Shown here: in pieces, positions 1-64,000 of the stretch
How the letters are laid out: each line of letters begins with the position of its first letter
Numbering within the stretch: position 1 is the first letter of the stretch
Source: Gemmatimonadota bacterium
Lineage (GTDB): Bacteria; Gemmatimonadota; Gemmatimonadetes; Gemmatimonadales; GWC2-71-9
DNA: 64,000 nucleotides
Reading direction: 5' to 3'
Assembly: GCA_003222085.1 (NCBI GenBank)
Contig: QHUK01000010.1
Span: 67,688 to 131,687, forward strand
Notes under the pieces: generated by a model
What the model saw: the letters and a program-made list of their open reading frames with translations, nothing else
The model's database searches: none
Told to the model about the DNA's origin: nothing
Position numbers and translations under genes: made by a program

Positions 1-269
1 AGGAAGGATACTTCCCCCCGCTCACGAACCTCGCCCGGCTCACGGAGGAAGTGGGAGAGCTGGCGCGGGAAATGAACCACCGGTTCGGCGAGAAGACGAA
101 GAAGGCCGAGGAGCCGGAGGGCTCGATCGCCATGGAGCTCGCCGACATCCTGTTCGTCGTCATCTGCCTCGCCAACTCACAGGGGATCGACTTGGACGAC
201 GCATTCGCGCAGATGATGCGAAAGGTCACCTCCCGCGACGCCGATCGCTGGACCAGGAAGGCACGCTGA
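1..269 (+). CDS. MazG-like nucleotide pyrophosphohydrolase (5' end outside window)
   Basis: Frame is open from the window edge. EEVGELAREMNHRFGEK...ELADILFVVICLANSQGIDLDDAF resembles the MazG/NTP-PPase helical core. Confidence 0.7.
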   Translation, partial: EGYFPPLTNLARLTEEVGELAREMNHRFGEKTKKAEEPEGSIAMELADILFVVICLANSQGIDLDDAFAQMMRKVTSRDADRWTRKAR

Positions 270-1155
270 CTTCCTCGTAGATGCGCTGGTAGGACACGAG
301 GCGATCGGGGTCGAACGCGCCGCGCTCCGCCGCCTGCCGCACGCCGCAGCCGGGCTCGACGAGATGCCGGCAGTTGTCGAAGCGGCACTCGTCGAGGAAG
401 GGCTGGAACTCGGCGAAATAGACGCCCAGGCGCTCGGGATCGATCCCCCAGGTGCCCAGCTCGCGCAGCCCCGGCGTGTCCACGACATAGCCGCCCGTGG
501 CGATCGGCACGACGAGGGCGGCGCGGGTCGTGTGCTTCCCGGTGTCCCACTTCGCGCTGATCGCGCCGATGCGGAGGTTCAAGCCCGGGTCGAGCGCGTT
601 CAGGAGGCTCGACTTTCCGACCCCCGATTGACCGGCAAGCACCGACGCCCGCCCTCGCAAGAGTTCGCGCAGCGCCGCCAGGCCCTCCGGCTGCGTCACC
701 GAGGTGCCGAGCACCTGGTAGCCCGCCGGGCCGTACCGCCGCCGCAGGGGGTCGAGCGCGGTCCGGCCGAGGTCGATCTTGTTGAGGACGAGCACGGCGG
801 GGATGCGGTTCGCCGCCGCGATCACCAGGAATCGATCGAGCATACGGGGGCTCGACTCCGGGCTCCGAGCCGACGCGACGACCACGACCTGATCGACGTT
901 GGCCGCGATCGGATGCGCCCGCGGGCTCCGCTCACCGGCGGCGCGGCGCGCGAGCACGCTCCTGCGCGGCCGCACGGCGGCGATCGTGGCACGCCCGTGG
1001 GCGTGCAGCTCGAGCTCCACCATGTCTCCGGCCACCACGCGGTCGTCGTCGCGATGCTTGAGCTTGCCGCGAAGCGTCGCCACAACTTCGCCACCATCGG
1101 TATGCACCCGATACGCAGAGCCGGTGCGCGCGAGCACGACGCCGGTGGTGATCAC
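226..1155 (-). CDS. rsgA: ribosome small-subunit-dependent GTPase A
   Basis: GTG start at 1155. Motifs NKIDL, GQSGVGKSSLLN and DTPG, plus C-terminal zinc cluster CRFDNCRHLVEPGC. The rest of the 549-aa ORF upstream is Arg/Pro-rich noise. Confidence 0.9.
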   Translation of the reverse strand: MITTGVVLARTGSAYRVHTDGGEVVATLRGKLKHRDDDRVVAGDMVELELHAHGRATIAAVRPRRSVLARRAAGERSPRAHPIAANVDQVVVVASARSPESSPRMLDRFLVIAAANRIPAVLVLNKIDLGRTALDPLRRRYGPAGYQVLGTSVTQPEGLAALRELLRGRASVLAGQSGVGKSSLLNALDPGLNLRIGAISAKWDTGKHTTRAALVVPIATGGYVVDTPGLRELGTWGIDPERLGVYFAEFQPFLDECRFDNCRHLVEPGCGVRQAAERGAFDPDRLVSYQRIYEEVSVPSWSSDRRRGR

Positions 1156-1451
1156 ACGCGTCCCTCGTTCTCCGTCCTTGGTTCCTGCCGTTGGATGCAC
1201 GCGTCGAGATGCCGCTTCACGTCCTGCAACGTCAGGGCGAGAAGTGGGGCGAGCGCGTCGGCGGGCGTCGCGCCTCGGAACAGGTAGTCCGTCTCTAGAT
1301 GGCCGACCGGACGATCTCCCGCGTCGGACCAGCGCACGAACAACAGCGCCGCACCATAGCCGCCCCGGGCGTCCGGGGCGTCGTCCACGTAGGTCCCGAC
1401 CGAGTAGGACTGGCCGTCGCTCCCGGAGAACGCGGGCGCGCGCTCGTGCAC
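1152..1451 (-). CDS. hypothetical protein (99 aa)
   Basis: Its stop overlaps the rsgA GTG start (GTGA), suggesting translational coupling. No family recognised. Confidence 0.5.
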   Translation of the reverse strand: MHERAPAFSGSDGQSYSVGTYVDDAPDARGGYGAALLFVRWSDAGDRPVGHLETDYLFRGATPADALAPLLALTLQDVKRHLDACIQRQEPRTENEGRV

Positions 1452-1480
1452 TCGCTGATAGCCGCCCAGCGTACCGTCCG

Positions 1481-2413
1481 TCAGCTCCGCCGTAGGGACT
1501 CCCGTAGCATGTTACCGACGAGGAACGCCACGTTCGCCGGCCGCTCGGCGAGCCGGCGCATGAGATAGGGATACCATTGGGTGCCGAACGGGACGTACAC
1601 GCGCACATTGTATCCCTGGCGCCGCAGTCCGAGCTGCAGGTCGCGTCGCACCCCGTACAACATCTGGAACTCGAAGCGCGTGGGCTGGATGCCCTTGTCG
1701 CGCGCGAACGCCTTGGCGCGCTCGATGATGCGGGCGTCGTGGGTCGCGAAGCCGGGGTAGGTGCCCTTGAGCATGAGGCGCTGCATGCAGCGCACGTAGG
1801 TTGCATCCACATCGCGCTTGTCGGGAAAGGCGACCGTGTCGGGCTCCTGATACGCGCCCTTGCACAACCGCACACGGGCGCCGAGCGCGATCACTTGCTC
1901 CACATCCTGCTCCGTGCGCCGCAGGTACGACTGCAGCACCACGCCGACCGCGTTCCCGAACTCCGGGTAGAACGTACGCCTGAATAGCCGTAGTGTGCGC
2001 TCGGTGTAGTCGGACTGCTCCATGTCGATCCGGACGAAGGAGCCGTACGCCTTCGCCCGGGCGATGATGGCGCGCATGTTCTCGACGCACACCGCCTCGT
2101 CGGTGTCGAGACCCATCTGGGTGAGTTTCACCGAGACGTTGGCATCGGCTCCGGCGACCTTGATCCGGTCGAGCGTCTCGAGATACGTGTCCCGGGCGGC
2201 CTGCGCCTCGGCGGCGTTGTGCACCGACTCGCCCAGCAGGTCGAGGCTCGCGGAGAGCCCGGCGGCGTTCAGGTCCTTCAACGCCGCGACTCCCGCGTCC
2301 ACCGTCTCGCCCGCGACGAAGCGCTTGGCGAAGCGCCGGGCAAACCCGTTGCCGCGGATGAACTGGAAGACTCGGGATTGCTCGCTGAGCCACAGCAGGG
2401 CAGCGCGGAACAT
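1481..2413 (-). CDS. proline dehydrogenase (monofunctional PutA-type PRODH)
   Basis: 310 aa. SVKLTQMG, VRIDMEQS, RLCKGAY and QMLYGV blocks are typical of the PRODH TIM barrel. Confidence 0.85.
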   Translation of the reverse strand: MFRAALLWLSEQSRVFQFIRGNGFARRFAKRFVAGETVDAGVAALKDLNAAGLSASLDLLGESVHNAAEAQAARDTYLETLDRIKVAGADANVSVKLTQMGLDTDEAVCVENMRAIIARAKAYGSFVRIDMEQSDYTERTLRLFRRTFYPEFGNAVGVVLQSYLRRTEQDVEQVIALGARVRLCKGAYQEPDTVAFPDKRDVDATYVRCMQRLMLKGTYPGFATHDARIIERAKAFARDKGIQPTRFEFQMLYGVRRDLQLGLRRQGYNVRVYVPFGTQWYPYLMRRLAERPANVAFLVGNMLRESLRRS

Positions 2414-2420
2414 CTAGGGG

Positions 2421-4556
2421 CTAGGGATGGAACTTCGCGTTGCGTTGCGCCTGCTCGCGCAGCACGTCGCACGGCGCGAAGCGCGCACCGTAGCGCTCGG
2501 CGAGCCGCTCGAGCTCGCTCACGATGCGCGCGGCGCCGAGGTCGTCGGCGTGGCGCAACGGGCCGCCGCGGAACGCCGGGAACCCGAAGCCGAAAATGGC
2601 GCCGACGTCGCCGTCGCGGGGGCTGCGCACGATCCCCTCCCCCACCCCGCGCGCGGCTTCGTTCAGCATCACGAGGACCAGCCGCTGGATGATCTCCGCG
2701 GGCCTGGGGCCCCCGTTGGGATGAGCACCGATCAGTTCGTACACGGCGGAATCCACGCTCCGCTTCTTGCCGCCTGCGTACTGGTAAAATCCCTTCCCCA
2801 CCTTGCGGCCGAGTCGGCCGCTCTTGACCATGCCGGCGAACGCGGGAACCGGCGCGAACCGCTCGCCGAACGCCTCGTGCATGACCCCGACCACCTTCTC
2901 TCCCACGTCCATCCCTACCTCGTCCATCAGTGTGATCGGCCCGACGGGGAAGCCGAACTCGACCATCAGCCGGTCGATCTCTTCGATTGCCACGCCCTCG
3001 ACCAGCAGATGGCCCGCCTCGTTCATATAGGGCGTGAGAATCCGGTTGATCCAGAATCCGGGACTGTCCTTCACGACAATGGCAGTCTTGCCCATGCGGC
3101 GGCCGAACCCGACGGCCGTGCTGACGACCTGCGGCGCGGTCCGCCCCGACGGAATCACCTCGAGCAGCGGCATCCGGGCGACCGGCGAGAAAAAGTGCAT
3201 CCCGATGACCTGCTCCGGCCGGCTCGCGGCCTCGGCGATCCGGTGTATCAGGATGGTCGATGTGTTGGACGCGAACACGGCGTCCGGCGCGGTCACCGTC
3301 TCGACCTCATGCAGCACCTGCTGCTTGACCTGGAGATCCTCGAACACGGCCTCGATCACGAGCTCGGCGCGGCCGAACCCGGTGTAGTGATCACTCCCCG
3401 AGAGCAGCGCGATGAGCCGGGCGTGCTCGTAGGGCGTGATGCGACGTCGCTTGAGCCGGTCGTCGAGGATCTCGCGCGCGGCGGCCAGCCCCTTCGCAAC
3501 GCGCGGCAGATCGGCGTCTTTTATGCGCACGTCGACCGCCGCTTGCGCGATCGCGGTGCCCGCAATCCCCGACCCCATGAACCCAGCGCCCACGACGCCG
3601 AGGCGGCTCACCACGGTGGGAGGCGGCGGGTTGGGGATCCCGAAGTCCTTCTTGAGGGCGGTGGTGGCGAAGAAAATCTGGACCAGCTTGCGCGAGACGT
3701 CGGTGACGGCCAGCTGGCCGAACAGCTGCGCCTCGCGCTTCAGCCCCGCCGTCATGCCGTGCCGGAGCCCGTGCTCAACCGCTTCGAGCGCGGCGAGCGG
3801 CGCTGGATAGTTGCCGTGCGTCTGCCCGAGGACTTGCTTCCGGGCGGCCCGGAAGACCAGCCGCCGGCCCAGCGGGTTGCCGTCGAGCAGCCACCCCCGG
3901 AAGCCACCCGGTCGCTTGCGCCGGGGGCGCCAGCCGCCCGCCATGCGCTGCGCCGCGGCCATGGTGACGTCCCGGAGGATCGCGGGATGCACCAGCTCGT
4001 CGACGATCCCCAGGCGGAACGCCTTCCGGGCGCTCTCGACCTTGCCCGCGAGGATGATGTCGAGCGCCGCGCGGGCGCCGATCAACCGGGGGAGCCGCTG
4101 GCAGCCGCCGGCCCCCGGAAGAATGCCGAGCTGCACTTCCGGGAGGCCCAGCTGGGTCCGGGGGTGATCGGAGGCCACGCGGTACCCGCAGGCGAGAGCG
4201 AACTCGAGCCCGCCGCCGAGGCACGCGCCGTGGATCCCGACGGCGAGGGGCTTAGGAGAACGGGCGACGCGCCCCAGCAGCTCCTGCCCCTCGGCGGAGA
4301 GCCGCTCGGCTTCGGCGGCGGTGGTGAGCCGGACGAACTCTTCGATATCGGCCCCCGCGATGAAGTTCTCCGGCTTCCCGGAGAAGAACGCGACGGCCCG
4401 CACGGCGGTGTCGTGCTCCAACGCCTCGAACGTCGCCAGCAGGTCCTGCTTCACGGCAGCCGAAATCTTGTTGACCGGTTCGTTTTTCAAATCGAAAGTG
4501 ACGACGGCCACACCGTCATCGGCGAGCTCCCACGTGAGCGCCGCCCCCGGAGCCAT
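2421..4556 (-). CDS. fatty-acid oxidation multifunctional enzyme (enoyl-CoA hydratase / 3-hydroxyacyl-CoA dehydrogenase, FadJ/FadB-like)
   Basis: ATG at 4556 overlaps the thiolase stop (TGATG). N-terminal crotonase fold is followed by the GVVGAGFMGSGIA Rossmann motif. Confidence 0.9.
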   Translation of the reverse strand: MAPGAALTWELADDGVAVVTFDLKNEPVNKISAAVKQDLLATFEALEHDTAVRAVAFFSGKPENFIAGADIEEFVRLTTAAEAERLSAEGQELLGRVARSPKPLAVGIHGACLGGGLEFALACGYRVASDHPRTQLGLPEVQLGILPGAGGCQRLPRLIGARAALDIILAGKVESARKAFRLGIVDELVHPAILRDVTMAAAQRMAGGWRPRRKRPGGFRGWLLDGNPLGRRLVFRAARKQVLGQTHGNYPAPLAALEAVEHGLRHGMTAGLKREAQLFGQLAVTDVSRKLVQIFFATTALKKDFGIPNPPPPTVVSRLGVVGAGFMGSGIAGTAIAQAAVDVRIKDADLPRVAKGLAAAREILDDRLKRRRITPYEHARLIALLSGSDHYTGFGRAELVIEAVFEDLQVKQQVLHEVETVTAPDAVFASNTSTILIHRIAEAASRPEQVIGMHFFSPVARMPLLEVIPSGRTAPQVVSTAVGFGRRMGKTAIVVKDSPGFWINRILTPYMNEAGHLLVEGVAIEEIDRLMVEFGFPVGPITLMDEVGMDVGEKVVGVMHEAFGERFAPVPAFAGMVKSGRLGRKVGKGFYQYAGGKKRSVDSAVYELIGAHPNGGPRPAEIIQRLVLVMLNEAARGVGEGIVRSPRDGDVGAIFGFGFPAFRGGPLRHADDLGAARIVSELERLAERYGARFAPCDVLREQAQRNAKFHP

Positions 4557-5818
4557 CAGCGGCGCTCCAGCACCATGGCAAAACCCATCCCGCCCTGCGC
4601 GCAGATCGACAGGAGGCCGAACTGCACGTCCCGGCGGGCCATTTCGTTCGCGAGTGTCGCGACGAGCCGGGTGCCGGTCGCACCGAACGGATGGCCGATG
4701 GCGATGGAGCCGCCCATGACGTTGATGACGTCCTCGTTGATCTCCCAGCCCAGCGCCCCCCATCCCTGCATGTTTGAGAGCACCTGCGCGGCGAATGCCT
4801 CGTGCACCTCGATCACCCCGAGGTCCTTCCACTTGATGCCCGCGCGCTCGAGCGCCTTGGGGACGGCGAAGATGGGTGCCTGGAGCAGCTGCCACCCGGG
4901 ATCCACCGCCGCGACTGCGTAGGAGCGTACGTAGGCGAGCGGGGTGTAGCCGAGCGCGCGCGCCGCCGAGTCGCTCATGAGCAATACTGCGGACGCCCCG
5001 TCGGTGAGCGGCGAGGAGTTGGCGGCCGTGACGCTGCCGTAGCGGCGGTCGAAGACCGGCTTGAGCTTGGCCATCTGCTCGAGCGACGTGTCCCGGCGGA
5101 TCCCGTTATCCTGGGTCACCACTCCGTCGCCCGCGCGTCCCGGTGCGAACCACGGCACGATTTCCGCCGGGATACGACCGTCGTCCGTTCCCCGAGCCGC
5201 GAGCTCGTGGCTCCGGAGCGCCCAGCGATCCTGTGCGGCGCGCGAGATGTGGTTCTCCTTGGCCATCTTCTCCGCCGACTGGCCCATTGTCTCGCCGGTC
5301 GACGGCTCGGCGATGGCGGGTGACACGGGGACGAGGTCGCGCGGCCGGATCCGACTGATGGTGCGGAGACGCGCGCCGAGGGACTTGGCCTTGTTCGCCT
5401 CCACCAGGATGTCCGCGAGGCGCCGCGAGGCGAGGATCGGAATGTCGGAGAGCGACTCCACCCCCCCCGCGAGCACGACTTCGGCATCCCCGAGCACGAT
5501 CTCGTCGTACGCATTCGCGACGGCTTGTCCGGAGGACGCGCAGGCGCGGTTCAGGGAGTATGCGGGGATCTCCTTGGGGAACTGCGGCAGGAGGCTCACC
5601 TCGCGGGCGACGTTCGGGACGAGCGCCGACGGCACCACCTGCCCGAAGATCACCGCATTCACGTCGGCGCCGTCCAGGTTTGTGCGCTCGAGCAGCTCGC
5701 GTGCCACGAACCGGGCCAGATCGACGGCGCGGGCATCCTTCAACAGCGTCCCTGACCTGCAGAACGGCGTGCGGCAGCCCGCGATCACCGCAACACGGCG
5801 TCCATTGGCAACCGGCAT
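4556..5818 (-). CDS. acetyl-CoA C-acyltransferase (thiolase, FadA/FadI-like)
   Basis: ATG at 5818 is preceded by GGAGGAG. Contains NRACASSGQA (active-site Cys) and the C-terminal CAQGGMG motif. Confidence 0.9.
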   Translation of the reverse strand: MPVANGRRVAVIAGCRTPFCRSGTLLKDARAVDLARFVARELLERTNLDGADVNAVIFGQVVPSALVPNVAREVSLLPQFPKEIPAYSLNRACASSGQAVANAYDEIVLGDAEVVLAGGVESLSDIPILASRRLADILVEANKAKSLGARLRTISRIRPRDLVPVSPAIAEPSTGETMGQSAEKMAKENHISRAAQDRWALRSHELAARGTDDGRIPAEIVPWFAPGRAGDGVVTQDNGIRRDTSLEQMAKLKPVFDRRYGSVTAANSSPLTDGASAVLLMSDSAARALGYTPLAYVRSYAVAAVDPGWQLLQAPIFAVPKALERAGIKWKDLGVIEVHEAFAAQVLSNMQGWGALGWEINEDVINVMGGSIAIGHPFGATGTRLVATLANEMARRDVQFGLLSICAQGGMGFAMVLERR

Positions 5819-5961
5819 TACATTCTCCTCCCGTTGGACCTCACCCCTGTCGGCGGTGAAGTCCCGAAACCTACCCCGAGCCTGCTGCCGGGCCAAGCTG
5901 GAGACCCTCGACGAGCGAGACGCCGTTTTCCCATCGCACGCGCGCCGCGGCACTCGCATCC

Positions 5962-7590
5962 CTGGCCGCCGAACCGGTCGACGTTCTCGTCATCGGGGGC
6001 GGGATCACGGGCGCCGGGATCGCCCGCGATGCGGCACTGCGAGGCTTTCGCACGGCTGTCGTCGACAAGGGCGACTTCGGCGGCGGGACGTCGTCGGTTT
6101 CTTCGCGGCTCATCCACGGTGGGATCCGCTACCTCGAACAGGGCGAGTTCCGCCTCGTGTTCGAGGCGAGCCGCGAGCGTCGTGTGTTGCTCGGGATCGC
6201 GCCGCACTTGGTGCATCCGCTGCCGTTCCTGTTCCCGGTGTACCGCGGGGCGCGGGTCCCCGCCTGGAAACTCCGCGCGGGGATGTGGCTGTACGATCTG
6301 CTGGCGGCCTTCCACAACGTGAAGGCGCACCGCTGGCTGGGACGCAAGGCCACTCAGCGTCTCGAGCCCGGACTGCGCGACAAGGAATTGAGGGGCGCCG
6401 CCCTGTACTACGACGCACAGACGGACGACGCCCGTCTCGTCATCGCGACCATGCGCAGCGCCGCGCAGGCGGGCGCCATGGTCGCGAACTACGTCGAAGT
6501 CACGGCGCTCATCAAGCCAGACGGCCGGGTGGGCGGCGCGACGGTGCGGGATGCACTGACGGGCCGCGTCTCGACGGTACGCGCGCTCGTGGTCGTGAAC
6601 GCAACCGGGCCGTGGGTCGACCGCGTGCGGCGCCTCGACGACGCCGGGGCGGAGCCGTTGCTGCGGCCCACCAAAGGCGCGCACGTGGCGGTCCCCCGCA
6701 AGCGCGTGGGGCACACGCTGGCGGTCACGCTCACATCACCAATCGATGGGCGCGTGATGTTCGTGCTGCCGTGGGGTGATCTGAGCTACATCGGAACGAC
6801 GGACACCGACGAGGACGCGTCGCCCGACGAGGTGCGCGCGACGGCGCAGGACGTCGTCTACCTGCTGCGGTCGGTCAACGCGTTTTTTCCGCACGCGCGT
6901 CTCTCGCCGTCGGACGTCATCGCCAGCTGGGCCGGCTTACGACCCCTGCTGCGACCACCGCGGCACCTCGCGCCCTCGGCGGCCTCGCGCGAGCACCGCG
7001 TGATCGAGAGCCCGAGCGGCCTGTGGACGATCGCCGGCGGGAAGCTCACCACCTATCGTGTCATGGCCCGCGACGTGGTGGATCGGGTCGCGGCCCGCCT
7101 GCGCGAGCTGGACGGCCGTCCCCGCGCCTCCCGCGCTCCGACCGAGCGGCTGCCGCTCCCGGGCGGCGAGACGGCCGACCTGGACGGACTCGTCAAGGCG
7201 GCCGTCGACCGGGGGGCGCCGGAGCGGACGGCCCGCCATTTGGTCGCGAGCTATGGCAGCGAGTCGGCCGCGGTCTTGAACCTCGTGGACCGGGACCGCG
7301 CGCTGGGACGACCCATCGTCGCCGGGCGTCCGGTGCTGTGGGCCGAGGTGGCGCACGCGGTAGAGCGCGAGATGGCCGTTCGCCTCTCGGACGTGCTGGT
7401 GCGACGCCTGCATCTGTTCTACGCGAGCCGCGACCGGGGCGTCCCGGCCGCGAACGCGGTCGCGGATTGGCTGGCGGAGGCGCTCGGCTGGGACACGACG
7501 CGCCGTACGGAGGAGGTGGCGGCCTACCTGGAGCTGGTGGAGCGATCCCGCGCCTTCGCCAAGGAAGCGGCGGCGGTGGTCGAAACTTGA
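5962..7590 (+). CDS. glpD: FAD-dependent glycerol-3-phosphate dehydrogenase-like oxidoreductase (start uncertain)
   Basis: DVLVIGGGITGAGIARDAALRG (5980-6045) is in frame but upstream of the first ATG/GTG/TTG at 6157. CTG at 5962 is used provisionally. The 3' end is solid. Confidence 0.75.
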   Translation: MAAEPVDVLVIGGGITGAGIARDAALRGFRTAVVDKGDFGGGTSSVSSRLIHGGIRYLEQGEFRLVFEASRERRVLLGIAPHLVHPLPFLFPVYRGARVPAWKLRAGMWLYDLLAAFHNVKAHRWLGRKATQRLEPGLRDKELRGAALYYDAQTDDARLVIATMRSAAQAGAMVANYVEVTALIKPDGRVGGATVRDALTGRVSTVRALVVVNATGPWVDRVRRLDDAGAEPLLRPTKGAHVAVPRKRVGHTLAVTLTSPIDGRVMFVLPWGDLSYIGTTDTDEDASPDEVRATAQDVVYLLRSVNAFFPHARLSPSDVIASWAGLRPLLRPPRHLAPSAASREHRVIESPSGLWTIAGGKLTTYRVMARDVVDRVAARLRELDGRPRASRAPTERLPLPGGETADLDGLVKAAVDRGAPERTARHLVASYGSESAAVLNLVDRDRALGRPIVAGRPVLWAEVAHAVEREMAVRLSDVLVRRLHLFYASRDRGVPAANAVADWLAEALGWDTTRRTEEVAAYLELVERSRAFAKEAAAVVET

Positions 7591-7594
7591 CCGG

Positions 7595-8026
7595 TTAGCT
7601 ACGGCCGTGGGACCTGACGAAGTGCTCAAGATTCTCGCGAGTGATCACCGTCAGCTCGCGTGGAACCTGGCTGGGGGCGAACCAGCCGATTGCGGAGCAC
7701 TTCTCGGGCTCCCGGATGACCGGCTCGCCCGAAGCAATGCGACAGATGAAGGTGGGCGACACCCAGTGCTGGCCCTCGTCCGGGAGGATGTGGTCCACGA
7801 CGTCGAGCAGCTCACCGACCTCGATCTCGACGCCGTACTCCTCGCGTATCTCACGCCTCAGCGCATCCGCGAGCCGCTCACCAAACTCCACTGAGCCTCC
7901 GGGGAACTCCCACAAACCACGCTCGTTCTTCGCGCTCGGGCCGCGGCGAGCGAGGAACAACCGGCCGCGCTCGTCGACGATGATGGCGCCGACGCCGACA
8001 CCGATGTAGTCCACGCCGCGCTTCAT
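7595..8026 (-). CDS. NUDIX hydrolase
   Basis: Nudix box GGSVEFGERLADALRREIREEYGV. Confidence 0.85.
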   Translation of the reverse strand: MKRGVDYIGVGVGAIIVDERGRLFLARRGPSAKNERGLWEFPGGSVEFGERLADALRREIREEYGVEIEVGELLDVVDHILPDEGQHWVSPTFICRIASGEPVIREPEKCSAIGWFAPSQVPRELTVITRENLEHFVRSHGRS

Positions 8027-8034
8027 CTCCTAGC

Positions 8035-9036
8035 TCAGCGCCATCCTCTGAGGCTCCGGATGAAGTCGTGCAGCACGAGGAACTTCTCGAACACGGGCAC
8101 GCCCTTGCGTTTCCGGCCGAACTCGGCGAACAGCTCGCGCAGCCGCCCCCGCCGCGCGACATAGAACCGGAACGTCTCGGCGAAATCCTCCTGCGGGTGC
8201 GTCGCCGCGTAGGCGGTAACGTAGTTCGGGAGGGTGGTAGTGACCCCCCGGCGCTCGAAGTCGACCCACTTCGAGTCGGCGACGCGATACGCCTTGCGCA
8301 CCTCCCCGAAGGCCCGACGGAACCGCCCGGTTCGGGTGAACGACCAATTGTGGTACAGGAACGAATGGCCCAGCTCGTGCAGGATCAGCCCGCTCAGCAT
8401 GTTCCACGAGATCTCGTCGCGCCGCCGCCGTTTGCCGGTAACGTAGCGGCGCTCGATCTCGATGATCTTGGGCGTCCGGTGCGTCACGCCGGAAACGCCC
8501 GGTCGCAGCAGCACCCGGTAGTTCCAGTCCTTGAGGCGACCGACGACCAAGAGCTGCCGCACGCGGCGCAGCGCCTGGCGGATCAGGTCGCGCCCGGTGG
8601 CGTCTTTGCCGCACCACGGGCAGACGTCCATCCAGTCGTTCACGCCCTTGTTGCAGTGCGGGCAGATGTTCTGGAACTCCTGGTAGCGCCACCTCTGGGG
8701 GCGCCCGCACCAGGGGCACGAGCGCATGGGGTACATCACGCCGCCACCGCAACCCCACTGGCAGCGCCGATGGTACTTGAAACCCTTCGGGGCCTTGAGC
8801 GGCTCGGGGCTCGAGTCCCGGTCGGCGATGTCGCGACCGCACCAGGGGCAAAATGAGAAGCTGTCCGATACGACCCAGCCGCAGTAGTAGCACTCCGCAC
8901 CGGTCTCCTTGGTGGTGTCGCGCCATTCGAGCCGGCGGCCGCAGTTCGAGCAGTTCGCCCAGAACGGTTGCACCTCGGCCGCGCACGTGGGACAGCGCAG
9001 CTCGGGCGTCGGGACCTCGCGCTTACGTTGCGCCAC
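8035..9036 (-). CDS. four tandem zinc ribbons fused to an HExxH zinc metallopeptidase-like domain
   Basis: Four CxxC-N(10-14)-CxxCG units in the first 150 aa. They are followed by LHELGHSF and THPQEDFAETF, a Peptidase_Mx-like arrangement from memory. Confidence 0.8.
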   Translation of the reverse strand: MAQRKREVPTPELRCPTCAAEVQPFWANCSNCGRRLEWRDTTKETGAECYYCGWVVSDSFSFCPWCGRDIADRDSSPEPLKAPKGFKYHRRCQWGCGGGVMYPMRSCPWCGRPQRWRYQEFQNICPHCNKGVNDWMDVCPWCGKDATGRDLIRQALRRVRQLLVVGRLKDWNYRVLLRPGVSGVTHRTPKIIEIERRYVTGKRRRRDEISWNMLSGLILHELGHSFLYHNWSFTRTGRFRRAFGEVRKAYRVADSKWVDFERRGVTTTLPNYVTAYAATHPQEDFAETFRFYVARRGRLRELFAEFGRKRKGVPVFEKFLVLHDFIRSLRGWR

Positions 9037-10027
9037 GTGCCAGGGCCTCTTCCACGATCCGCTGGATGAAGGCGTTGTAGCTCATGCCGGCCTTCTCGGC
9101 CGCGTCCGCCATCTCGTTCTCCTGTGCGAGAAACGGGTTGGGGTTGACCTCCAGGACGTAGACGGCGTCGTCATGCGTCAGCCGCAGGTCCACGCGTCCA
9201 TAGTCGTGGAGCCACAACGCGTGGAACGCCGTGGTGCAGGTATCGGCGATCTTGACCGCGACCTCGTCCGACAGCCCCTTCGCAAACACGTTCTTGATCT
9301 TCTTTCGCTTGCGGTACTCTTCGTCCCACTTGGCCTTGTACGTCGCGATGCGATGCTCGCCGTCGGACTCGCCGAACGTCAGCTCGACGATCGGCAGGAC
9401 CTGAAGGGTGTCGTTGCCGATCAGCCCGACGTACAGCTCCCGTCCCTCGATCAGCTCTTCGACGATCGCCGCCTGGTGGAACTTCTCGTGAATGAACTTC
9501 ACCCGTACCCCGAGGTCTTCGTCGTCCTTCACCACCGAGGCCTGCGCGATGCCCACGGAGGCGTCCTCCAAGAGCGGCTTCACGATGAGCGGGAACCGCA
9601 GCTCCGACGGACGCACGGGCTTCTCCCCCGGACGAAACTCGGCGAACGCCGGCACGCGGATCTCGTGGTGCGCGAGGATCTTCTTGGTGAGCGACTTGTT
9701 GCGCGCGACCAGCAACCCCGTCGGAGACGAGCCCGTGTAGCGATAGCCGTGCATCTCCAGCACCGTCGCGAGCGCGTACTCGTGCCGGGCGTGCCCGCGG
9801 AACGACTCGCAGCCGTTGAAGACGAGCTTTGGCTGGAACTTGGCCAACCGCTCGAGCACCGGCGCCAACTGGTCGGCGACGCCGACCATCAGCACGTCGT
9901 GTTCCTGGGACATCAGTGCCCGGGCCACGTCGTACTCCGCCTCCTCGACCTTCGCCTCGACTTCCTTCTTGTAGTCGGCGTCCTCCCAGTCGGGATGCAG
10001 CGTGTCGAACACGACGGCGATCTTCAC
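9023..10027 (-). CDS. D-alanine--D-alanine ligase family ATP-grasp enzyme
   Basis: GTG at 10027 follows a GGGGGAGGGG SD-like run. FPLIVKP, EELIEGRELYVG and VLEVNPNP blocks. The 3' end overlaps the next gene by 14 nt. Confidence 0.85.
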   Translation of the reverse strand: MKIAVVFDTLHPDWEDADYKKEVEAKVEEAEYDVARALMSQEHDVLMVGVADQLAPVLERLAKFQPKLVFNGCESFRGHARHEYALATVLEMHGYRYTGSSPTGLLVARNKSLTKKILAHHEIRVPAFAEFRPGEKPVRPSELRFPLIVKPLLEDASVGIAQASVVKDDEDLGVRVKFIHEKFHQAAIVEELIEGRELYVGLIGNDTLQVLPIVELTFGESDGEHRIATYKAKWDEEYRKRKKIKNVFAKGLSDEVAVKIADTCTTAFHALWLHDYGRVDLRLTHDDAVYVLEVNPNPFLAQENEMADAAEKAGMSYNAFIQRIVEEALARGAT

Positions 10028-10046
10028 CGGGCCCCTCCCCCACCCC

Positions 10047-10150
10047 GAACGCGGAACGGGGAACGCGGAATGCGGAACAGAAGGGTAAGGTCGCTCGCAG
10101 CATGACGCTCCCCCCCATGTTCCGCGTTCCGCGTTCCGCCTTCCGCGTTC
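10047..10150. repeat. large imperfect hairpin with arms made of tandem GAACGCG-type heptamers
   Basis: Arm 10047-10078 pairs with arm 10119-10150 at 29 of 32 positions (aligned by hand), with a 40-nt loop. It lies between the MFS stop and the ATP-grasp start. Confidence 0.85.
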
Positions 10151-11678
10151 ACACCCGCACCCTGGCCATGTCCCGCCCTACCGTAGTGAGTGCAATGAGG
10201 ATGAGGAGTCCCCCCACCGCGCCGGCCGTCGGTAACAGCAGCATCGCGGGCCGGAGGCCGAAGCGGTCGGACAGATATCCGATGAGCGGTGGGGCGATCG
10301 CATCGCCGGCGAGGTGCGAGAACAGCACATAGGCGCCGAGCACCGACGCGCGGACGGCCGCCGGCACGACGTCGAGGATCACGGCCGACAGGGGCCCGTT
10401 ATACCACGAGTAGAGGAAGAACGTCCCGAACAAGAGCGGAACGAAGAGCCGGAGCTCGTCGATCAGGAGCAATGCGGCGCAGACCGGCCCACCGAGCACG
10501 AACCCCGCGCCGGATACGACGACCCGCCCTCCGCTCCACCGCGTCAGCAGCCAGTCCCCCGTCCGGCCGCCGAACAACCCGCCCAGCGCGCCGCCGGCGA
10601 GTCCCCACACGCCGAACTCTCGTCCCACGGCGGCTACCGGAAGCCCATGGGTGCGCTCCAGGAAGCTCGGCGCCCAGGCGATCAAGCCGTTGACGGCGAA
10701 GGTGACGAGCGCGCCCCCCACGAACATCCAGATCAGCGTCGGCGTGCGGAGCACGGTCCCGGCGGCTTGGAGGAAGTCGCCGAATGCCGTGGCCGCGACT
10801 TCGGACGCTTCGGTCGTGCCACGCACGGCCACCGGCACGAGCCGGAGCACCGTCCACACGATGCCGATGCTCACGCAGGCGGCGAACAGCGCGGTATCGA
10901 GACCGCGCGGCAGTCCCTCGATCAGATCGAGCACGCCGGAGAGCGCCGCACCCGCGAGCGTCAGCCAGATGAGCGGCGTGCCGAGTCGCAGCCCTTCGCG
11001 GGCGCCCACACGACCGCGCGCGTACCAGCTCTCCACGGTGGCCCGGATCGTCGGGGGCGGACGGCGGCGCGGCTCGCGCAGGCGGGAGGCGAGCAATGCG
11101 AAGAGAAAGCCGGGGACGCCGAGGGCGACGAAGGCGGCGCGCCAGCCGTACCGCCCCGCGAGGACGCCACCCAGCCAGATCCCGAGCACGCCACCGAACG
11201 CCATCCCTACGGAGTAGATCCCGAGCGCAAACGCGCGGCGCTTGCCCTGGAAGAATTCGGCGAGCAACGCCTGAGCCGCCGGCCCGTAGCCCGCCTCCCC
11301 CACGCCCACCAGCGAGCGGCACATCAGTAGCTGCCAGAAACGGCTCACCGTCGCGCCCAGCGCCGTGAAGGCGCTCCACAGCCCCACGCCGAACGCGATC
11401 ACGGCGCGCCGGGACTTCAAGTCCCCGAGCACCCCGAGCGGTAGCGCTGCGAGCGAGAGGACGATCACGTAGGCGGACCCAAGCCAGCCGAGCTGCTGGT
11501 CTGACAGGACGAGCTCCCGCTTGATCGGCTCGAACAGCGCGAAAACGACGTTCCGGTCCGTGTAGTTGAGGAGATTGATGAGCGTCAAGAGCCCCAGGGC
11601 GTACGCCGCGTAAGCCCGGGACGTGCCCGTGGGAGGGGGGGCGCCGAGGGCGCCACGCTCAGTGTCTGCGCCCGACAG
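10149..11678 (-). CDS. MFS transporter (Spinster-like N-terminus; start uncertain)
   Basis: 12-TM-like hydrophobic pattern. The first canonical start (TTG 11588) falls inside predicted TM1. CTG at 11678 has GGAGG 6 nt upstream. Confidence 0.75.
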
Positions 11679-12798
11679 TCGTCGCCTCCGCGCGCGCGTC
11701 GCGGTCCGCCTTCGCCTCCTGGTACGCCTCGGTGAGTTGCCGCATCATCTCCTCGCGCCGGTCGTACAGTCGCTTGAGCCGCCGCTTCTTGCGTTTGGCC
11801 AGCGCGTATGCGGCGAGGATGGGGAAGCCGACGGTATTGTCGAGATAGCACACCACCGTGCCGGGCAGCTTGTCGGGGTCCACCTTCCCCCAGCTCACGG
11901 CTTCGGCCGGCGTCGCCCCGGACAGGCCGCCCGTATCGGCGCGGGCGTCGGTCATCTGGAGGTAGTAGTCATGCCCCTTCTCGCTGATGCCCAGCACCTC
12001 CTGGATCTGCGGCTCCGTCTGCAGCACGAAGTTCTTCGGGCTGCCGCCGCCGATGATCAGGATGCCGCTCTTGCCCCCGTGCGTCTTGGCGTCGAAGACG
12101 ATCGCCGAGGTCTCGTTCACGTCCGCGCTGGGGTCGAAGCGCAGCTGCGATCCGGTGAGCGCCTGCTCGGCCACGTTCATCCCGATGGACGAGTCCCCCG
12201 GGGACGACGTGTACATCGGCACGGCGCACTGATGCGCCACGCCGAGCACCGATTTTCGCGAGATCCCCAGCGCCTTCTCGCGCTCGAGGATGTAACCGCC
12301 CAACAGGTAGTGGTACTCCGCCGTGCTCATGGGGCGCTGGAACTCCGGAGCCGCGGACACTTCCCGGATGTAGGCGTCGGTCGACAGGAGCACCTCGTAG
12401 TCGAAGAAGATGTCGTAGATGCGAACGACACCCTGCTCGCGCAGCTCGACGTCGTCTGCGAAGGGCGTCCCCCGGTGCATCGTCAAGCCCAACCCGAAGT
12501 GCGCGTCGTGATACAGGTTCGCACCGGTCGAGACGATCCAATCGATGAACCCCGCCTCGAGGACCGGAATGATCGTCGACATCCCGAGTCCTGCGGGCGT
12601 CATGGCGCCGGTGAGGCTCATGCCGACGGTGACGTCGTCTTCGAGCATCAGCTCCGTGAACAAGCGGCACCCGTCGGCGAGGCGGCCCGCGTTGTAGGCG
12701 AGGAAGGCATTGTCTACCAGCTCGGGGACGGTCTCGCGGCCGGTGATGGGCTTCGGATCGATGCGCTGGCCGCGCAAGAAGTCTTTGCGTGTGGTCAT
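11659..12798 (-). CDS. deoxyhypusine synthase-like protein
   Basis: ATG at 12798 after [19 protein letters not shown] and [10 protein letters not shown] blocks are typical of the DHS family fold. Confidence 0.8.
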
Positions 12799-13553
12799 GG
12801 CACCTCCGCGTCGCGTTGAGTCTCGACGGGAAGGGCGATGCTGCGCCGCTCCCGTGCCTGCCGTACCGTCGCGACGGCCTCTCGTGGGCTGTCGGTGACG
12901 GTGAAGAGGCGGAGATCGGTGGTGGCGATCTTGCCCTCCCCCGCCACTCGGTCCCGCAGCCACTCCGCGAGGCCGCCCCAGTATTCCGCTCCGAACAGGA
13001 TCACCGGGAAGTGTTTCACCTTCCCGGTCTGGATCAGCGTAAGCGCCTCGAACAACTCGTCCATCGTCCCGTAACCCCCGGGGAAGACGATGAACGCGGT
13101 CGAGTATTTGACGAACATCGTCTTGCGGACGAAAAAGTAGCGGAAGTTGATCGCGCGCTCGACATACGGATTGAGCCCCTGCTCGAACGGCAGCTCGATG
13201 TTGCAGCCGATCGACAGGCCGTTTCCCTCCTGGGCCCCGCGGTTCGCGGCCTCCATGATCCCCGGGCCGCCTCCCGTGATGATGGGGAATCCCTCCTCCG
13301 CGAGCATGCGCGCGGTTTCCACGGCCCTCTCGTAGTAGGGGTCCTCCGGCTTGGTGCGCGCCGACCCGAACACCGTGACGGCGTTGTAGACGTCGGAGAG
13401 GGTGTCAAACCCTTCGACAAACTCCCCCATGATCCGCAGGACCCGCCACGAATCCGACTTGACGAACGGCCGTCGCTCGCGGGGAACCTGGGCGAGAAGG
13501 CGTTCGTCCTCAGTGACCGGTGTGCCTTGCGAGCCGCTCGAGCGCTGAGACAT
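12795..13553 (-). CDS. LOG family (TIGR00730-type) nucleotide phosphoribohydrolase-like protein
   Basis: [11 protein letters not shown] and [12 protein letters not shown] motifs. The stop overlaps the DHS-like ATG (ATGA). Confidence 0.85.
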
Positions 13554-14691
13554 GGTCGTCCTGCACGTTATAGAAGAAAGGAGAGAGACGGACGTGTCCC
13601 GGTCGGGCGTCCGCGATGATGCGGCCGGCGGCGAGATGTCGCACGCCGGCAGCCGGGTCGGCCGCCGGGAGCATCACAATCGCCGAGCGATCCTCGGCGC
13701 GGGACGCCACCTTGGGCTGGAAGCCGTATTCGCGCGCCCGCGCAACCAGGTCCTCGGTGAGCGCCGACGTCACGCGGCGAATGGCCGGGACGCCGATCTC
13801 GTCGATGTAATCGAGGCCCCCGAGCTGGGCGTAGACCGCTGCCAGCGCCGGGGTCCCGAGCTCGAAGCGCCGGGCGTCGTCGTGCAGCTCGAGCGCGCGG
13901 GGGTCGAAGGCGAACTGGTCCTTGTGCCCGAACCACCCGGCAATGGCCGGTGCGAGCCGCCGCGCGAGCTCGTCACGAACGTACAGCAGCACGATCCCCG
14001 GCCCGCCAAGCAGCCACTTGAGCCCGCCGGCGGTGAGAAAGTCCACGCCCGCGGCCTTCACGTCGACGGGGACCTGTCCCACCGACTGGTAGGCGTCGAC
14101 CAAGGTCAAGGCGCCGCGGGCGCGTGCGACGTCCGCCACGCGCTGGATGTCCTGGATTGCGCCGCTCGTGAAGTACACGTGCGACGTCGCGACGAGGGCG
14201 GTCCGGTCATCCACCGCCCGCGCGATGGCCTCCACCGGCACCGAGACCTGGTCCGGGCTCTCGACCACCACGAGCTCGACGCCACGAGCGCGCTTCGCGA
14301 GCCACTGGTAGGCGACCGTGGGAAAATCGAGCGACGTGACGACGACCCTGGGACGGCGCCGGTAGTCCAGGGCCTCCGCCACCGCGGACAACGCCACCGA
14401 AATGCTGGGCGCGAGGGCGATCTCCTCCGGACTCGCGCCGACGATCCGCGCGTAGCGCGCCCGCAACTCCCCCAGGGCCGCCCACCACACGTCGTACCAG
14501 GCGGCCGCCCCGCGCGCCTGCCACACATCGACGAACTGCGCGATGCGGCGGCGCGCGCGCTCGCCGAGCGCGCCGAGCGAGCAGGTGTTCAAGTACACCG
14601 TCTCCCGAAAGATCGGGAACTCGCTCCGATAGCGGGCGAGGGCGTGAAGCCCGGGGGATGCGCCGGCGTCGAGACCGCTGGCGAGCGTCAT
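13510..14691 (-). CDS. class V aminotransferase-fold PLP enzyme (kynureninase / cysteine-desulfurase-like)
   Basis: 393 aa. YLNTCSLG and TAGGLKWLLGGPG (candidate PLP lysine). The 3' end overlaps the LOG gene by 44 nt. Confidence 0.75.
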   Translation of the reverse strand: MTLASGLDAGASPGLHALARYRSEFPIFRETVYLNTCSLGALGERARRRIAQFVDVWQARGAAAWYDVWWAALGELRARYARIVGASPEEIALAPSISVALSAVAEALDYRRRPRVVVTSLDFPTVAYQWLAKRARGVELVVVESPDQVSVPVEAIARAVDDRTALVATSHVYFTSGAIQDIQRVADVARARGALTLVDAYQSVGQVPVDVKAAGVDFLTAGGLKWLLGGPGIVLLYVRDELARRLAPAIAGWFGHKDQFAFDPRALELHDDARRFELGTPALAAVYAQLGGLDYIDEIGVPAIRRVTSALTEDLVARAREYGFQPKVASRAEDRSAIVMLPAADPAAGVRHLAAGRIIADARPGHVRLSPFFYNVQDDHVSALERLARHTGH

Positions 14692-14752
14692 AGGCGGTCA
14701 ATATACCGAAGGGAAAGCGCGCTGGGCACGCCTCGCGAGTAAATTCACCGGC

Positions 14753-15015
14753 ATGAGCGCCTCCGCCGGCTGGCCGACGCTCGCGGCGCGCCTCGCCCTG
14801 CGGGGCCTCCTGAGCCCGCGGCTCGCGCTCGACCTCGTCCGCCTCACCTGGAGCTTTCGGGCACGCGACTGGTACCGACGCCCACCGTTCCTGCCGCTGC
14901 CGCCGCGCGACTATGTGCGGTGGCGCATGTTCACCGCCTACGGCGACGAGGACGCGGTGCCGCCGCTCGAGGACGTGGTGCGGTTCGCACGATGGCGGCG
15001 AGAGACGATGCACGT

Positions 15016-15019
<4 letters not shown>
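14753..15019 (+). CDS. hypothetical protein (88 aa)
   Basis: Its stop overlaps the queG ATG (ATGA). No family recognised. Confidence 0.5.
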
Positions 15020-16001
<982 letters not shown>

Positions 16002-16005
<4 letters not shown>

Positions 16006-16286
16006 TCGACACGCCCGCGCCGCAGCACGCCCAGGCCGCCGCGATTCAGCACCGGCTGAGCGAGGGCCTCGGCCGGATCGACCCGCATCACCGCCTGCTC
16101 GGACGCCCCGTGGCCTACCGGATCATCGACGGCACGACGCTCGAGATCACGTATCGGGACGTGCCGGGGATCGCGGAGGCGGAGGTACTGGGTGTCAAGC
16201 GCCTGATCGGCGTCGAGTGCTTCTGCACGGTCGCGCCCCAGACCGCGGAAACCGTCCTCGTGCGGTTCGTCGTTTCCCTCAGGTAG
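16002..16286 (+). CDS. hypothetical protein (94 aa)
   Basis: ATG overlaps the queG stop (ATGA). No family recognised. Confidence 0.45.
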
Positions 16287-17160
16287 CCGTCGTCAGCCGT
16301 ATCACCGGGAGCTCGGGAGGGTTCCGCCAGCGGGGGATCCACGCGCTGCCCACGCCCGCCGAGACACACAGCCAGCACTGCCCCACGCGCTTCAGCCCGT
16401 GCAGGTATTTCCGGCCGAACTGCGACGGTGCCGTGATCGGGCCCAGGAGCGGCAGGTGCGCCTGGCCGTTGTGCGTGTGGCCCGATAGCATCACGTCCAC
16501 CCGTAAGCCCGGGGGCAAGTATTCGATGAGATCGGGATTGTGCGAGATGAGCACGCGCGGCACGTCCGGTGCGACGCCGGAGAACGCCTCGTCGGGGCGG
16601 ACGGCTCCGTGAGTGAAGTCGTCCACGCCGCCCACGGCCAGCACCGCCGCTCCGCGACGGATGAGCCGGTGCCGGTTGTGGAGCAACGTCGCGCCGCTGC
16701 GCTCGACCGCGGCACCGACGTCGTCGGGGTCCACCCAGTGGTCGTGGTTCCCCAGCACGGCCACCACGCCGTCGCGCCCGCGGAAGCGCGCCAGGACCCG
16801 CTCGAGGCCGTCCATGTCGCTGCGGGCGTGGCTGACGAAATCGCCGCCCAGCGCCACGAGATCGGTGTCGAGCTCCCGGACCCGGTCGGCCATGCGCTCG
16901 AGCCACCACGTGGGCACGGCGGGACCATGGTGCAGATCCGTGACCAGCGCCAGGCGGTAGCCCACGAACTCGCGGGGGAGGCCCTCCACGGGGACCGCGA
17001 TGTCCGGCGTGTCGAGTCGGGCGCGATCCCAGCGCATGAGCGGACGCGCCAACCGCTCGGCCACCCACCCGAGCGGTTGCTTGGTGAGGCGCTCGAATAG
17101 CGGCGGGCGCCGCTCCCGCGCGGGCGGGTAACGGCGGGGATGGAGGAACAGCCCGATCAC
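16279..17160 (-). CDS. metallophosphoesterase (YkuE-like)
   Basis: DLHHG, GGDFV, GNHDHW and SGHTH motifs. The GTG start overlaps the upstream stop (GTGA). Confidence 0.8.
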   Translation of the reverse strand: MIGLFLHPRRYPPARERRPPLFERLTKQPLGWVAERLARPLMRWDRARLDTPDIAVPVEGLPREFVGYRLALVTDLHHGPAVPTWWLERMADRVRELDTDLVALGGDFVSHARSDMDGLERVLARFRGRDGVVAVLGNHDHWVDPDDVGAAVERSGATLLHNRHRLIRRGAAVLAVGGVDDFTHGAVRPDEAFSGVAPDVPRVLISHNPDLIEYLPPGLRVDVMLSGHTHNGQAHLPLLGPITAPSQFGRKYLHGLKRVGQCWLCVSAGVGSAWIPRWRNPPELPVIRLTTAT

Positions 17161-18656
17161 TTCGCCGCGATGCGCGCGACGACGTCGTACATGAAGTGGA
17201 CCCCGAACGCGAGGTCGTCGAGGCTCACCCGTTCATCGTTGCCGTGCACGCCGCGTGATTCGGCCTGATTCAGCGGAAACGGTGAGATGCCGTAGCTCAC
17301 GATGCCCAGGCGCCGGAAATAGTGACTGTCCGTGAAACCGGCGAGGGGCGGCGTGGTGACGAGCGCGTCGGGCGTGCGCTCGCGCGCTGCGGTCACGATG
17401 GCGCGAAACAGCTCCGTCTCGGTGGGGCTTTCGGTGGCAGGCCAGCTCGGACCCTGTGGCGTGATCTCCACCCCCGAGTCACCCACGACCCGCACGAGGT
17501 CGGCGAGAAACGCTTGCGGCTCCTGGCCCGGCAGGAGCCGGACGTCCAGCGTGGCGCGCGCCAGCGGCGGAATGACGTTCGTCTTGTCACTGCCCTGAAG
17601 CCCGGTGATGGAGATGGTGTTGCGAAGGAGCGCGTTGTAGGTCAGATCGCCGGTGAGGAAGCGAACCGCAGCCGAGTCGCGCAGGGCAGCGCGGACGTCC
17701 GCCAACGCCGCCCGTCGTGCCTGGTCCGTCTCGATGGTCGACAGGTCGCGGAAGTAGCGCTCTACTGCGGGCGTGACGACCAGGGGTGTCTGATAGGCGG
17801 CGATGCGCGACAGGGCCCGCACCAACCGGTGGACAGGATTGTCCGGCGTGGGACGTGACCCGTGGCCCGGGGTGCCGTGCGCCGTCAGGTTCAGCCAGAA
17901 GGGTGACTTTTCCGTCGTGCCCACGCCGTAGTACTCGATCCGCCCGTTCGTATCCGTGCGGATCGTGCCGCCTTCGTTGAGGAGGAACTCGGCGTCCCGC
18001 ACCAGCTCCGGGTGGTGCTCCACGAACCAGCCCGCCCCAACGCCCCCGCCGATTTCTTCGTCCGCCGTCGCGAGGAAGATCACGTCGCGCTTGAGCGGCA
18101 CGCCCGCGCGCTTCAGCGTGAGCAGGCTCAGGAGCTGGGTGATCGCCTCTCCCTTCATGTCGAGCGCACCGCGCCCCCAGAGGTAGCCGTCCTGCACGGC
18201 GCCCAAGAACGGGTCGACTTTCCAGTACTCCGGGCTCGCGAGCACCACGTCCATGTGATTGAGCAGAATGAGGGGCCGGGCGCTGCCGTCTCCCTTGAGA
18301 CGGGCGAACAGGTTTGCCTTCCCTCTTCGGGGCTCGAACACCTCGGCCTCGATCCCTTCACGCGCGAGCACCGCCTTCAGCCAGTTCGCCGTCTGGAGCT
18401 CGTTGCCGGGCGGATTCGTGGTGTTGATCGCGACGTACTGCGACAGCAGGTCCGCCGCCTCGCGGCCGACGGCACGCCATTGGGCATCGGTGCGTGGTAC
18501 GTCCGGCTCGAACTGCCGCGGCGGCAAGAGGACGGGTTGAGATGAGGGGCCGAACAGGCCGGGCTGAGGAGGCGCGGCCGCACGCGGCGGGCGCGCACAG
18601 GCCGCCCCCATCGCCAACGCCAACAACGGTACCAGACGCACGCTACCTCCGGTCAT
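17157..18656 (-). CDS. secreted M20 family metallopeptidase
   Basis: Signal peptide, then NHMDVV, GRGALDMKGE and TADEEIGG. Confidence 0.85.
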   Translation of the reverse strand: MTGGSVRLVPLLALAMGAACARPPRAAAPPQPGLFGPSSQPVLLPPRQFEPDVPRTDAQWRAVGREAADLLSQYVAINTTNPPGNELQTANWLKAVLAREGIEAEVFEPRRGKANLFARLKGDGSARPLILLNHMDVVLASPEYWKVDPFLGAVQDGYLWGRGALDMKGEAITQLLSLLTLKRAGVPLKRDVIFLATADEEIGGGVGAGWFVEHHPELVRDAEFLLNEGGTIRTDTNGRIEYYGVGTTEKSPFWLNLTAHGTPGHGSRPTPDNPVHRLVRALSRIAAYQTPLVVTPAVERYFRDLSTIETDQARRAALADVRAALRDSAAVRFLTGDLTYNALLRNTISITGLQGSDKTNVIPPLARATLDVRLLPGQEPQAFLADLVRVVGDSGVEITPQGPSWPATESPTETELFRAIVTAARERTPDALVTTPPLAGFTDSHYFRRLGIVSYGISPFPLNQAESRGVHGNDERVSLDDLAFGVHFMYDVVARIAAK

Positions 18657-18703
18657 AGACGGGGAACCGGCAAGCTAAGAGCGTGCCGCCCTGGCCGGAA
18701 GGC

Positions 18704-20131
18704 TCAGTGCACGGTGATACTCGCCTGGCCTGTCTTGCCTTCGCTCGACGCCCGGAGGAACGCGCTGCCGACCCCTACCGGTCGGACGATGGCAATCGGG
18801 TTCGTGCCGCCCTGGAATTGGATGACGAACACCGAGGTGTCGGTGCTGAACCAGGAGACCTGTCGCCCGGAGAGCAGCGTGCCATCGACGTCGCGGAGCT
18901 CCGCCGTGAAGTACACGCTGTCGCCGACCGAAAGGCTGGCCGTCGAGGCTTGCACCGTCACCGTCGCCACGGGAGCCCCGGGCGAGCCGACGACCTCGAT
19001 GGTGATCGCGTCGCTCAACGCGCCGCTCGCGGCCGTGATCGTCGCACGTCCTGCCTGACGGCCCGTCACGCTCGTCACCGAGTCGGTTCCGGACGAGACC
19101 TCCGCGATCGCGGGGGCGTCGCTCGTCCACGTGACCACCGGGTTTAGGACCGGGCGGCCGCTCGCGTCCCCCACGGCGACTCTCAGCAAGATCGTTCCGC
19201 CGACGCCGACCGACGTGGGCCCCGAAATCTTGATGTAGGCGCCCCCTGATCCTGCCCTCGGAAGGACCACGGACAGGGTCGCGGTGTCCCCGGTGGTCAC
19301 CTGGACGGCTGGGCTGATCACGGCGTCGAGCCACGGATGATCGGCCCGCTCGATCCGCACGAGGTAAGTGCCCGCGCGTACGAACGCCACCTTGTAGCGT
19401 CCTGCGTTGTCGCTGCGACCGCTGGCGACAACGTTGGTCGCGCTCTGTGAATCGCAAGGACTACGGGAGCACACCGTGACGCTTGCGTTCGGGACCGGCT
19501 CCACCGGTCCGTTGTCATCGGTCGTGACCGTGCCCGCGATAGTGCCGGTCGCTGCAGTGCTGATCGCCCGCAGCCAGGGGAAGAGCGTGAACATCTGCGT
19601 GCCGTACAGGTCCCACAGGAAGCTCCGGCCGAGGTCGAAATCGATGACGATCTCCGCGCCCTCGCTCGAGACGTTCACCGGATAGTCCACCGAGGCGTAC
19701 AGCGGCATTTCGTTCGACGCCGAGTAGTTGTTCCAGTTCACGGGCACCTCGCCGCCGAAGCCCTGGATGGACGACAGGCTCGTGTCGATCGTCATCCGGA
19801 TCGCGTGGTACTGACCCGCCGGGATCTCCCCTTCGCCCAGGATTGCCGTCGTTCCCTGCTGCAGCTGGAGCAAGTCGAACGTCCGCCGCGGCTCGGCGAT
19901 CACGATCCAGTCTCCGCCCGTCGCGTCCATCTGGGTGCTCGCCTCGATCCGGACGACGTACAGGTTTACGCTCGTGACCGAGTCATACGGGAAGGGGGCG
20001 TCGGTGAGCAACACTTTGGCGAGGGGCTTCCGGGACGCCGGCCCGTTGCTGGAGTCGTCCTGATAGCACGCGCTCCCGCCTGCGAGCAGTACGGCGGCGA
20101 TCACCGGCAAGGCTACGCGTCGCGACATCAT
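18704..20131 (-). CDS. lipoprotein with DUF4382-like, carboxypeptidase-regulatory-like and two Big_2 domains
   Basis: Lipobox LLAGGSAC. Two C-terminal segments of the ATITA...ITVxV type resemble bacterial Ig-like group 2 domains. Confidence 0.7.
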   Translation of the reverse strand: MMSRRVALPVIAAVLLAGGSACYQDDSSNGPASRKPLAKVLLTDAPFPYDSVTSVNLYVVRIEASTQMDATGGDWIVIAEPRRTFDLLQLQQGTTAILGEGEIPAGQYHAIRMTIDTSLSSIQGFGGEVPVNWNNYSASNEMPLYASVDYPVNVSSEGAEIVIDFDLGRSFLWDLYGTQMFTLFPWLRAISTAATGTIAGTVTTDDNGPVEPVPNASVTVCSRSPCDSQSATNVVASGRSDNAGRYKVAFVRAGTYLVRIERADHPWLDAVISPAVQVTTGDTATLSVVLPRAGSGGAYIKISGPTSVGVGGTILLRVAVGDASGRPVLNPVVTWTSDAPAIAEVSSGTDSVTSVTGRQAGRATITAASGALSDAITIEVVGSPGAPVATVTVQASTASLSVGDSVYFTAELRDVDGTLLSGRQVSWFSTDTSVFVIQFQGGTNPIAIVRPVGVGSAFLRASSEGKTGQASITVH

Positions 20132-20212
20132 CGCTCCTTGAGGAATGGTGGCGGCTCTGCCTCAGATACCCAGCCTCCCCTGGCCCGCGTCACCCGAGCA
20201 GGGTAGTGTGAC

Positions 20213-20785
20213 GTGGGGATCGTCTCGATGGGTATACACAGCGTGGGGACGAGCGACGCCGCTCTGGTGCGCCGTGTGCAGGCCGGCGACACCGGTGCCT
20301 ACGCCGATCTCGTCGCGCGGTATCGCGATCGCCTGGGCCGGTACGCGCTGCACATGCTCGGAAATCGGGAGGACGCGGAAGAGGTGCTGCAGGACGCCTT
20401 CGTCCGTGCCTATCGCTCGCTCGCGCGCTGCGACGATCCCGAGCGCTTCGGCGCATGGCTGTACGGCATTCTGGTGAACCGGTGCCGCACGGCGGGCGCG
20501 CGCGCCGCGCGCCGGGCTCAGCGATTCGTGTACGACCCCGCCGCCCTCGAGGGCGCGCCGTTGCCCGGACCGGACGGACGGACCGAGTGGGACGACGTCG
20601 TCCGGTGGGCGCTGGCGCGTCTTCCATCCGAGTCGCGTGAGGCGTTCCTCCTCAAGCACGTCGAGGAGCTCGAGTACGAGGACATGGCCCGGCTCACCGG
20701 CGCGGGCGTCTCCGCGCTGAAGATGCGCGTGAAGCGGGCGCGGGAGCAGCTCCAAGCGATGCTGAAAGAGGTCGAGCGTGTTTGA
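20213..20785 (+). CDS. ECF-type RNA polymerase sigma factor
   Basis: Sigma-70 region 2 (DAEEVLQDAFVRAY) and region 4 (EYEDMARLTGAGVSALKMRVKRAR). Confidence 0.85.
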   Translation: MGIVSMGIHSVGTSDAALVRRVQAGDTGAYADLVARYRDRLGRYALHMLGNREDAEEVLQDAFVRAYRSLARCDDPERFGAWLYGILVNRCRTAGARAARRAQRFVYDPAALEGAPLPGPDGRTEWDDVVRWALARLPSESREAFLLKHVEELEYEDMARLTGAGVSALKMRVKRAREQLQAMLKEVERV

Positions 20786-21332
20786 ACCCGTGGACGACGC
20801 GATCGAACGGATCGCGCGGCACCTTCGACGGCCGGTGCGGATCGACCCGGCGCTCGACTCGCGGGTGATGCGCGAGATCACCACGGTCCCACAGCCCGGC
20901 GGCGCGACGCTGCTGGGAGCGACGTGGCGCTGGCTCAGGCGCCCACACCGGGTCACGCTCACACCGCTCGGCGGACTTGCGGCGGCTGCCGCCCTCGCCG
21001 TCGTCGTCCTCCTCTCCCGGACGGACTCCCAATCGCCCGCTCCCCCGCAGACGGAGTCGCGCGCCTTTCAGTTCGTCCTCGTCGCTCCCCGCGCGACGCA
21101 CGTATCGCTCGTCGGGGACTTCAACGACTGGGATGCGACCCGCACACCGATGCGCCGGGCCGGAAGCGAAGCGCTGTGGACCGTGGTGGTGCCGCTCGCT
21201 CCCGGGCGCTATCACTACGCGTTCTTCGTGGACGGCGCGCGCTGGCTGGCCGACCCCTCGGCGCCCGTGGCCCGCGACGAGGATTACGGCGCACCCAGCT
21301 CGGTGCTGACCGTGGGCGGAGGGGGCTCATGA
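20778..21332 (+). CDS. single-pass membrane protein with a C-terminal glycogen-binding (AMPK-beta/CBM48-like) domain; candidate anti-sigma factor
   Basis: The start overlaps the sigma-gene stop. One TM helix. VSLVGDFNDWDATRTPM...GRYHYAFFVDGARWLADP. Confidence 0.65.
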   Translation: MFEPVDDAIERIARHLRRPVRIDPALDSRVMREITTVPQPGGATLLGATWRWLRRPHRVTLTPLGGLAAAAALAVVVLLSRTDSQSPAPPQTESRAFQFVLVAPRATHVSLVGDFNDWDATRTPMRRAGSEALWTVVVPLAPGRYHYAFFVDGARWLADPSAPVARDEDYGAPSSVLTVGGGGS

Positions 21333-21967
21333 CGTCCGCCCTCACCCGCACGGCGCTCCCGCTGCTTGGGGCGATACTGTTGGCAGGAGCTGCAGCTTCC
21401 CAACAGACCGATCCACGACTCGAGCGGCTGGACGCCGGCACGCGGCCGACCGTGGCGGCGCTCGTCGATTCGGCGCATCGAGCCTTGCTCCCCACGGAGC
21501 CCCTCGTGCAGCGCGCGCTCGAGGGCGCGACCAAGCGTGCGTCGGGGGACCTGATCGTCGCCGCCGTGCGGCGTCTCGCCGTGGACCTGGGCCGGGCCCG
21601 TGACGCGCTTGGGTCGACAGCCTCGGCTGCCGAGCTCAGCGCCGGCGCAGCAGCGCTGCACGCCGGGGCGTCGCAGACGATCCTCGCCGAGCTGCGGCAC
21701 GCTCGGCGCGAGCCCCTGACCGTGCCGCTCGCCGTGCTGGCCGATCTCGTGGCCAGCGGAGTTCCCGTCGATAGCGCCGCTGGCGCCGTCCTTTCCCTCG
21801 CGGGACGGGCCAGAGACGCGGACTTGGTCGAATTCCGACGCGCCGTCGAGCGTGATATCGCGCTCGGGGCGCCTCCCGCGGCCGCCACCGCAGCGGCGGC
21901 GACGGCGACGGCGCAGATCGTCGACGTGAACGCGGGGGCCCGCCAGCAGCGCCCCGGCCGCCCCTAA
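21329..21967 (+). CDS. secreted hypothetical protein (Ala-rich, helical)
   Basis: ATG overlaps the upstream stop (ATGA). Signal peptide LPLLGAILLAGAAAS. Confidence 0.55.
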   Translation: MTSALTRTALPLLGAILLAGAAASQQTDPRLERLDAGTRPTVAALVDSAHRALLPTEPLVQRALEGATKRASGDLIVAAVRRLAVDLGRARDALGSTASAAELSAGAAALHAGASQTILAELRHARREPLTVPLAVLADLVASGVPVDSAAGAVLSLAGRARDADLVEFRRAVERDIALGAPPAAATAAAATATAQIVDVNAGARQQRPGRP

Positions 21968-21971
21968 CTCT

Positions 21972-23132
21972 GTGCGGCCAGCGGCGGCCGCCCGACATGT
22001 CTGGACCGCGTCCCTCACCGCGGCAACGTCTCTGTTACCCGTTCGCGCCCCCGTCGCGCAGACCACCGGGACCGTCGACCTCGGCGTCTCCATTGTGCGC
22101 TACGACGGCTTCCTTCCCTCCGGCGCCGTATCCCTCACCCCGACCCTCACTTGGGAGCGGCCCGGCACCGCCGTCACGGCTCGCGGCACCTACCTCCGCT
22201 TCGAAAGCGGCCGCCGGAGTGTGCAGGGACTCATCGCCGCTTCGCTCTTCACGCCACCCAGCTTCCTCCGGCACCGCTGGCGTGGCGAGCTCTTCCTCTC
22301 GGCGGGCGGAAGCAGCTACGCCGACTTCGCGAGCTTCTGGCACGCGACCGGTGAGGCCCGGGTGCATTTGGTGACGGCGAACCGGGGAGCGTGGATCGCC
22401 GGCACCGGAGGCCGCACCTCGTACGGCATCGCGCCCCGCTCCGTCGCGGTCGCTGGTTTCGGCGTGTGGGCGCGGCGCGCCTGGGTGACGGTCGCCACGT
22501 CCGTCACCCGATCGTTCGTCGGCGACACGGCGTATAGCGATGTCGGGTCGACGATCCACGCGAGCCGGGGCCGCTTCGAGCTCAATGCGTCGTTCGCCGC
22601 GAGGGTGTCGAGTCGCGGTGGCGGTCACGGCGTGTACGGCGAAGCGGGCAGCACCTTCATACTGGGGGAGCGCACCGCCCTCTTCATCTCGGGGGGCCGC
22701 TATCCGACCGATCCCGTCAGCGGCAGCGTGGCGGGGCGCTACGCGAGCGCAGGGCTACGCCTGAGGACGGCGCTGCCCCGACCACGCGTCATTCGCGATC
22801 CGCAGCCGCTCAGTCGCTCGCCTGCCGACGGTGACGGTGGCGCGGGGTTCACCGCACGACTCGAAATCCAGCCGGCGGGCGACGGCACCGTCCGGGTCGT
22901 CCTCTACGCTCCTGCGGCGGCGACAGTCGACGTGGCGGGTGATTTCACGGACTGGCGGGCGGTTGCGCTCCGCCGCGCGGGCGAGAGCACGTGGGAATGC
23001 CTGCTCCCCATGTCGAGCGGCGTGCACCGGATCAACGTGCGGGTCGACGGTGGGAGCTGGACTGCGCCGGGGGGGACGACGCGCGTGGCCGACGAGTTCG
23101 GTGGCGAAGTGGGAATCGTCGCCGTGCCCTAA
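21972..23132 (+). CDS. putative outer-membrane protein with a C-terminal glycogen-binding-like domain
   Basis: Alternating beta-strand-like N-terminal region. C-terminus VDVAGDFTDWRAVALRR...GVHRINVRVDGGSWTAP. Confidence 0.6.
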   Translation: MRPAAAARHVWTASLTAATSLLPVRAPVAQTTGTVDLGVSIVRYDGFLPSGAVSLTPTLTWERPGTAVTARGTYLRFESGRRSVQGLIAASLFTPPSFLRHRWRGELFLSAGGSSYADFASFWHATGEARVHLVTANRGAWIAGTGGRTSYGIAPRSVAVAGFGVWARRAWVTVATSVTRSFVGDTAYSDVGSTIHASRGRFELNASFAARVSSRGGGHGVYGEAGSTFILGERTALFISGGRYPTDPVSGSVAGRYASAGLRLRTALPRPRVIRDPQPLSRSPADGDGGAGFTARLEIQPAGDGTVRVVLYAPAAATVDVAGDFTDWRAVALRRAGESTWECLLPMSSGVHRINVRVDGGSWTAPGGTTRVADEFGGEVGIVAVP

Positions 23133-24343
23133 CCGCGCCCACCGGCGAGTGCGGCCGCCTCGGGCCGGCGCCGCAGGGCCAGCATCGCCCACACACCACC
23201 CGCGGGCCCGAGCGCCAGGAGGCTCATGCTCCAGCGCCACCCCACCCGCGCCGCCACCCACGGCAACAAATAGATCGTGAGACAGGTCAGGAGGAACCCC
23301 AGACTCGTCTGGAGCGTGAGAGCGGTCCCCACGAGCTCACGAGGAGCCAGCTCACTCACCGCAGCGGAGAACTGGGCCGAGTCCGCCACCACGGTGACAC
23401 CCCAGACGAGGAGCAGCGGGACCAGCACGACGAGCGGGCGCCCGAATGCGAGGCCCGCCGCGAGCGCGCACGCGCCCGAAAGCATCATTGCCATGCTGGT
23501 GATCAGGGTGCGGCCCCAGCGGTCGCCGAACTTCCCCCCCAGCCAGCACCCCAGCGCGCCGCTGCCGACCACCGCGAACGTGACGAGGGCCGGCGCGCGC
23601 GCTCCACCCGCCGCCGGATCGCCACCGGTGCGGGCCAGTTCGCTCGCCGCGACGAACGCGGCCAACCACGTCCACATTGCGTACAGCTCCCACATATGGC
23701 CGAGGTAACCGAGGTTCGCGAGCGACACCGCGTGGTCCGCGAGGATGCGCGGCGCCGCCCGCCAGCTGAACGGCGGCGCCGCAGCGGCGAATGGGCCGTC
23801 ATGCGGCACGAGCAGGACCAGCAGCCCCCCGACGACCGCCGCCGCCGCCGCGATGACGAGCACGGGCCGCCAGTGCTCGGCCGGGACCGCCCAGCGAACG
23901 AGATGGGGAAGCGCCGAGCCCAGCGTCAACGCCCCGACGAGGACACCGATCGCGAGTCCCCGACCTTCGCGATACCACCCGGCGACGATCTTCATGCCCG
24001 GCGGATACACCCCCGCCAGCGCCGCGCCGGTGAGCATCCGCAGCGCGATCCCTGCTACGGGGCCCGGCGCCCACGCCACACCGACGGTCGCGAGACCGGC
24101 GAGCCAGGCGCAGCCCGCGACCAGACGGCGGGCGGACCAGCGGTCGGAGAGGGTGAGCAGCGCCGACACGAGCGCGCCCGCGACAAAGCCGAGCTGCACC
24201 GAGATCGTCAGCCACGCCGCGCCCACGGTGTCGAGGCGCCACAGGCGCGAGAGCGTAGGTGCGACGGCGGACGCGGAAAACCACGGCGCCATGCCGCACA
24301 GCTCAGACGCCGCGAGCAGGGCCAGCACGCGGCGCGCGCTCAA
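23129..24343 (-). CDS. MFS transporter
   Basis: Multi-TM hydrophobic pattern. TTG at 24343 overlaps the upstream stop; GTG at 24325 and a later ATG are alternatives. Confidence 0.7.
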   Translation of the reverse strand: MSARRVLALLAASELCGMAPWFSASAVAPTLSRLWRLDTVGAAWLTISVQLGFVAGALVSALLTLSDRWSARRLVAGCAWLAGLATVGVAWAPGPVAGIALRMLTGAALAGVYPPGMKIVAGWYREGRGLAIGVLVGALTLGSALPHLVRWAVPAEHWRPVLVIAAAAAVVGGLLVLLVPHDGPFAAAAPPFSWRAAPRILADHAVSLANLGYLGHMWELYAMWTWLAAFVAASELARTGGDPAAGGARAPALVTFAVVGSGALGCWLGGKFGDRWGRTLITSMAMMLSGACALAAGLAFGRPLVVLVPLLLVWGVTVVADSAQFSAAVSELAPRELVGTALTLQTSLGFLLTCLTIYLLPWVAARVGWRWSMSLLALGPAGGVWAMLALRRRPEAAALAGGRG

Positions 24344-25092
24344 AGACCGGTCGGATGATCGAGAAACGTCCAAGGCAAATGAAACCGGGCGTGGAGGTGC
24401 TCGGCGAGCGCCTTGACGCCCACCGTCTCGGTGGCGTAGTGCCCTGCGTAGAACACGTTCACCTTCAGCTCTTCGGCGTCGAAAAACGTGTGGTGGGGAC
24501 CCTCGCCCGTGACGAAGGTGTCGAGCCCGGCGCCGGCGGCCTGCGCGATCATCGAGCCGGCCGCCCCCGTCACGATCCCCACGCGCTGCACCCGCTCCGG
24601 CCCGAACGCCATCAGTCGCGGTGCGCTTCCCATGAGGGTCGCCAACCGGCGCTCGAGCACCGGCCGGGAGACGTCGATCTCTCCCCACACGCCGATCCGC
24701 ACCCCGTATTGCTCGCCGAACTCGCCGCGCAGCGAAACGCCGAGCTGCCGCGCGAGCACCGCGTTGTTGCCGACTTCGGGATGCAGATCGAGCGGAAGAT
24801 GGGCGCTGTACAGCGCGATGTCGTTCGCGATCAGACTCGCTACCCGTCGATAGGCGCGTCCCGTCAGCGGCTGGAGCCCGCCCCAGAACAGGCCGTGATG
24901 CACGAGCAGCAAGTCGGCCCCCTGCTCCGCCGCCAGGCGCACGGTCGCTTCGCACAGATCGACAGCCACCGCCACGCGGCTCACCGTCCCCCTGTTCGCG
25001 ACCTGCAGCCCGTTGACCGCATGGGGAGCGTCGGGAACGGCGGCGACCCGAAGGTAGCCATCGAGGTACGAGACCAGCTCGGTGAGTTCCAT
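24340..25092 (-). CDS. Nif3-like dinuclear metal centre protein
   Basis: NGLQV, LLLVHHGLFW and LYSAHLPLDLHPEVGNN. ATG at 25092 follows GAGAGG; GTG at 25104 is an alternative. Confidence 0.8.
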   Translation of the reverse strand: MELTELVSYLDGYLRVAAVPDAPHAVNGLQVANRGTVSRVAVAVDLCEATVRLAAEQGADLLLVHHGLFWGGLQPLTGRAYRRVASLIANDIALYSAHLPLDLHPEVGNNAVLARQLGVSLRGEFGEQYGVRIGVWGEIDVSRPVLERRLATLMGSAPRLMAFGPERVQRVGIVTGAAGSMIAQAAGAGLDTFVTGEGPHHTFFDAEELKVNVFYAGHYATETVGVKALAEHLHARFHLPWTFLDHPTGL

Positions 25093-25136
25093 CGAGCCTC
25101 TCACCTCTGGCAGTATGGAGACATTATCTCACCAGA

Positions 25137-25238
25137 TTATCGACAGTGAGGCGGGACTCCCACACCACAGTGGTAGCTAAAGTACTACAGCATATAGAGA
25201 TAAACAATCCACACGCGGAGGGGCGAGTGTGTGGATAT
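25137..25238. promoter_or_regulatory. three DnaA-box-like 9-mers in an AT-rich spacer
   Basis: TTATCGACA (25137-25145) matches TTATCCACA at 8/9. CAATCCACA (25205-25213) matches at 7/9. ATATCCACA, the reverse complement of 25230-25238, matches at 8/9. Confidence 0.25.
25207..25236 (-). terminator. putative intrinsic terminator after the bactofilin gene
   Basis: 8-bp stem ATCCACAC/GTGTGGAT, followed on the minus strand by TTGTTTATCTCT. Confidence 0.4.
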
Positions 25239-25246
25239 CTAGCACG

Positions 25247-25657
25247 TTAGTAGGTCCGCTGCGCCCCCGCCTTCTCGACGGTCTCCGCTTCGAGGGCGGC
25301 TTCGCCCATGCGCACGACGCCGTTGATCTCGCCACCCTCCTGTACCAGGAGGCGTTTCGCCGCGATGTCGCCGTGCACGACGCTGGTGGACTGGATCTCG
25401 ATGCGCTCGTCGGCGCGGATCGAGCCACGCACTTCGCCCCCGATGATCGCCTCGCGCGAGATGACGTCGCCTTCCACTTCCCCACCCTTCCCGACCAGCA
25501 CCTGCCGGCCGGCGCGCACCGTGCCCACCACGGTGCCTTCGATTTTCACGACACCGTCCGCGCTGATGTCGCCCACGACGCGCATGCCGGTCCCGATGAT
25601 GGACAGTCCGGATTCCGACTCGAGCCCCCCCTGCCCCTTCTCGGTGAACATCGCCAT
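25247..25657 (-). CDS. bactofilin
   Basis: Repetitive beta-helix pattern (G.V.G.I.A..V.I.G.V.G), AGGAGAA SD, and only 1 nt after the M23 stop. Confidence 0.85.
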   Translation of the reverse strand: MAMFTEKGQGGLESESGLSIIGTGMRVVGDISADGVVKIEGTVVGTVRAGRQVLVGKGGEVEGDVISREAIIGGEVRGSIRADERIEIQSTSVVHGDIAAKRLLVQEGGEINGVVRMGEAALEAETVEKAGAQRTY

Positions 25658-25658
25658 G

Positions 25659-26462
25659 TCAGTTCTCCTGTTTCACGACCGTGAGGGGATCGAGCGACTT
25701 GCCCTCCCGGCGGATCTCGAAGTGGAGGTGCGGCGCCGTGGATCGCCCGGAGTTGCCGGAAAGGGCGATCACCTGGCCCGCCTGCACCGAGTCGCCTTCT
25801 CGCACCAGAAGGCGCGAGGCATGCCCATACATCGTTTCATACCCGCTCGAGTGTCGCAAGAGCACGAATAGTCCGTACGCCAGGTCGGTACCCGCCGCCT
25901 CGACCGACCCGCCGCCGGCGGCACGAACCGGCGTTCCGGGGGGCACGGCGATGTCGATGCCGGGATGGGACTCGGCCACATCGCCTGGCCGCACCTGGCC
26001 CCGCGTGACAAAGCCTGCGATGTCGAGGGGCCAGTGCGTGGGCTCCGCCGGGCCCGGCTCGTAGCGCAGCGGCGCCGACGGTGGACGGGCGCGGACCGCG
26101 ATGGCGCGCACGAGGTCTCCGGTCGGGGCCGCCGCCCCCTTTTCCCGCGGCCCTCGCACGCCCAGCATGGTGCGCAGCTCCTGGTAGTTCGCCTCGGCTC
26201 GGTTCAGCGCCGCGGCGAGCTGCTGCACGCGGCTGTTCTCCTCTTCGAGTCGCGCCACCTGGCGCTCGAGGCCGGGCACGCGGGCCGCCGCGCGACCGAT
26301 CGGTCCGGCGAACGCGAAGAACAGCACGACCAACAGGCCGACGAGGAGCGCGCTCCACTTCCCCGCCTCGAACGCCCACACCGGGACACGGTACTGTCGG
26401 GAGGCGAGGTCTCCATCGGTGTGGAGGACGATGGTGACGTGGCGATCTTTCCGCTTCGTCAT
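25659..26462 (-). CDS. membrane-anchored M23 (LytM-type) peptidase with a coiled coil
   Basis: ATG overlaps the parB stop (ATGA). TM helix, coiled coil, then HPGIDIA ... GNSGRSTAPHLHFEIR. Confidence 0.85.
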   Translation of the reverse strand: MTKRKDRHVTIVLHTDGDLASRQYRVPVWAFEAGKWSALLVGLLVVLFFAFAGPIGRAAARVPGLERQVARLEEENSRVQQLAAALNRAEANYQELRTMLGVRGPREKGAAAPTGDLVRAIAVRARPPSAPLRYEPGPAEPTHWPLDIAGFVTRGQVRPGDVAESHPGIDIAVPPGTPVRAAGGGSVEAAGTDLAYGLFVLLRHSSGYETMYGHASRLLVREGDSVQAGQVIALSGNSGRSTAPHLHFEIRREGKSLDPLTVVKQEN

Positions 26463-27352
26463 CCGTCGAACGGCGCGCCGAGAATCAGCTCCAGGAGCCG
26501 CGCGAGATCGTCGTTTGAGTAGAAGTTGAGATGGATCTGTCCCTTGCCCTTGGCGCGGAGCGTGACCCGCACGTCGGTGCCGAGGCGGCGGCGCAGCGCC
26601 TCTTCGATGCGACGCACCTCCGGCGCCTGTCCCACGCCCTTCTTGAGGCGCGGGCGGCGGACCGGCGCACGGCCGCCGCGCACCCGGTCCTCCACCTCGC
26701 GCACCGAGAGCCCGAGGTCCACCGCCTCCTTGGCCAGCGAGGTGGCGACCCGCGCGTCCGCGAGCGCGAGCAACGCGCGCGCGTGCCCGACGGAGAGCCC
26801 GCCTTCGTGCAGGAGGGCGAGCACTGTTGCGGGAAGCTTGAGCAGGCGAAGCGCATTGGCCACTGTGGAGCGGTCGCGCCCCACCGCGTCCGCGACGTCT
26901 TGCTGCGTCAGGCTGAATTCCGCGATGAGGCGCTCGTAGCCGCGGGCCTCGTCCACGGGCGAGAGGTCGTCGCGCTGCAGGTTCTCGACCAGCGCGAGCG
27001 TCAGCACGGTGCGGTCGTCCACTTCGCGCTTCACCGCGGGGATCTTCTCCCACCCGAGGGCCTGGCACGCCCGCAGCCGCCGCTCGCCGGCGATGAGCTC
27101 GAAGCTGCCGTTGCCGCCGGGGACGGGGCGCACCACGACGGGCTGCAGCAGACCGGCCTTGCGGATGGACGCCTGGAGCTCCTCGAGCGCTGCGGGGTCG
27201 ACGTCGCGGCGTGGCTGATAGGGGTTGGGGCGGATATCGGCGATCGCCAGCTCGACCAGACTGCCCTCGCGCTCGGCTTCCTCGCGCGTAGGCCCGAGGA
27301 GGGCTTCGAGGCCGCGGCCGAGACGACGGCGACCTGCGATGGTTTCCGTCAT
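26459..27352 (-). CDS. parB: chromosome partitioning protein ParB
   Basis: LGRGLEALL and the GERRLRA box. ATG overlaps the parA stop (ATGA). Confidence 0.9.
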   Translation of the reverse strand: MTETIAGRRRLGRGLEALLGPTREEAEREGSLVELAIADIRPNPYQPRRDVDPAALEELQASIRKAGLLQPVVVRPVPGGNGSFELIAGERRLRACQALGWEKIPAVKREVDDRTVLTLALVENLQRDDLSPVDEARGYERLIAEFSLTQQDVADAVGRDRSTVANALRLLKLPATVLALLHEGGLSVGHARALLALADARVATSLAKEAVDLGLSVREVEDRVRGGRAPVRRPRLKKGVGQAPEVRRIEEALRRRLGTDVRVTLRAKGKGQIHLNFYSNDDLARLLELILGAPFDG

Positions 27353-28182
27353 GCGGGCACCTCCGGCAACGGTTCAGCAGCGGGCGGGGCAGGGGGGTGG
27401 GAGGGCACGGCGCCGTGCTCCACGCGCCCGATCAGCTCCTGCGCCACCGCCAGGTAGCTCTTCGCGCCTACCGATTGCACATCGTACAACAGGATCGGCT
27501 TCCCAAAACTCGGCGCCTCGGCGAGGCGCACGTTGCGCGGGATCGTAATACCGAACATCTGCGAGCCGAAGTATTCCTTGGCCTCGTCGGCCACCTGCTT
27601 CGAGAGATTCAGCCGCGCGTCGTACATCGTCAGCAGCACGCCATCGATGGCGAGCGCGGGGTTGAAGTTGCGTTGCACCAGCTTGACGGTGTTGAGGAGC
27701 TGCGAGAGACCCTCGAGCGCGTAGTACTCGCACTGGATGGGAATCAGCACGCTGTCGGCGGCCGTCAGCATGTTGAGCGTCAAGAGGCCGAGCGAGGGCG
27801 GACAATCGATCACGATGTACTGATACTGGTCGCGGAAATCCCGCAGGGCGCGTCGCATCATTGTCTCGCGCCCTTGCTTGGTGACGAGCTCGAGCTCGGC
27901 CCCCACGAGGTCCTGCGTGGCCGGCACGACGTCGAGATAGGGAAAGTGCACGTGGGTGAATCGCGCGTCGGAGAGGGAGCGACCATCGAGCAACGCATCG
28001 TACAGCGAGTGGCGGATGCGGTCGCGCTCGATGCCGACGCCGCTCGTCGAGTTGGCCTGCGGATCGGCGTCGACGAGCAGCGTCTTGCGCTCCGCCGTGG
28101 CGAGCGACGCGGCGAGGTTCACCGCCGTCGTCGTCTTTCCGACGCCGCCCTTCTGGTTGGCGATTGCGATGACGCGCGACAT
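27349..28182 (-). CDS. parA: chromosome partitioning ATPase ParA/Soj
   Basis: Deviant Walker A NQKGGVGKTTT. Confidence 0.9.
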   Translation of the reverse strand: MSRVIAIANQKGGVGKTTTAVNLAASLATAERKTLLVDADPQANSTSGVGIERDRIRHSLYDALLDGRSLSDARFTHVHFPYLDVVPATQDLVGAELELVTKQGRETMMRRALRDFRDQYQYIVIDCPPSLGLLTLNMLTAADSVLIPIQCEYYALEGLSQLLNTVKLVQRNFNPALAIDGVLLTMYDARLNLSKQVADEAKEYFGSQMFGITIPRNVRLAEAPSFGKPILLYDVQSVGAKSYLAVAQELIGRVEHGAVPSHPPAPPAAEPLPEVPA

Positions 28183-28234
28183 CTAAGTTATTGTATACAA
28201 ATATGTTATATTGTTACTCGGCTCTGAGGGTCCC

Positions 28235-28263
28235 AATATAGGGGCTTGGTACCCCCAATGCAA
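28235..28263 (-). promoter_or_regulatory. putative sigma-70-type promoter of parAB
   Basis: On the minus strand, TTGCAT - 17 nt - TATATT, about 50 nt upstream of the parA ATG. Confidence 0.4.
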
Positions 28264-28269
28264 AGAGTG

Positions 28270-28285
28270 AGTTTCACGTGAAACC
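28270..28285. promoter_or_regulatory. parS site 1
   Basis: aGTTTCACGTGAAACc matches the conserved parS palindrome tGTTTCACGTGAAACa. Confidence 0.85.
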
Positions 28286-28291
28286 GCCGCG

Positions 28292-28307
28292 AGTTTCACG
28301 TGAAACA
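28292..28307. promoter_or_regulatory. parS site 2
   Basis: aGTTTCACGTGAAACa; its 14-nt core starts 8 nt after the core of site 1. Confidence 0.85.
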
Positions 28308-28328
28308 CCGGTTGCGGGGCTGTTCGGC

Positions 28329-30197
28329 CTAGGCCACCCGTCGGCGCCAGCGGGCCGTTTCGACGACGAGATTGTGCAGATCGCTCGGCGACACGCCGGG
28401 AATTCGCGCCGCTTGAGAGAGGGAGGTCGGTCGAATCCGATCGAGCTTCTGGCGCGCTTCGGTGGCGAGACTCTGGAGCTCGAGGTAGGGAAGGTCTGCC
28501 GGGAGCGCAAACGCCGCGAGCTCGGCCAGCCGTGCCGCCGCCTCCCGCTCGCGCGCCAGATATCCCTCGTATTTCAAGTCGATCGCGGCGCTCACCACGG
28601 CGGCGTCGTCCGCCGCCACGGTCACGCCGGCCGCCTCGAGCAGCGCGCGCAGCGACACGCCCGGCCGCCGGGCCACGCTCGCGACTCGCTCAGGCTCTCC
28701 CAGCGTCGTGCCCGTGTCCGCCAGCACGGCCGCGGCAGCGGCCGGCGTGATCGTCGTCATGCGCGCCACGCGCAGCAACTCCTCCTCTTCCTCGAAACGG
28801 CGCGCTGCCACCCGCCACTCCGCCGCACTCAGTAACCCCAGGCGCTCGGCGAGCGGCGCCAGCCGCCGCAGGGCGTTGTCCTGCCGGAGCGATAGCCGAA
28901 ACTCGGAGCGCGACGTGAACAGCCGGTACGGCTCGTCCACCCCACGGGTCACGAGATCATCGACGAGGACGCCGATGTAGGCAGCGTCGCGTCCCAGGAT
29001 CACCGGCTCCGCGCCACGGATCCGGCGCACGGCGTTGATCCCCGCCACGACGCCCTGGCCGGCTGCCTCCTCGTATCCGGTCGTGCCGTTGATTTGCCCC
29101 GCGAAGAACAGGTGCTCCACGGCCTTCGTCTCGAGCCACGGCGTGAGCTGAGTCGGCGGATAATAGTCGTACTCGATGGCGTAACCCGGCCGGGTCATCT
29201 TGGCTCGCTCGAGACCCGGTACGGCGCGCAGGAACTCGAGCTGCACCGGGACGGGCAGGGAAGTGGACAGCCCGTTCACGTACAGCTCGTGCGTGTCGAG
29301 CCCCTCCGGTTCGAGGAACACCTGGTGCCGCTTAGCATCGGGGAACTTCACGATCTTGTCTTCGACCGAGGGACAATAGCGCGGGCCCCGTCCGCTGATC
29401 GCGCCGCCGTACAGCGCCGATTCCTTGAGATGCGCGCGGATGATCTCCTTCACTTCTTCCCCGGCCCATGTGATCCAGCAGGGCAGCTGACGTGGCAGCT
29501 CGACGCGGTCGTAGAACGAGAAGCGGTAGGGAGTGGCGTCTCCGTCCTGGCGCTCAAGCCTGGACCAATCGACGGTGCGGCCGTCCACTCGCGGCGGTGT
29601 ACCGGTCTTGAAGCGGGACACTGTAAGTCCAAGTTCCTCAACGTGTTGTGCGATATCGACGGCCGGCTGATCGCCGGCGCGCCCGGCGGGGATCTGGGTG
29701 TCGGTCCCCAGGTGGATGCGACCGCGGAGGAACGTGCCGGCGGTGAGCACGACGGCGTGCGCGCGGAAGCTGCGCCCGTCGGCTGTCACGACACCCGCGG
29801 CGCGCGTGCCGTCCGTGAGCAGACGCGTGACCATTCCCTGCGTGAGGTCCAGCTGCGAAAACCCTTCGAGCAGTGACCGCACGGCGCGGCGGTACAGCGT
29901 GCGGTCGCACTGGGCTCGGGGCGCCCAAACGGCGGGACCCTTGGAGCGATTGAGCATCCGGAACTGGATCGTCGCGCGATCGGTCGCCCGCCCCATGATC
30001 CCGCCGAGGGCATCGATCTCGCGCACGACGGTACCCTTCGCGATCCCGCCGATGGCGGGATTGCAGGACATCTGCCCAATCGTGTCGAGGTTCGACGTCA
30101 GCAGGAGGGTCCGGGCGCCCAAGCGAGCAGCCATGACCGACGCTTCGGTACCGGCGTGGCCGGCACCTACAACAACCACGTCATAGTCGTAGGACAT
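28329..30197 (-). CDS. mnmG: tRNA uridine 5-carboxymethylaminomethyl modification enzyme MnmG (GidA)
   Basis: DVVVVGAGHAGTEA and GQMSCNPAIGGIAKG; 622 aa. Confidence 0.95.
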   Translation of the reverse strand: MSYDYDVVVVGAGHAGTEASVMAARLGARTLLLTSNLDTIGQMSCNPAIGGIAKGTVVREIDALGGIMGRATDRATIQFRMLNRSKGPAVWAPRAQCDRTLYRRAVRSLLEGFSQLDLTQGMVTRLLTDGTRAAGVVTADGRSFRAHAVVLTAGTFLRGRIHLGTDTQIPAGRAGDQPAVDIAQHVEELGLTVSRFKTGTPPRVDGRTVDWSRLERQDGDATPYRFSFYDRVELPRQLPCWITWAGEEVKEIIRAHLKESALYGGAISGRGPRYCPSVEDKIVKFPDAKRHQVFLEPEGLDTHELYVNGLSTSLPVPVQLEFLRAVPGLERAKMTRPGYAIEYDYYPPTQLTPWLETKAVEHLFFAGQINGTTGYEEAAGQGVVAGINAVRRIRGAEPVILGRDAAYIGVLVDDLVTRGVDEPYRLFTSRSEFRLSLRQDNALRRLAPLAERLGLLSAAEWRVAARRFEEEEELLRVARMTTITPAAAAAVLADTGTTLGEPERVASVARRPGVSLRALLEAAGVTVAADDAAVVSAAIDLKYEGYLAREREAAARLAELAAFALPADLPYLELQSLATEARQKLDRIRPTSLSQAARIPGVSPSDLHNLVVETARWRRRVA

Positions 30198-30228
30198 GCG
30201 GACAAAGTACGTGAATGGGCAAGGCTAA

Positions 30229-30261
30229 GGCTAGACGCACAGACGCAGCAGGGGAGAACAG
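30229..30261. repeat. left inverted repeat of the four-helix-bundle cassette
   Basis: GGCTAGACGCACAGACGCAGCAGGGGAGAACAG. The reverse complement of 30721-30761 is identical except for an extra 8 nt. Confidence 0.85.
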
Positions 30262-30642
30262 TTAACGGGGCTTGGAGTCTCTCGATGAAGAATCGCTGAT
30301 CTTCCGGAGCAATCCGTAGAGAGTCTTGCTGGTCTCAATGGCAAGCGCCTCAAGCCGCCCATAGTCAGCGGGTTCTACGTACCCAACGTCACGGGCGATC
30401 TCCAAAGCGGTCTGCACTTCGGCGAGCGATGCCCACGCTGTGTCTAGATAGCGTCGATATTCTCGCGTGCCTCGCCGTGTACTCCCCTCGGCGATGTTCA
30501 GCGGAACGCTGTAGCAAGCGCGCCGTAGTTGATCGCCGAGGACTTCCTGTTCGTAGTCGGGAAAGCTACGCGCTGCCTTGACACATTCGACGGCGAGCCG
30601 CTGGGCATGCTGCCAGGCCTTCAGCTTCTGGTGCAGTGGCAT
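30262..30642 (-). CDS. four-helix-bundle protein (23S rRNA intervening-sequence protein family, PF05635/TIGR02436-like)
   Basis: 126 aa. QLRRACYSVPLNIAEG and ASLAEVQTALEIA fit the family pattern. GC is about 55% in the 100 nt I counted. Confidence 0.8.
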   Translation of the reverse strand: MPLHQKLKAWQHAQRLAVECVKAARSFPDYEQEVLGDQLRRACYSVPLNIAEGSTRRGTREYRRYLDTAWASLAEVQTALEIARDVGYVEPADYGRLEALAIETSKTLYGLLRKISDSSSRDSKPR

Positions 30643-30720
30643 GGGGGCAAGTTAGGGAACGCGAAGCGCTCCAGGGCATCGTTTCTACGCGGCGAGTACC
30701 TCTTTCCTGCCAACCCCAAC

Positions 30721-30795
30721 CTGTTCTCCCCAGTGCGTCTGCTGCGTCTGTGCGTCTAGCCTATCGTGCGTCTACTGCGCCTGGTGCGTCTAGCC
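30721..30795. repeat. right inverted repeat plus extra TGCGTCT units
   Basis: CTGTTCTCCCCAGTGCGTCTGCTGCGTCTGTGCGTCTAGCC (30721-30761). More TGCGTCT units and a second GTGCGTCTAGCC follow, ending at 30795. Confidence 0.85.
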
Positions 30796-30823
30796 TTTCG
30801 CGCTTCGGCGTCTCCCTCAACGT

Positions 30824-32086
30824 CTATGCTCTAACCCAGCGTATTAATTCGCGGAGATTCGGCCGTTTCCCCGTCATGAGGATCCCGACCCTGTATATCC
30901 TGGCAGCGATCCAGGTGACCGCCCCGATCCCCACCCCGAGCAGCGCCAGTGACATGACTAGCTCGCTTACGCTCACACTGCCCGCCGCCCAGCGCACGGG
31001 CATGGCGATCGGTGACGTGAATGGGACGAGCGACAACGCGACCGCGTAGGGAGAGCCCGGATCGTTCGCGAGCGCGAACACCGACAGGTAGGCGATCATG
31101 AGGAGGAAGACGACCGGCTGCTGCGCCTGGCGCGCCTCCTGCTCGCTGGAGGACATGGCGCCCACCGCCGCGAACATCGCCGAGTAGAGGAAAAAGCCGC
31201 CCAGGAAGTACCCGAGGAAGACCGCGACCGTCGTCGCCGGGACCGGCGGGAGCTGGAACGCCGCCTCCTGCCCGACATCCGCGGGCGCCACGTTGCCGAT
31301 GAGCGCGGCGCGCTGCGACAGGACCAGCCGCCCACCCAGACCCCAGATCGCGAATTGGAAGATCGACACGGCCCCGACCCCGACGACCTTGCCGAGCATC
31401 AGCTCGAACGGCCGCAGCGATGACACCAGGACTTCGACGATCCGCGTCGTCTTCTCCTCCAGCACGGAGCTCATCACGTTCACGCCGTAGACGGCGATCA
31501 CGATGAACAACACGATCGACATGACGTACGCGAGCCAGAACGATTGTGCCGAGCTTTCCCCCGTGGTGGCCGATCCTGAGATCTTCTTGGTCCGGAGGTC
31601 GATCCTGAGCTGCGCCCGGCCGACGGTGGCAGGATCCACACCCGCGCGCTCGAGCCGTGCGTTCACCGCGAGTCGACCGAGCACGCCCCGTAGCTCGTCG
31701 ATGTCGCGGAACGAAGACACGTTCGCCGCGCGATACTCGGCCGCGCCCGTCTCCACCGTCCGGTCCGCCAGAATGAGGAGCCCATCCAGCCGGTTGAGGC
31801 CGACTTCGCGGGTCAAAGAATCCAACAGCCCCGCGCGCGGAGCGGATCGGGCGACGATCATGAAGGTCTTGCCTCGCGCCAGCGAGTCTGCCACACGGGC
31901 GCCGAACCCCGACGTCGTGCCGTCCACCACGACGATGGCCTTGGTACCGCCGGCGGCGGCAAAGTGCAGGGGGATGATGATGATCGCGGCAAAGAAGAGG
32001 GGGCCCAGGATGGCCGAGACCCAGAACCATTTGCTCCGTACGCGCTCGACAAACTCGCGCCGGATTACCGCCCGGATCTTACGCAC
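30824..32086 (-). CDS. ABC-2 type transporter permease (NatB-like)
   Basis: N-terminal TM helix, a large extracytoplasmic loop, then 5 C-terminal TM helices. The start overlaps the ATPase stop by 8 nt. Confidence 0.8.
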   Translation of the reverse strand: MRKIRAVIRREFVERVRSKWFWVSAILGPLFFAAIIIIPLHFAAAGGTKAIVVVDGTTSGFGARVADSLARGKTFMIVARSAPRAGLLDSLTREVGLNRLDGLLILADRTVETGAAEYRAANVSSFRDIDELRGVLGRLAVNARLERAGVDPATVGRAQLRIDLRTKKISGSATTGESSAQSFWLAYVMSIVLFIVIAVYGVNVMSSVLEEKTTRIVEVLVSSLRPFELMLGKVVGVGAVSIFQFAIWGLGGRLVLSQRAALIGNVAPADVGQEAAFQLPPVPATTVAVFLGYFLGGFFLYSAMFAAVGAMSSSEQEARQAQQPVVFLLMIAYLSVFALANDPGSPYAVALSLVPFTSPIAMPVRWAAGSVSVSELVMSLALLGVGIGAVTWIAARIYRVGILMTGKRPNLRELIRWVRA

Positions 32087-33041
32087 GCACCGCCTCCGCC
32101 CCGACCAGGTCGATGAAGATCTTGTTCAACGACGCCTCTTGCAGCTCGAACCTGGACAGCCGCGCCCCCGATGCCACGAGTCGCTGGAGGATCTGCTGGG
32201 GGTCGGCGCCGGCCGCGAGCTCGACCTCGGCATATTGCCCATAGTTGTCCACGTTGCTCACCAGGGTCTGGTCGGCGAACACTTGCGCCGCCCCGCCCAG
32301 GCTCCCATCGAACCCGAGGACGAGATGGTGCCCACCATGTGTCCGCTTGATGTCCGCGAGCGCGCCGTCCACCAGCTTCCGTCCGCGCGCGATGATGCAC
32401 AACTGCTCGCACAGCTTCTCGGCCTGCTCCATGATGTGGGTCGAGAACAGGATCGTCTTCCCGCGATGGCGCAAGTCGAGCACCGTGTCCTTCATCACCT
32501 GAGTATTGACGGGATCGAGCCCCGAGAAGGGCTCGTCGAGAACCAGGAGATCCGGGTCGTGGAGCACGGTCGAAATGAACTGCACCTTTTGTTGCATCCC
32601 CTTGGACAACTCGTCGATCCGTCGCAGTCGCCACTCGGTGAGGCCGAGTCGCGCGAGCCATTCCTCAGCCCGCTGACGCGCCCGCCGTCGATCGGTGCCT
32701 TTCATCTCGCCGAGAAAGACGAGAACGTCGAGCACCCGCATCTTGCGGTACAGGCCGCGCTCCTCGGGGAGGTAGCCGATCCGCTCCGCGTGGGCTCGCC
32801 CCCCGCCCGGCTCGCCGAATACGCGCACGGTGCCGCCGTCGGGCTCCAGGATGTCCATGATCATGCGAAGCGTGGTCGTTTTCCCGGCGCCGTTCGGCCC
32901 GAGCAGGCCGTAAATCACGCCACTGGGCACGGACAACGACAACTCATCGACGGCGGTGTGACCGGCGAAGCGTTTGCTGACCCGATCGAGGATCAGGATC
33001 GGGGTAGGGGAGGGAGAGGGGGAGGGGGAGGGCGCCGTCAT
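32079..33041 (-). CDS. ABC transporter ATP-binding protein (NatA-like)
   Basis: Walker A GPNGAGKTTT, signature LSKGMQQK, Walker B LLVLDEP. Confidence 0.9.
   Translation of the reverse strand: MTAPSPSPSPSPTPILILDRVSKRFAGHTAVDELSLSVPSGVIYGLLGPNGAGKTTTLRMIMDILEPDGGTVRVFGEPGGGRAHAERIGYLPEERGLYRKMRVLDVLVFLGEMKGTDRRRARQRAEEWLARLGLTEWRLRRIDELSKGMQQKVQFISTVLHDPDLLVLDEPFSGLDPVNTQVMKDTVLDLRHRGKTILFSTHIMEQAEKLCEQLCIIARGRKLVDGALADIKRTHGGHHLVLGFDGSLGGAAQVFADQTLVSNVDNYGQYAEVELAAGADPQQILQRLVASGARLSRFELQEASLNKIFIDLVGAEAVRA
33001..33030. repeat. hexanucleotide tandem repeat (GGGGAG-like x5)
   Basis: Encodes the PSPSPSPSPTP tail at the N-terminus of the ABC ATPase. Confidence 0.8.
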
Positions 33042-33056
33042 GTGCGCGGCGCTAAT

Positions 33057-33509
33057 CTAGCCCCGTGGGGGCTGGACTGCGTCGGTCAGGGCGTTCCAGG
33101 GAAGCAGAGCGCACTTGATGCGGACGGGGAACTTCGACACGCCGGCCAGGGCACGGAGCTCGCCCAGCGTCTTATCCCGCGCGGCGCCCTCGTCCCCCTG
33201 CATCATGGCGCCCATCCGATCGGCCAGGGCGAGTGCCTGGGGGATCGACTTGTCCTTGACGAGCTGGGTCATCATCGAGGCCGCCGCCTGACTGATGGAG
33301 CAGCCCCGGCCGATGAAGCGTGCTTCCTTGATGACGTCGCCGTCGACACGCAGCTGCAGGTCGATCTCGTCCCCACACAGCGGGTTGTTCAGCGACACCG
33401 CGTGGGTCGCCTGCTCCAGCGTCCCCTTGTTGCGGGGCCGCCGGTAGTGATCGAGGATCAGCTCCTGGTAGAGGGCGCTGAGCTGCGGATCAGGCGGGGA
33501 CGTATCCAA
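33057..33509 (-). CDS. sufU: SufU/NifU-type Fe-S cluster scaffold
   Basis: Three conserved Cys contexts: NPLCGDE, GRGCSIS and IKCALLPW. Confidence 0.85.
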   Translation of the reverse strand: MDTSPPDPQLSALYQELILDHYRRPRNKGTLEQATHAVSLNNPLCGDEIDLQLRVDGDVIKEARFIGRGCSISQAAASMMTQLVKDKSIPQALALADRMGAMMQGDEGAARDKTLGELRALAGVSKFPVRIKCALLPWNALTDAVQPPRG

Positions 33510-34725
33510 ACAGGGCTCCCGCCTTGACGAGCGCGCCGGCGAGGGCGTCCACCTCGTCCAGCCCGTTGTAGAGATAAAAGGATGCGCGGGCGGTGGCGGT
33601 CACGTTCAGCCGGCGCATCAGCGGCTGAGCGCAGTGGTGACCGGCGCGGATACAGATGCCGTCCTGGTCGAGAATGGTCGCGATGTCGTGCGGGTGAATA
33701 TCCCCGTACGTGAACGATACCACGCCGGCGCGGTCGCTCTTTCCGGGCGGGCCGTACACCGTCACGCCCTCGATCTGCGTCAGCTTGGCGATCGCGGCCG
33801 CCGCGAGGGCCTGCTCGTGCTCGGCGATCCGCTCCCGGCCGATGCGCTCGAGGTAGGTGATCGCGGCCGCGAGTCCGACCGCTCCTTCGACGTTCGGCGT
33901 CCCCGCCTCGAACTTGTGCGGAATCTTGTTGTAGCTGGAGTGGTCGTCCCACACCCGCGAGATCATCTCGCCGCCTCCATGATACGGCGGCATCGCCTCG
34001 AGCAGCTCCGGCCTCGCCACCAGCGCCCCGGAGCCCATCGGCCCGAGCATCTTGTGACCCGACAGGGCGTAGAAGTCGCAGTCGAGCGCCTGCACGTCGA
34101 CCTTCAGATGCGGCGTCGACTGGGCCCCGTCCACTACGACGACCGCGCCGACGGCATGGGCGAGCTTCGTGAGCTGGGCCACCGGATTCACGGTGCCGAG
34201 TGCGTTGGACACGTACGGGAACGCAACGATCTTGGGCCGCCGCTCGAGCGCCCGGCCGAAGTCGGAAAGATCGATCCGCCCGTCCGCGGTGAGCTCGACC
34301 ATCCGGAGCGTGGCCCCCTTTTCCTGACACAGGATCTGCCACGGCACGAGGTTCGAGTGGTGGTCCATGGCCGTGACCACCACGCCGTCGCCGGCCTTCA
34401 CGCTGGCACGACCGTAGGACCCCGCCACCAGGTTGATCGCCTCGGTCGTGCCCCGGGTGAATACGACGCCCTCCGGCGCCCAGGCGTTCACGAACGCGGC
34501 GAGCTTCGCTCGCGCCGCCTCGTACGCCTCGGTGGCGCGAATGGCGAGGTCGTACGCCCCGCGATGCACGTTCGCGTTGGTGGTCCGGTAATAGTCCGCA
34601 ATGGCGTCGAGCACCACCTGCGGCTTCTGGGTCGTCGCGGCGTTGTCGAGGTAGACCAGCGGGTGGCCGTTCTCCCGCTGCGCGAGCAGGGGGAAGTCGG
34701 CGCGAAGGCGGGCGACGTCGAGCAT
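33490..34725 (-). CDS. sufS: cysteine desulfurase SufS
   Basis: ATG at 34725 overlaps the sufD stop (TGATG). YLDNAATTQKP, SGHKMLGPMG and RAGHHCAQP. Confidence 0.9.
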   Translation of the reverse strand: MLDVARLRADFPLLAQRENGHPLVYLDNAATTQKPQVVLDAIADYYRTTNANVHRGAYDLAIRATEAYEAARAKLAAFVNAWAPEGVVFTRGTTEAINLVAGSYGRASVKAGDGVVVTAMDHHSNLVPWQILCQEKGATLRMVELTADGRIDLSDFGRALERRPKIVAFPYVSNALGTVNPVAQLTKLAHAVGAVVVVDGAQSTPHLKVDVQALDCDFYALSGHKMLGPMGSGALVARPELLEAMPPYHGGGEMISRVWDDHSSYNKIPHKFEAGTPNVEGAVGLAAAITYLERIGRERIAEHEQALAAAAIAKLTQIEGVTVYGPPGKSDRAGVVSFTYGDIHPHDIATILDQDGICIRAGHHCAQPLMRRLNVTATARASFYLYNGLDEVDALAGALVKAGALFGYVPA

Positions 34726-36073
34726 CAGGCGAGCCGCTCGCGCACCAGGCGGTCGAGGCGGTCGCGCACGACCGGGTGCCGCATCCGGTCGAGGATCTCC
34801 GCGCCGAAGCCGTACGTGAGGATGCTCCGGGCGGCCTCGGGCGTGAGCCCGCGGCTGCGGAGATAGTAGAGCTGCATCTGGTCGATCGGGCCCACCGTCG
34901 AGCCGTGGGTGCATTTCACGTCGTCGGCGTAGATCTCGAGCTGCGGCTGGCTGTCGGCGCGCGCTTCGGTCGAGAGCAGCAGGTTGTTGTTGGTCTGCTT
35001 CGAGTCCGTGCGCTGCGCCCCGGGCCGGACGATGATGCGTCCGGTAAAGACGCCGTGCGAGCGCTCCGCCAGCACGCCGTTGAAGAACTCGTGGCTCGCG
35101 CAGTGCGGCTGGGCGTGGTCGATCACCGTGTGATGATCCGCGTGCTGCGCGCCGCCCAGCAGGTACAGCCCGTTGAGGATCAGCTCCGCCCCGGCTCCGT
35201 CGAGGACCGCGTCGATGTCATGCCGGGCGAGCGCCGCGCCCAGGGTCACGACGTGGAGACCCAGATAGCTGTCGCGATCCTGTCGCGAATGTGTCGTTGC
35301 CACTTGGAAGCTGTGCGGACCTTCCCGCTGCACACGGTACAGCTCGGCCCACGCGCCAGCTCCCACGACGACCTCGGTGACGGCGTTGGTCCAATACACG
35401 CCGTCCGACAATGCGGCGTAGGTCTCCACGACCGCGGCGCGGGCACCCCGCTCGACCACGATGAGGCTGCGCGGATGGGAAACGAGCGGGCCCTCGGACC
35501 GCGCGCGACCGGTGGAGACGAAGACCACCTCGAGCGGTCGCTCGAGCGTCACGTCGGCGGGAACGTGCACGAACGCTCCGTCCGCGAGGAACGCGGTGTT
35601 GAGCGCCGCGAAGGCGCTGTCGCGCCAGCGCGCGTGCCGCGCGAGGTGGGCACGGGCCAGCTCGCCGCCCGCGTCGGTCCGCAGCGCGGCGGCGAGGCTC
35701 CCCGCCCGCGCGCCGCCGACCAGGTCCGCCGGCGTGGAGAGGGTCGGGGCGTGACGCCCGTCCACGAAGACGACGCGCGGGCCCGCCCCGAGGCACAGGC
35801 GCTCGATGTCTGAGGGAGCGGGGAGCCCTACAGGAGTCCCTGACGGTCCCGGGGAGCCGGGAGCATGGGCAAGGATGAATCGCTGGTCCGCGATCGGCGC
35901 GACGCTCGTGAAGCGCCACTCCTCCTGCTTCATCGTGGGGAAGCCGAGCTCGGCGAACCGCCCGATCGCCCCCTCGCGGAGCTCCTTCAGCCAGTCGGGC
36001 GCGCCCGAGGCGCCGTTTCGCGCGAACGCCTCGAAGTCGGCGACGTACGGTGCTGTCCTGTCGGGGACATCGG

Positions 36074-36077
<4 letters not shown>
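34725..36077 (-). CDS. sufD: Fe-S cluster assembly protein SufD
   Basis: 450 aa with the C-terminal beta-helix pattern shared with SufB. ATG overlaps the sufC stop (ATGA). Confidence 0.85.
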
Positions 36078-36861
<784 letters not shown>

Positions 36862-36865
<4 letters not shown>

Positions 36866-38298
36866 CCCACGCTCCCTTCGAGGCTGATCCCGAGCAGGCG
36901 CTGCGCCTCGACCGCGAACTCCATGGGCAGCTCCTTGAAGACTTCCTTGCAGAAGCCGTTCACGATCATCGAGACGGCGTCCTCGGCCGAGAGGCCGCGT
37001 TGTTTCGCGTAAAAGATCTGGTCCTCGCCGATCTTGGAGGTCGAGGCCTCGTGCTCCATGATGGCGGAGCTGTTGCGCACGTCGATGTACGGGAACGTAT
37101 GCGCCCCACACCGGTCGCCAATCAGCATCGAGTCGCACTGCGAGTAATTGCGAGCGTGCTCCGCGCCCTTCAGGATCTTCACGAGACCGCGGTAGGTGTT
37201 CTGCCCGCGGCCGGCCGAGATTCCCTTCGAGACGATCGTCGAGCGGGTGTTCTTGCCCATGTGAATCATCTTGGTGCCCGTATCCGCCTGCTGGCGGTGG
37301 TTGGTCACGGCCACCGAATAGAACTCGCCGATCGAGTCGTCGCCCTGCAGGATGCAGCCGGGGTATTTCCAGGTGATCGCCGAGCCCGTCTCCACCTGTG
37401 TCCACGAGATCTTGGAGCTCCGGCCACGACAGGCGCCCCGCTTGGTCACGAAATTGTAGATCCCGCCTCGCCCCTCTTCGTCGCCCGGGTACCAGTTCTG
37501 GATGGTCGAGTACTTGATGGTCGCCCGGTCGAGCGCGACCAGCTCCACCACGGCCGCGTGCAGCTGGTTCTCATCGCGCACCGGAGCCGAGCAGCCCTCG
37601 AGGTAGCTCACGTAGCTTCCCTCGTCCGCAACGATCAGCGTCCGCTCGAACTGGCCCGTGGACTCCGCGTTGATCCGGAAGTAGGTGGACAGCTCCATGG
37701 GACAACGCACGCCCTTCGGGACGTACACGAACGAGCCGTCCGTGAACACGGCCGAGTTGAGGGCGGCGAAGAAGTTGTCGTTGTAGGGCACCACGGAACC
37801 GAGGTATTGCTGCACCAGCTCGGGATACTCCCGGATCGCGTCCGAGATGGCGCAGAAGATCACGCCGTGCTTCTTGAGCTCCTCGCGAAACGTCGTCGCG
37901 ACGGAGACCGAGTCGAACACCGCGTCCACCGCCACGCCCGCGAGCCGCTTCCGCTCCTCGATCGGGATCCCGAGCTTCTCGAACGTCTCGAGCAGCTTCG
38001 GGTCGACCTGCTCCAGGCTGTCCAGCTTGGGGCGCTGCTTGGGAGCCGCGTAGTAGCTGATGGCCTGATAGTCGATCGGGCCATACTGCACGTTCGCCCA
38101 ATGCGGCTCGGGGCTTTTCAGCCAGTTACGGTAGGCCTTGAGCCGCCAGTCGACCATCCAGGCCGGCTCGCCCTTCTTCTCTGAGATCAGACGGATGACG
38201 TCCTCGCTCAGACCGGGGGGGACGGTCTCCGACTCGATATCCGTGACGAAGCCGTACTTGTACGGCTGGAGGACCTGGGCTTCGATGCCGCTGCTCAT
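36862..38298 (-). CDS. sufB: Fe-S cluster assembly protein SufB
   Basis: ATG at 38298 after GGGAG; 478 aa. [20 protein letters not shown] and [17 protein letters not shown]. Confidence 0.9.
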
Positions 38299-38358
38299 TG
38301 AGACTCCCGAAGTCCTTTGTGCATCGCAAGTTGCGAAGGGGTGACCATGGCGCAGGCG

Positions 38359-38388
38359 AATCCTACAGGATTTACTCGGGATTGTCAA
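38359..38388 (-). promoter_or_regulatory. putative suf promoter with an overlapping inverted repeat
   Basis: On the minus strand, TTGACA - 17 nt - TAGGAT. AATCCT-GT-AGGATT (6-2-6 inverted repeat, 38359-38372) covers the -10. Confidence 0.45.
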
Positions 38389-38392
38389 CGAG

Positions 38393-39004
38393 TTAGTAGA
38401 TGTCCCTATTCACCTCCCGGACGAGCCTCTCATAGTCCTCCGGCGTATTCAGATCGTCGATCACTGCCGGGTCGTCGACTGCCACGGTCAGGACGTCCTG
38501 CTCGTGGGCAGCGAGCACCGCTCGCGCGCCGTGTCGGGTCGCGGCCGCGCTGGTCACGAGCTCTGGAAATAGCGCCTGGTCCCAGACCACCGGCTGCCCG
38601 CGCCGCTCGGCGAAGGTCGGCACGACGGCGGGCGCGCCGGTCCGCCGATGCGCCTCGAGCAGGCGCTCGAGGGTGGCGACGCGTACGTGCGGGAGATCCA
38701 CGGGCCACGCCACTATGCCCGAAGGACGGATCGGCTCGAGGGCGGCGAGGGCGGCGCGCAGCGACCCAATCGCCTCGGCGGCGAGATCGGGGTTTTCGAC
38801 GATGAGGCACTCGTGGGTGGCGAGCGAGGGGCGGACCCGCGCGGCGTCGGGGCCGAGCACCACGACGCGAGACTTTACGTCCAGCGCCTCCAAGGCCTCG
38901 AGGATGCGGACGGCGAAGGGCCGACCCCGGAAGTCCAAGAGTGCCTTGGGCCTACCCATTCGTTCCGAGGCCCCGGCAGCGAGCACCACCCCGGCGAGAC
39001 CCAT
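38393..39004 (-). CDS. MobA/MocA-like nucleotidyltransferase
   Basis: [20 protein letters not shown]-terminal NTP-transferase motif. Confidence 0.7.
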
Positions 39005-39059
39005 GCAGTGACGTTATCGCGAGTTGCACCCCGCCGCCAAACCCCCAAATTGGCGGCCC

Positions 39060-39605
39060 ATGGCCGTACGACGCATCCGCCAGCTGGGCGACCCGATCCT
39101 GCGGATCCGCTGCGAGCGGGTCCAGAACCCGAAATCCGCCGCGACGCGGCTCGTCGCGGACGATTTGCGGGATTCACTCGCCGTCGCCAGGAAGAAATAC
39201 AAGATGGGACGGGCGCTCGCGGCGCCCCAGATCGGCGCGCCGGTGCGGATCGTGTTCGTCCAGATGGACAAGCAGCGCTGGACCATGATCAACCCGGAGA
39301 TCACGGACGTCGGACCGCATGACTTTCTGGTGTGGGATGATTGCTTCTCGTTTCCCAACCTGCTCGTTCGCGTGACCCGGGCCTACCAGATCACGGTGAG
39401 CTACACCGACCCGAAGGGTAAGCAGCACACGATGGAGCTCGAGGGACCGATGGCGGAGCTGCTGCAGCACGAGATCGACCACCTGGATGGCATCCTCGCG
39501 CTCGATCGCGCGAGCGGGGTCGATCCCTTTGCGTTCCGTTCCGAGTGGGAGAAGCTGCGGGAGGCCGCCGAGCGCTACGGCCCCCCCAAGCCGCGGGAGG
39601 TGTGA
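39060..39605 (+). CDS. def: peptide deformylase
   Basis: GRALAAPQIG and HEIDHLDG. Motif 2 is DDCFS rather than EGCLS. Confidence 0.85.
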   Translation: MAVRRIRQLGDPILRIRCERVQNPKSAATRLVADDLRDSLAVARKKYKMGRALAAPQIGAPVRIVFVQMDKQRWTMINPEITDVGPHDFLVWDDCFSFPNLLVRVTRAYQITVSYTDPKGKQHTMELEGPMAELLQHEIDHLDGILALDRASGVDPFAFRSEWEKLREAAERYGPPKPREV

Positions 39606-39625
39606 CGGAGCCGCGGCCCGGTTAG

Positions 39626-41080
<1,455 letters not shown>

Positions 41081-41147
41081 CGAGCACGGTGTCAATAAAC
41101 TGTCACGATGATGTGCTGATGCTGCTCGACGAAACCGGGACGGTCGA

Positions 41148-41618
41148 CTAGGTGACGCGCGGGAAGCTTTGGGCCGTCGGGCGCGTGAAGTGGGCCTCCT
41201 GGGTCGTGATCTCGATCGCGCTCTCGGTGACCGTGACCGAATAGCGATCGGTGAGGCCGTGACGCGTGAACTCGAGTGTGTAGGCGCCGACCGTCACCGG
41301 GAGCGCCACCTTGTACTGCGCGGGGCCGATCGCCGTCAGGCAGATCTCCGGTTTTCTGACCCTGTCCGACACGCTCACCCGTAGGATGTTGTCTACGACA
41401 TCGAGCTCGCTCTCCAACCAATAGTTCATGCAGGGATACTGCGTCTCTGTCGCGACCAACAGGGCAATGTGCGGCGGCGGGGGCGGTGGGTCGACGAAGT
41501 AGCCTTCACGGATTGCAAAGGTCAGCGGGCTCGCGTCCCGGACGGCGTCCCAATCGCACGCCCAGAACGCGATGAGGGCCACCGCTGTGAGGAGGAACGG
41601 TCGACGAGCCATCAACAC
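41148..41618 (-). CDS. hypothetical lipoprotein
   Basis: Signal sequence with lipobox-like IAFWAC. No family recognised. Confidence 0.5.
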   Translation of the reverse strand: MLMARRPFLLTAVALIAFWACDWDAVRDASPLTFAIREGYFVDPPPPPPHIALLVATETQYPCMNYWLESELDVVDNILRVSVSDRVRKPEICLTAIGPAQYKVALPVTVGAYTLEFTRHGLTDRYSVTVTESAIEITTQEAHFTRPTAQSFPRVT

Positions 41619-41645
41619 TGAATACCTACCGATCCGGGCTCCGCG

Positions 41646-43526
41646 TCACCACGCGATTCCGTAGTCCTCCCCGTGGTTCGAGGAGCCGCCCCAAAAGGAG
41701 CCGTGCTTCCAGTCGAAGAAGATGGCGTTGATGGGGCCCGAGGTGCGCTCCTGGAAGTCGAGCCGGTAGCCCATCTGGCGCAGGTCACGGCGCACCCAGG
41801 GCGGCGTGTCGGACCGCAGGGTGAGCCGGCCGGGCTGCGACTCGTGGTCGCCGAACGAGTTCCGCATCTGGTAGCTCGTGATGTTCGCCGCCTCGACCGC
41901 CTCCTGCACGGTCATCCCGAACTCGACCATGTCGAGAAAGCACTGCAGCAGGTTCTGATCCTGCGTGTCGCCCCCCTGCACCGCGGACGCCAGGAACGGC
42001 TTCCCGTCCTTGAGCGCGAGGCCCGGCGTGAGCGTGACCCGCGGGCGCTTCCCCGGCGCGATCACATTGAAGGGATTGTCGAGGGAATCGACGACGAACT
42101 GCTGCGCCCGCTGGCTCACGCCGATCCCGGTGCGGCCGGCGATGACGGCCGGGATCCACCCCCCCGACGGCGTGATCGACACGACCCATCCCGAGGTGTC
42201 CGCGGCCTCGATGGACGTCGTGCCGCGCGTGAACGCTTCGTCGAACGCCGCCAGCGCGGCTCCCTCCAGCTGCTGCTGCTCCGTCTGGCTTCCCCCGCCC
42301 GACGTCGCTGGAGCCCGGGTCGACGGGGGCGGGGGCCAGCCACGGAGCAAGTCCAGGTACGGGTTCGTCCCGCCCTGGAAGGGATAGGGATCGCCCGGCT
42401 TGATCCCCGGATCGTTGCGGTCCGGATTGATCAAGCGCGCGCGCTGCCGGGCGTAGTCCTTCGACAGCAAGCCGCGGATGGGCTCCTCCGGCGGGAACGC
42501 GGGGTCGCCGTAATAGAAGTCGCGGTCCGCGAACGCGAGGTTCATCGCCTGGTAGACGGTGTGGACGTAGCGCGCGCTGTTGTAGCCCATTGCCTTGAGA
42601 TCGAAATTCTCGAGGATATTCAGCGCCTCGAGCATCGCCGGGCCCTGCGACCACGGCTGGAGCTTGTAGACGTCGATCCCGCGATAGGTCGTCATGACGG
42701 GTTCTTCGATTTTGACTTTCCAGCTCGCCAGGTCCTGCAGCGTGATGAGGCCCCCTTCCTCCCGTACGCCGCGGACGAATTCCTGTGCAATGTCGCCCGT
42801 GTAGAACCGGGCGTAGGCGGCCATGATCGCGTCCCGTCTGCTCTTTCCCTGGCGCAGCGCCTGCTGCTCGGCGTCGACGAGCTTGCGCAGGGTGGCCGCC
42901 AGGTCCGTCTGCCGGAAGATCTCTCCCGCCTCGGGCGCTTCGCGCGCTTCACCCGGGTGCGGCAGCATGACCGCGCGCGAATAACGCCATTGTTTGAGCC
43001 AGCCCTTGTTTCGCTCGATCGAGTTGGCCGTTTCTTCTTCGATCGCGTAGCCGTCGGCCATCCGGATCGCCGGCTCGAGCACGTCGCGCAGGCTCAGCTT
43101 CCCGTACTCGGCGAGCATCGTCATGAGGCCGCCGGGCGTGCCGGGGGTGATGGCGGCGAGCGGGCCGTACTCCGGCGGGAAGCGCATGCCCTTGGAGCGG
43201 TAGAAGGCCGGCGTCGCGCCGGTGGGTGCGACGCCGAGGGCGTTGATCGCGATGACCTTCTTGGTCTGCGGGTTGTAAATCAGCGCCTGGGTTTCGCCGC
43301 CCCAGGACAGCACGTCCCACATCGTCGTGACGGCGGCGAGCATGGCGCAGGCGGCGTCGACGGGGTTGCCGCCCTTCTGGAAGATCATGGCTCCCGCCGT
43401 GGCGGCGAGCGGCTTGCCGGTGATCGCGACCCAGTGGCGCCCGTGCAGTGGGGGCTTCTGGGTGCGCTGCCCCACGAGCGCGACCGGCGAGAGGAGGAGG
43501 ACGAGCGTGAGGAAACGGACCGGCAT
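41646..43526 (-). CDS. ggt: gamma-glutamyltransferase
   Basis: ATG at 43526 plus a signal peptide. The autoprocessing site context is GTTSIEAAD. Confidence 0.9.
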   Translation of the reverse strand: MPVRFLTLVLLLSPVALVGQRTQKPPLHGRHWVAITGKPLAATAGAMIFQKGGNPVDAACAMLAAVTTMWDVLSWGGETQALIYNPQTKKVIAINALGVAPTGATPAFYRSKGMRFPPEYGPLAAITPGTPGGLMTMLAEYGKLSLRDVLEPAIRMADGYAIEEETANSIERNKGWLKQWRYSRAVMLPHPGEAREAPEAGEIFRQTDLAATLRKLVDAEQQALRQGKSRRDAIMAAYARFYTGDIAQEFVRGVREEGGLITLQDLASWKVKIEEPVMTTYRGIDVYKLQPWSQGPAMLEALNILENFDLKAMGYNSARYVHTVYQAMNLAFADRDFYYGDPAFPPEEPIRGLLSKDYARQRARLINPDRNDPGIKPGDPYPFQGGTNPYLDLLRGWPPPPSTRAPATSGGGSQTEQQQLEGAALAAFDEAFTRGTTSIEAADTSGWVVSITPSGGWIPAVIAGRTGIGVSQRAQQFVVDSLDNPFNVIAPGKRPRVTLTPGLALKDGKPFLASAVQGGDTQDQNLLQCFLDMVEFGMTVQEAVEAANITSYQMRNSFGDHESQPGRLTLRSDTPPWVRRDLRQMGYRLDFQERTSGPINAIFFDWKHGSFWGGSSNHGEDYGIAW

Positions 43527-43665
43527 ATGTGCTCCGACTGAGATCGAATTCGGGAACATATCGTTCCATCTTGCGGCTCGCCATCGTGCGAGAACGGCCC
43601 GCGCCCTTGCGACGTTTCCCGGTGCCGGTAGTATAGGCAGCCTCTTCTCTCTACGGGGGCGCGGC

Positions 43666-46641
43666 ATGCGATGCTCTTCGGTCCGTTTAACTCTCGCCCT
43701 TGTCGTCGGCCTCCCGGTGGCGCCCGCGCTCTTCGCACAGGGCGGCTCAATCGCCGGCGTGGTGGTAAGCCGGTCGTCCGGCGCACCGATCGGGGACGTC
43801 CAGGTCACGGTGACAGGGACGCCCGAGCGCGTTTTCACGGACGCTCGAGGCCGGTTTCGTTTCGACGACCTCGCCGGCACGACCGTGGTTCTCCAGGTGC
43901 GCAGGATCGGATTCCGCGGCGTCACCGACACCGTGAACGTCGGCGATACGAACCTGCGCGTGGCGCTTGAGCAAAAGGTGCTCGAGTTGTCGCAGGTGGT
44001 GGTGACGGGGACGTCGAGCGCCACGGAGATCGGCCGGGTTGGCAACGCGGTCTCTAGGATCAACGCCGCCGACCTCACGCAGAAGGCTCCCATCGATGGT
44101 GTGCAGGACCTGCTCAACGCCCGCGCCGCCGGCGTGGTCATACAGCGCGCTACGGGTGCCGTGGGGAGCGGCTCGCGCATCCGCATCCGGGGCGCTTCGA
44201 GCTTCTCGCTTTCAAACCAGCCGCTGATGTACGTGGACGGCGTGCGGGTCGATGCGGATCCAGCGACGGGACCGGCGAACCAGGCGTTCGGCTCGGCGTC
44301 CATCTCGCGCTACAACGACTTCAACCCCGACGACATCGAGAGCATCGAGATCCTTAAGGGACCGGCGGCGACGACCCTGTACGGCACCGAGGCCTCGAGT
44401 GGAGTGATGCAGGTCATCACCAAGCAGGGCACCCCGGGCCCGGCGCGGTGGAACCTCATTGTGCGCCAGGGCGCGAACTTCTTGAGCAACCCCGAAGGAC
44501 GGTTCCCGACCAACTATCAGCGAGATGCCCTGGGGAACATCATTTCCGTCAACATGAGGGATCTCGAATCGCAGCTGGGTGGATCGATTTTCCGCACCGG
44601 ACATGCAGCCGATTACCAGTTGAGCGTGAGCGGTGGCTCGAGCGCCGTCCGCTACTACGCCGCCGGCGGGACGGAGCTGCAGGGCGGGGCGGAGCCGAAC
44701 AATGACATCCGGCATACGACCGGGCGCGCCAACCTCACGATTACGCCGAGCGACAAGGTCACGCTGTCGGCGCGCGTCGGCTATGTCTCGGGGCCGACCC
44801 ACCTGAGCGCCGAAGCGGGCTTCGGCGGACGCATCTGGAGCACGGTCCTGGCCGATCCCCGCAACCTGGGCACACCGCAGCTCGGCTTTTTCAGCGGCCT
44901 CCCGCCTGAATACGACGAGGTGTATCACTTCACGCAGGACCTGGATCGGTTCACGGGCTCCGTGCAGCTGCAGCACCACCCCGTGAAATGGTTCACGCAC
45001 CGGGTCACGTTCGGCGTCGACCGCACACGCGAAGTGAACACGTTGTACCAGCCGCGGATCGATTCGCTCGTGGCCAACCCGACGTTCGGGTCGGACGCGC
45101 TTGGCTTCATCTCCATCGAGAACCACAACGTCGATTACACGACGGTCGATTACGCAGCCACCGCGGCGTTCGACCTGTCGCCCACGCTGCACTCGAGCTC
45201 CTCGGCCGGGCTCCAGTTTTACCACACGCTGGGAGACACCGTCTATGCCGACGGCTTGTTCTTCCCGGCCCCGGGCCTGTCGGCGATCAGCGCGACGACG
45301 GGTCCGCGCTCGAATTCGAACGGGACTGAGGAAACCAAGAGCATCGGCGCCTACGGCCAAGAACAGATCTCCTGGCGTGATCGGCTGTTCTTGACCGCGG
45401 GACTTCGGTCCGACAATCACAGCACCTTTGGCGCCAATTTCAACCGCGTGTACTACCCGAAGTTCAGCGCGAGCTGGATCATGAGCGAGGAGCCGTTCTG
45501 GAAGTACCGGTTCGTGAGCCAGCTGCGGCTGCGGGCCGCGTATGGGGAGTCGGGACGGGCACCCCCCCAGAACGCCGCCGTTCGGTCTGATCAGCCGGTC
45601 ACCGGCCCGAACGACGTGGATGCCGTGACGCCGCTGTTCATCGGCAACCCCGATCTCGGACCGGAGCGTGGCAAAGAGATCGAACTGGGTTTCGACGCGG
45701 GGCTGTGGAACGATCGAGCGGGCATCGAGTTCACGTATTACCGCAAGAAGACGGTCGACGAGATCCTGTTGCGCGAGGTCGCGCCATCGATCGGATTTCC
45801 GCCGGTGCCCCCGGGCGGGCAGTACTTCAACGCCGGCGCAGTGCTGAATCAGGGGATTGAGCTGCTGGCACGCGCCCGCCCTTACGACAAAGGCCCGGTG
45901 AGCGTGGACATGACGCTCAACCTCGGCACGAACAGCAACAAGATCCTGAGCCTGAGCCCGGGCGTGACCTTCGTGACGGCAGGGACCAACCTGCAGCACC
46001 GCGTCGGCTATCCCGTCGGCTCTTGGTTCACGAAGAAGGTGGTGAGTGCCGAGTTCGACTCGACCACCGGACAGGCGATCAACATCATGTGCGACGACGG
46101 GAAGGGCGGCGCGATGGCGTGCGCCAACGCCCCGGTCGTCTACATCGGCAGGACCACGCCGAGCTTCGAGGGGGGGTTCTCCACCACGCTGACGCTGTGG
46201 AACCGCCTGCGCGTGTACGGCCTGCTCGACTTCAAGACGGGCTATCGGAAGCTCGACGGCACGACGCGAGTGCGCTGCACGTTCTTCGGCCAAGTCTGCC
46301 GCGAGAACTTCTTCCCACTCGAGTTCGACCCGAAGCGCATCGCGGGAGTTCAGTCGAACCGCAGCCTGGTCGATTTTCTGATCGCCGACGCGAAGTTCAT
46401 GAAGCTGCGTGAAGTTTCGGTCGTGTACACGCTCCCGGACGCCTGGGCGACCGCCCTCCGCACGAGCCAGGCGACGGTTTCCCTCGCCGGACGCAACCTG
46501 CATACGTGGACCGGTTACACCGGTCTCGACCCGGAGGCGATGTTCCTCGGCGGCAGCCGCGGCGGCAACTTCAGCCAGTGGGAGCAAGCGGACCTGCCGC
46601 AGCTGACCCAATGGATCGTCACCGTCAACCTGGCATTCTGA
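43666..46641 (+). CDS. SusC/RagA-like TonB-dependent outer-membrane receptor
   Basis: Signal peptide, carboxypeptidase-regulatory-like domain, plug (NQPLMYVDG) and a C-terminal aromatic residue (F). Confidence 0.85.
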   Translation: MRCSSVRLTLALVVGLPVAPALFAQGGSIAGVVVSRSSGAPIGDVQVTVTGTPERVFTDARGRFRFDDLAGTTVVLQVRRIGFRGVTDTVNVGDTNLRVALEQKVLELSQVVVTGTSSATEIGRVGNAVSRINAADLTQKAPIDGVQDLLNARAAGVVIQRATGAVGSGSRIRIRGASSFSLSNQPLMYVDGVRVDADPATGPANQAFGSASISRYNDFNPDDIESIEILKGPAATTLYGTEASSGVMQVITKQGTPGPARWNLIVRQGANFLSNPEGRFPTNYQRDALGNIISVNMRDLESQLGGSIFRTGHAADYQLSVSGGSSAVRYYAAGGTELQGGAEPNNDIRHTTGRANLTITPSDKVTLSARVGYVSGPTHLSAEAGFGGRIWSTVLADPRNLGTPQLGFFSGLPPEYDEVYHFTQDLDRFTGSVQLQHHPVKWFTHRVTFGVDRTREVNTLYQPRIDSLVANPTFGSDALGFISIENHNVDYTTVDYAATAAFDLSPTLHSSSSAGLQFYHTLGDTVYADGLFFPAPGLSAISATTGPRSNSNGTEETKSIGAYGQEQISWRDRLFLTAGLRSDNHSTFGANFNRVYYPKFSASWIMSEEPFWKYRFVSQLRLRAAYGESGRAPPQNAAVRSDQPVTGPNDVDAVTPLFIGNPDLGPERGKEIELGFDAGLWNDRAGIEFTYYRKKTVDEILLREVAPSIGFPPVPPGGQYFNAGAVLNQGIELLARARPYDKGPVSVDMTLNLGTNSNKILSLSPGVTFVTAGTNLQHRVGYPVGSWFTKKVVSAEFDSTTGQAINIMCDDGKGGAMACANAPVVYIGRTTPSFEGGFSTTLTLWNRLRVYGLLDFKTGYRKLDGTTRVRCTFFGQVCRENFFPLEFDPKRIAGVQSNRSLVDFLIADAKFMKLREVSVVYTLPDAWATALRTSQATVSLAGRNLHTWTGYTGLDPEAMFLGGSRGGNFSQWEQADLPQLTQWIVTVNLAF

Positions 46642-46652
46642 AAGGCGGACCG

Positions 46653-47903
46653 ATGAGACACACAGCGATGGTCGTGCTGGTGGGGCTCGTGGCCGCCGCC
46701 GGGTGCGACTTGTTCAACAACGCGCTCGAAGTTCAGAGCACCAGCACCATCCCGGCGGCCGGGCTCGAGGTCCCCGGGAACGCGGGACTGCTCGTGAACG
46801 GGGCCATCGGGGACTTCGAGTGCGCCGCGGGGGCGTACGCCGTGATGAGCGGCTTGATCACCGATGAGCTCGTCGATGCGACCCAAACCGCTGACCGTTA
46901 CCCATACGAGCTGCGGACGATGCTTTCGAGCGACCGCCGCTACGCGGTCAACGACTGCGTCGCACTCGGCGTCTACACCCCCCTCCAGACTGCGCGGTTC
47001 TCGGCCGCGAACGTGCTCTCCCTCCTGAATGGCTGGACCGTCGCTCAGGTGCCGGCTCGTGACAGCTTGATCGCCACGGCCTCGGCCTACGAGGGCTATA
47101 GCCTCGTCCTGCTCGGCGAAGGCTTCTGCACCATGGTCGTGTCCGGCCTCGACGCGAACCGTCAGATCGTGTACGGGGGCGAGATCTCACGGGACAGCGT
47201 GTTCAAGCTCGCGGTCGTCGCATTCTCCGATGCGATCGCGGGCGGCAATGCCGATATCGTCAACATGGCCCGGGTGGGGCGGGCCCGCGCCTACCTCGAC
47301 CTCGGTCAACCGGCTTTGGCGAGGGCGGACGCGCAGCTCGTCCCCGCCGCGTACCTGAAGGTGGTGAGTGCGTCGGGGATCAACTCGCGCCGCAACAACC
47401 GCGTGTGGCAGGAGAACAGCGCAACGAGCGACAATACCTCCCTCGACGCGGTGTATCGCGCCATGGCCGACCCCCGCGTTCCATTCGCCGACAAGGTCAA
47501 GAACAGCGTGACCGGCATCCACCTCTACCGGCAGCTCAAAGACACAAGTGCCGGCACCTCGATCCGACTCGCCTCCGGTGACGAGGCGCGGCTCATCAAC
47601 GCGGAAGCCTATATCAGGATGGGCACCTTCGGAGCGGCAGACAGCATCATCAACAGCTTCCGCGCGCGCGGCGGCCAAGGCGCGATTACCAGCCCGGACT
47701 CGGCGACGGCGTCGGACTCGTTGTTCGATCAACGGAGGCGGGAGCTGTTCCTGGAGGGGCAGCACCTGTTCGACCTCGTCCGGTTCGGCAAGACGCCGGG
47801 TCCGGCGGCAGGAACTCCGTACGCGGGCGGTGGGGTGTACGGATCGCAGTTGTGCCTGCCCCTGCCGGACGTGGAGAAGCAAAACAACCCGAACTTCCCG
47901 TAG
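46653..47903 (+). CDS. SusD/RagB-like lipoprotein
   Basis: Lipobox VAAAGC, placed 11 nt after the SusC-like gene, helical TPR-like composition. The call rests mainly on context. Confidence 0.65.
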   Translation: MRHTAMVVLVGLVAAAGCDLFNNALEVQSTSTIPAAGLEVPGNAGLLVNGAIGDFECAAGAYAVMSGLITDELVDATQTADRYPYELRTMLSSDRRYAVNDCVALGVYTPLQTARFSAANVLSLLNGWTVAQVPARDSLIATASAYEGYSLVLLGEGFCTMVVSGLDANRQIVYGGEISRDSVFKLAVVAFSDAIAGGNADIVNMARVGRARAYLDLGQPALARADAQLVPAAYLKVVSASGINSRRNNRVWQENSATSDNTSLDAVYRAMADPRVPFADKVKNSVTGIHLYRQLKDTSAGTSIRLASGDEARLINAEAYIRMGTFGAADSIINSFRARGGQGAITSPDSATASDSLFDQRRRELFLEGQHLFDLVRFGKTPGPAAGTPYAGGGVYGSQLCLPLPDVEKQNNPNFP

Positions 47904-47930
47904 CCTCGGAATCGTGTATTGGTAACAGTT

Positions 47931-47957
47931 GAGGGCCCGGCAAAGCGCCGGGCCCTC
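47931..47957. terminator. bidirectional stem-loop between convergent genes
   Basis: GAGGGCCCGGC-aaagc-GCCGGGCCCTC, an 11-bp perfect stem. Confidence 0.65.
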
Positions 47958-47999
47958 TGGTCTTGTCAGCACGCGTGTCGGGATGCTGTACGCTTACTG

Positions 48000-48674
48000 T
48001 CACTCCTCCAGGACGGCAAACGCCCGCACCGGGAAGCTCCCCATTCCCTTCACTCGCGGGGGAACGGCGTAGAACCGGAATCCCGCGTTCGGCAGCTCGT
48101 CCAAGCTGCACAAGTGCTCCACGATGGGGATCCCCGCCGCGAGCAGGATCGAGTGCACGGGGCGCGCGCCGTCGGCCGCGTCGTCGATGTTGAGCGAGTC
48201 GATCCCCACGAGTGCCGCGCCGGCGGCGACGAGATGCTCCGCCGCGCCGCGCGTCAGGAACGGATGGCCGGTGCCATACCGCTCGGTCCGCCAGTGGACG
48301 TCCCACCCGGTGTGCACGAGCACCGCCTTCCCTTTCAGTTCCCACCCCCGGAATACCTCCGAGTCGAGCGCCCGGCCGGCGCGCCCCATTGCCCGGACCA
48401 CGACGCCCTCGAGGTTCGCCACGGCTTGCAACGGATAGTCGGCAACGTCCTTACCGCCGTCGTACCGATGAAACGGCGCATCGATGTAGGTGCCGGTGTT
48501 GGCCAGGAGCTCGATCTTCCCTATCTGGAAGGTCGTGCCCGGGGCGTAGCGGGCCTGGGACGCATCGCGCGGCAGCCAGTCGCTGACCACGGGCACGGGG
48601 AGGCCGGGATAGGTGACCATCCCGTGCTCGATCGTATGGCTCACATCGATCAGCCGGCGGGGCGTCGATGTCAC
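48000..48674 (-). CDS. cyclase-family (kynurenine formamidase-like fold) protein with a degenerate metal motif
   Basis: NTGTYIDAPFH stands where the family has HxGTHxDAPxH. The GTG start overlaps the upstream stop (GTGA). Confidence 0.7.
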   Translation of the reverse strand: MTSTPRRLIDVSHTIEHGMVTYPGLPVPVVSDWLPRDASQARYAPGTTFQIGKIELLANTGTYIDAPFHRYDGGKDVADYPLQAVANLEGVVVRAMGRAGRALDSEVFRGWELKGKAVLVHTGWDVHWRTERYGTGHPFLTRGAAEHLVAAGAALVGIDSLNIDDAADGARPVHSILLAAGIPIVEHLCSLDELPNAGFRFYAVPPRVKGMGSFPVRAFAVLEE

Positions 48675-49507
48675 GGAGCGGCTCGCCGCGCTGGATCCTG
48701 GCGGTAGAACTGCCGCAGCTGCGTGTACAGCGCCGGATGCTCGCGCTCGAGCTGGACCGGCTTCTCGAAGAACGCCTCCGTCGCGACGGCGAAGAACTCG
48801 GCCTTGTTCGTCGCCCCATAGTCGTCCAGCGCGGACCGCCGATCATCGGCGGCGTCCCGGCGCAACCGCTCGTACTCCTCCGAGAGCACGCCCCCCCACG
48901 TGCGCAGGGCGCCCGGCGGCAGGATCGGCGCGCCGTCCGCGGCGCCGTCTTCCGCATCCAGCTGGTGCGCGAACTCGTGCAGCACGACGTTGTCCCCGTC
49001 CACGGGATTGCGCGCCCCGCGGACTGCGTCGTCCCACGAGATCACGACGACGCCGTCGCCCCACGATTCGCCGATCAGCGGCACGGGGGACCGCGCGATC
49101 TCACCCGTTCCGGGAGACCCGGCAAACTTCGGAACGAATCCATGAGGATACACGAGCACCGTCCGGAGCGTCGGATAGCACGGACCCTCGAGATTGAGCA
49201 CCAACAGGCACGCCTCCGCCGCGATCCTGATTTTCATCTCCTCGGTCACGGTGAGTCCCCCGCATCCCTCGAAGTGCTTCTCGGTCAGAAATACCTGCAC
49301 CAGACGTAGCAGGCGCTCCCGCTCTTCCGCGCTCAACCATCGTGCGAGCGGGACGTCGTGCTCCACCACTCCGTACCACGAGTCCGGGATCGGGCCAGTC
49401 GGGAGCCGCGGCGACGTCACCGGAATGCGGCGCAGCACCGCCGACAGGCCGAGGTATGACACCACAATGAGAACGAAGGCCGCGCCCAAGACTGCGAGCC
49501 CTTCCAT
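48671..49507 (-). CDS. MtfA-like (M90) zinc peptidase with an N-terminal TM helix
   Basis: VLHEFAHQLD and EFFAVATEAFF. Confidence 0.8.
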   Translation of the reverse strand: MEGLAVLGAAFVLIVVSYLGLSAVLRRIPVTSPRLPTGPIPDSWYGVVEHDVPLARWLSAEERERLLRLVQVFLTEKHFEGCGGLTVTEEMKIRIAAEACLLVLNLEGPCYPTLRTVLVYPHGFVPKFAGSPGTGEIARSPVPLIGESWGDGVVVISWDDAVRGARNPVDGDNVVLHEFAHQLDAEDGAADGAPILPPGALRTWGGVLSEEYERLRRDAADDRRSALDDYGATNKAEFFAVATEAFFEKPVQLEREHPALYTQLRQFYRQDPARRAAP

Positions 49508-49529
49508 CAGGTCTCCCCCTCGCGACTCA

Positions 49530-49673
49530 CTAGTCCCACCAACAATAGAGCCGCTGTGGCAGCCCCTGCCACGTCATGACCCACGCACTCGTGAACGTGG
49601 GCCGGAACACGCCGGCGCGATCGTCGAGCCGCCACTTCCCCGCATCGACCTGCTCCATCAGCTCGCGCACCAT
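49530..49673 (-). CDS. possible small ORF (47 aa; 51 aa from TTG 49685)
   Basis: Below the ORF-track length cutoff. By my count about 87% of third codon positions are G or C. It ends 20 nt before the MtfA-like start. Confidence 0.35.
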   Translation of the reverse strand: MVRELMEQVDAGKWRLDDRAGVFRPTFTSAWVMTWQGLPQRLYCWWD

Positions 49674-49762
49674 CGCCTCGCTCAAAAACCGAGCGGGCTC
49701 AGTACGGGACGAGCAGGATGACGAGCCCAGCGAGATAGCCCACGGGAGCCACGGCCGGCTGT

Positions 49763-50182
49763 TTACGGCGCCTGGACCGGGGAAGGTCCGGCGGGCGGCA
49801 GCACGCGCCCGAGCGCCTTGAGCAGCTGCCCGTCGGACGTGCCGCCGTCAGGAGCCTCCGCCAGCACGATGGCGAAGCGCCGCCGGAGCAACGGATCGCG
49901 CATGGCGTGGGCGGCGAATTGCAGGGTGAGAGGGATGAACCATGATGCCTGGCGCGCTCCGGCCCCGGCCCGCGCCACAGCGGCGTACTGCTCGAACACC
50001 GCGAGGAGAAACGCGCCCTTCGAGGGGAACTGCCGGTAGACGGCACCCTTGGTGAACCCCGCCGTCTGAGCGACCTCATCGAGCGTTGCGAACTCAATGC
50101 CGCGCTCCGCGACGACGGTCAGCCCCGCCTCAAGGAGCAGGGCTTTGGTCTCTGCCTTCCGCCTCTGACGGACGATACCCAT
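49763..50182 (-). CDS. TetR/AcrR family regulator (short, 139 aa)
   Basis: HTH ATLDEVAQTAGFTKGAVYRQF. The C-terminal domain is shorter than usual. Confidence 0.75.
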   Translation of the reverse strand: MGIVRQRRKAETKALLLEAGLTVVAERGIEFATLDEVAQTAGFTKGAVYRQFPSKGAFLLAVFEQYAAVARAGAGARQASWFIPLTLQFAAHAMRDPLLRRRFAIVLAEAPDGGTSDGQLLKALGRVLPPAGPSPVQAP

Positions 50183-50261
50183 GGGAATCTATGATACCCA
50201 TTGAAACCGCATCCGCCAACCCAATACCACAAAAAGCCAAGTTTGGATACCGGATGGTATC
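50174..50261. promoter_or_regulatory. GATACC repeat set; candidate TetR operators
   Basis: GATACCCAT occurs at 50174-50182 (over the TetR ATG) and at 50193-50201. Inverted repeat GATACC-GGAT-GGTATC is at 50246-50261. Confidence 0.4.
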
Positions 50262-50388
50262 TGAACTGGGACAAAGTCCATTACCGGCAAGGCCTTCCCA
50301 CCCCCGGGTCGTTTCTCACTGCAACCCGCCCCGTGCGCTTCCAAGATAGGGGCCGCGCCCGCCCCATACCGGTTTCCAGGAGGCATTT

Positions 50389-51147
50389 GTGACTCAACCA
50401 TCAGCTGGCGCTCCCGTCGGGAGTCTCCAGTTCGAGCGCGCCGAGCGCGACGCCGCTGCGTCCAGCCTCACCTGCGGGGGGTGTGGCCAGCCGGTTACCA
50501 CCTCGTATTACGAGGTCAACGGCAAGGTTACGTGCCAGCGGTGCCGCAATCGGATCATGGCAGGATGGAACCGCGGTTCTTCGGGCGGGCGGTTTGCGAA
50601 GGCGCTGGGACTCGGATTGGGCGCTGCCGTGTTAGGAGCGGGGATCTATTTCGGCATCGCGGCGCTGACCGGGTACGAATTCGGCCTCGTGGCGATCGTC
50701 GTCGGCGTCCTCGTGGGCGGAGCAGTGCGCACGGGTTCGAACGGCCGCGGGGGCCGGCGCTACCAGCTGCTCGCCATGTTCCTGACGTACACGGCCGTCG
50801 TGGTGACTGACTCGACGCTCATTGCCCGCGAATTGAAGAAGCAGTGGCGAGCGCGGGGAGACTCGGCTCAGGCGGCGGCCGGCTCGCCGGCCGCAGTGGC
50901 CCCTGGGCTCAACGCCGCCGCCGCCGAGACGCCGAGGACTTCGCATCTGCCGCGACCGCTCGCGGTCGCCGTCGCTCTCGGGCTGATCGTCGTGCTCGCG
51001 TACGCGGCCCCCATCATGATCGGCATTACGAGTCCGATCCACCTGCTGATCGCCGGCTTCGCGCTGTATGAGGCGTGGAAGCTCAACCGGGGTGTCGCGT
51101 TCCAGGTCACCGGACCGTACCAGGCCGCGGCTCGCCCGGCGGCCTAG
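50389..51147 (+). CDS. membrane protein with an N-terminal zinc ribbon
   Basis: GTG after AGGAGG. CGGCG...CQRC, followed by four predicted TM helices. Confidence 0.6.
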   Translation: MTQPSAGAPVGSLQFERAERDAAASSLTCGGCGQPVTTSYYEVNGKVTCQRCRNRIMAGWNRGSSGGRFAKALGLGLGAAVLGAGIYFGIAALTGYEFGLVAIVVGVLVGGAVRTGSNGRGGRRYQLLAMFLTYTAVVVTDSTLIARELKKQWRARGDSAQAAAGSPAAVAPGLNAAAAETPRTSHLPRPLAVAVALGLIVVLAYAAPIMIGITSPIHLLIAGFALYEAWKLNRGVAFQVTGPYQAAARPAA

Positions 51148-51157
51148 TTCATCGCCG

Positions 51158-52195
51158 ATGGTCGCCGACGTCCAGGGGCGGGCGCCGCGCGGCTGCCCGC
51201 ACTGCGGCACACAGATCGCACCCGTCCTGCTGGCCTGCCCATCCTGCCAGAGCCTGGTCCATTCCGACGACCTCAATCGCCTCGCCGCGGAGGCAGCGCG
51301 GGCCATTCAGGCCGGCGACGTGAGCGCCGCCCTGGCCGCGTGGCGGCAAGCGCTCGATCTCCTCCCGCCCGACTCGACGCAGCACAAGGTCGTCTCTGCC
51401 CACATTCTCGACCTCAGCCGCGCCTTGGATAGCCGGCGGAGCGGGACGAAACACCCCTCGCCCTGGGCCAAGGGGGCGACCGGCCTCGGTGCACTCGGCG
51501 CTCTCCTCTTCAAGCTCAAGTTCGCGCTGACGTTCGTACTCACGAAAGCCAAGCTGCTGCTGTTCGGCCTGACGAAGGGTGGGACGCTCTTCAGTATGCT
51601 CCTCTCGGCGGGCGTGTACTGGACGATCTGGGGCTGGAAGTTCGCGTTCGGCATCGTCCTTTCCATCTATATCCACGAAATGGGGCACGTGCAGGCGCTG
51701 CAACGCTACGGCATCAAAGCCACGGCACCCATGTTCATTCCCGGGATCGGCGCCGTGATCCGGCTGAAGCAGTACCCGACCGATGCGCGGGAGGACGCGC
51801 GGGTCGGGCTAGCCGGTCCACTCTGGGGGCTGGTTGCCGCGCTTGCGGTCTACGCGATCTATCGCATCACCAATGTCGCGGTGTGGGGCGCCATCGCGCA
51901 CTTCGGCGCCTGGGTCAACCTCTTCAATCTGGTCCCGGTGTGGCAGCTCGACGGCGCGCGCGGCTTCCGGGCCCTGACCCGTCGACAACGCTGGATCGCT
52001 GTAGCCGTCATCGCGGTGATGTGGTTCGCGACCTCCGAGGGACTGCTGGTGCTGCTCGGCGTCGCCGCCGCAGCGACGCTCGGCTTTGGTCGCGCGGCAG
52101 ATGAACCGGATGACACCGCACTGCTCCAGTATGCGTTCCTCGTGGGCATCCTGTCGCTCATGACCCGGATCGCGGTGCCGGCCACCAGGCCTTGA
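51158..52195 (+). CDS. M50 (site-2 protease) family metalloprotease with an N-terminal zinc ribbon
   Basis: CPHCG...CPSC, HEMGH inside a TM helix, and NLVPVWQLDG (an NxxPxxxLDG-like motif). Confidence 0.75.
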   Translation: MVADVQGRAPRGCPHCGTQIAPVLLACPSCQSLVHSDDLNRLAAEAARAIQAGDVSAALAAWRQALDLLPPDSTQHKVVSAHILDLSRALDSRRSGTKHPSPWAKGATGLGALGALLFKLKFALTFVLTKAKLLLFGLTKGGTLFSMLLSAGVYWTIWGWKFAFGIVLSIYIHEMGHVQALQRYGIKATAPMFIPGIGAVIRLKQYPTDAREDARVGLAGPLWGLVAALAVYAIYRITNVAVWGAIAHFGAWVNLFNLVPVWQLDGARGFRALTRRQRWIAVAVIAVMWFATSEGLLVLLGVAAAATLGFGRAADEPDDTALLQYAFLVGILSLMTRIAVPATRP

Positions 52196-52276
52196 ATGGG
52201 CGTGGGGCCCCTTCTATGTTTGCGATTCGGCGCGAGTCTGGTGGCGCCTGAGCGACGCGGGATGCCTGGAGCCTGA

Positions 52277-52549
52277 ATGCCGTACATCATCGCAGAGCCC
52301 TGCATCAATGTGAAGGATCGGTCGTGCGTGGATGTCTGCCCCGTGGACTGCATCTACGAGGGTGAGGATCAACTGTATATCCACCCGGACGAATGCATCG
52401 ATTGCGGCGCCTGCGAGCCGGAGTGCCCCGTCACTGCGATTTTCCCGGAGGAAGACACGCCCCCGCAGTGGAAGTCGTATATCGCCAAGAATCGGGACGT
52501 GTTCCAGAGCGCGAGCCCGCCCGGCAAGCCGCAGCGCAAGGGATCATAA
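52277..52549 (+). CDS. ferredoxin (7Fe FdxA-like)
   Basis: [17 protein letters not shown] and [12 protein letters not shown]. Confidence 0.9.
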
Positions 52550-52555
52550 CGGAAG

Positions 52556-52577
52556 CCCCGGGGTCGTCACCCCGGGG
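52556..52577. terminator. stem-loop between convergent genes
   Basis: CCCCGGGG-tcgtca-CCCCGGGG, followed by TTCTCGCTT. Confidence 0.5.
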
Positions 52578-52585
52578 TTCTCGCT

Positions 52586-53827
52586 TCAGGAGGGAAGCAC
52601 CCTCAGAAAGTCGGCCAGCAACCGGCCGGTCGCCAGGGGCTGTTCGAGGGGGGCCATGTGTCCTGCCGCGGGCACGACGTGACACTGGGCGCCGGGGATG
52701 AGCTGCGCCATGGCGCGCGCCGTATCGGGGGGCGCGATCTCGTCGTCGCTCCCCACCAGCACGAGCGTCGGCACGCGCACACCCCGGAGGGTCTCGGTGG
52801 AGTCGGGTCGGTCGCGCAACGTCCGCAACGCCCCGACGAGTCCGGGCACCGACCAACGGCGCGCCATCTCTCGCACCTGTCCGACCACCTCGGGCTGGGT
52901 GGCCTGCGTGGCCGGCGCGAGTAGCCGAGGGAGCAGCTGCTCGATCACGGCGTCCTGGCCCTCCTGCTCCGCCACTCGAGTGAGCTCCTCGCGCCCCCGC
53001 TTCGCCTCGACCGAGTCCGCCTGAGGCTTGGTATCGGCAAGGATCATCGCTTTCACCCGTCCTGGATGTCGACGCAACAGCTCGAAGATGACGTAGCCAC
53101 CCATCGAGAGCCCGCACAGCACGGCCTCCCGCACTCCGAGGGCGTCGAGCACGGCCACGAGGTCGTCGGCGTACCGCGCCAGGGAATACCCGTCCGCCGC
53201 GGATGGCGTCCCCGAGCCGCCCACTCCGCGCAAGTCCGGCGCGATGCGCCGAACCCGAGACAGCGTGGCGAGCTGGTGCCGCCACACCGTGCGATCGAAC
53301 GGGAAGCCATGCACGAACAGCACCGGCACGCCGTCGCCGCGCACATCGACGGCGAGCTCGACGTCGCCCACCGACACCCGGATCGGCTGATGCCCGCCCC
53401 CGCCCCCGCCCCCGCCCCCGGCCGACGGGCGAGGTCCGAGAAATCGGGCGATCTCGTCCGGAATCGGCGTGGCGCGACCCAATCGATCGATGCACACGAA
53501 GACCATCTCGGCCTCCGCCACCGCGGCATCGTCCGAGACCCGCCGCACCACGTGGCGCAGGGTCAGGCTGGTGGTGCCGCGCCCCACGACCGTCGTCTCC
53601 ACGCGCAGGACATCGCGCGCGAACGCCGGCGCTCGGTATTCGATCGTCGCCTTGCGCACCGCGGGCCACACGCCGTTCCGGTCGAACAGGTCCATCCCCG
53701 GACCACGAGCGAGTGCGTCCCATCGGGCGCGCTCGAGCAACGTGAGGAGCGCCGCCTGGTTCAAGTGACCGAACGCGTCGCATTCGTATGGGTACACGGT
53801 CAGCTCGACCAGCCCGAAGGGCGTCAC
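52586..53827 (-). CDS. fusion protein: 4HBT-type acyl-CoA thioesterase + alpha/beta hydrolase
   Basis: YECDAFGHLNQA hotdog motif, a poly-Gly linker, then HGFPFD and GLSMGG. GTG at 53827 overlaps the upstream stop (GTGA); ATG at 53872 is an alternative. Confidence 0.8.
   Translation of the reverse strand: MTPFGLVELTVYPYECDAFGHLNQAALLTLLERARWDALARGPGMDLFDRNGVWPAVRKATIEYRAPAFARDVLRVETTVVGRGTTSLTLRHVVRRVSDDAAVAEAEMVFVCIDRLGRATPIPDEIARFLGPRPSAGGGGGGGGGHQPIRVSVGDVELAVDVRGDGVPVLFVHGFPFDRTVWRHQLATLSRVRRIAPDLRGVGGSGTPSAADGYSLARYADDLVAVLDALGVREAVLCGLSMGGYVIFELLRRHPGRVKAMILADTKPQADSVEAKRGREELTRVAEQEGQDAVIEQLLPRLLAPATQATQPEVVGQVREMARRWSVPGLVGALRTLRDRPDSTETLRGVRVPTLVLVGSDDEIAPPDTARAMAQLIPGAQCHVVPAAGHMAPLEQPLATGRLLADFLRVLPS
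53393..53420. repeat. (CCCCCG)n hexanucleotide repeat
   Basis: Encodes the nine-Gly run in AGGGGGGGGGH linking the two domains. Confidence 0.85.
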
Positions 53828-54807
53828 GGTGCGGGCTCCGGCTGCGGAACAGGCACCGCAAACGTATGCCAAAAAACCACGCGTTGCACGTTGCGCGTTG
53901 CACGACGCATGAGAAAGGCGAAGGCTTTAGCGCCGTAGGTGGCATCCAAGACGAGGCCATGCTGCAACGCAAGCCGGCCGGCGGCCTCGCCCTCCGGTGT
54001 TGGGTGGCCGTAGCCCGGCCCCAACCCGTCCACTACGACCAGCGGGATGCGGGATGCGGGAAGCGGGATGCGGATGTCGTGACGCGCGAGGAGCCGCCGT
54101 GCGGCGTACGCGAGCCACGTCGTCCGCCAGCGGTTGGCGACGAAGATCGGCGCGACGCGGACGCCCACGATCCGGGTCGGCCAGCCCAGCGCGGCGACGG
54201 CGAGGGCGAGGCCCGCCGCCGTCCCGCCGGTACCGAGCGGGAGAACGATCGCGTCCGGCGGCGCGGCGACCTGCGAGGCGAGCTCCAACCCCCCGAGCAG
54301 CTGGCCCACCACCGCGCGGGGATGCGCGCCCCCGCCCGGAATCCAGCGACGCGGGCCGAGTGCACCTGCGCGACGCCACGCGGCGAGCACCGCGAGCGGC
54401 AGCGATCCCCTCACCCGAGCGCGAACGACGAGCGCCGCCTGCGCCCGGCAGGCGGCGGCCACGGCGCGGCTCGCGGGAGTGTCGTGCTGCGGGAACTGCG
54501 CCAGCACCGCGCGGCCGCCGACGGCGGCGGCGTGCACGGCGGTCGCGAGGCAGTGAGTCGAGCCGGTGCCGCCCAGGGTGACGAATACCGTGTCGGGCGG
54601 CGCGCCCGCAAACAAGAACTCGAGCCCGCGCACCTTGTTCCCCCCACAGGACGCGGACGCGCGATCCTCCCGCTTCAGGGCGAGCTCGGCCACGCCGATG
54701 GCGCTGGCGAGCCCAGGAGCCGGCTCGAGCGGCGTAGGCCAGTCACCCAGGCTACAAGGCGCCAGCGTCGCACGTATCTTTTCAATCAGCTGTGCCGGAT
54801 CCGACAC
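53824..54807 (-). CDS. PLP enzyme of the ACC deaminase / D-cysteine desulfhydrase family
   Basis: SCGGNKVRGLEF (PLP lysine context) and LPLGTGGTAAG. Confidence 0.75.
   Translation of the reverse strand: MSDPAQLIEKIRATLAPCSLGDWPTPLEPAPGLASAIGVAELALKREDRASASCGGNKVRGLEFLFAGAPPDTVFVTLGGTGSTHCLATAVHAAAVGGRAVLAQFPQHDTPASRAVAAACRAQAALVVRARVRGSLPLAVLAAWRRAGALGPRRWIPGGGAHPRAVVGQLLGGLELASQVAAPPDAIVLPLGTGGTAAGLALAVAALGWPTRIVGVRVAPIFVANRWRTTWLAYAARRLLARHDIRIPLPASRIPLVVVDGLGPGYGHPTPEGEAAGRLALQHGLVLDATYGAKAFAFLMRRATRNVQRVVFWHTFAVPVPQPEPAP
54044..54073. repeat. GGGATGC heptamer run / G-quadruplex motif
   Basis: GGGATGC GGGATGC GGGAAGC GGGATGC GG on the plus strand, inside the minus-strand PLP-enzyme gene. 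Confidence 0.8.
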
Positions 54808-54833
54808 CCGAAACCCCGATCCCGAGGACGCCG

Positions 54834-55004
54834 ATGCGGGTTGCCACCGACTACATCCGTCACGCCGCGCGCGCCGCCCGCAAGTGCGTGGGCGATCCGC
54901 TGGGCGGCGCCCCCCAGCCGCCGGACGCTGAATTCTACAAGACGCTCGCCAAGGCGCTCGAGGAGATCGCCGCCGGCCTGGAAGCGCTCAGCAAGGAAGA
55001 GTGA
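54834..55004 (+). CDS. small hypothetical protein (56 aa)
   Basis: ATG after GAGGA. The stop overlaps the rnd GTG start (GTGA). Confidence 0.45.
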   Translation: MRVATDYIRHAARAARKCVGDPLGGAPQPPDAEFYKTLAKALEEIAAGLEALSKEE

Positions 55005-56161
55005 GCTACATCCGCACGCCCGAAGCGCTGGCCGAAGCGATCGCGGCGCTCTCGCGGGAGCCGCTCGTCGCCGCCGATACCGAGGCGGCGAGCTTCCACC
55101 GCTACCGCGACCGGATCTTCCTGATCCAGCTGTCGAGCCCGTCTCGAACCGAGATCATCGACCCCCTGGCGGTGGCGGACCTCTCGCCCGTCGGCCAGCT
55201 GCTCGCCGATGCGAAAGTCGAGAAGATCTTCCACGACGCGGACTACGACCTGCGAATTCTCGACCGTGACTACGGATTCCGGGCGCGGCGGCTGTTTGAC
55301 ACGCGCATCGCGGCCCAGCTCGCCGGCGAGCCGGCGGTCGGCCTCGCCGCGCTCCTGGAAAAGTACGCCGGCGTGAAGCTCGCCAAGGAGCACCAGAAGG
55401 CCGACTGGTCGCGCCGCCCGCTCCCCCCCGCGATGCTCGCCTATGCGGCGGCCGATACCGCGCACCTACCGGCGCTGCGCGAGCAGCTGCGCGCCAGGCT
55501 CATCGCGCTCGGCCGGCTGATATGGGCGGAGGAGGAATTCACGCGGCTCGAAGACCTCCGTTGGACGGGCGGGGGAGGGGGGGCGCCCGACGGAGCCGGT
55601 GGAGGAGGGGCCGGAGGACCGGACGCGTTCTTGCGCGTGAAAGGGGCCAAGGCGCTCACACCCCGACAACTGGCGGCGCTGCGGGAGCTGTACCTGTGGC
55701 GCGAGGCCCTGGCCGCCGAGCAGGATCGGGCCACGTTCCGCATCATCGGGAACGATGCCCTCCTCGCCGTGGCCAAGGCCCTGCCTGGTGCACCTCCTGA
55801 GCTGAGCGGGATCGCCGCACTTCCGGCCAGCCTGGCTGCACGGTACGGCCCCGCCTTGCTCGATGGTGTGCGCCGCGCCGTCGCGCTCCCGGAGACCGAG
55901 CTGCCCCGCGTGGAGCGCGTCCCCCGCCAGGCGCGCGATCCGGCGCTCGAGGCGCGGGTCGAGCGGCTCAAGGCTGCCCGCAATCGTGCCGCGGCGGACC
56001 TGGGGCTCGATCCCGGGGTGCTCTGCGGGCGCTCGACCCTCGAAGCCGTCGCCCGCGCCCAACCGCCCCCAAACGATCGCGCCGGGCTGTCCCGTATCGG
56101 GGAGCTCCGGCGCTGGCAAATCGAGGCGTTCGGCGATGCGCTCCTCGCGGCGCTTGGTTAG
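55001..56161 (+). CDS. rnd: ribonuclease D
   Basis: DEDDy exonuclease motifs (ADTEA, HDADYDL, YAAADT) and a C-terminal HRDC-like region. Confidence 0.85.
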   Translation: MSYIRTPEALAEAIAALSREPLVAADTEAASFHRYRDRIFLIQLSSPSRTEIIDPLAVADLSPVGQLLADAKVEKIFHDADYDLRILDRDYGFRARRLFDTRIAAQLAGEPAVGLAALLEKYAGVKLAKEHQKADWSRRPLPPAMLAYAAADTAHLPALREQLRARLIALGRLIWAEEEFTRLEDLRWTGGGGGAPDGAGGGGAGGPDAFLRVKGAKALTPRQLAALRELYLWREALAAEQDRATFRIIGNDALLAVAKALPGAPPELSGIAALPASLAARYGPALLDGVRRAVALPETELPRVERVPRQARDPALEARVERLKAARNRAAADLGLDPGVLCGRSTLEAVARAQPPPNDRAGLSRIGELRRWQIEAFGDALLAALG

Positions 56162-56248
56162 GCACCCAGGCCGAAATGAGGCGAGAACGCAACGGAGGCC
56201 GGCGGCGCGACCGGGCGTCCGTAGGATGCGAGTGGGGTAGAGTCTCCT

Positions 56249-57682
56249 ATGCCGTCGTCCAACTCCGCACCACGGATGAGCGCGGCGCGGCGCACGGGCC
56301 CCGCCGTCCTCGTGTGCGTGATCGTCTTCGCATGCGAGCGTCACCTCGAGCAGGCCACCCCCGGCGCCCGAGTGGCGACGGTGGAGGTCACGCCGCCGAC
56401 GGCGACGGTGCCGGTGGGGCAGACGGTCCAGCTCACGGCGACCCCGCAGGACTCGACCGACGCGCCCCTGCCCGACCGCCCCGTCACCTGGACGAGCGAC
56501 AACCCCGCCATCGTGAGCGTGGACGTCAACGGGCTCGCGACGGGGAAGACCCCGGGCTCGGCGACGATCACGGCGACGAGCGAGGGGAAGAGCGGCGTCT
56601 CCTACATTAGCGTGACCGAGATCCCCTCGGTGCCAGTGGCGTCCGTGACCGTGAGCCCGCCCACGGCCACGGTCGAGGTGGACCAAACTGTTCAGCTGAC
56701 GGCGACGCCCAAGGACGCGAACGGGAGTCCGCTCACGGGCCGGACGGTCACCTGGTCGAGCAGCGCCACGGCGGTCGCGATCGTCAACGGGAGCGGACTC
56801 GTGACAGGAAGGGCCTCGGGCGCAGCGACGATCACGGCCACGAGTGAAGGACAGCGGGGGACGGCGGAGGTGACGGTGACCGCGCGGCCGCCGGGCAGGG
56901 GCGAGGTGCTGGTGGGGGCAGGTGACATCGCCGACTGCGGCTCGAGCGGGGCCGAGGCGACGGCGGCGCTGCTCGATGCGATCCCGGGGACGGTGTTCAC
57001 CGCCGGAGACAACGCGTACTCGAGCGGCACGGCTTCGGAGTACGCAAACTGCTACGATCCGACGTGGGGCCGGCACAAGGCGCGGACGCGCCCAGCGCCC
57101 GGAAACCACGAGTACAACACCAGTGACGCGGCGCCCTACTACGCCTACTTCGGCGCGAACGCCGGCCCGTCAGGGCGCGGGTACTACAGCTACGACCTGG
57201 GCGACTGGCACCTCATCTCGCTAAACTCGAACATCGACATGAGCGCCGGGTCCGCCCAGGAGCTGTGGCTGCGCGCCGATCTGGCGGCCACCACAAAGAC
57301 CTGCGTCCTGGCCTATTGGCACCATCCGCGCTTCAGCTCCGGGAGTCACGGGAGCTCGACCGAGTCGCAGCCGCTGTGGCAGGCGCTCTACGACTACAAC
57401 GCCGATGTCGTAGTGGTGGGTCACGACCACAACTACCAGCGGTTCGCGCCGCAGACGCCGAGCGGCGCGCCGGATCCCGTCCGAGGAATGCGGGAGTTCG
57501 TGGCCGGGACGGGCGGGCGAAGCCACTACAGCTTCTCCACGCCGATCGCGAATACGGAAGCCTACAATACCGACACGTGGGGCGTGCTCAAGCTGACGCT
57601 CGATGCCGCCTCGTACTCGTGGGAGTTCATCCCGATCGCGGGCGGCACGTACCGCGACTCGGGGACGGGGGCCTGCCATTAG
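56249..57682 (+). CDS. lipoprotein: two Big_2 domains + metallophosphoesterase
   Basis: Lipobox-like IVFAC, two segments of the VTVSP...ATITATSEG type, then GDIADCG, GDNAY, GNHEY and GHDHNYQR. Confidence 0.8.
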   Translation: MPSSNSAPRMSAARRTGPAVLVCVIVFACERHLEQATPGARVATVEVTPPTATVPVGQTVQLTATPQDSTDAPLPDRPVTWTSDNPAIVSVDVNGLATGKTPGSATITATSEGKSGVSYISVTEIPSVPVASVTVSPPTATVEVDQTVQLTATPKDANGSPLTGRTVTWSSSATAVAIVNGSGLVTGRASGAATITATSEGQRGTAEVTVTARPPGRGEVLVGAGDIADCGSSGAEATAALLDAIPGTVFTAGDNAYSSGTASEYANCYDPTWGRHKARTRPAPGNHEYNTSDAAPYYAYFGANAGPSGRGYYSYDLGDWHLISLNSNIDMSAGSAQELWLRADLAATTKTCVLAYWHHPRFSSGSHGSSTESQPLWQALYDYNADVVVVGHDHNYQRFAPQTPSGAPDPVRGMREFVAGTGGRSHYSFSTPIANTEAYNTDTWGVLKLTLDAASYSWEFIPIAGGTYRDSGTGACH

Positions 57683-57701
57683 GAGGGATCGGCTACAGCC
57701 C

Positions 57702-58016
57702 CTACAGTCCCATCAACGCCCGCACTTTGGGATCCATCCGCTCGGGCGTCCAATACGGCTCCCACACGATCTCGATGTCGACGTCCTTCACGCCTTCGAG
57801 CCCGCGCAGCACGCGGTAGGCGTCGTTCGTGATCATCGGACCCGCGGGGCAGCCGGGCGACGTGAGGGTCATTTTCACGCGCACCTCGCCGTCGGCGATC
57901 TCGACGTCGTACACGAGGCCGAGGTCGATGATGTTCATGTCGAGCTCCGGATCCTTGACCTGCCGGAGCGCGTTGCGCGCCGCCTCTGGATTGAGCGCCA
58001 CGGGTGCCGTCATCAC
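57702..58016 (-). CDS. DUF59 / SufT-like Fe-S assembly factor
   Basis: VKDPELDMNIIDLGLVY and TLTSPGCP. Confidence 0.85.
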   Translation of the reverse strand: MMTAPVALNPEAARNALRQVKDPELDMNIIDLGLVYDVEIADGEVRVKMTLTSPGCPAGPMITNDAYRVLRGLEGVKDVDIEIVWEPYWTPERMDPKVRALMGL

Positions 58017-58046
58017 CGACTCCTCTCCGCCATCCTGTTTCGGAAC

Positions 58047-58424
58047 CTAGCCGACGCCTGAGCCCCGCACCAGGCAGTGCCGTCGCCGCGCGATCCAGGC
58101 GTACACACGCCGCGCGATGGGCCGCACGCCCGGGATGCGGAAGCCCCAGGCCAACCAGCCCTTTCCGGGCAGCCGTTGCAGGAGCTCCGGGACCGCGTCC
58201 GCGCCGGAGAGGACCCGGCCGTCGGGGGGGGGGAGCACGAGATGCATCGCCGCCGCCAGAGCCGGAAGCGGGATGTTGAACGCCGCCACGCGAGCCCGAT
58301 CCTGGAACGGGACCAGCGCGATGCGATGTTCCCGGTCCCAGCGCTGGACCCAGTCGACCGAGCGTCGGCAGAAGCCGCACTCGCCATCGTAGATGAGCGT
58401 CGGGCGAGTCCGGTCAGCGCGCAT
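58047..58424 (-). CDS. DCC-family thiol-disulfide oxidoreductase (DUF393)
   Basis: LIYDGECGFCRRSV. Confidence 0.8.
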   Translation of the reverse strand: MRADRTRPTLIYDGECGFCRRSVDWVQRWDREHRIALVPFQDRARVAAFNIPLPALAAAMHLVLPPPDGRVLSGADAVPELLQRLPGKGWLAWGFRIPGVRPIARRVYAWIARRRHCLVRGSGVG

Positions 58425-59586
58425 CGGACGCCCGCGCCGCCGCGTCGGCGACGCCGCCGCGCACCTGTTTCAGGAGCGTGAACGGGCGGCGGGCGCGCGG
58501 CGCGTACGCGCGGTTGGTGAGCAGCACCACGAACAGGTCGCGATCGGGGTCGATCCAAAGCGACGTTCCCGTCCAGCCGGTGTGGCCGTAGCTCCTCGGG
58601 CCGAACAGCGTTCCCGCGCTCGAGACGCTCTCCCCGGTCGGGACCGCCTGCCACCCCAGGGCCCGGGCTTCGGTCCCGGCTGTGAACGTCGTCGCCTTGG
58701 ACGTGAACAGACGCAGCGTCTCCTCACCGAGGAGGCGGGAGCCGTCGCGACTCGTCCCGCCGCGGAGCATGAACTGGGCGAATCGTGCCACGTCCGACGC
58801 CGTGGAGAACAACCCGGCGTTGCCCGACACGCCTCGGAGTTTGAACGCGCTTCCGTCATTCACGGTGCCGGCGACGGGATGCCCGCGCCACAGCCCGGTC
58901 GGTGCGATGCGGGTGCGCAGCCGTGACGGCGGCCGGAACATCGTTTGGTGAAGGCCCAAGGGCACGAACACTTCCCGCGTCGCGAAGGCGTCCAGCGGCT
59001 CGCCCGCCACGCGCCGCACGACTTCGCCGAGCAGGATCGCGTTCAGATCGCTGTAGATGACGCGGGTGCCGGGCGGGACGCGGGGGGTCTCGCGCAGGAC
59101 GCGCGTCATGAGCGCCGCACTGTCGGGAATTGCTTTGAGCTCCGGGTCCGGGATGTCGGCCCGGAGCCCGGACGTGTGCGTGAGGAGCTGGCGCACGGTG
59201 ATCCCCGCGGTCGCCGACCCTTTGAGCTCCGCGATGTACGCCGAGGCAGGTTCATCGAGGCGCACCTGGCCCCGCTCCACGAGCAGCATCAGCGACGTCG
59301 TGGTCGCGATGACTTTGGTAAGCGACGCCAGATCGTAGATCGTGCTGTCGGGATCGACGGCCGGGCTCGACGCCGACCACGTGAGGTGCCCGTAGCCTCG
59401 GGCGAACAAGATCGTGTCGCGCCGCCCGACGACCAGCGCCGCGCCCGGATACGCACCTTGGCGAATGCCGTCCCGAACGAGGGGGTCGAAGCGGGCGGCG
59501 GAAAAGGCGGCAGGCCCGGACGCGCTCGCCGTCTGCGCGACCAGCAGCAACGCTAGCACCACACACCCGGGATCCGGCGACCGCAC
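58414..59586 (-). CDS. secreted beta-lactamase-family serine hydrolase
   Basis: SLTK active-site motif. GTG at 59586 gives the signal peptide MRSPDPGCVVLALLLVAQTASA; GTG at 59562 is an alternative. Confidence 0.8.
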   Translation of the reverse strand: MRSPDPGCVVLALLLVAQTASASGPAAFSAARFDPLVRDGIRQGAYPGAALVVGRRDTILFARGYGHLTWSASSPAVDPDSTIYDLASLTKVIATTTSLMLLVERGQVRLDEPASAYIAELKGSATAGITVRQLLTHTSGLRADIPDPELKAIPDSAALMTRVLRETPRVPPGTRVIYSDLNAILLGEVVRRVAGEPLDAFATREVFVPLGLHQTMFRPPSRLRTRIAPTGLWRGHPVAGTVNDGSAFKLRGVSGNAGLFSTASDVARFAQFMLRGGTSRDGSRLLGEETLRLFTSKATTFTAGTEARALGWQAVPTGESVSSAGTLFGPRSYGHTGWTGTSLWIDPDRDLFVVLLTNRAYAPRARRPFTLLKQVRGGVADAAARASDAR

Positions 59587-60665
59587 TCCGGGCAGGCCCC
59601 CGGGGCGCCGATCCGCTGTTGCTGGATCACATATCCGTAGCGCTCGATCAGCAACTCGCCGCAGTCCGGGCACCACGTATGCTCCCAGCGCCCGACCCGG
59701 CCGGGGAGATTGCCCGCGTAGACGAACTTGAGGCCGGCCGCCGCCCCGATCTCGCACGCCCGCACCAGCGTCTCGGCCGACGTGTTGTCGGGGTCGGTCA
59801 TCCGGTAGTCCTTGTGGAACGCGGTGACGTGCCACGGGATCTCCGGGCTCACCGACGCGATGTAATCGGCGGCGCGGCGCAGCTGGGCGTCGTCATCGTT
59901 GAATCCCGGGACCACGAGGGTCACCAGCTCGAGCCAGAATCCGCGCTCGTACACCATCCGGATCGCATCGAGCACGTGCTGGAGCACGCCGCCCAGCTCC
60001 CGGTAGCGGCGATCCTCCATCGCCTTGAAGTCGATCTTGTAACAGTCGGTCCAGGGGCGGATGAAATCGAGCACCTCGGGCGTCGCATTGCCGTTCGAAA
60101 TAAACGCGGTCTTCAAGCCATGGCCGCGCGCCACCTTGAACACGTCGAGCGCCCACTCGGCGGTGATGAGCGGCTCGTTGTAGGACGACCCGACGAGCTT
60201 CGCTCCCTGTCGCAGCGCGAGCCGAACCAGGTCGTCCGGGGTGACGTCCGTCGGGACTACGCCGGCGGCGTCGTCGCGCAGCGCCTGGCTCGTGAGCCAG
60301 TTCTGGCAATACCCACAGTGGAAATCGCATCCCAGCATACCGAAGGTGAGTGTGTCGGAGCCGGGGAGGGCGTGGAAGAACGGCTTCTTCTCGGTCGGAT
60401 CGCACTGCAGGGCGGCGACGTAGCCGGCGGGGACGTACAGCGTCCCGTCCTTGTTGAAGCGGACCTTGCAGATCCCCCGGCGCCCGGGCTTGACGAGGCA
60501 ACGGTGCCCGCACGCGAAGCAGCGCACCGCGTGGTCGGGAAGCCGCTCGATCAGCTCCCCCTCGCGGACCCGGGCGTCCAGCGCCTGGGCGAGGGTCGCC
60601 GCCCCGCCGTCCCGGGGGAGGGGAGCTTCGTGGGTGAGGAACGAGATGATGCTGCGCTGCGCCAT
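59553..60665 (-). CDS. AmmeMemoRadiSam-system-type radical SAM enzyme
   Basis: N-terminal CFACGHRC, radical SAM CDFHCGYCQNW, and C-terminal CPDCG...CPECG. Confidence 0.75.
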   Translation of the reverse strand: MAQRSIISFLTHEAPLPRDGGAATLAQALDARVREGELIERLPDHAVRCFACGHRCLVKPGRRGICKVRFNKDGTLYVPAGYVAALQCDPTEKKPFFHALPGSDTLTFGMLGCDFHCGYCQNWLTSQALRDDAAGVVPTDVTPDDLVRLALRQGAKLVGSSYNEPLITAEWALDVFKVARGHGLKTAFISNGNATPEVLDFIRPWTDCYKIDFKAMEDRRYRELGGVLQHVLDAIRMVYERGFWLELVTLVVPGFNDDDAQLRRAADYIASVSPEIPWHVTAFHKDYRMTDPDNTSAETLVRACEIGAAAGLKFVYAGNLPGRVGRWEHTWCPDCGELLIERYGYVIQQQRIGAPGACPECGRRIPGVWC

Positions 60666-60715
60666 GGAATCCGCCGACTGCGGCCTTTCCTCAATATAGC
60701 GCGACGCCCCCGGGC

Positions 60716-61558
60716 TCAGCCGCCGACGCGAAGCGGGCCCGGGGCGAGGTCGTAGAGGAGCGCGGCCGTGCGGACGTCGCGGGGCGAGAGCTCACGCACC
60801 TTGGGCTGGGCGTACATGATGTCGCCCGGATCGGGCGAGTGGTCGAGGCCGATCAGGTGCCCGATCTCGTGCAGTGCCAGCACCCGGACGTCGTCGGGTG
60901 CGAACGGTTGCCCCTTGGCATCGAAGGTGGCGAGGGTGACAACGCCGCCGGTCAGGCGTCCATCCTCGTCCCATTGCACATCCGTCTGCCCCGAGCGCTC
61001 TCCTTCGAACTGGATGCGCCACTGCACCCGCACTTCGGCGGAGCTGGAGTCGGCGTCGAGGTTGAACCGTACCGGCACGACCTCCTGCCAGCGCTGGAAG
61101 GCGCTGCGCACGGCGTCGAGGAAGCTGGGCTGGAAGTTGGCGACGGTGGTGGGAGGAAAAAACACGCGCACGGGCGTCGACACGCGGCCGTCCCAGCGGT
61201 GCAGGATCGAATCCGCGTTCTGCGTCAAATTGTCGTTCAGATACGTGCTTCCGGCACTGGCGCGGATCCGGCGGCGGATCTCGGAGCGAGCGAGGAGCAC
61301 GATGTAACTCGGGCCTCCGGCGCCGACCGGGGGCACGACCGTTGGCGGAGGTGTGGGTGCCGCGGCCGCGTGGGCCGTGTCCCGCGCCGAGTCGATCGCC
61401 GAGCCCGCCGTGCGCACCACGGTCTGCACGGGCGCGGTATCGGGGGTCGCGCCGGCCGACGCCCGCGCGGGCGGTCGCACGAAGGCATTCCACAGTGCGG
61501 CCGACGCGAGCAAGACAACCAGCGCGGCGACGAGAATGAACATGCGACGCTCGAACAT
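60716..61558 (-). CDS. membrane-anchored matrixin (M10) family metalloprotease
   Basis: HEIGHLIGLDHS followed by a Met-turn (DIMY). N-terminal TM helix. Confidence 0.8.
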   Translation of the reverse strand: MFERRMFILVAALVVLLASAALWNAFVRPPARASAGATPDTAPVQTVVRTAGSAIDSARDTAHAAAAPTPPPTVVPPVGAGGPSYIVLLARSEIRRRIRASAGSTYLNDNLTQNADSILHRWDGRVSTPVRVFFPPTTVANFQPSFLDAVRSAFQRWQEVVPVRFNLDADSSSAEVRVQWRIQFEGERSGQTDVQWDEDGRLTGGVVTLATFDAKGQPFAPDDVRVLALHEIGHLIGLDHSPDPGDIMYAQPKVRELSPRDVRTAALLYDLAPGPLRVGG

Positions 61559-61648
61559 GCGCGCAATATGCGAACGGACGGCGTCGCGCCGCTAGCTTTG
61601 GCCTGCTGGCGTCTCTATGATTGTGGCCTGCTTATGCTTGGCACGTAA

Positions 61649-63922
61649 GTGTTCGCGTTACCCGCGGCACCCATCATTCGCCGGCGTGGGTGGGCCATCG
61701 TGGCATGGGCGGCCCTCGCGCTGCTGTTCGGGCCGCGGGCCTGCCACGTCCAACAGGTGCTCGCGCTCCGGGGCTCCGGGGCCGAGGCCACGGAATCGAG
61801 CCGCGCGACCGAGCTCCTCAAGCAGGCGTTTCCGACGCCGTTCGCCGACTACGTGGCGATCGTCGTCCATGGCCAGGTCCGCTGGACCAACGCCCGGTTC
61901 GAAGCCGTGCTCGACACGCTCAAAGCCGTGGTCGAACGCCGCCCCTACGTGGAAGAGGTGATCTCGGCCCGCTCGATCGGGGAGTCGAGCTTCGTCAGTC
62001 AAGACCGCCGCACGACGTTCCTCATTGCGGCGCTCACCCGAGAGTCCACCAGCGACTTGAGCGCCAGTTTCGTCCCCGACCTGCGCGCGTCGATCCGGGA
62101 CGCGCTGACACGAGTCCCCGGCTCGGAAGGGTTCGCGGTGATGGTGACCGGATTTCCCGCGCTGGACCACGACGTGCGCACCATCAGCGCGGAGGACACC
62201 GAGCGGGGCGAGCAACGCGCCCTGCCCCTCACGTTGGCGGTGCTGATCGTCGCGTTCGGCGCCCTGGTCGCCGCGTCGCTGCCGGTCCTGGTGGGCGTCC
62301 TCGCGATCACCATCGCGCTCGGCCTGGTCGCCATCGCGGCACGGTATACGCCCATGTCCGTGTTCGTGCTGAACATCACCACCATGGTGGGGCTGGGCGT
62401 GGGCATCGACTACTCGCTGCTCATCGTCACCCGGTTCCGCGAGGAGCTGAACCGCGGTCTCTCGCCGGCGGACGCCGCCATCCGGACGGTCGAGACCGCA
62501 GGGTCGGCGGTCGTCACATCGGGACTGACGGTGGTCGTCGGGTTCGCGGCGCTGGTCACGACACCGCTCTCGGACACGCGCTCCGTGGGCGTGGGGGGGC
62601 TGTTGGTGGTCGGCGTCGCCGTCCTCCTCGCCACCACGTTCCTTCCGGCCGTCCTCGCCATCCTGGGACGCAACATCGACCGCCCCAAGTGGCTCGCCCG
62701 TCCGCTCGCGCGATTTCACGCGCCGACCGGCTGGGAGCGCTGGGCACGGTGGTTGGGCCATCGGCCGTGGCGCGCGGTCGCGGTCGGGGGCGCGGCGATC
62801 GCGCTGCTCACCTTCCCACTCAGCCAGATCCGCCTGGGTCTTCCCGCCACCAATTGGTTTCCGCCGGAGTCCGAGTCGGGCCAGGGTCTCCAGGCGCTGC
62901 GCGAGATGGGCGCCAGCGGCGTGATCCAACCCGTGCGTGTCGTGGTACAGCTTCCGGAAGGAGAATCGGCGCTCTCCGCCCGCCGCCTCCCGGGACTCAA
63001 AGCCCTGACTGACTCGATCCGGCAGGACCCGCGCGTGCGCGAGGTCCGAGGCGTCGCGAGCATCAAATCGAGAATGTCGACGCTGCAGCTCGCCATCTAC
63101 TACAGCGATCCGGCCGCGGTGCGCGCCAAGAATCCGAGGTTCTTCGACGCGTATCTGAGCGCCGACAATCGCGTCACGCTCCTCGACGTGATTCCGGGGG
63201 ACACCGTCTCCCTCACGGGGCTGATGGACGTGGTGCGACGGGTGCGGGCCCTGGTGGCCCGCGACGTCCGGGGCCTCGCCGGGGCGGAGATCCTGATCGC
63301 CGGCTTCGCCGCGTCGAACGTGGATACTCAGCAAGCGCTCATGAAACGCTTTCCGGACACGGTCGCCCTGGTCCTCGGCATCACCGCCATCATGCTGTTC
63401 GCCGCATTCCGCTCGCTGCTCGTTCCGATCAAAGCCGTCCTCCTGAACCTCTTATCGGTGGGCGGGGCATTCGGCCTCACCGTGCTCGTCTTTCAGCACG
63501 GCTATGGCGGTCGCGTGTTCGGGCTCGAGGGGCCGACGCAGGCGATCTGGGCCGTCGTGCCGGTGCTGGTGTTCGCCATCGTGTTCGGCCTGTCCATGGA
63601 TTACGAGGTGTTTCTGTTGACGCGGGTCAAAGAAGTCTTCGACAAGACCGGTCGGAACGACCACGCCACGATGGAGGGTCTGTCGGCCACGGCGTCCACG
63701 ATCACGAGCGCCGCCCTCATCATGATTCTGGTGTTCGGCACGTTCGCGTTTACGCGCGTGCTCGCGGTCCAGCTCATCGGCTTCGGTCTCGCCGCCGCCG
63801 TCCTGCTCGACGCGACCTTGATTCGGATGGTCCTGGTCCCGGCGATCATGCACATTGCGGGAAGGTGGAACTGGTGGCCGGGGGTGAGGGCGCCCAAACT
63901 GGAGAGAGAGAACAGCGACTAG
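61649..63922 (+). CDS. MMPL family (RND superfamily) transporter
   Basis: 757 aa with two 6-TM bundles, each followed by or containing conserved MMPL blocks (GVGIDYSLL, GLSMDYEVFL). Confidence 0.85.
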   Translation: MFALPAAPIIRRRGWAIVAWAALALLFGPRACHVQQVLALRGSGAEATESSRATELLKQAFPTPFADYVAIVVHGQVRWTNARFEAVLDTLKAVVERRPYVEEVISARSIGESSFVSQDRRTTFLIAALTRESTSDLSASFVPDLRASIRDALTRVPGSEGFAVMVTGFPALDHDVRTISAEDTERGEQRALPLTLAVLIVAFGALVAASLPVLVGVLAITIALGLVAIAARYTPMSVFVLNITTMVGLGVGIDYSLLIVTRFREELNRGLSPADAAIRTVETAGSAVVTSGLTVVVGFAALVTTPLSDTRSVGVGGLLVVGVAVLLATTFLPAVLAILGRNIDRPKWLARPLARFHAPTGWERWARWLGHRPWRAVAVGGAAIALLTFPLSQIRLGLPATNWFPPESESGQGLQALREMGASGVIQPVRVVVQLPEGESALSARRLPGLKALTDSIRQDPRVREVRGVASIKSRMSTLQLAIYYSDPAAVRAKNPRFFDAYLSADNRVTLLDVIPGDTVSLTGLMDVVRRVRALVARDVRGLAGAEILIAGFAASNVDTQQALMKRFPDTVALVLGITAIMLFAAFRSLLVPIKAVLLNLLSVGGAFGLTVLVFQHGYGGRVFGLEGPTQAIWAVVPVLVFAIVFGLSMDYEVFLLTRVKEVFDKTGRNDHATMEGLSATASTITSAALIMILVFGTFAFTRVLAVQLIGFGLAAAVLLDATLIRMVLVPAIMHIAGRWNWWPGVRAPKLERENSD

Positions 63923-63940
63923 GATGCAGGAAGGCAACAC

Positions 63941-63970
63941 CTAGACGCACAGACGCACAGGGGTGAACAG
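63941..63970. repeat. additional copy of the cassette repeat
   Basis: CTAGACGCACAGACGCACAGGGGTGAACAG differs from 30231-30261 by one indel and one mismatch. Confidence 0.8.
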
Positions 63971-64000
63971 TGAGAGTGAACAGGTAGTCCCATTCACTGC

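Follow-up and report, generated by a model that had tools for sequence, protein, structure and literature searches.

The window, i.e., the whole stretch of 64,000 nucleotides (64 kb) analyzed here, holds a gene for a 126-aa four-helix-bundle protein between mnmG and an ABC-2 permease gene. This gene, its leader, and the repeats on both sides of it form a cassette with the following parts:

28329-30197, minus strand, same strand as the four-helix-bundle ORF: mnmG, flanking gene
30228-30261, minus strand: downstream (3') arm in the sense of the ORF, CTGTTCTCCCC TGCTGCGTCT GTGCGTCT AGCCT, complementary to the upstream arm
30262-30642, minus strand: four-helix-bundle gene, 126 aa, PF05635/TIGR02436 ("23S rRNA IVS protein" family)
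30649-30654, minus strand: TAACTT, a -10-like TAnnnT box that precedes the ATG by 6 nt, identified by conservation only
30675-30700, minus strand: leader hairpin in a weak 7-bp version, from the leader alignment and single-sequence folds
30721-30762, minus strand: upstream pairing arm, GGCTAGACGCAC AGACGCAGC AGACGCACT GGGGAGAACAG
30721-30797, minus strand: upstream (5') repeat region in the sense of the ORF and operon, with inverted and direct repeats
30824-32086, minus strand, same strand as the four-helix-bundle ORF: ABC-2 permease gene, flanking gene

The assignment of the 126-aa ORF to this family, proposed in the initial annotation of the locus, is borne out by profile searches, in which both profiles match above their cutoffs: PF05635 with E=2.3e-30 and 105.4 bits (cutoff 33.8) over profile positions 1-106 of 106, and TIGR02436 with E=1.2e-28 and 99.5 bits (cutoff 24). 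By sequence match, XCC0516 (PDB accession no. 2GSC) is a solved relative of the protein (E=3.1e-17), and alignments with distant members show that N49, A51, E52, and G53 of the NIAEG-type core are invariant. The ORF is under strong purifying selection, with dN/dS values of 0.01-0.06 among orthologues, and 0 of 81 orthologues carry an internal stop. A phmmer search of the six-frame ORFs of the 64-kb window returned no second PF05635 gene, and a search of the same 64 kb for rRNA, tRNA, and any Rfam family was empty, in agreement with the earlier statement that no rRNA lies near the cassette. Anti-phage defense profiles (PADLOC) had no match. The GC content is 59.9% in the spacer and 59.3% in the four-helix-bundle ORF (GC3, 65%), compared with 68.6% in mnmG (GC3, 83%), 66.2% in the permease gene (GC3, 87%), and 68.4% in the window; the dip first described as about 55% against about 70% is therefore real but smaller than claimed.

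The two arms had been described as long inverted repeats that are identical save for one 8-nt unit. Indeed, positions 30228-30251 pair with 30739-30762 over 24 nt and positions 30251-30261 with 30721-30731 over 11 nt, both with 100% complementarity, and the 8-nt extra unit of the right-hand arm forms a bulge in this pairing. The upstream arm is composed of 8-9-nt AGACGCA units with GGGGAGAACAG innermost, and the further units noticed outside the right arm, comprising additional GTGCGTCT units and a second GTGCGTCTAGCC, could be traced outward to 30797. AGACGCA(S) units occur six times upstream and twice downstream of the ORF, the stop codon of which directly adjoins the downstream arm. The outer repeat is a 34-nt duplication whose copy number differs between strains (L002, L006, and L010), and GGCTAGACGCAC, with at most one mismatch allowed, has three occurrences, all in the cassette locus, compared with 0.53 expected. 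The local inverted-repeat score of 49 at the window cassette contrasts with a median of 19 in shifted controls. In the predicted fold of the 626-nt minus-strand RNA, the arms close the structure (z = -5.35, with 0 of 20 shuffles as good), such that the downstream arm closes a stem around the leader and the ORF; a transcript could thus form the ORF-enclosing stem envisaged in the initial annotation.

The order of permease gene, four-helix-bundle gene, and mnmG recurs in ~80 Gemmatimonadales genomes, across which the cassette has not moved from the permease-mnmG site. Relatives do not carry the gene at this site without inverted repeats as a rule; instead, 64 of the 76 testable loci keep them with an inverted-repeat score of at least 30, compared with 2 of 273 shifted controls. 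The upstream arm of orthologues ends 64-119 nt before the ATG (median, 78.5 nt), and on the other side the distance from the stop codon to the beginning of the downstream arm is -3 to 21 nt. Arm sequences diverge between lineages while their complementarity is retained, and the arm type tracks the clade of the four-helix-bundle gene, not the mnmG tree. The GC3 of the gene is still below that of its neighbors, a hint of mobility. As judged from these comparisons, the window cassette is a long-resident copy, and the idea of a recent insertion between mnmG and the permease gene is refuted by the synteny of gene and repeats across the ~80 genomes.

Many orthologous leaders contain a stem of 10-20 bp followed by a T-run, resembling a terminator, of which the window copy is a degenerate version. 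With the hairpin specified by hand, this family is 67% paired versus 58% in shuffles (0/500) and has a covariation score of 0.343 versus 0.217, with values of at most 0.158 when the partners are slid; RNAalifold found no consensus structure in the leader alignment. Conservation of the leader hairpin in orthologous cassettes is moderately supported. Closer to the gene, the A at position 2 and the T at position 6 of the -10-like box are at least 90% conserved in the leader alignment, 6-9 nt before the ATG. In the window, no Shine-Dalgarno sequence precedes the ATG, and a sigma-70 consensus scan found no full promoter. The TAACTT box is a putative cassette-internal promoter, which would give a leaderless mRNA.

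Among the orthologous loci, six (L019, L020, L021, L030, L053, and L097) have the inner segment flipped with respect to its two neighbors, the permease gene and mnmG, while the arms are unchanged and contain the breakpoints. Gene calls confirm the inversion on 10 further contigs, all 10 of those that carry P0012. The inverted loci sit at at least four separate places on the ORF tree and have the longest repeats (scores of 73-99 versus a median of 47, p = 1.3e-4), a correlation of inversion with arm length that is expected for homology-driven recombination. Within the inverted clade, dN/dS is 0.01-0.05, meaning that the gene is functional in both orientations; because the ORF is under purifying selection in the inverted orientation too, an internal promoter would be required. 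In all, the cassette has undergone a minimum of four in-place inversions, and its arms act at the DNA level.

Within populations, the orientation is uniform. All 10 contigs encoding the exact protein of the window are co-oriented, a single orientation prevails in the P0012 population and likewise in that of P0002, and a scan of metagenome contigs for inverted-state junctions gave 0 matches, with the qualification that assemblies show majority states only and rare flips could still exist. The species of the window occurs in soil metagenomes, e.g., JGI 3300026342 and 3300026547. Fast phase variation finds no support in these three uniform populations or in the 0 hits of the junction scan. No recombinase, transposase, or invertase was found within 6 kb on either side of the cassette on 10 contigs, where the genes comprise suf genes, an ABC transporter, mnmG, parA, parB, an M23 peptidase, and a bactofilin, and no target-site duplication is evident at the window cassette. 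The inversions and a DNA-level role of the arms were absent from the initial annotation.

One alternative is that the arms work in DNA only and delimit a small element, either mobile or invertible, as its terminal inverted repeats or its recombination sites, with a trans-encoded recombinase or transposase, or RecA, acting on them and RNA pairing being incidental. The in-place inversions, at least four of them with breakpoints in the arms, are what such an element would leave behind, as is the fact that the flipped loci bear the longest arms. However, the uniform orientation within each sampled population argues against a fast switch, the site is stable across the ~80 genomes, and both the missing recombinase or transposase gene within 6 kb and the missing target-site duplication speak against this alternative as well. 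Further evidence on it comes from hairpins that lack the ORF, one of which begins at the end of the window:

63932-63970, plus strand: left arm of an ORF-less hairpin whose arm type is that of the cassette, AGGCAACACCTAGACGCACAGACGCACAGGGGTGAACAG, with the start of the loop running to 64000

The right arm of this hairpin falls just past the window end, and the complete ORF-less element, as seen at L202:5784-5925, has 25-nt perfect arms around a 33-nt core loop and folds as a hairpin with z = -7.95. In all loci examined, the 17-mer arm core is found only in cassette arms and this ORF-less element. The two same-arm loci, cassette and ORF-less hairpin, lie 33 kb apart in the genome, a relationship like that between a MITE and its parent element, which again favors arms that work in DNA. 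The window also contains ORF-less inverted heptamer hairpins at 10045-10150 and 39640-39733; these hairpins are of other unit types, with no cognate gene nearby. A test for coevolution of arms in trans found no other long hairpins in 392 kb of cassette flanks from other species.

The layout is not confined to Gemmatimonadales. The same inverted arrays are present at 52 of 78 diverse PF05635 loci versus 2 of 214 controls and at 28 of 40 PF05635 loci on viral contigs versus 0 of 144 controls; in three independent locus sets, arrays surround 67-84% of the PF05635 genes, compared with 0-1% of shifted pseudo-genes within the same loci, which served as controls. The sets span phyla and contexts, including cyanobacterial cas operons, viral contigs, and 23S rRNA, as in the Azospirillum 23S IVS (L102), where the same inverted arrays lie inside a full 23S gene. 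Five plasmid loci share the layout, one of them a true 23S IVS. The initial annotation had pointed out that no rRNA lies nearby; this is not unusual, as just 2 of the 79 diverse family members inspected are located in 23S rRNA. A search of the openly accessible literature found no description of arrays of this kind outside rRNA.

These frequencies bear on the possibility that the association is incidental, with the hairpins being ordinary intergenic furniture (terminators, mRNA stabilizers, or REP- or STRR-like repeats) and the gene lying in the loop by chance. The ORF-less heptamer hairpins at 10045-10150 and 39640-39733 would fit such an explanation, as would the gene-independent STRR hairpins known in cyanobacteria (PMC2670836). 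It sits badly, however, with the contrast between genes and shifted pseudo-genes in three independent sets that cross phyla and contexts, 23S rRNA among them, with a geometry that is fixed relative to start and stop codons, and with 392 kb of cassette flanks free of other long hairpins, and we consider chance association very improbable indeed.

Around unrelated PF05635 genes, the arms are inverted arrays of tandem heptamers, typically AGNNNNC, with a unit period of 7 in 40 of 47 diverse loci and 26 of 28 viral-contig loci. CAG is present in 25 of the 47 units versus 6.1 ± 2.2 expected, and the units thus share an AG..C/CAG rule. Since base pairing does not demand the CAG rule, it points to a sequence-specific partner. 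Counted on the sense strand, arm mismatches have no G.U excess (51 G.U-compatible versus 53, with 122 transversions), so that G.U wobble asymmetry gave no signal as a test for an RNA stem. Both the conserved periodic CAG rule and mismatches without G.U bias would be compatible with arms that work in DNA only. Two observations count against a pure RNA-stem reading, namely, this missing G.U bias and the terminator-like hairpin between the upstream arm and the ORF, which, if it is an efficient terminator, would mean that both arms are rarely on one RNA.

Three other properties of the arrays and their surroundings were considered and set aside. According to a crude ORF heuristic, neighbors lie on the same strand as the PF05635 gene in 45 of 56 cases upstream and 35 of 54 downstream; shares of this size are close to the usual bacterial background, which makes co-orientation uninformative. 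Which strand bears the AG-type arm with respect to the ORF is uninformative, since an inverted repeat is symmetric under reverse complementation. A reading of the repeats as parS sites or DnaA boxes was dropped after comparison by eye with the two consensus sequences, neither of which the units resemble.

The regular units suggest another alternative, in which the arrays would be binding sites for a ring oligomer of the encoded PF05635 protein, with one unit per subunit, as in TRAP, which binds spaced GAG/UAG triplets. The target could be RNA or single-stranded DNA, and binding might autoregulate the cassette or shield or expose the stem. The constant unit period of 7 nt in most loci and the AG..C/CAG rule, unneeded for pairing, would both be accounted for, and the DGR relative Avd binds nucleic acid. 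The closest solved relative, Xcc0516 (2GSC), is described as an assembly of five four-helix bundles, and a Nostoc preprint proposes that heptamer repeats have a protein partner yet to be identified. The covariation of arm type with the clade of the four-helix-bundle gene also fits but would be expected anyway, because arm type and protein are physically linked. Moreover, the units of the window lineage measure 8-9 nt and not 7, and the window holds ORF-less hairpins of other unit types with no cognate gene nearby. We regard protein-binding arrays as distinctly improbable.

Related cyanobacterial plasmids provide both filled and empty sites: the site is occupied in PCC 7003 and vacant in PCC 7002, with the 3' end of cas10 remodeled in this pair and no target-site duplication evident. 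Anabaena 90 and Dolichospermum likewise differ in the presence of the cassette, with flanks that are 98.7% identical. For at least two cas operons, the PF05635 gene is missing from a close relative, one site being empty and the other holding an unrelated spacer. This absence from close relatives is easier to reconcile with insertion than with the gene product being a Cas component, which bears on the observation that "23S_rRNA_IVP is CRISPR-associated" (PMC3936711). The mobility ascribed to the cassette thus survives for its kind, which appears mobile elsewhere given the cyanobacterial sites and the ORF-less copy 33 kb away, but not as a recent insertion at the locus studied here. Filled and empty sites on related plasmids are also in keeping with arms that work in DNA only; copies in 23S rRNA, however, have to be taken out of the RNA itself if ribosomes are to function, and excision by RNase III has been demonstrated (PMC4990558). 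On balance, we think it unlikely that the arms work in DNA only.

We favor, with a probability of roughly 55%, the reading that the window locus is a long-resident cassette of the IVS type, with arms that pair once a transcript reads through them and that recombine in DNA. The module consists of a PF05635 gene, the leader belonging to it, and a pair of inverted arrays made up of short tandem repeats, and it would be the same kind of module as the ORF-bearing 23S IVSs, here placed between the ABC-2 permease gene and mnmG. Expression would start from the cassette-internal promoter, probably as a leaderless mRNA, and with its promoter inside the cassette the gene would work in either orientation. 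RNA running through both arms would form a duplex of ~35 bp enclosing the cassette; since such a duplex is the form of RNase III substrate found in 23S IVSs, the cassette could be cut from the host transcript. In DNA, recombination between the arms would keep them alike through concerted change and occasionally flip the cassette, and the ORF-less same-arm hairpins would be miniature derivatives of this presumably mobile cassette. Counted against this combined reading are the immobility of the cassette at its site, its uniform orientation, and the lack of a target-site duplication, transposase, or invertase nearby.

One may speculate further that PF05635 genes and inverted heptamer arrays form one large unrecognized superfamily of small mobile elements, although we find this doubtful. 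Full cassettes would then be the autonomous members and ORF-less inverted-array hairpins the nonautonomous derivatives, among them ORF-less 23S IVSs, STRR hairpins, and the window hairpins at 10045-10150, at 39640-39733, and from 63932 onward. A ring-shaped four-helix-bundle oligomer would recognize the periodic AG..C units, each subunit contacting one of them in the manner of TRAP, and might, like Avd, bring in a polymerase, reverse transcriptase, or nuclease by which the element is propagated, homogenized, or flipped. If this were true, labels such as "CRISPR-associated" and "rRNA-associated" would merely reflect landing sites.

Independent of that speculation, rRNA IVSs are a small minority (2 of 79 loci) within a far larger class that shares a single fixed architecture. 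What is new here are the inversions, the same-arm ORF-less copy, the family-wide inverted arrays, and the cyanobacterial filled and empty sites. The PF05635 cassette family now offers testable parts, i.e., arms, units, internal promoter, flipping, and ORF-less derivatives, and its cassettes are recognizable from sequence alone, which is of use for annotation. Such cassettes may cleave the transcripts of operons or provide the genes that follow, e.g., mnmG-parAB, with promoters, and they suggest a possible connection to the heptamer (STRR) repeats in cyanobacteria, for which an explanation is still lacking.

Several known systems resemble the cassette in part. Like the Correia/NEMIS elements of Neisseria and bacterial MITEs, it is a short element bounded by inverted repeats within transcription units, and the ORF-less hairpins at L202:5784-5925, 10045-10150, and 39640-39733 extend this likeness; RNase III binds or cleaves Correia/NEMIS hairpins, which also influence neighboring genes (PMC2649163). 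However, Correia elements have fixed-sequence inverted repeats of ~26 bp, target-site duplications, more than 100 copies, and no gene, whereas the cassette has arms made of tandem-unit arrays, a conserved gene, and no target-site duplication that could be seen. With invertons and other invertible DNA segments (fim, hin, and the Mpi-type promoter switches of Bacteroides), the cassette shares an inverted-repeat-flanked segment that occurs in both orientations with breakpoints in the repeats. In contrast to invertons, its orientation varies between species or lineages and not within sampled populations, no invertase lies near it, and what is flipped is an entire gene together with its leader rather than a promoter.

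The DGR accessory protein Avd belongs to the same four-helix-bundle superfamily, and a DGR review cites PF05635 for Avd. The 126-aa protein is nevertheless not Avd, as its match to NF033474 (the Avd equivalog) is weak, at 16.4 bits versus a cutoff of 80, and no reverse transcriptase family was found within 6 kb on 10 contigs; near the window cassette, there is neither a reverse transcriptase nor a template/variable repeat pair. The STRR sequences of cyanobacteria are tandem 7-bp intergenic units that can form hairpins between genes, independent of any gene and of unknown function (PMC2670836). The Anabaena 90 cassette arrays, (AGGTGAC)n and (GTCACCT)n, are of this type, but STRR sequences have been described as repeats in themselves and not tied to PF05635 genes, and the window units are of 8-9 nt in a Gemmatimonadales host.

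The closest counterpart is the 23S IVS of the type found in Leptospira, Coxiella, Brucella, and Xanthomonas. The architecture that the initial annotation had likened to rRNA IVSs, a PF05635 ORF within complementary termini of short tandem units, is indeed that of Azospirillum L102 and the Coxiella IVS. Shared features are the PF05635 ORF of ~120 aa, a stem of ~28-40 bp, and termini of tandem units with copy-number variation between strains, GACAGAT in Coxiella versus AGACGCA and the 34-nt repeat in the window. The Coxiella IVS has a 28-bp terminal stem with tandem GACAGAT heptamers of variable copy number, is excised by RNase III in vitro with RACE-mapped ends in the stem, and carries an ORF that is reportedly in decay and probably untranslated (PMC4990558), whereas the window ORF is under strong purifying selection. 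Other differences are that the window cassette lies between protein-coding genes and not in helix 25 or 45 of 23S rRNA, that its units are of 8-9 nt rather than 7 nt, that it has a leader of ~78 nt with a hairpin and a -10-like box, and that its lineage has flipped in place several times. By analogy with its stem and the published IVS work, RNase III would be expected to excise the window cassette too. rRNA IVSs and their conserved ORF have been known since ~1990, with unclear origin and function (PMC4990558); the window cassette is of this already known kind, the ORF-bearing 23S rRNA IVS, as a variant outside rRNA.

The locus is most safely described as a PF05635 cassette of the 23S rRNA intervening sequence (IVS) type located outside rRNA, in which two inverted-repeat arms (named upstream and downstream in the sense of the ORF) flank a leader and a four-helix-bundle gene:

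30262-30642, minus strand: four-helix-bundle ORF, 126 aa, the sole ORF of the spacer running from the mnmG start (30197) to the ABC-2 permease stop (30824)
30228-30251 with 30739-30762: outer pairing of the arms, 24 nt, perfect
30251-30261 with 30721-30731: inner pairing of the arms, 11 nt, perfect
30649-30654: TAnnnT box of the leader, TAACTT-GCCCCC-ATG
30675-30700: leader hairpin, shrunk to about 7 bp

In profile searches, the ORF product matches PF05635 over the whole profile (E=2.3e-30; 105 bits versus a cutoff of 33.8) and also matches TIGR02436 (E=1.2e-28); a further match is Xanthomonas XCC0516 (PDB 2GSC; E=3e-17). The genes for the ABC ATPase, the ABC-2 permease, the ORF, mnmG, parA, and parB all lie on the same strand, and the 64-kb window holds no second PF05635 ORF. 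Nor does it contain any rRNA, tRNA, or other Rfam family, in agreement with the absence of nearby rRNA noted in the initial annotation. The low GC content claimed there holds insofar as the ORF lies below its neighbors (59.3% versus 66-69%; GC3, 65% versus 83-87%), but the dip is smaller than estimated. Within the ABC ATPase gene, a 5'-terminal (GGGGAG)n repeat (33007-33035) codes for an SPSPSPSP N-terminal tail.

The long inverted repeats around the ORF were found as first described, including the single extra 8-nt unit in the right-hand arm; additional GTGCGTCT units and a second GTGCGTCTAGCC extend to 30797. Read in transcript sense, there are six AGACGCA(S) units upstream and two complementary ones downstream, and the 12-mer GGCTAGACGCAC occurs three times, always within the cassette locus (0.53 expected). 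The predicted fold of the 626-nt minus-strand RNA is closed by the arms as a stem (z = -5.35).

The initial annotation had proposed an inserted cassette; a recent insertion at the permease/mnmG site is contradicted by synteny, the cassette being an old resident across the scanned Gemmatimonadales. The exact window protein recurs in many soil-metagenome contigs and one Gemmatimonadetes MAG, invariably at this site, with gain or loss of a 34-nt outer repeat unit as the sole structural variation. Homologues number 922 at E<1e-5 (the top 120 all at least 72% identical), and a scan of species-representative genomes yielded 80 loci, nearly all from Gemmatimonadales. The order four-helix-bundle gene/mnmG holds in every locus with enough flank, usually preceded by the permease gene. 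To score inverted repeats, we locally aligned 200 nt of upstream sequence with the reverse-complemented 200 nt downstream; 64 of 76 orthologous loci reached the threshold of 30, versus 2 of 273 shifted pseudo-genes of the same loci. Arm geometry relative to the ORF is constant across these loci: the upstream arm stops 64 to 119 nt short of the ATG (median, 78.5), and the distance from the stop codon to the downstream arm is at most about 20 nt (median, 5). Arm sequence, which tracks the clade of the four-helix-bundle gene, varies by lineage (GGCTAGACGCACAGACGCA..., TAGACGGGTAGACGGCGAGACGG..., AGACGCCTAGACGCCGAGACGCC..., or GCCGAGCCGCCGAGACGCTGAGTGG...), yet both arms match each other within each locus and thus change in concert.

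None of 81 ORF copies has an internal stop, and pairwise dN/dS is 0.01-0.06. Given that the ORF and mnmG trees conflict (relative to the window copy, L088 is 91% identical in mnmG and 70% in the ORF, and L020 79% and 93%) and that ORF GC3 lies about 11 points under that of mnmG across orthologues, arms and gene seem, from these sequence comparisons, to be exchanged as one unit, i.e., as cassette alleles. The region is also a mosaic across loci L019-L098: genomes that closely resemble the window in mnmG (91-92% identity) and in the four-helix-bundle gene (90-93%) share only about 60% identity with it in the permease. Together with the different gene found upstream of the cassette in L024, L029, L075, L092, and L097, this suggests frequent recombination around the locus.

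In six loci (L019, L020, L021, L030, L053, and L097), the ORF lies on the strand opposite to the permease gene and mnmG. Viewed in operon orientation, their arms keep the usual places and reading while leader and ORF are reversed between them, which puts the breakpoints within the arms; the stop codon still adjoins the ...CTGTTCTCCCC arm. Independent gene calls agree on the inversion in ten further contigs of one inverted lineage, and inverted loci occupy at least four separate places on the ORF tree. Their inverted repeats are the longest of all (scores of 73-99 in the five scorable loci; the 71 co-oriented loci have a median of 47, and just two of them score 73 or more; p = 1.3e-4), which fits homology-driven recombination between the arms. 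The inversions show recombination between the arms at the DNA level. Since no orientation polymorphism was found inside the populations checked, we read the flipping as a rare evolutionary event rather than as an established switch. In inverted loci (L021:2790-3490, operon orientation), the inverted repeat is longer than its tandem units and on the mnmG side takes in a copy of the 3' end of the permease gene (14/16 nt); this repeat extension looks like expansion by gene conversion.

The inverted clade is under purifying selection (dN/dS, 0.01-0.05 at dS of 0.4-0.8), so the gene must be expressed when inverted, implying that the flipped segment carries its own promoter. In the leader alignment, a TAnnnT box with at least 90% conservation of its A and final T lies 6 to 9 nt before the ATG, and no Shine-Dalgarno sequence is present. 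We infer a putative -10 element giving a leaderless mRNA; a strict sigma-70 scan returned no match. Upstream of the box, many orthologues carry a 10- to 20-bp GC-rich stem followed by a T-run, a hairpin resembling a terminator. RNAalifold alone predicted no structure in the leader; specified by hand, the hairpin is 67% paired versus 58% in shuffles (0/500), with a covariation of 0.343 versus 0.217 (at most 0.158 with partners slid).

Arrays of this kind also occur without the ORF, and the window itself holds the following:

63932-63970: sequence of the same arm type, 33 kb from the cassette
10045-10150: inverted heptamer arrays, (GGAACGC)n ... (GTTCCGC)n, loop of about 40 nt, long hairpin (z = -9.2)
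39640-39733: inverted pair, (AGCGGGG)n ... (CCCCGCT)n, loop of about 45 nt (z = -7.3), directly upstream of an AAGGAG-ATG gene start
36830-36862: solo heptamer array, (CCTTTCC)x4
53880-53904: solo heptamer array, (CGTTGCA)x3
54040-54073: solo heptamer array, (GCGGGAT)x4.6

The first is complete as an ORF-less hairpin in contigs running beyond the window end (L202:5784-5925; z = -7.95), and its 17-mer arm core occurs, among all loci collected, only there and in cassette arms. For the three solo arrays, no complementary partner was found within 800 nt.

We also compared distant homologues (29-47% identity) at five plasmid loci, all flanked by inverted arrays of 7- to 8-nt tandem units: a Gemmatirosa plasmid (GGAGGGCA), Picosynechococcus PCC 7003 (between cas10 and cmr3; GGAGATAA), Anabaena 90 (between cas6 and cas4; AGGTGAC), Azospirillum lipoferum (GAGGACR), and Riemerella (AAGGTTY). 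The Azospirillum copy, located inside a complete 23S rRNA gene, is a genuine IVS; given that just 2 of 79 loci have this context, a non-rRNA location is the rule. Scores of at least 30 were reached by 67% of 78 diverse loci (these five, the rest metagenomic) versus 0.9% of 214 shifted controls, and by 70% of 40 viral-contig loci versus 0/144. An incidental association of arrays and gene, with which the ORF-less arrays would be compatible, is very improbable beside these control rates. Unit period is 7 in 40/47 diverse and 26/28 viral-contig loci, and units share the form AG-K-K-N-N-C. About 1.9 kb downstream of one diverse PF05635 gene lies an Acido-Lenti-1 sRNA match (L150:2303-2348; 55.7 bits).

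Like the ORF-less copy of the arms 33 kb from the cassette, two cyanobacterial comparisons hint at mobility. The cas10-cmr3 gap measures 12 nt in Picosynechococcus PCC 7002 versus a cassette of about 430 nt in PCC 7003 (flanks 88% identical). The last cas10 codons differ between filled and empty sites (L100:2441-2476 versus L185), and a 16-nt stretch that takes in the stop codon of cas10, GAATTTGAGGAGATAA, occurs as two tandem copies at the left edge of the cassette. Dolichospermum UHCC 0315A, with flanks 98.7% identical to those of Anabaena 90, carries an unrelated 245-nt spacer where Anabaena 90 has 840 nt of arrays and ORF. In this "empty" cas6-cas4 site (L184:1124-1368), about 200 nt of unrelated sequence lie between the halves of a separate 13-nt inverted repeat, GTAGGTTGGGTTG ... 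CAACCCAACCTAC, and may represent, with it, another small element in the same spacer. The annotated cas4 start of Anabaena 90 takes in the downstream (GTCACCT)n array (L101:2899-2965); the true start is probably the ATG just past it.

We favor, with a probability of roughly 0.55, a model in which the arms act at both levels: they would pair in any read-through RNA, as the predicted fold suggests, giving a duplex presumed, on the model of 23S IVSs and Correia elements, to be a substrate of RNase III, and they recombine in DNA, as the inversions show, while an internal promoter, required by selection in both orientations, would drive the gene. The estimate is not higher because several points weaken a purely RNA-level role: arm mismatches show no G.U bias, many orthologues place the terminator-like hairpin between arm and ORF, and the conserved CAG periodicity (25/47 units versus 6.1 +/- 2.2 expected) suggests a sequence-specific partner. 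Action of the arms in DNA only, for which the inversions, the missing G.U bias, and the CAG periodicity speak while the RNase III excision of this architecture from 23S rRNA speaks against it, seems unlikely to us; that the arrays are binding sites for the encoded protein, as a sequence-specific partner might imply, is more doubtful still.

IVSs and their ORF are already in the literature, as are STRR heptamer hairpins (PMC2670836) and 23S_rRNA_IVP genes in cas loci (PMC3936711). In the openly accessible literature, we found no description of a family-wide inverted tandem-array rule outside rRNA, of in-place cassette inversion, or of ORF-less derivatives with the same arms. Correia-element hairpins are bound or cut by RNase III (PMC2649163). 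The termini of the Coxiella IVS form a 28-bp stem, and its GACAGAT (= AGATGAC) heptamers vary in copy number between strains; RNase III excises this IVS in vitro, with RACE-mapped ends falling in the stem (PMC4990558). The Coxiella IVS and the window cassette both feature a terminal stem of short tandem units whose copy number varies between strains.
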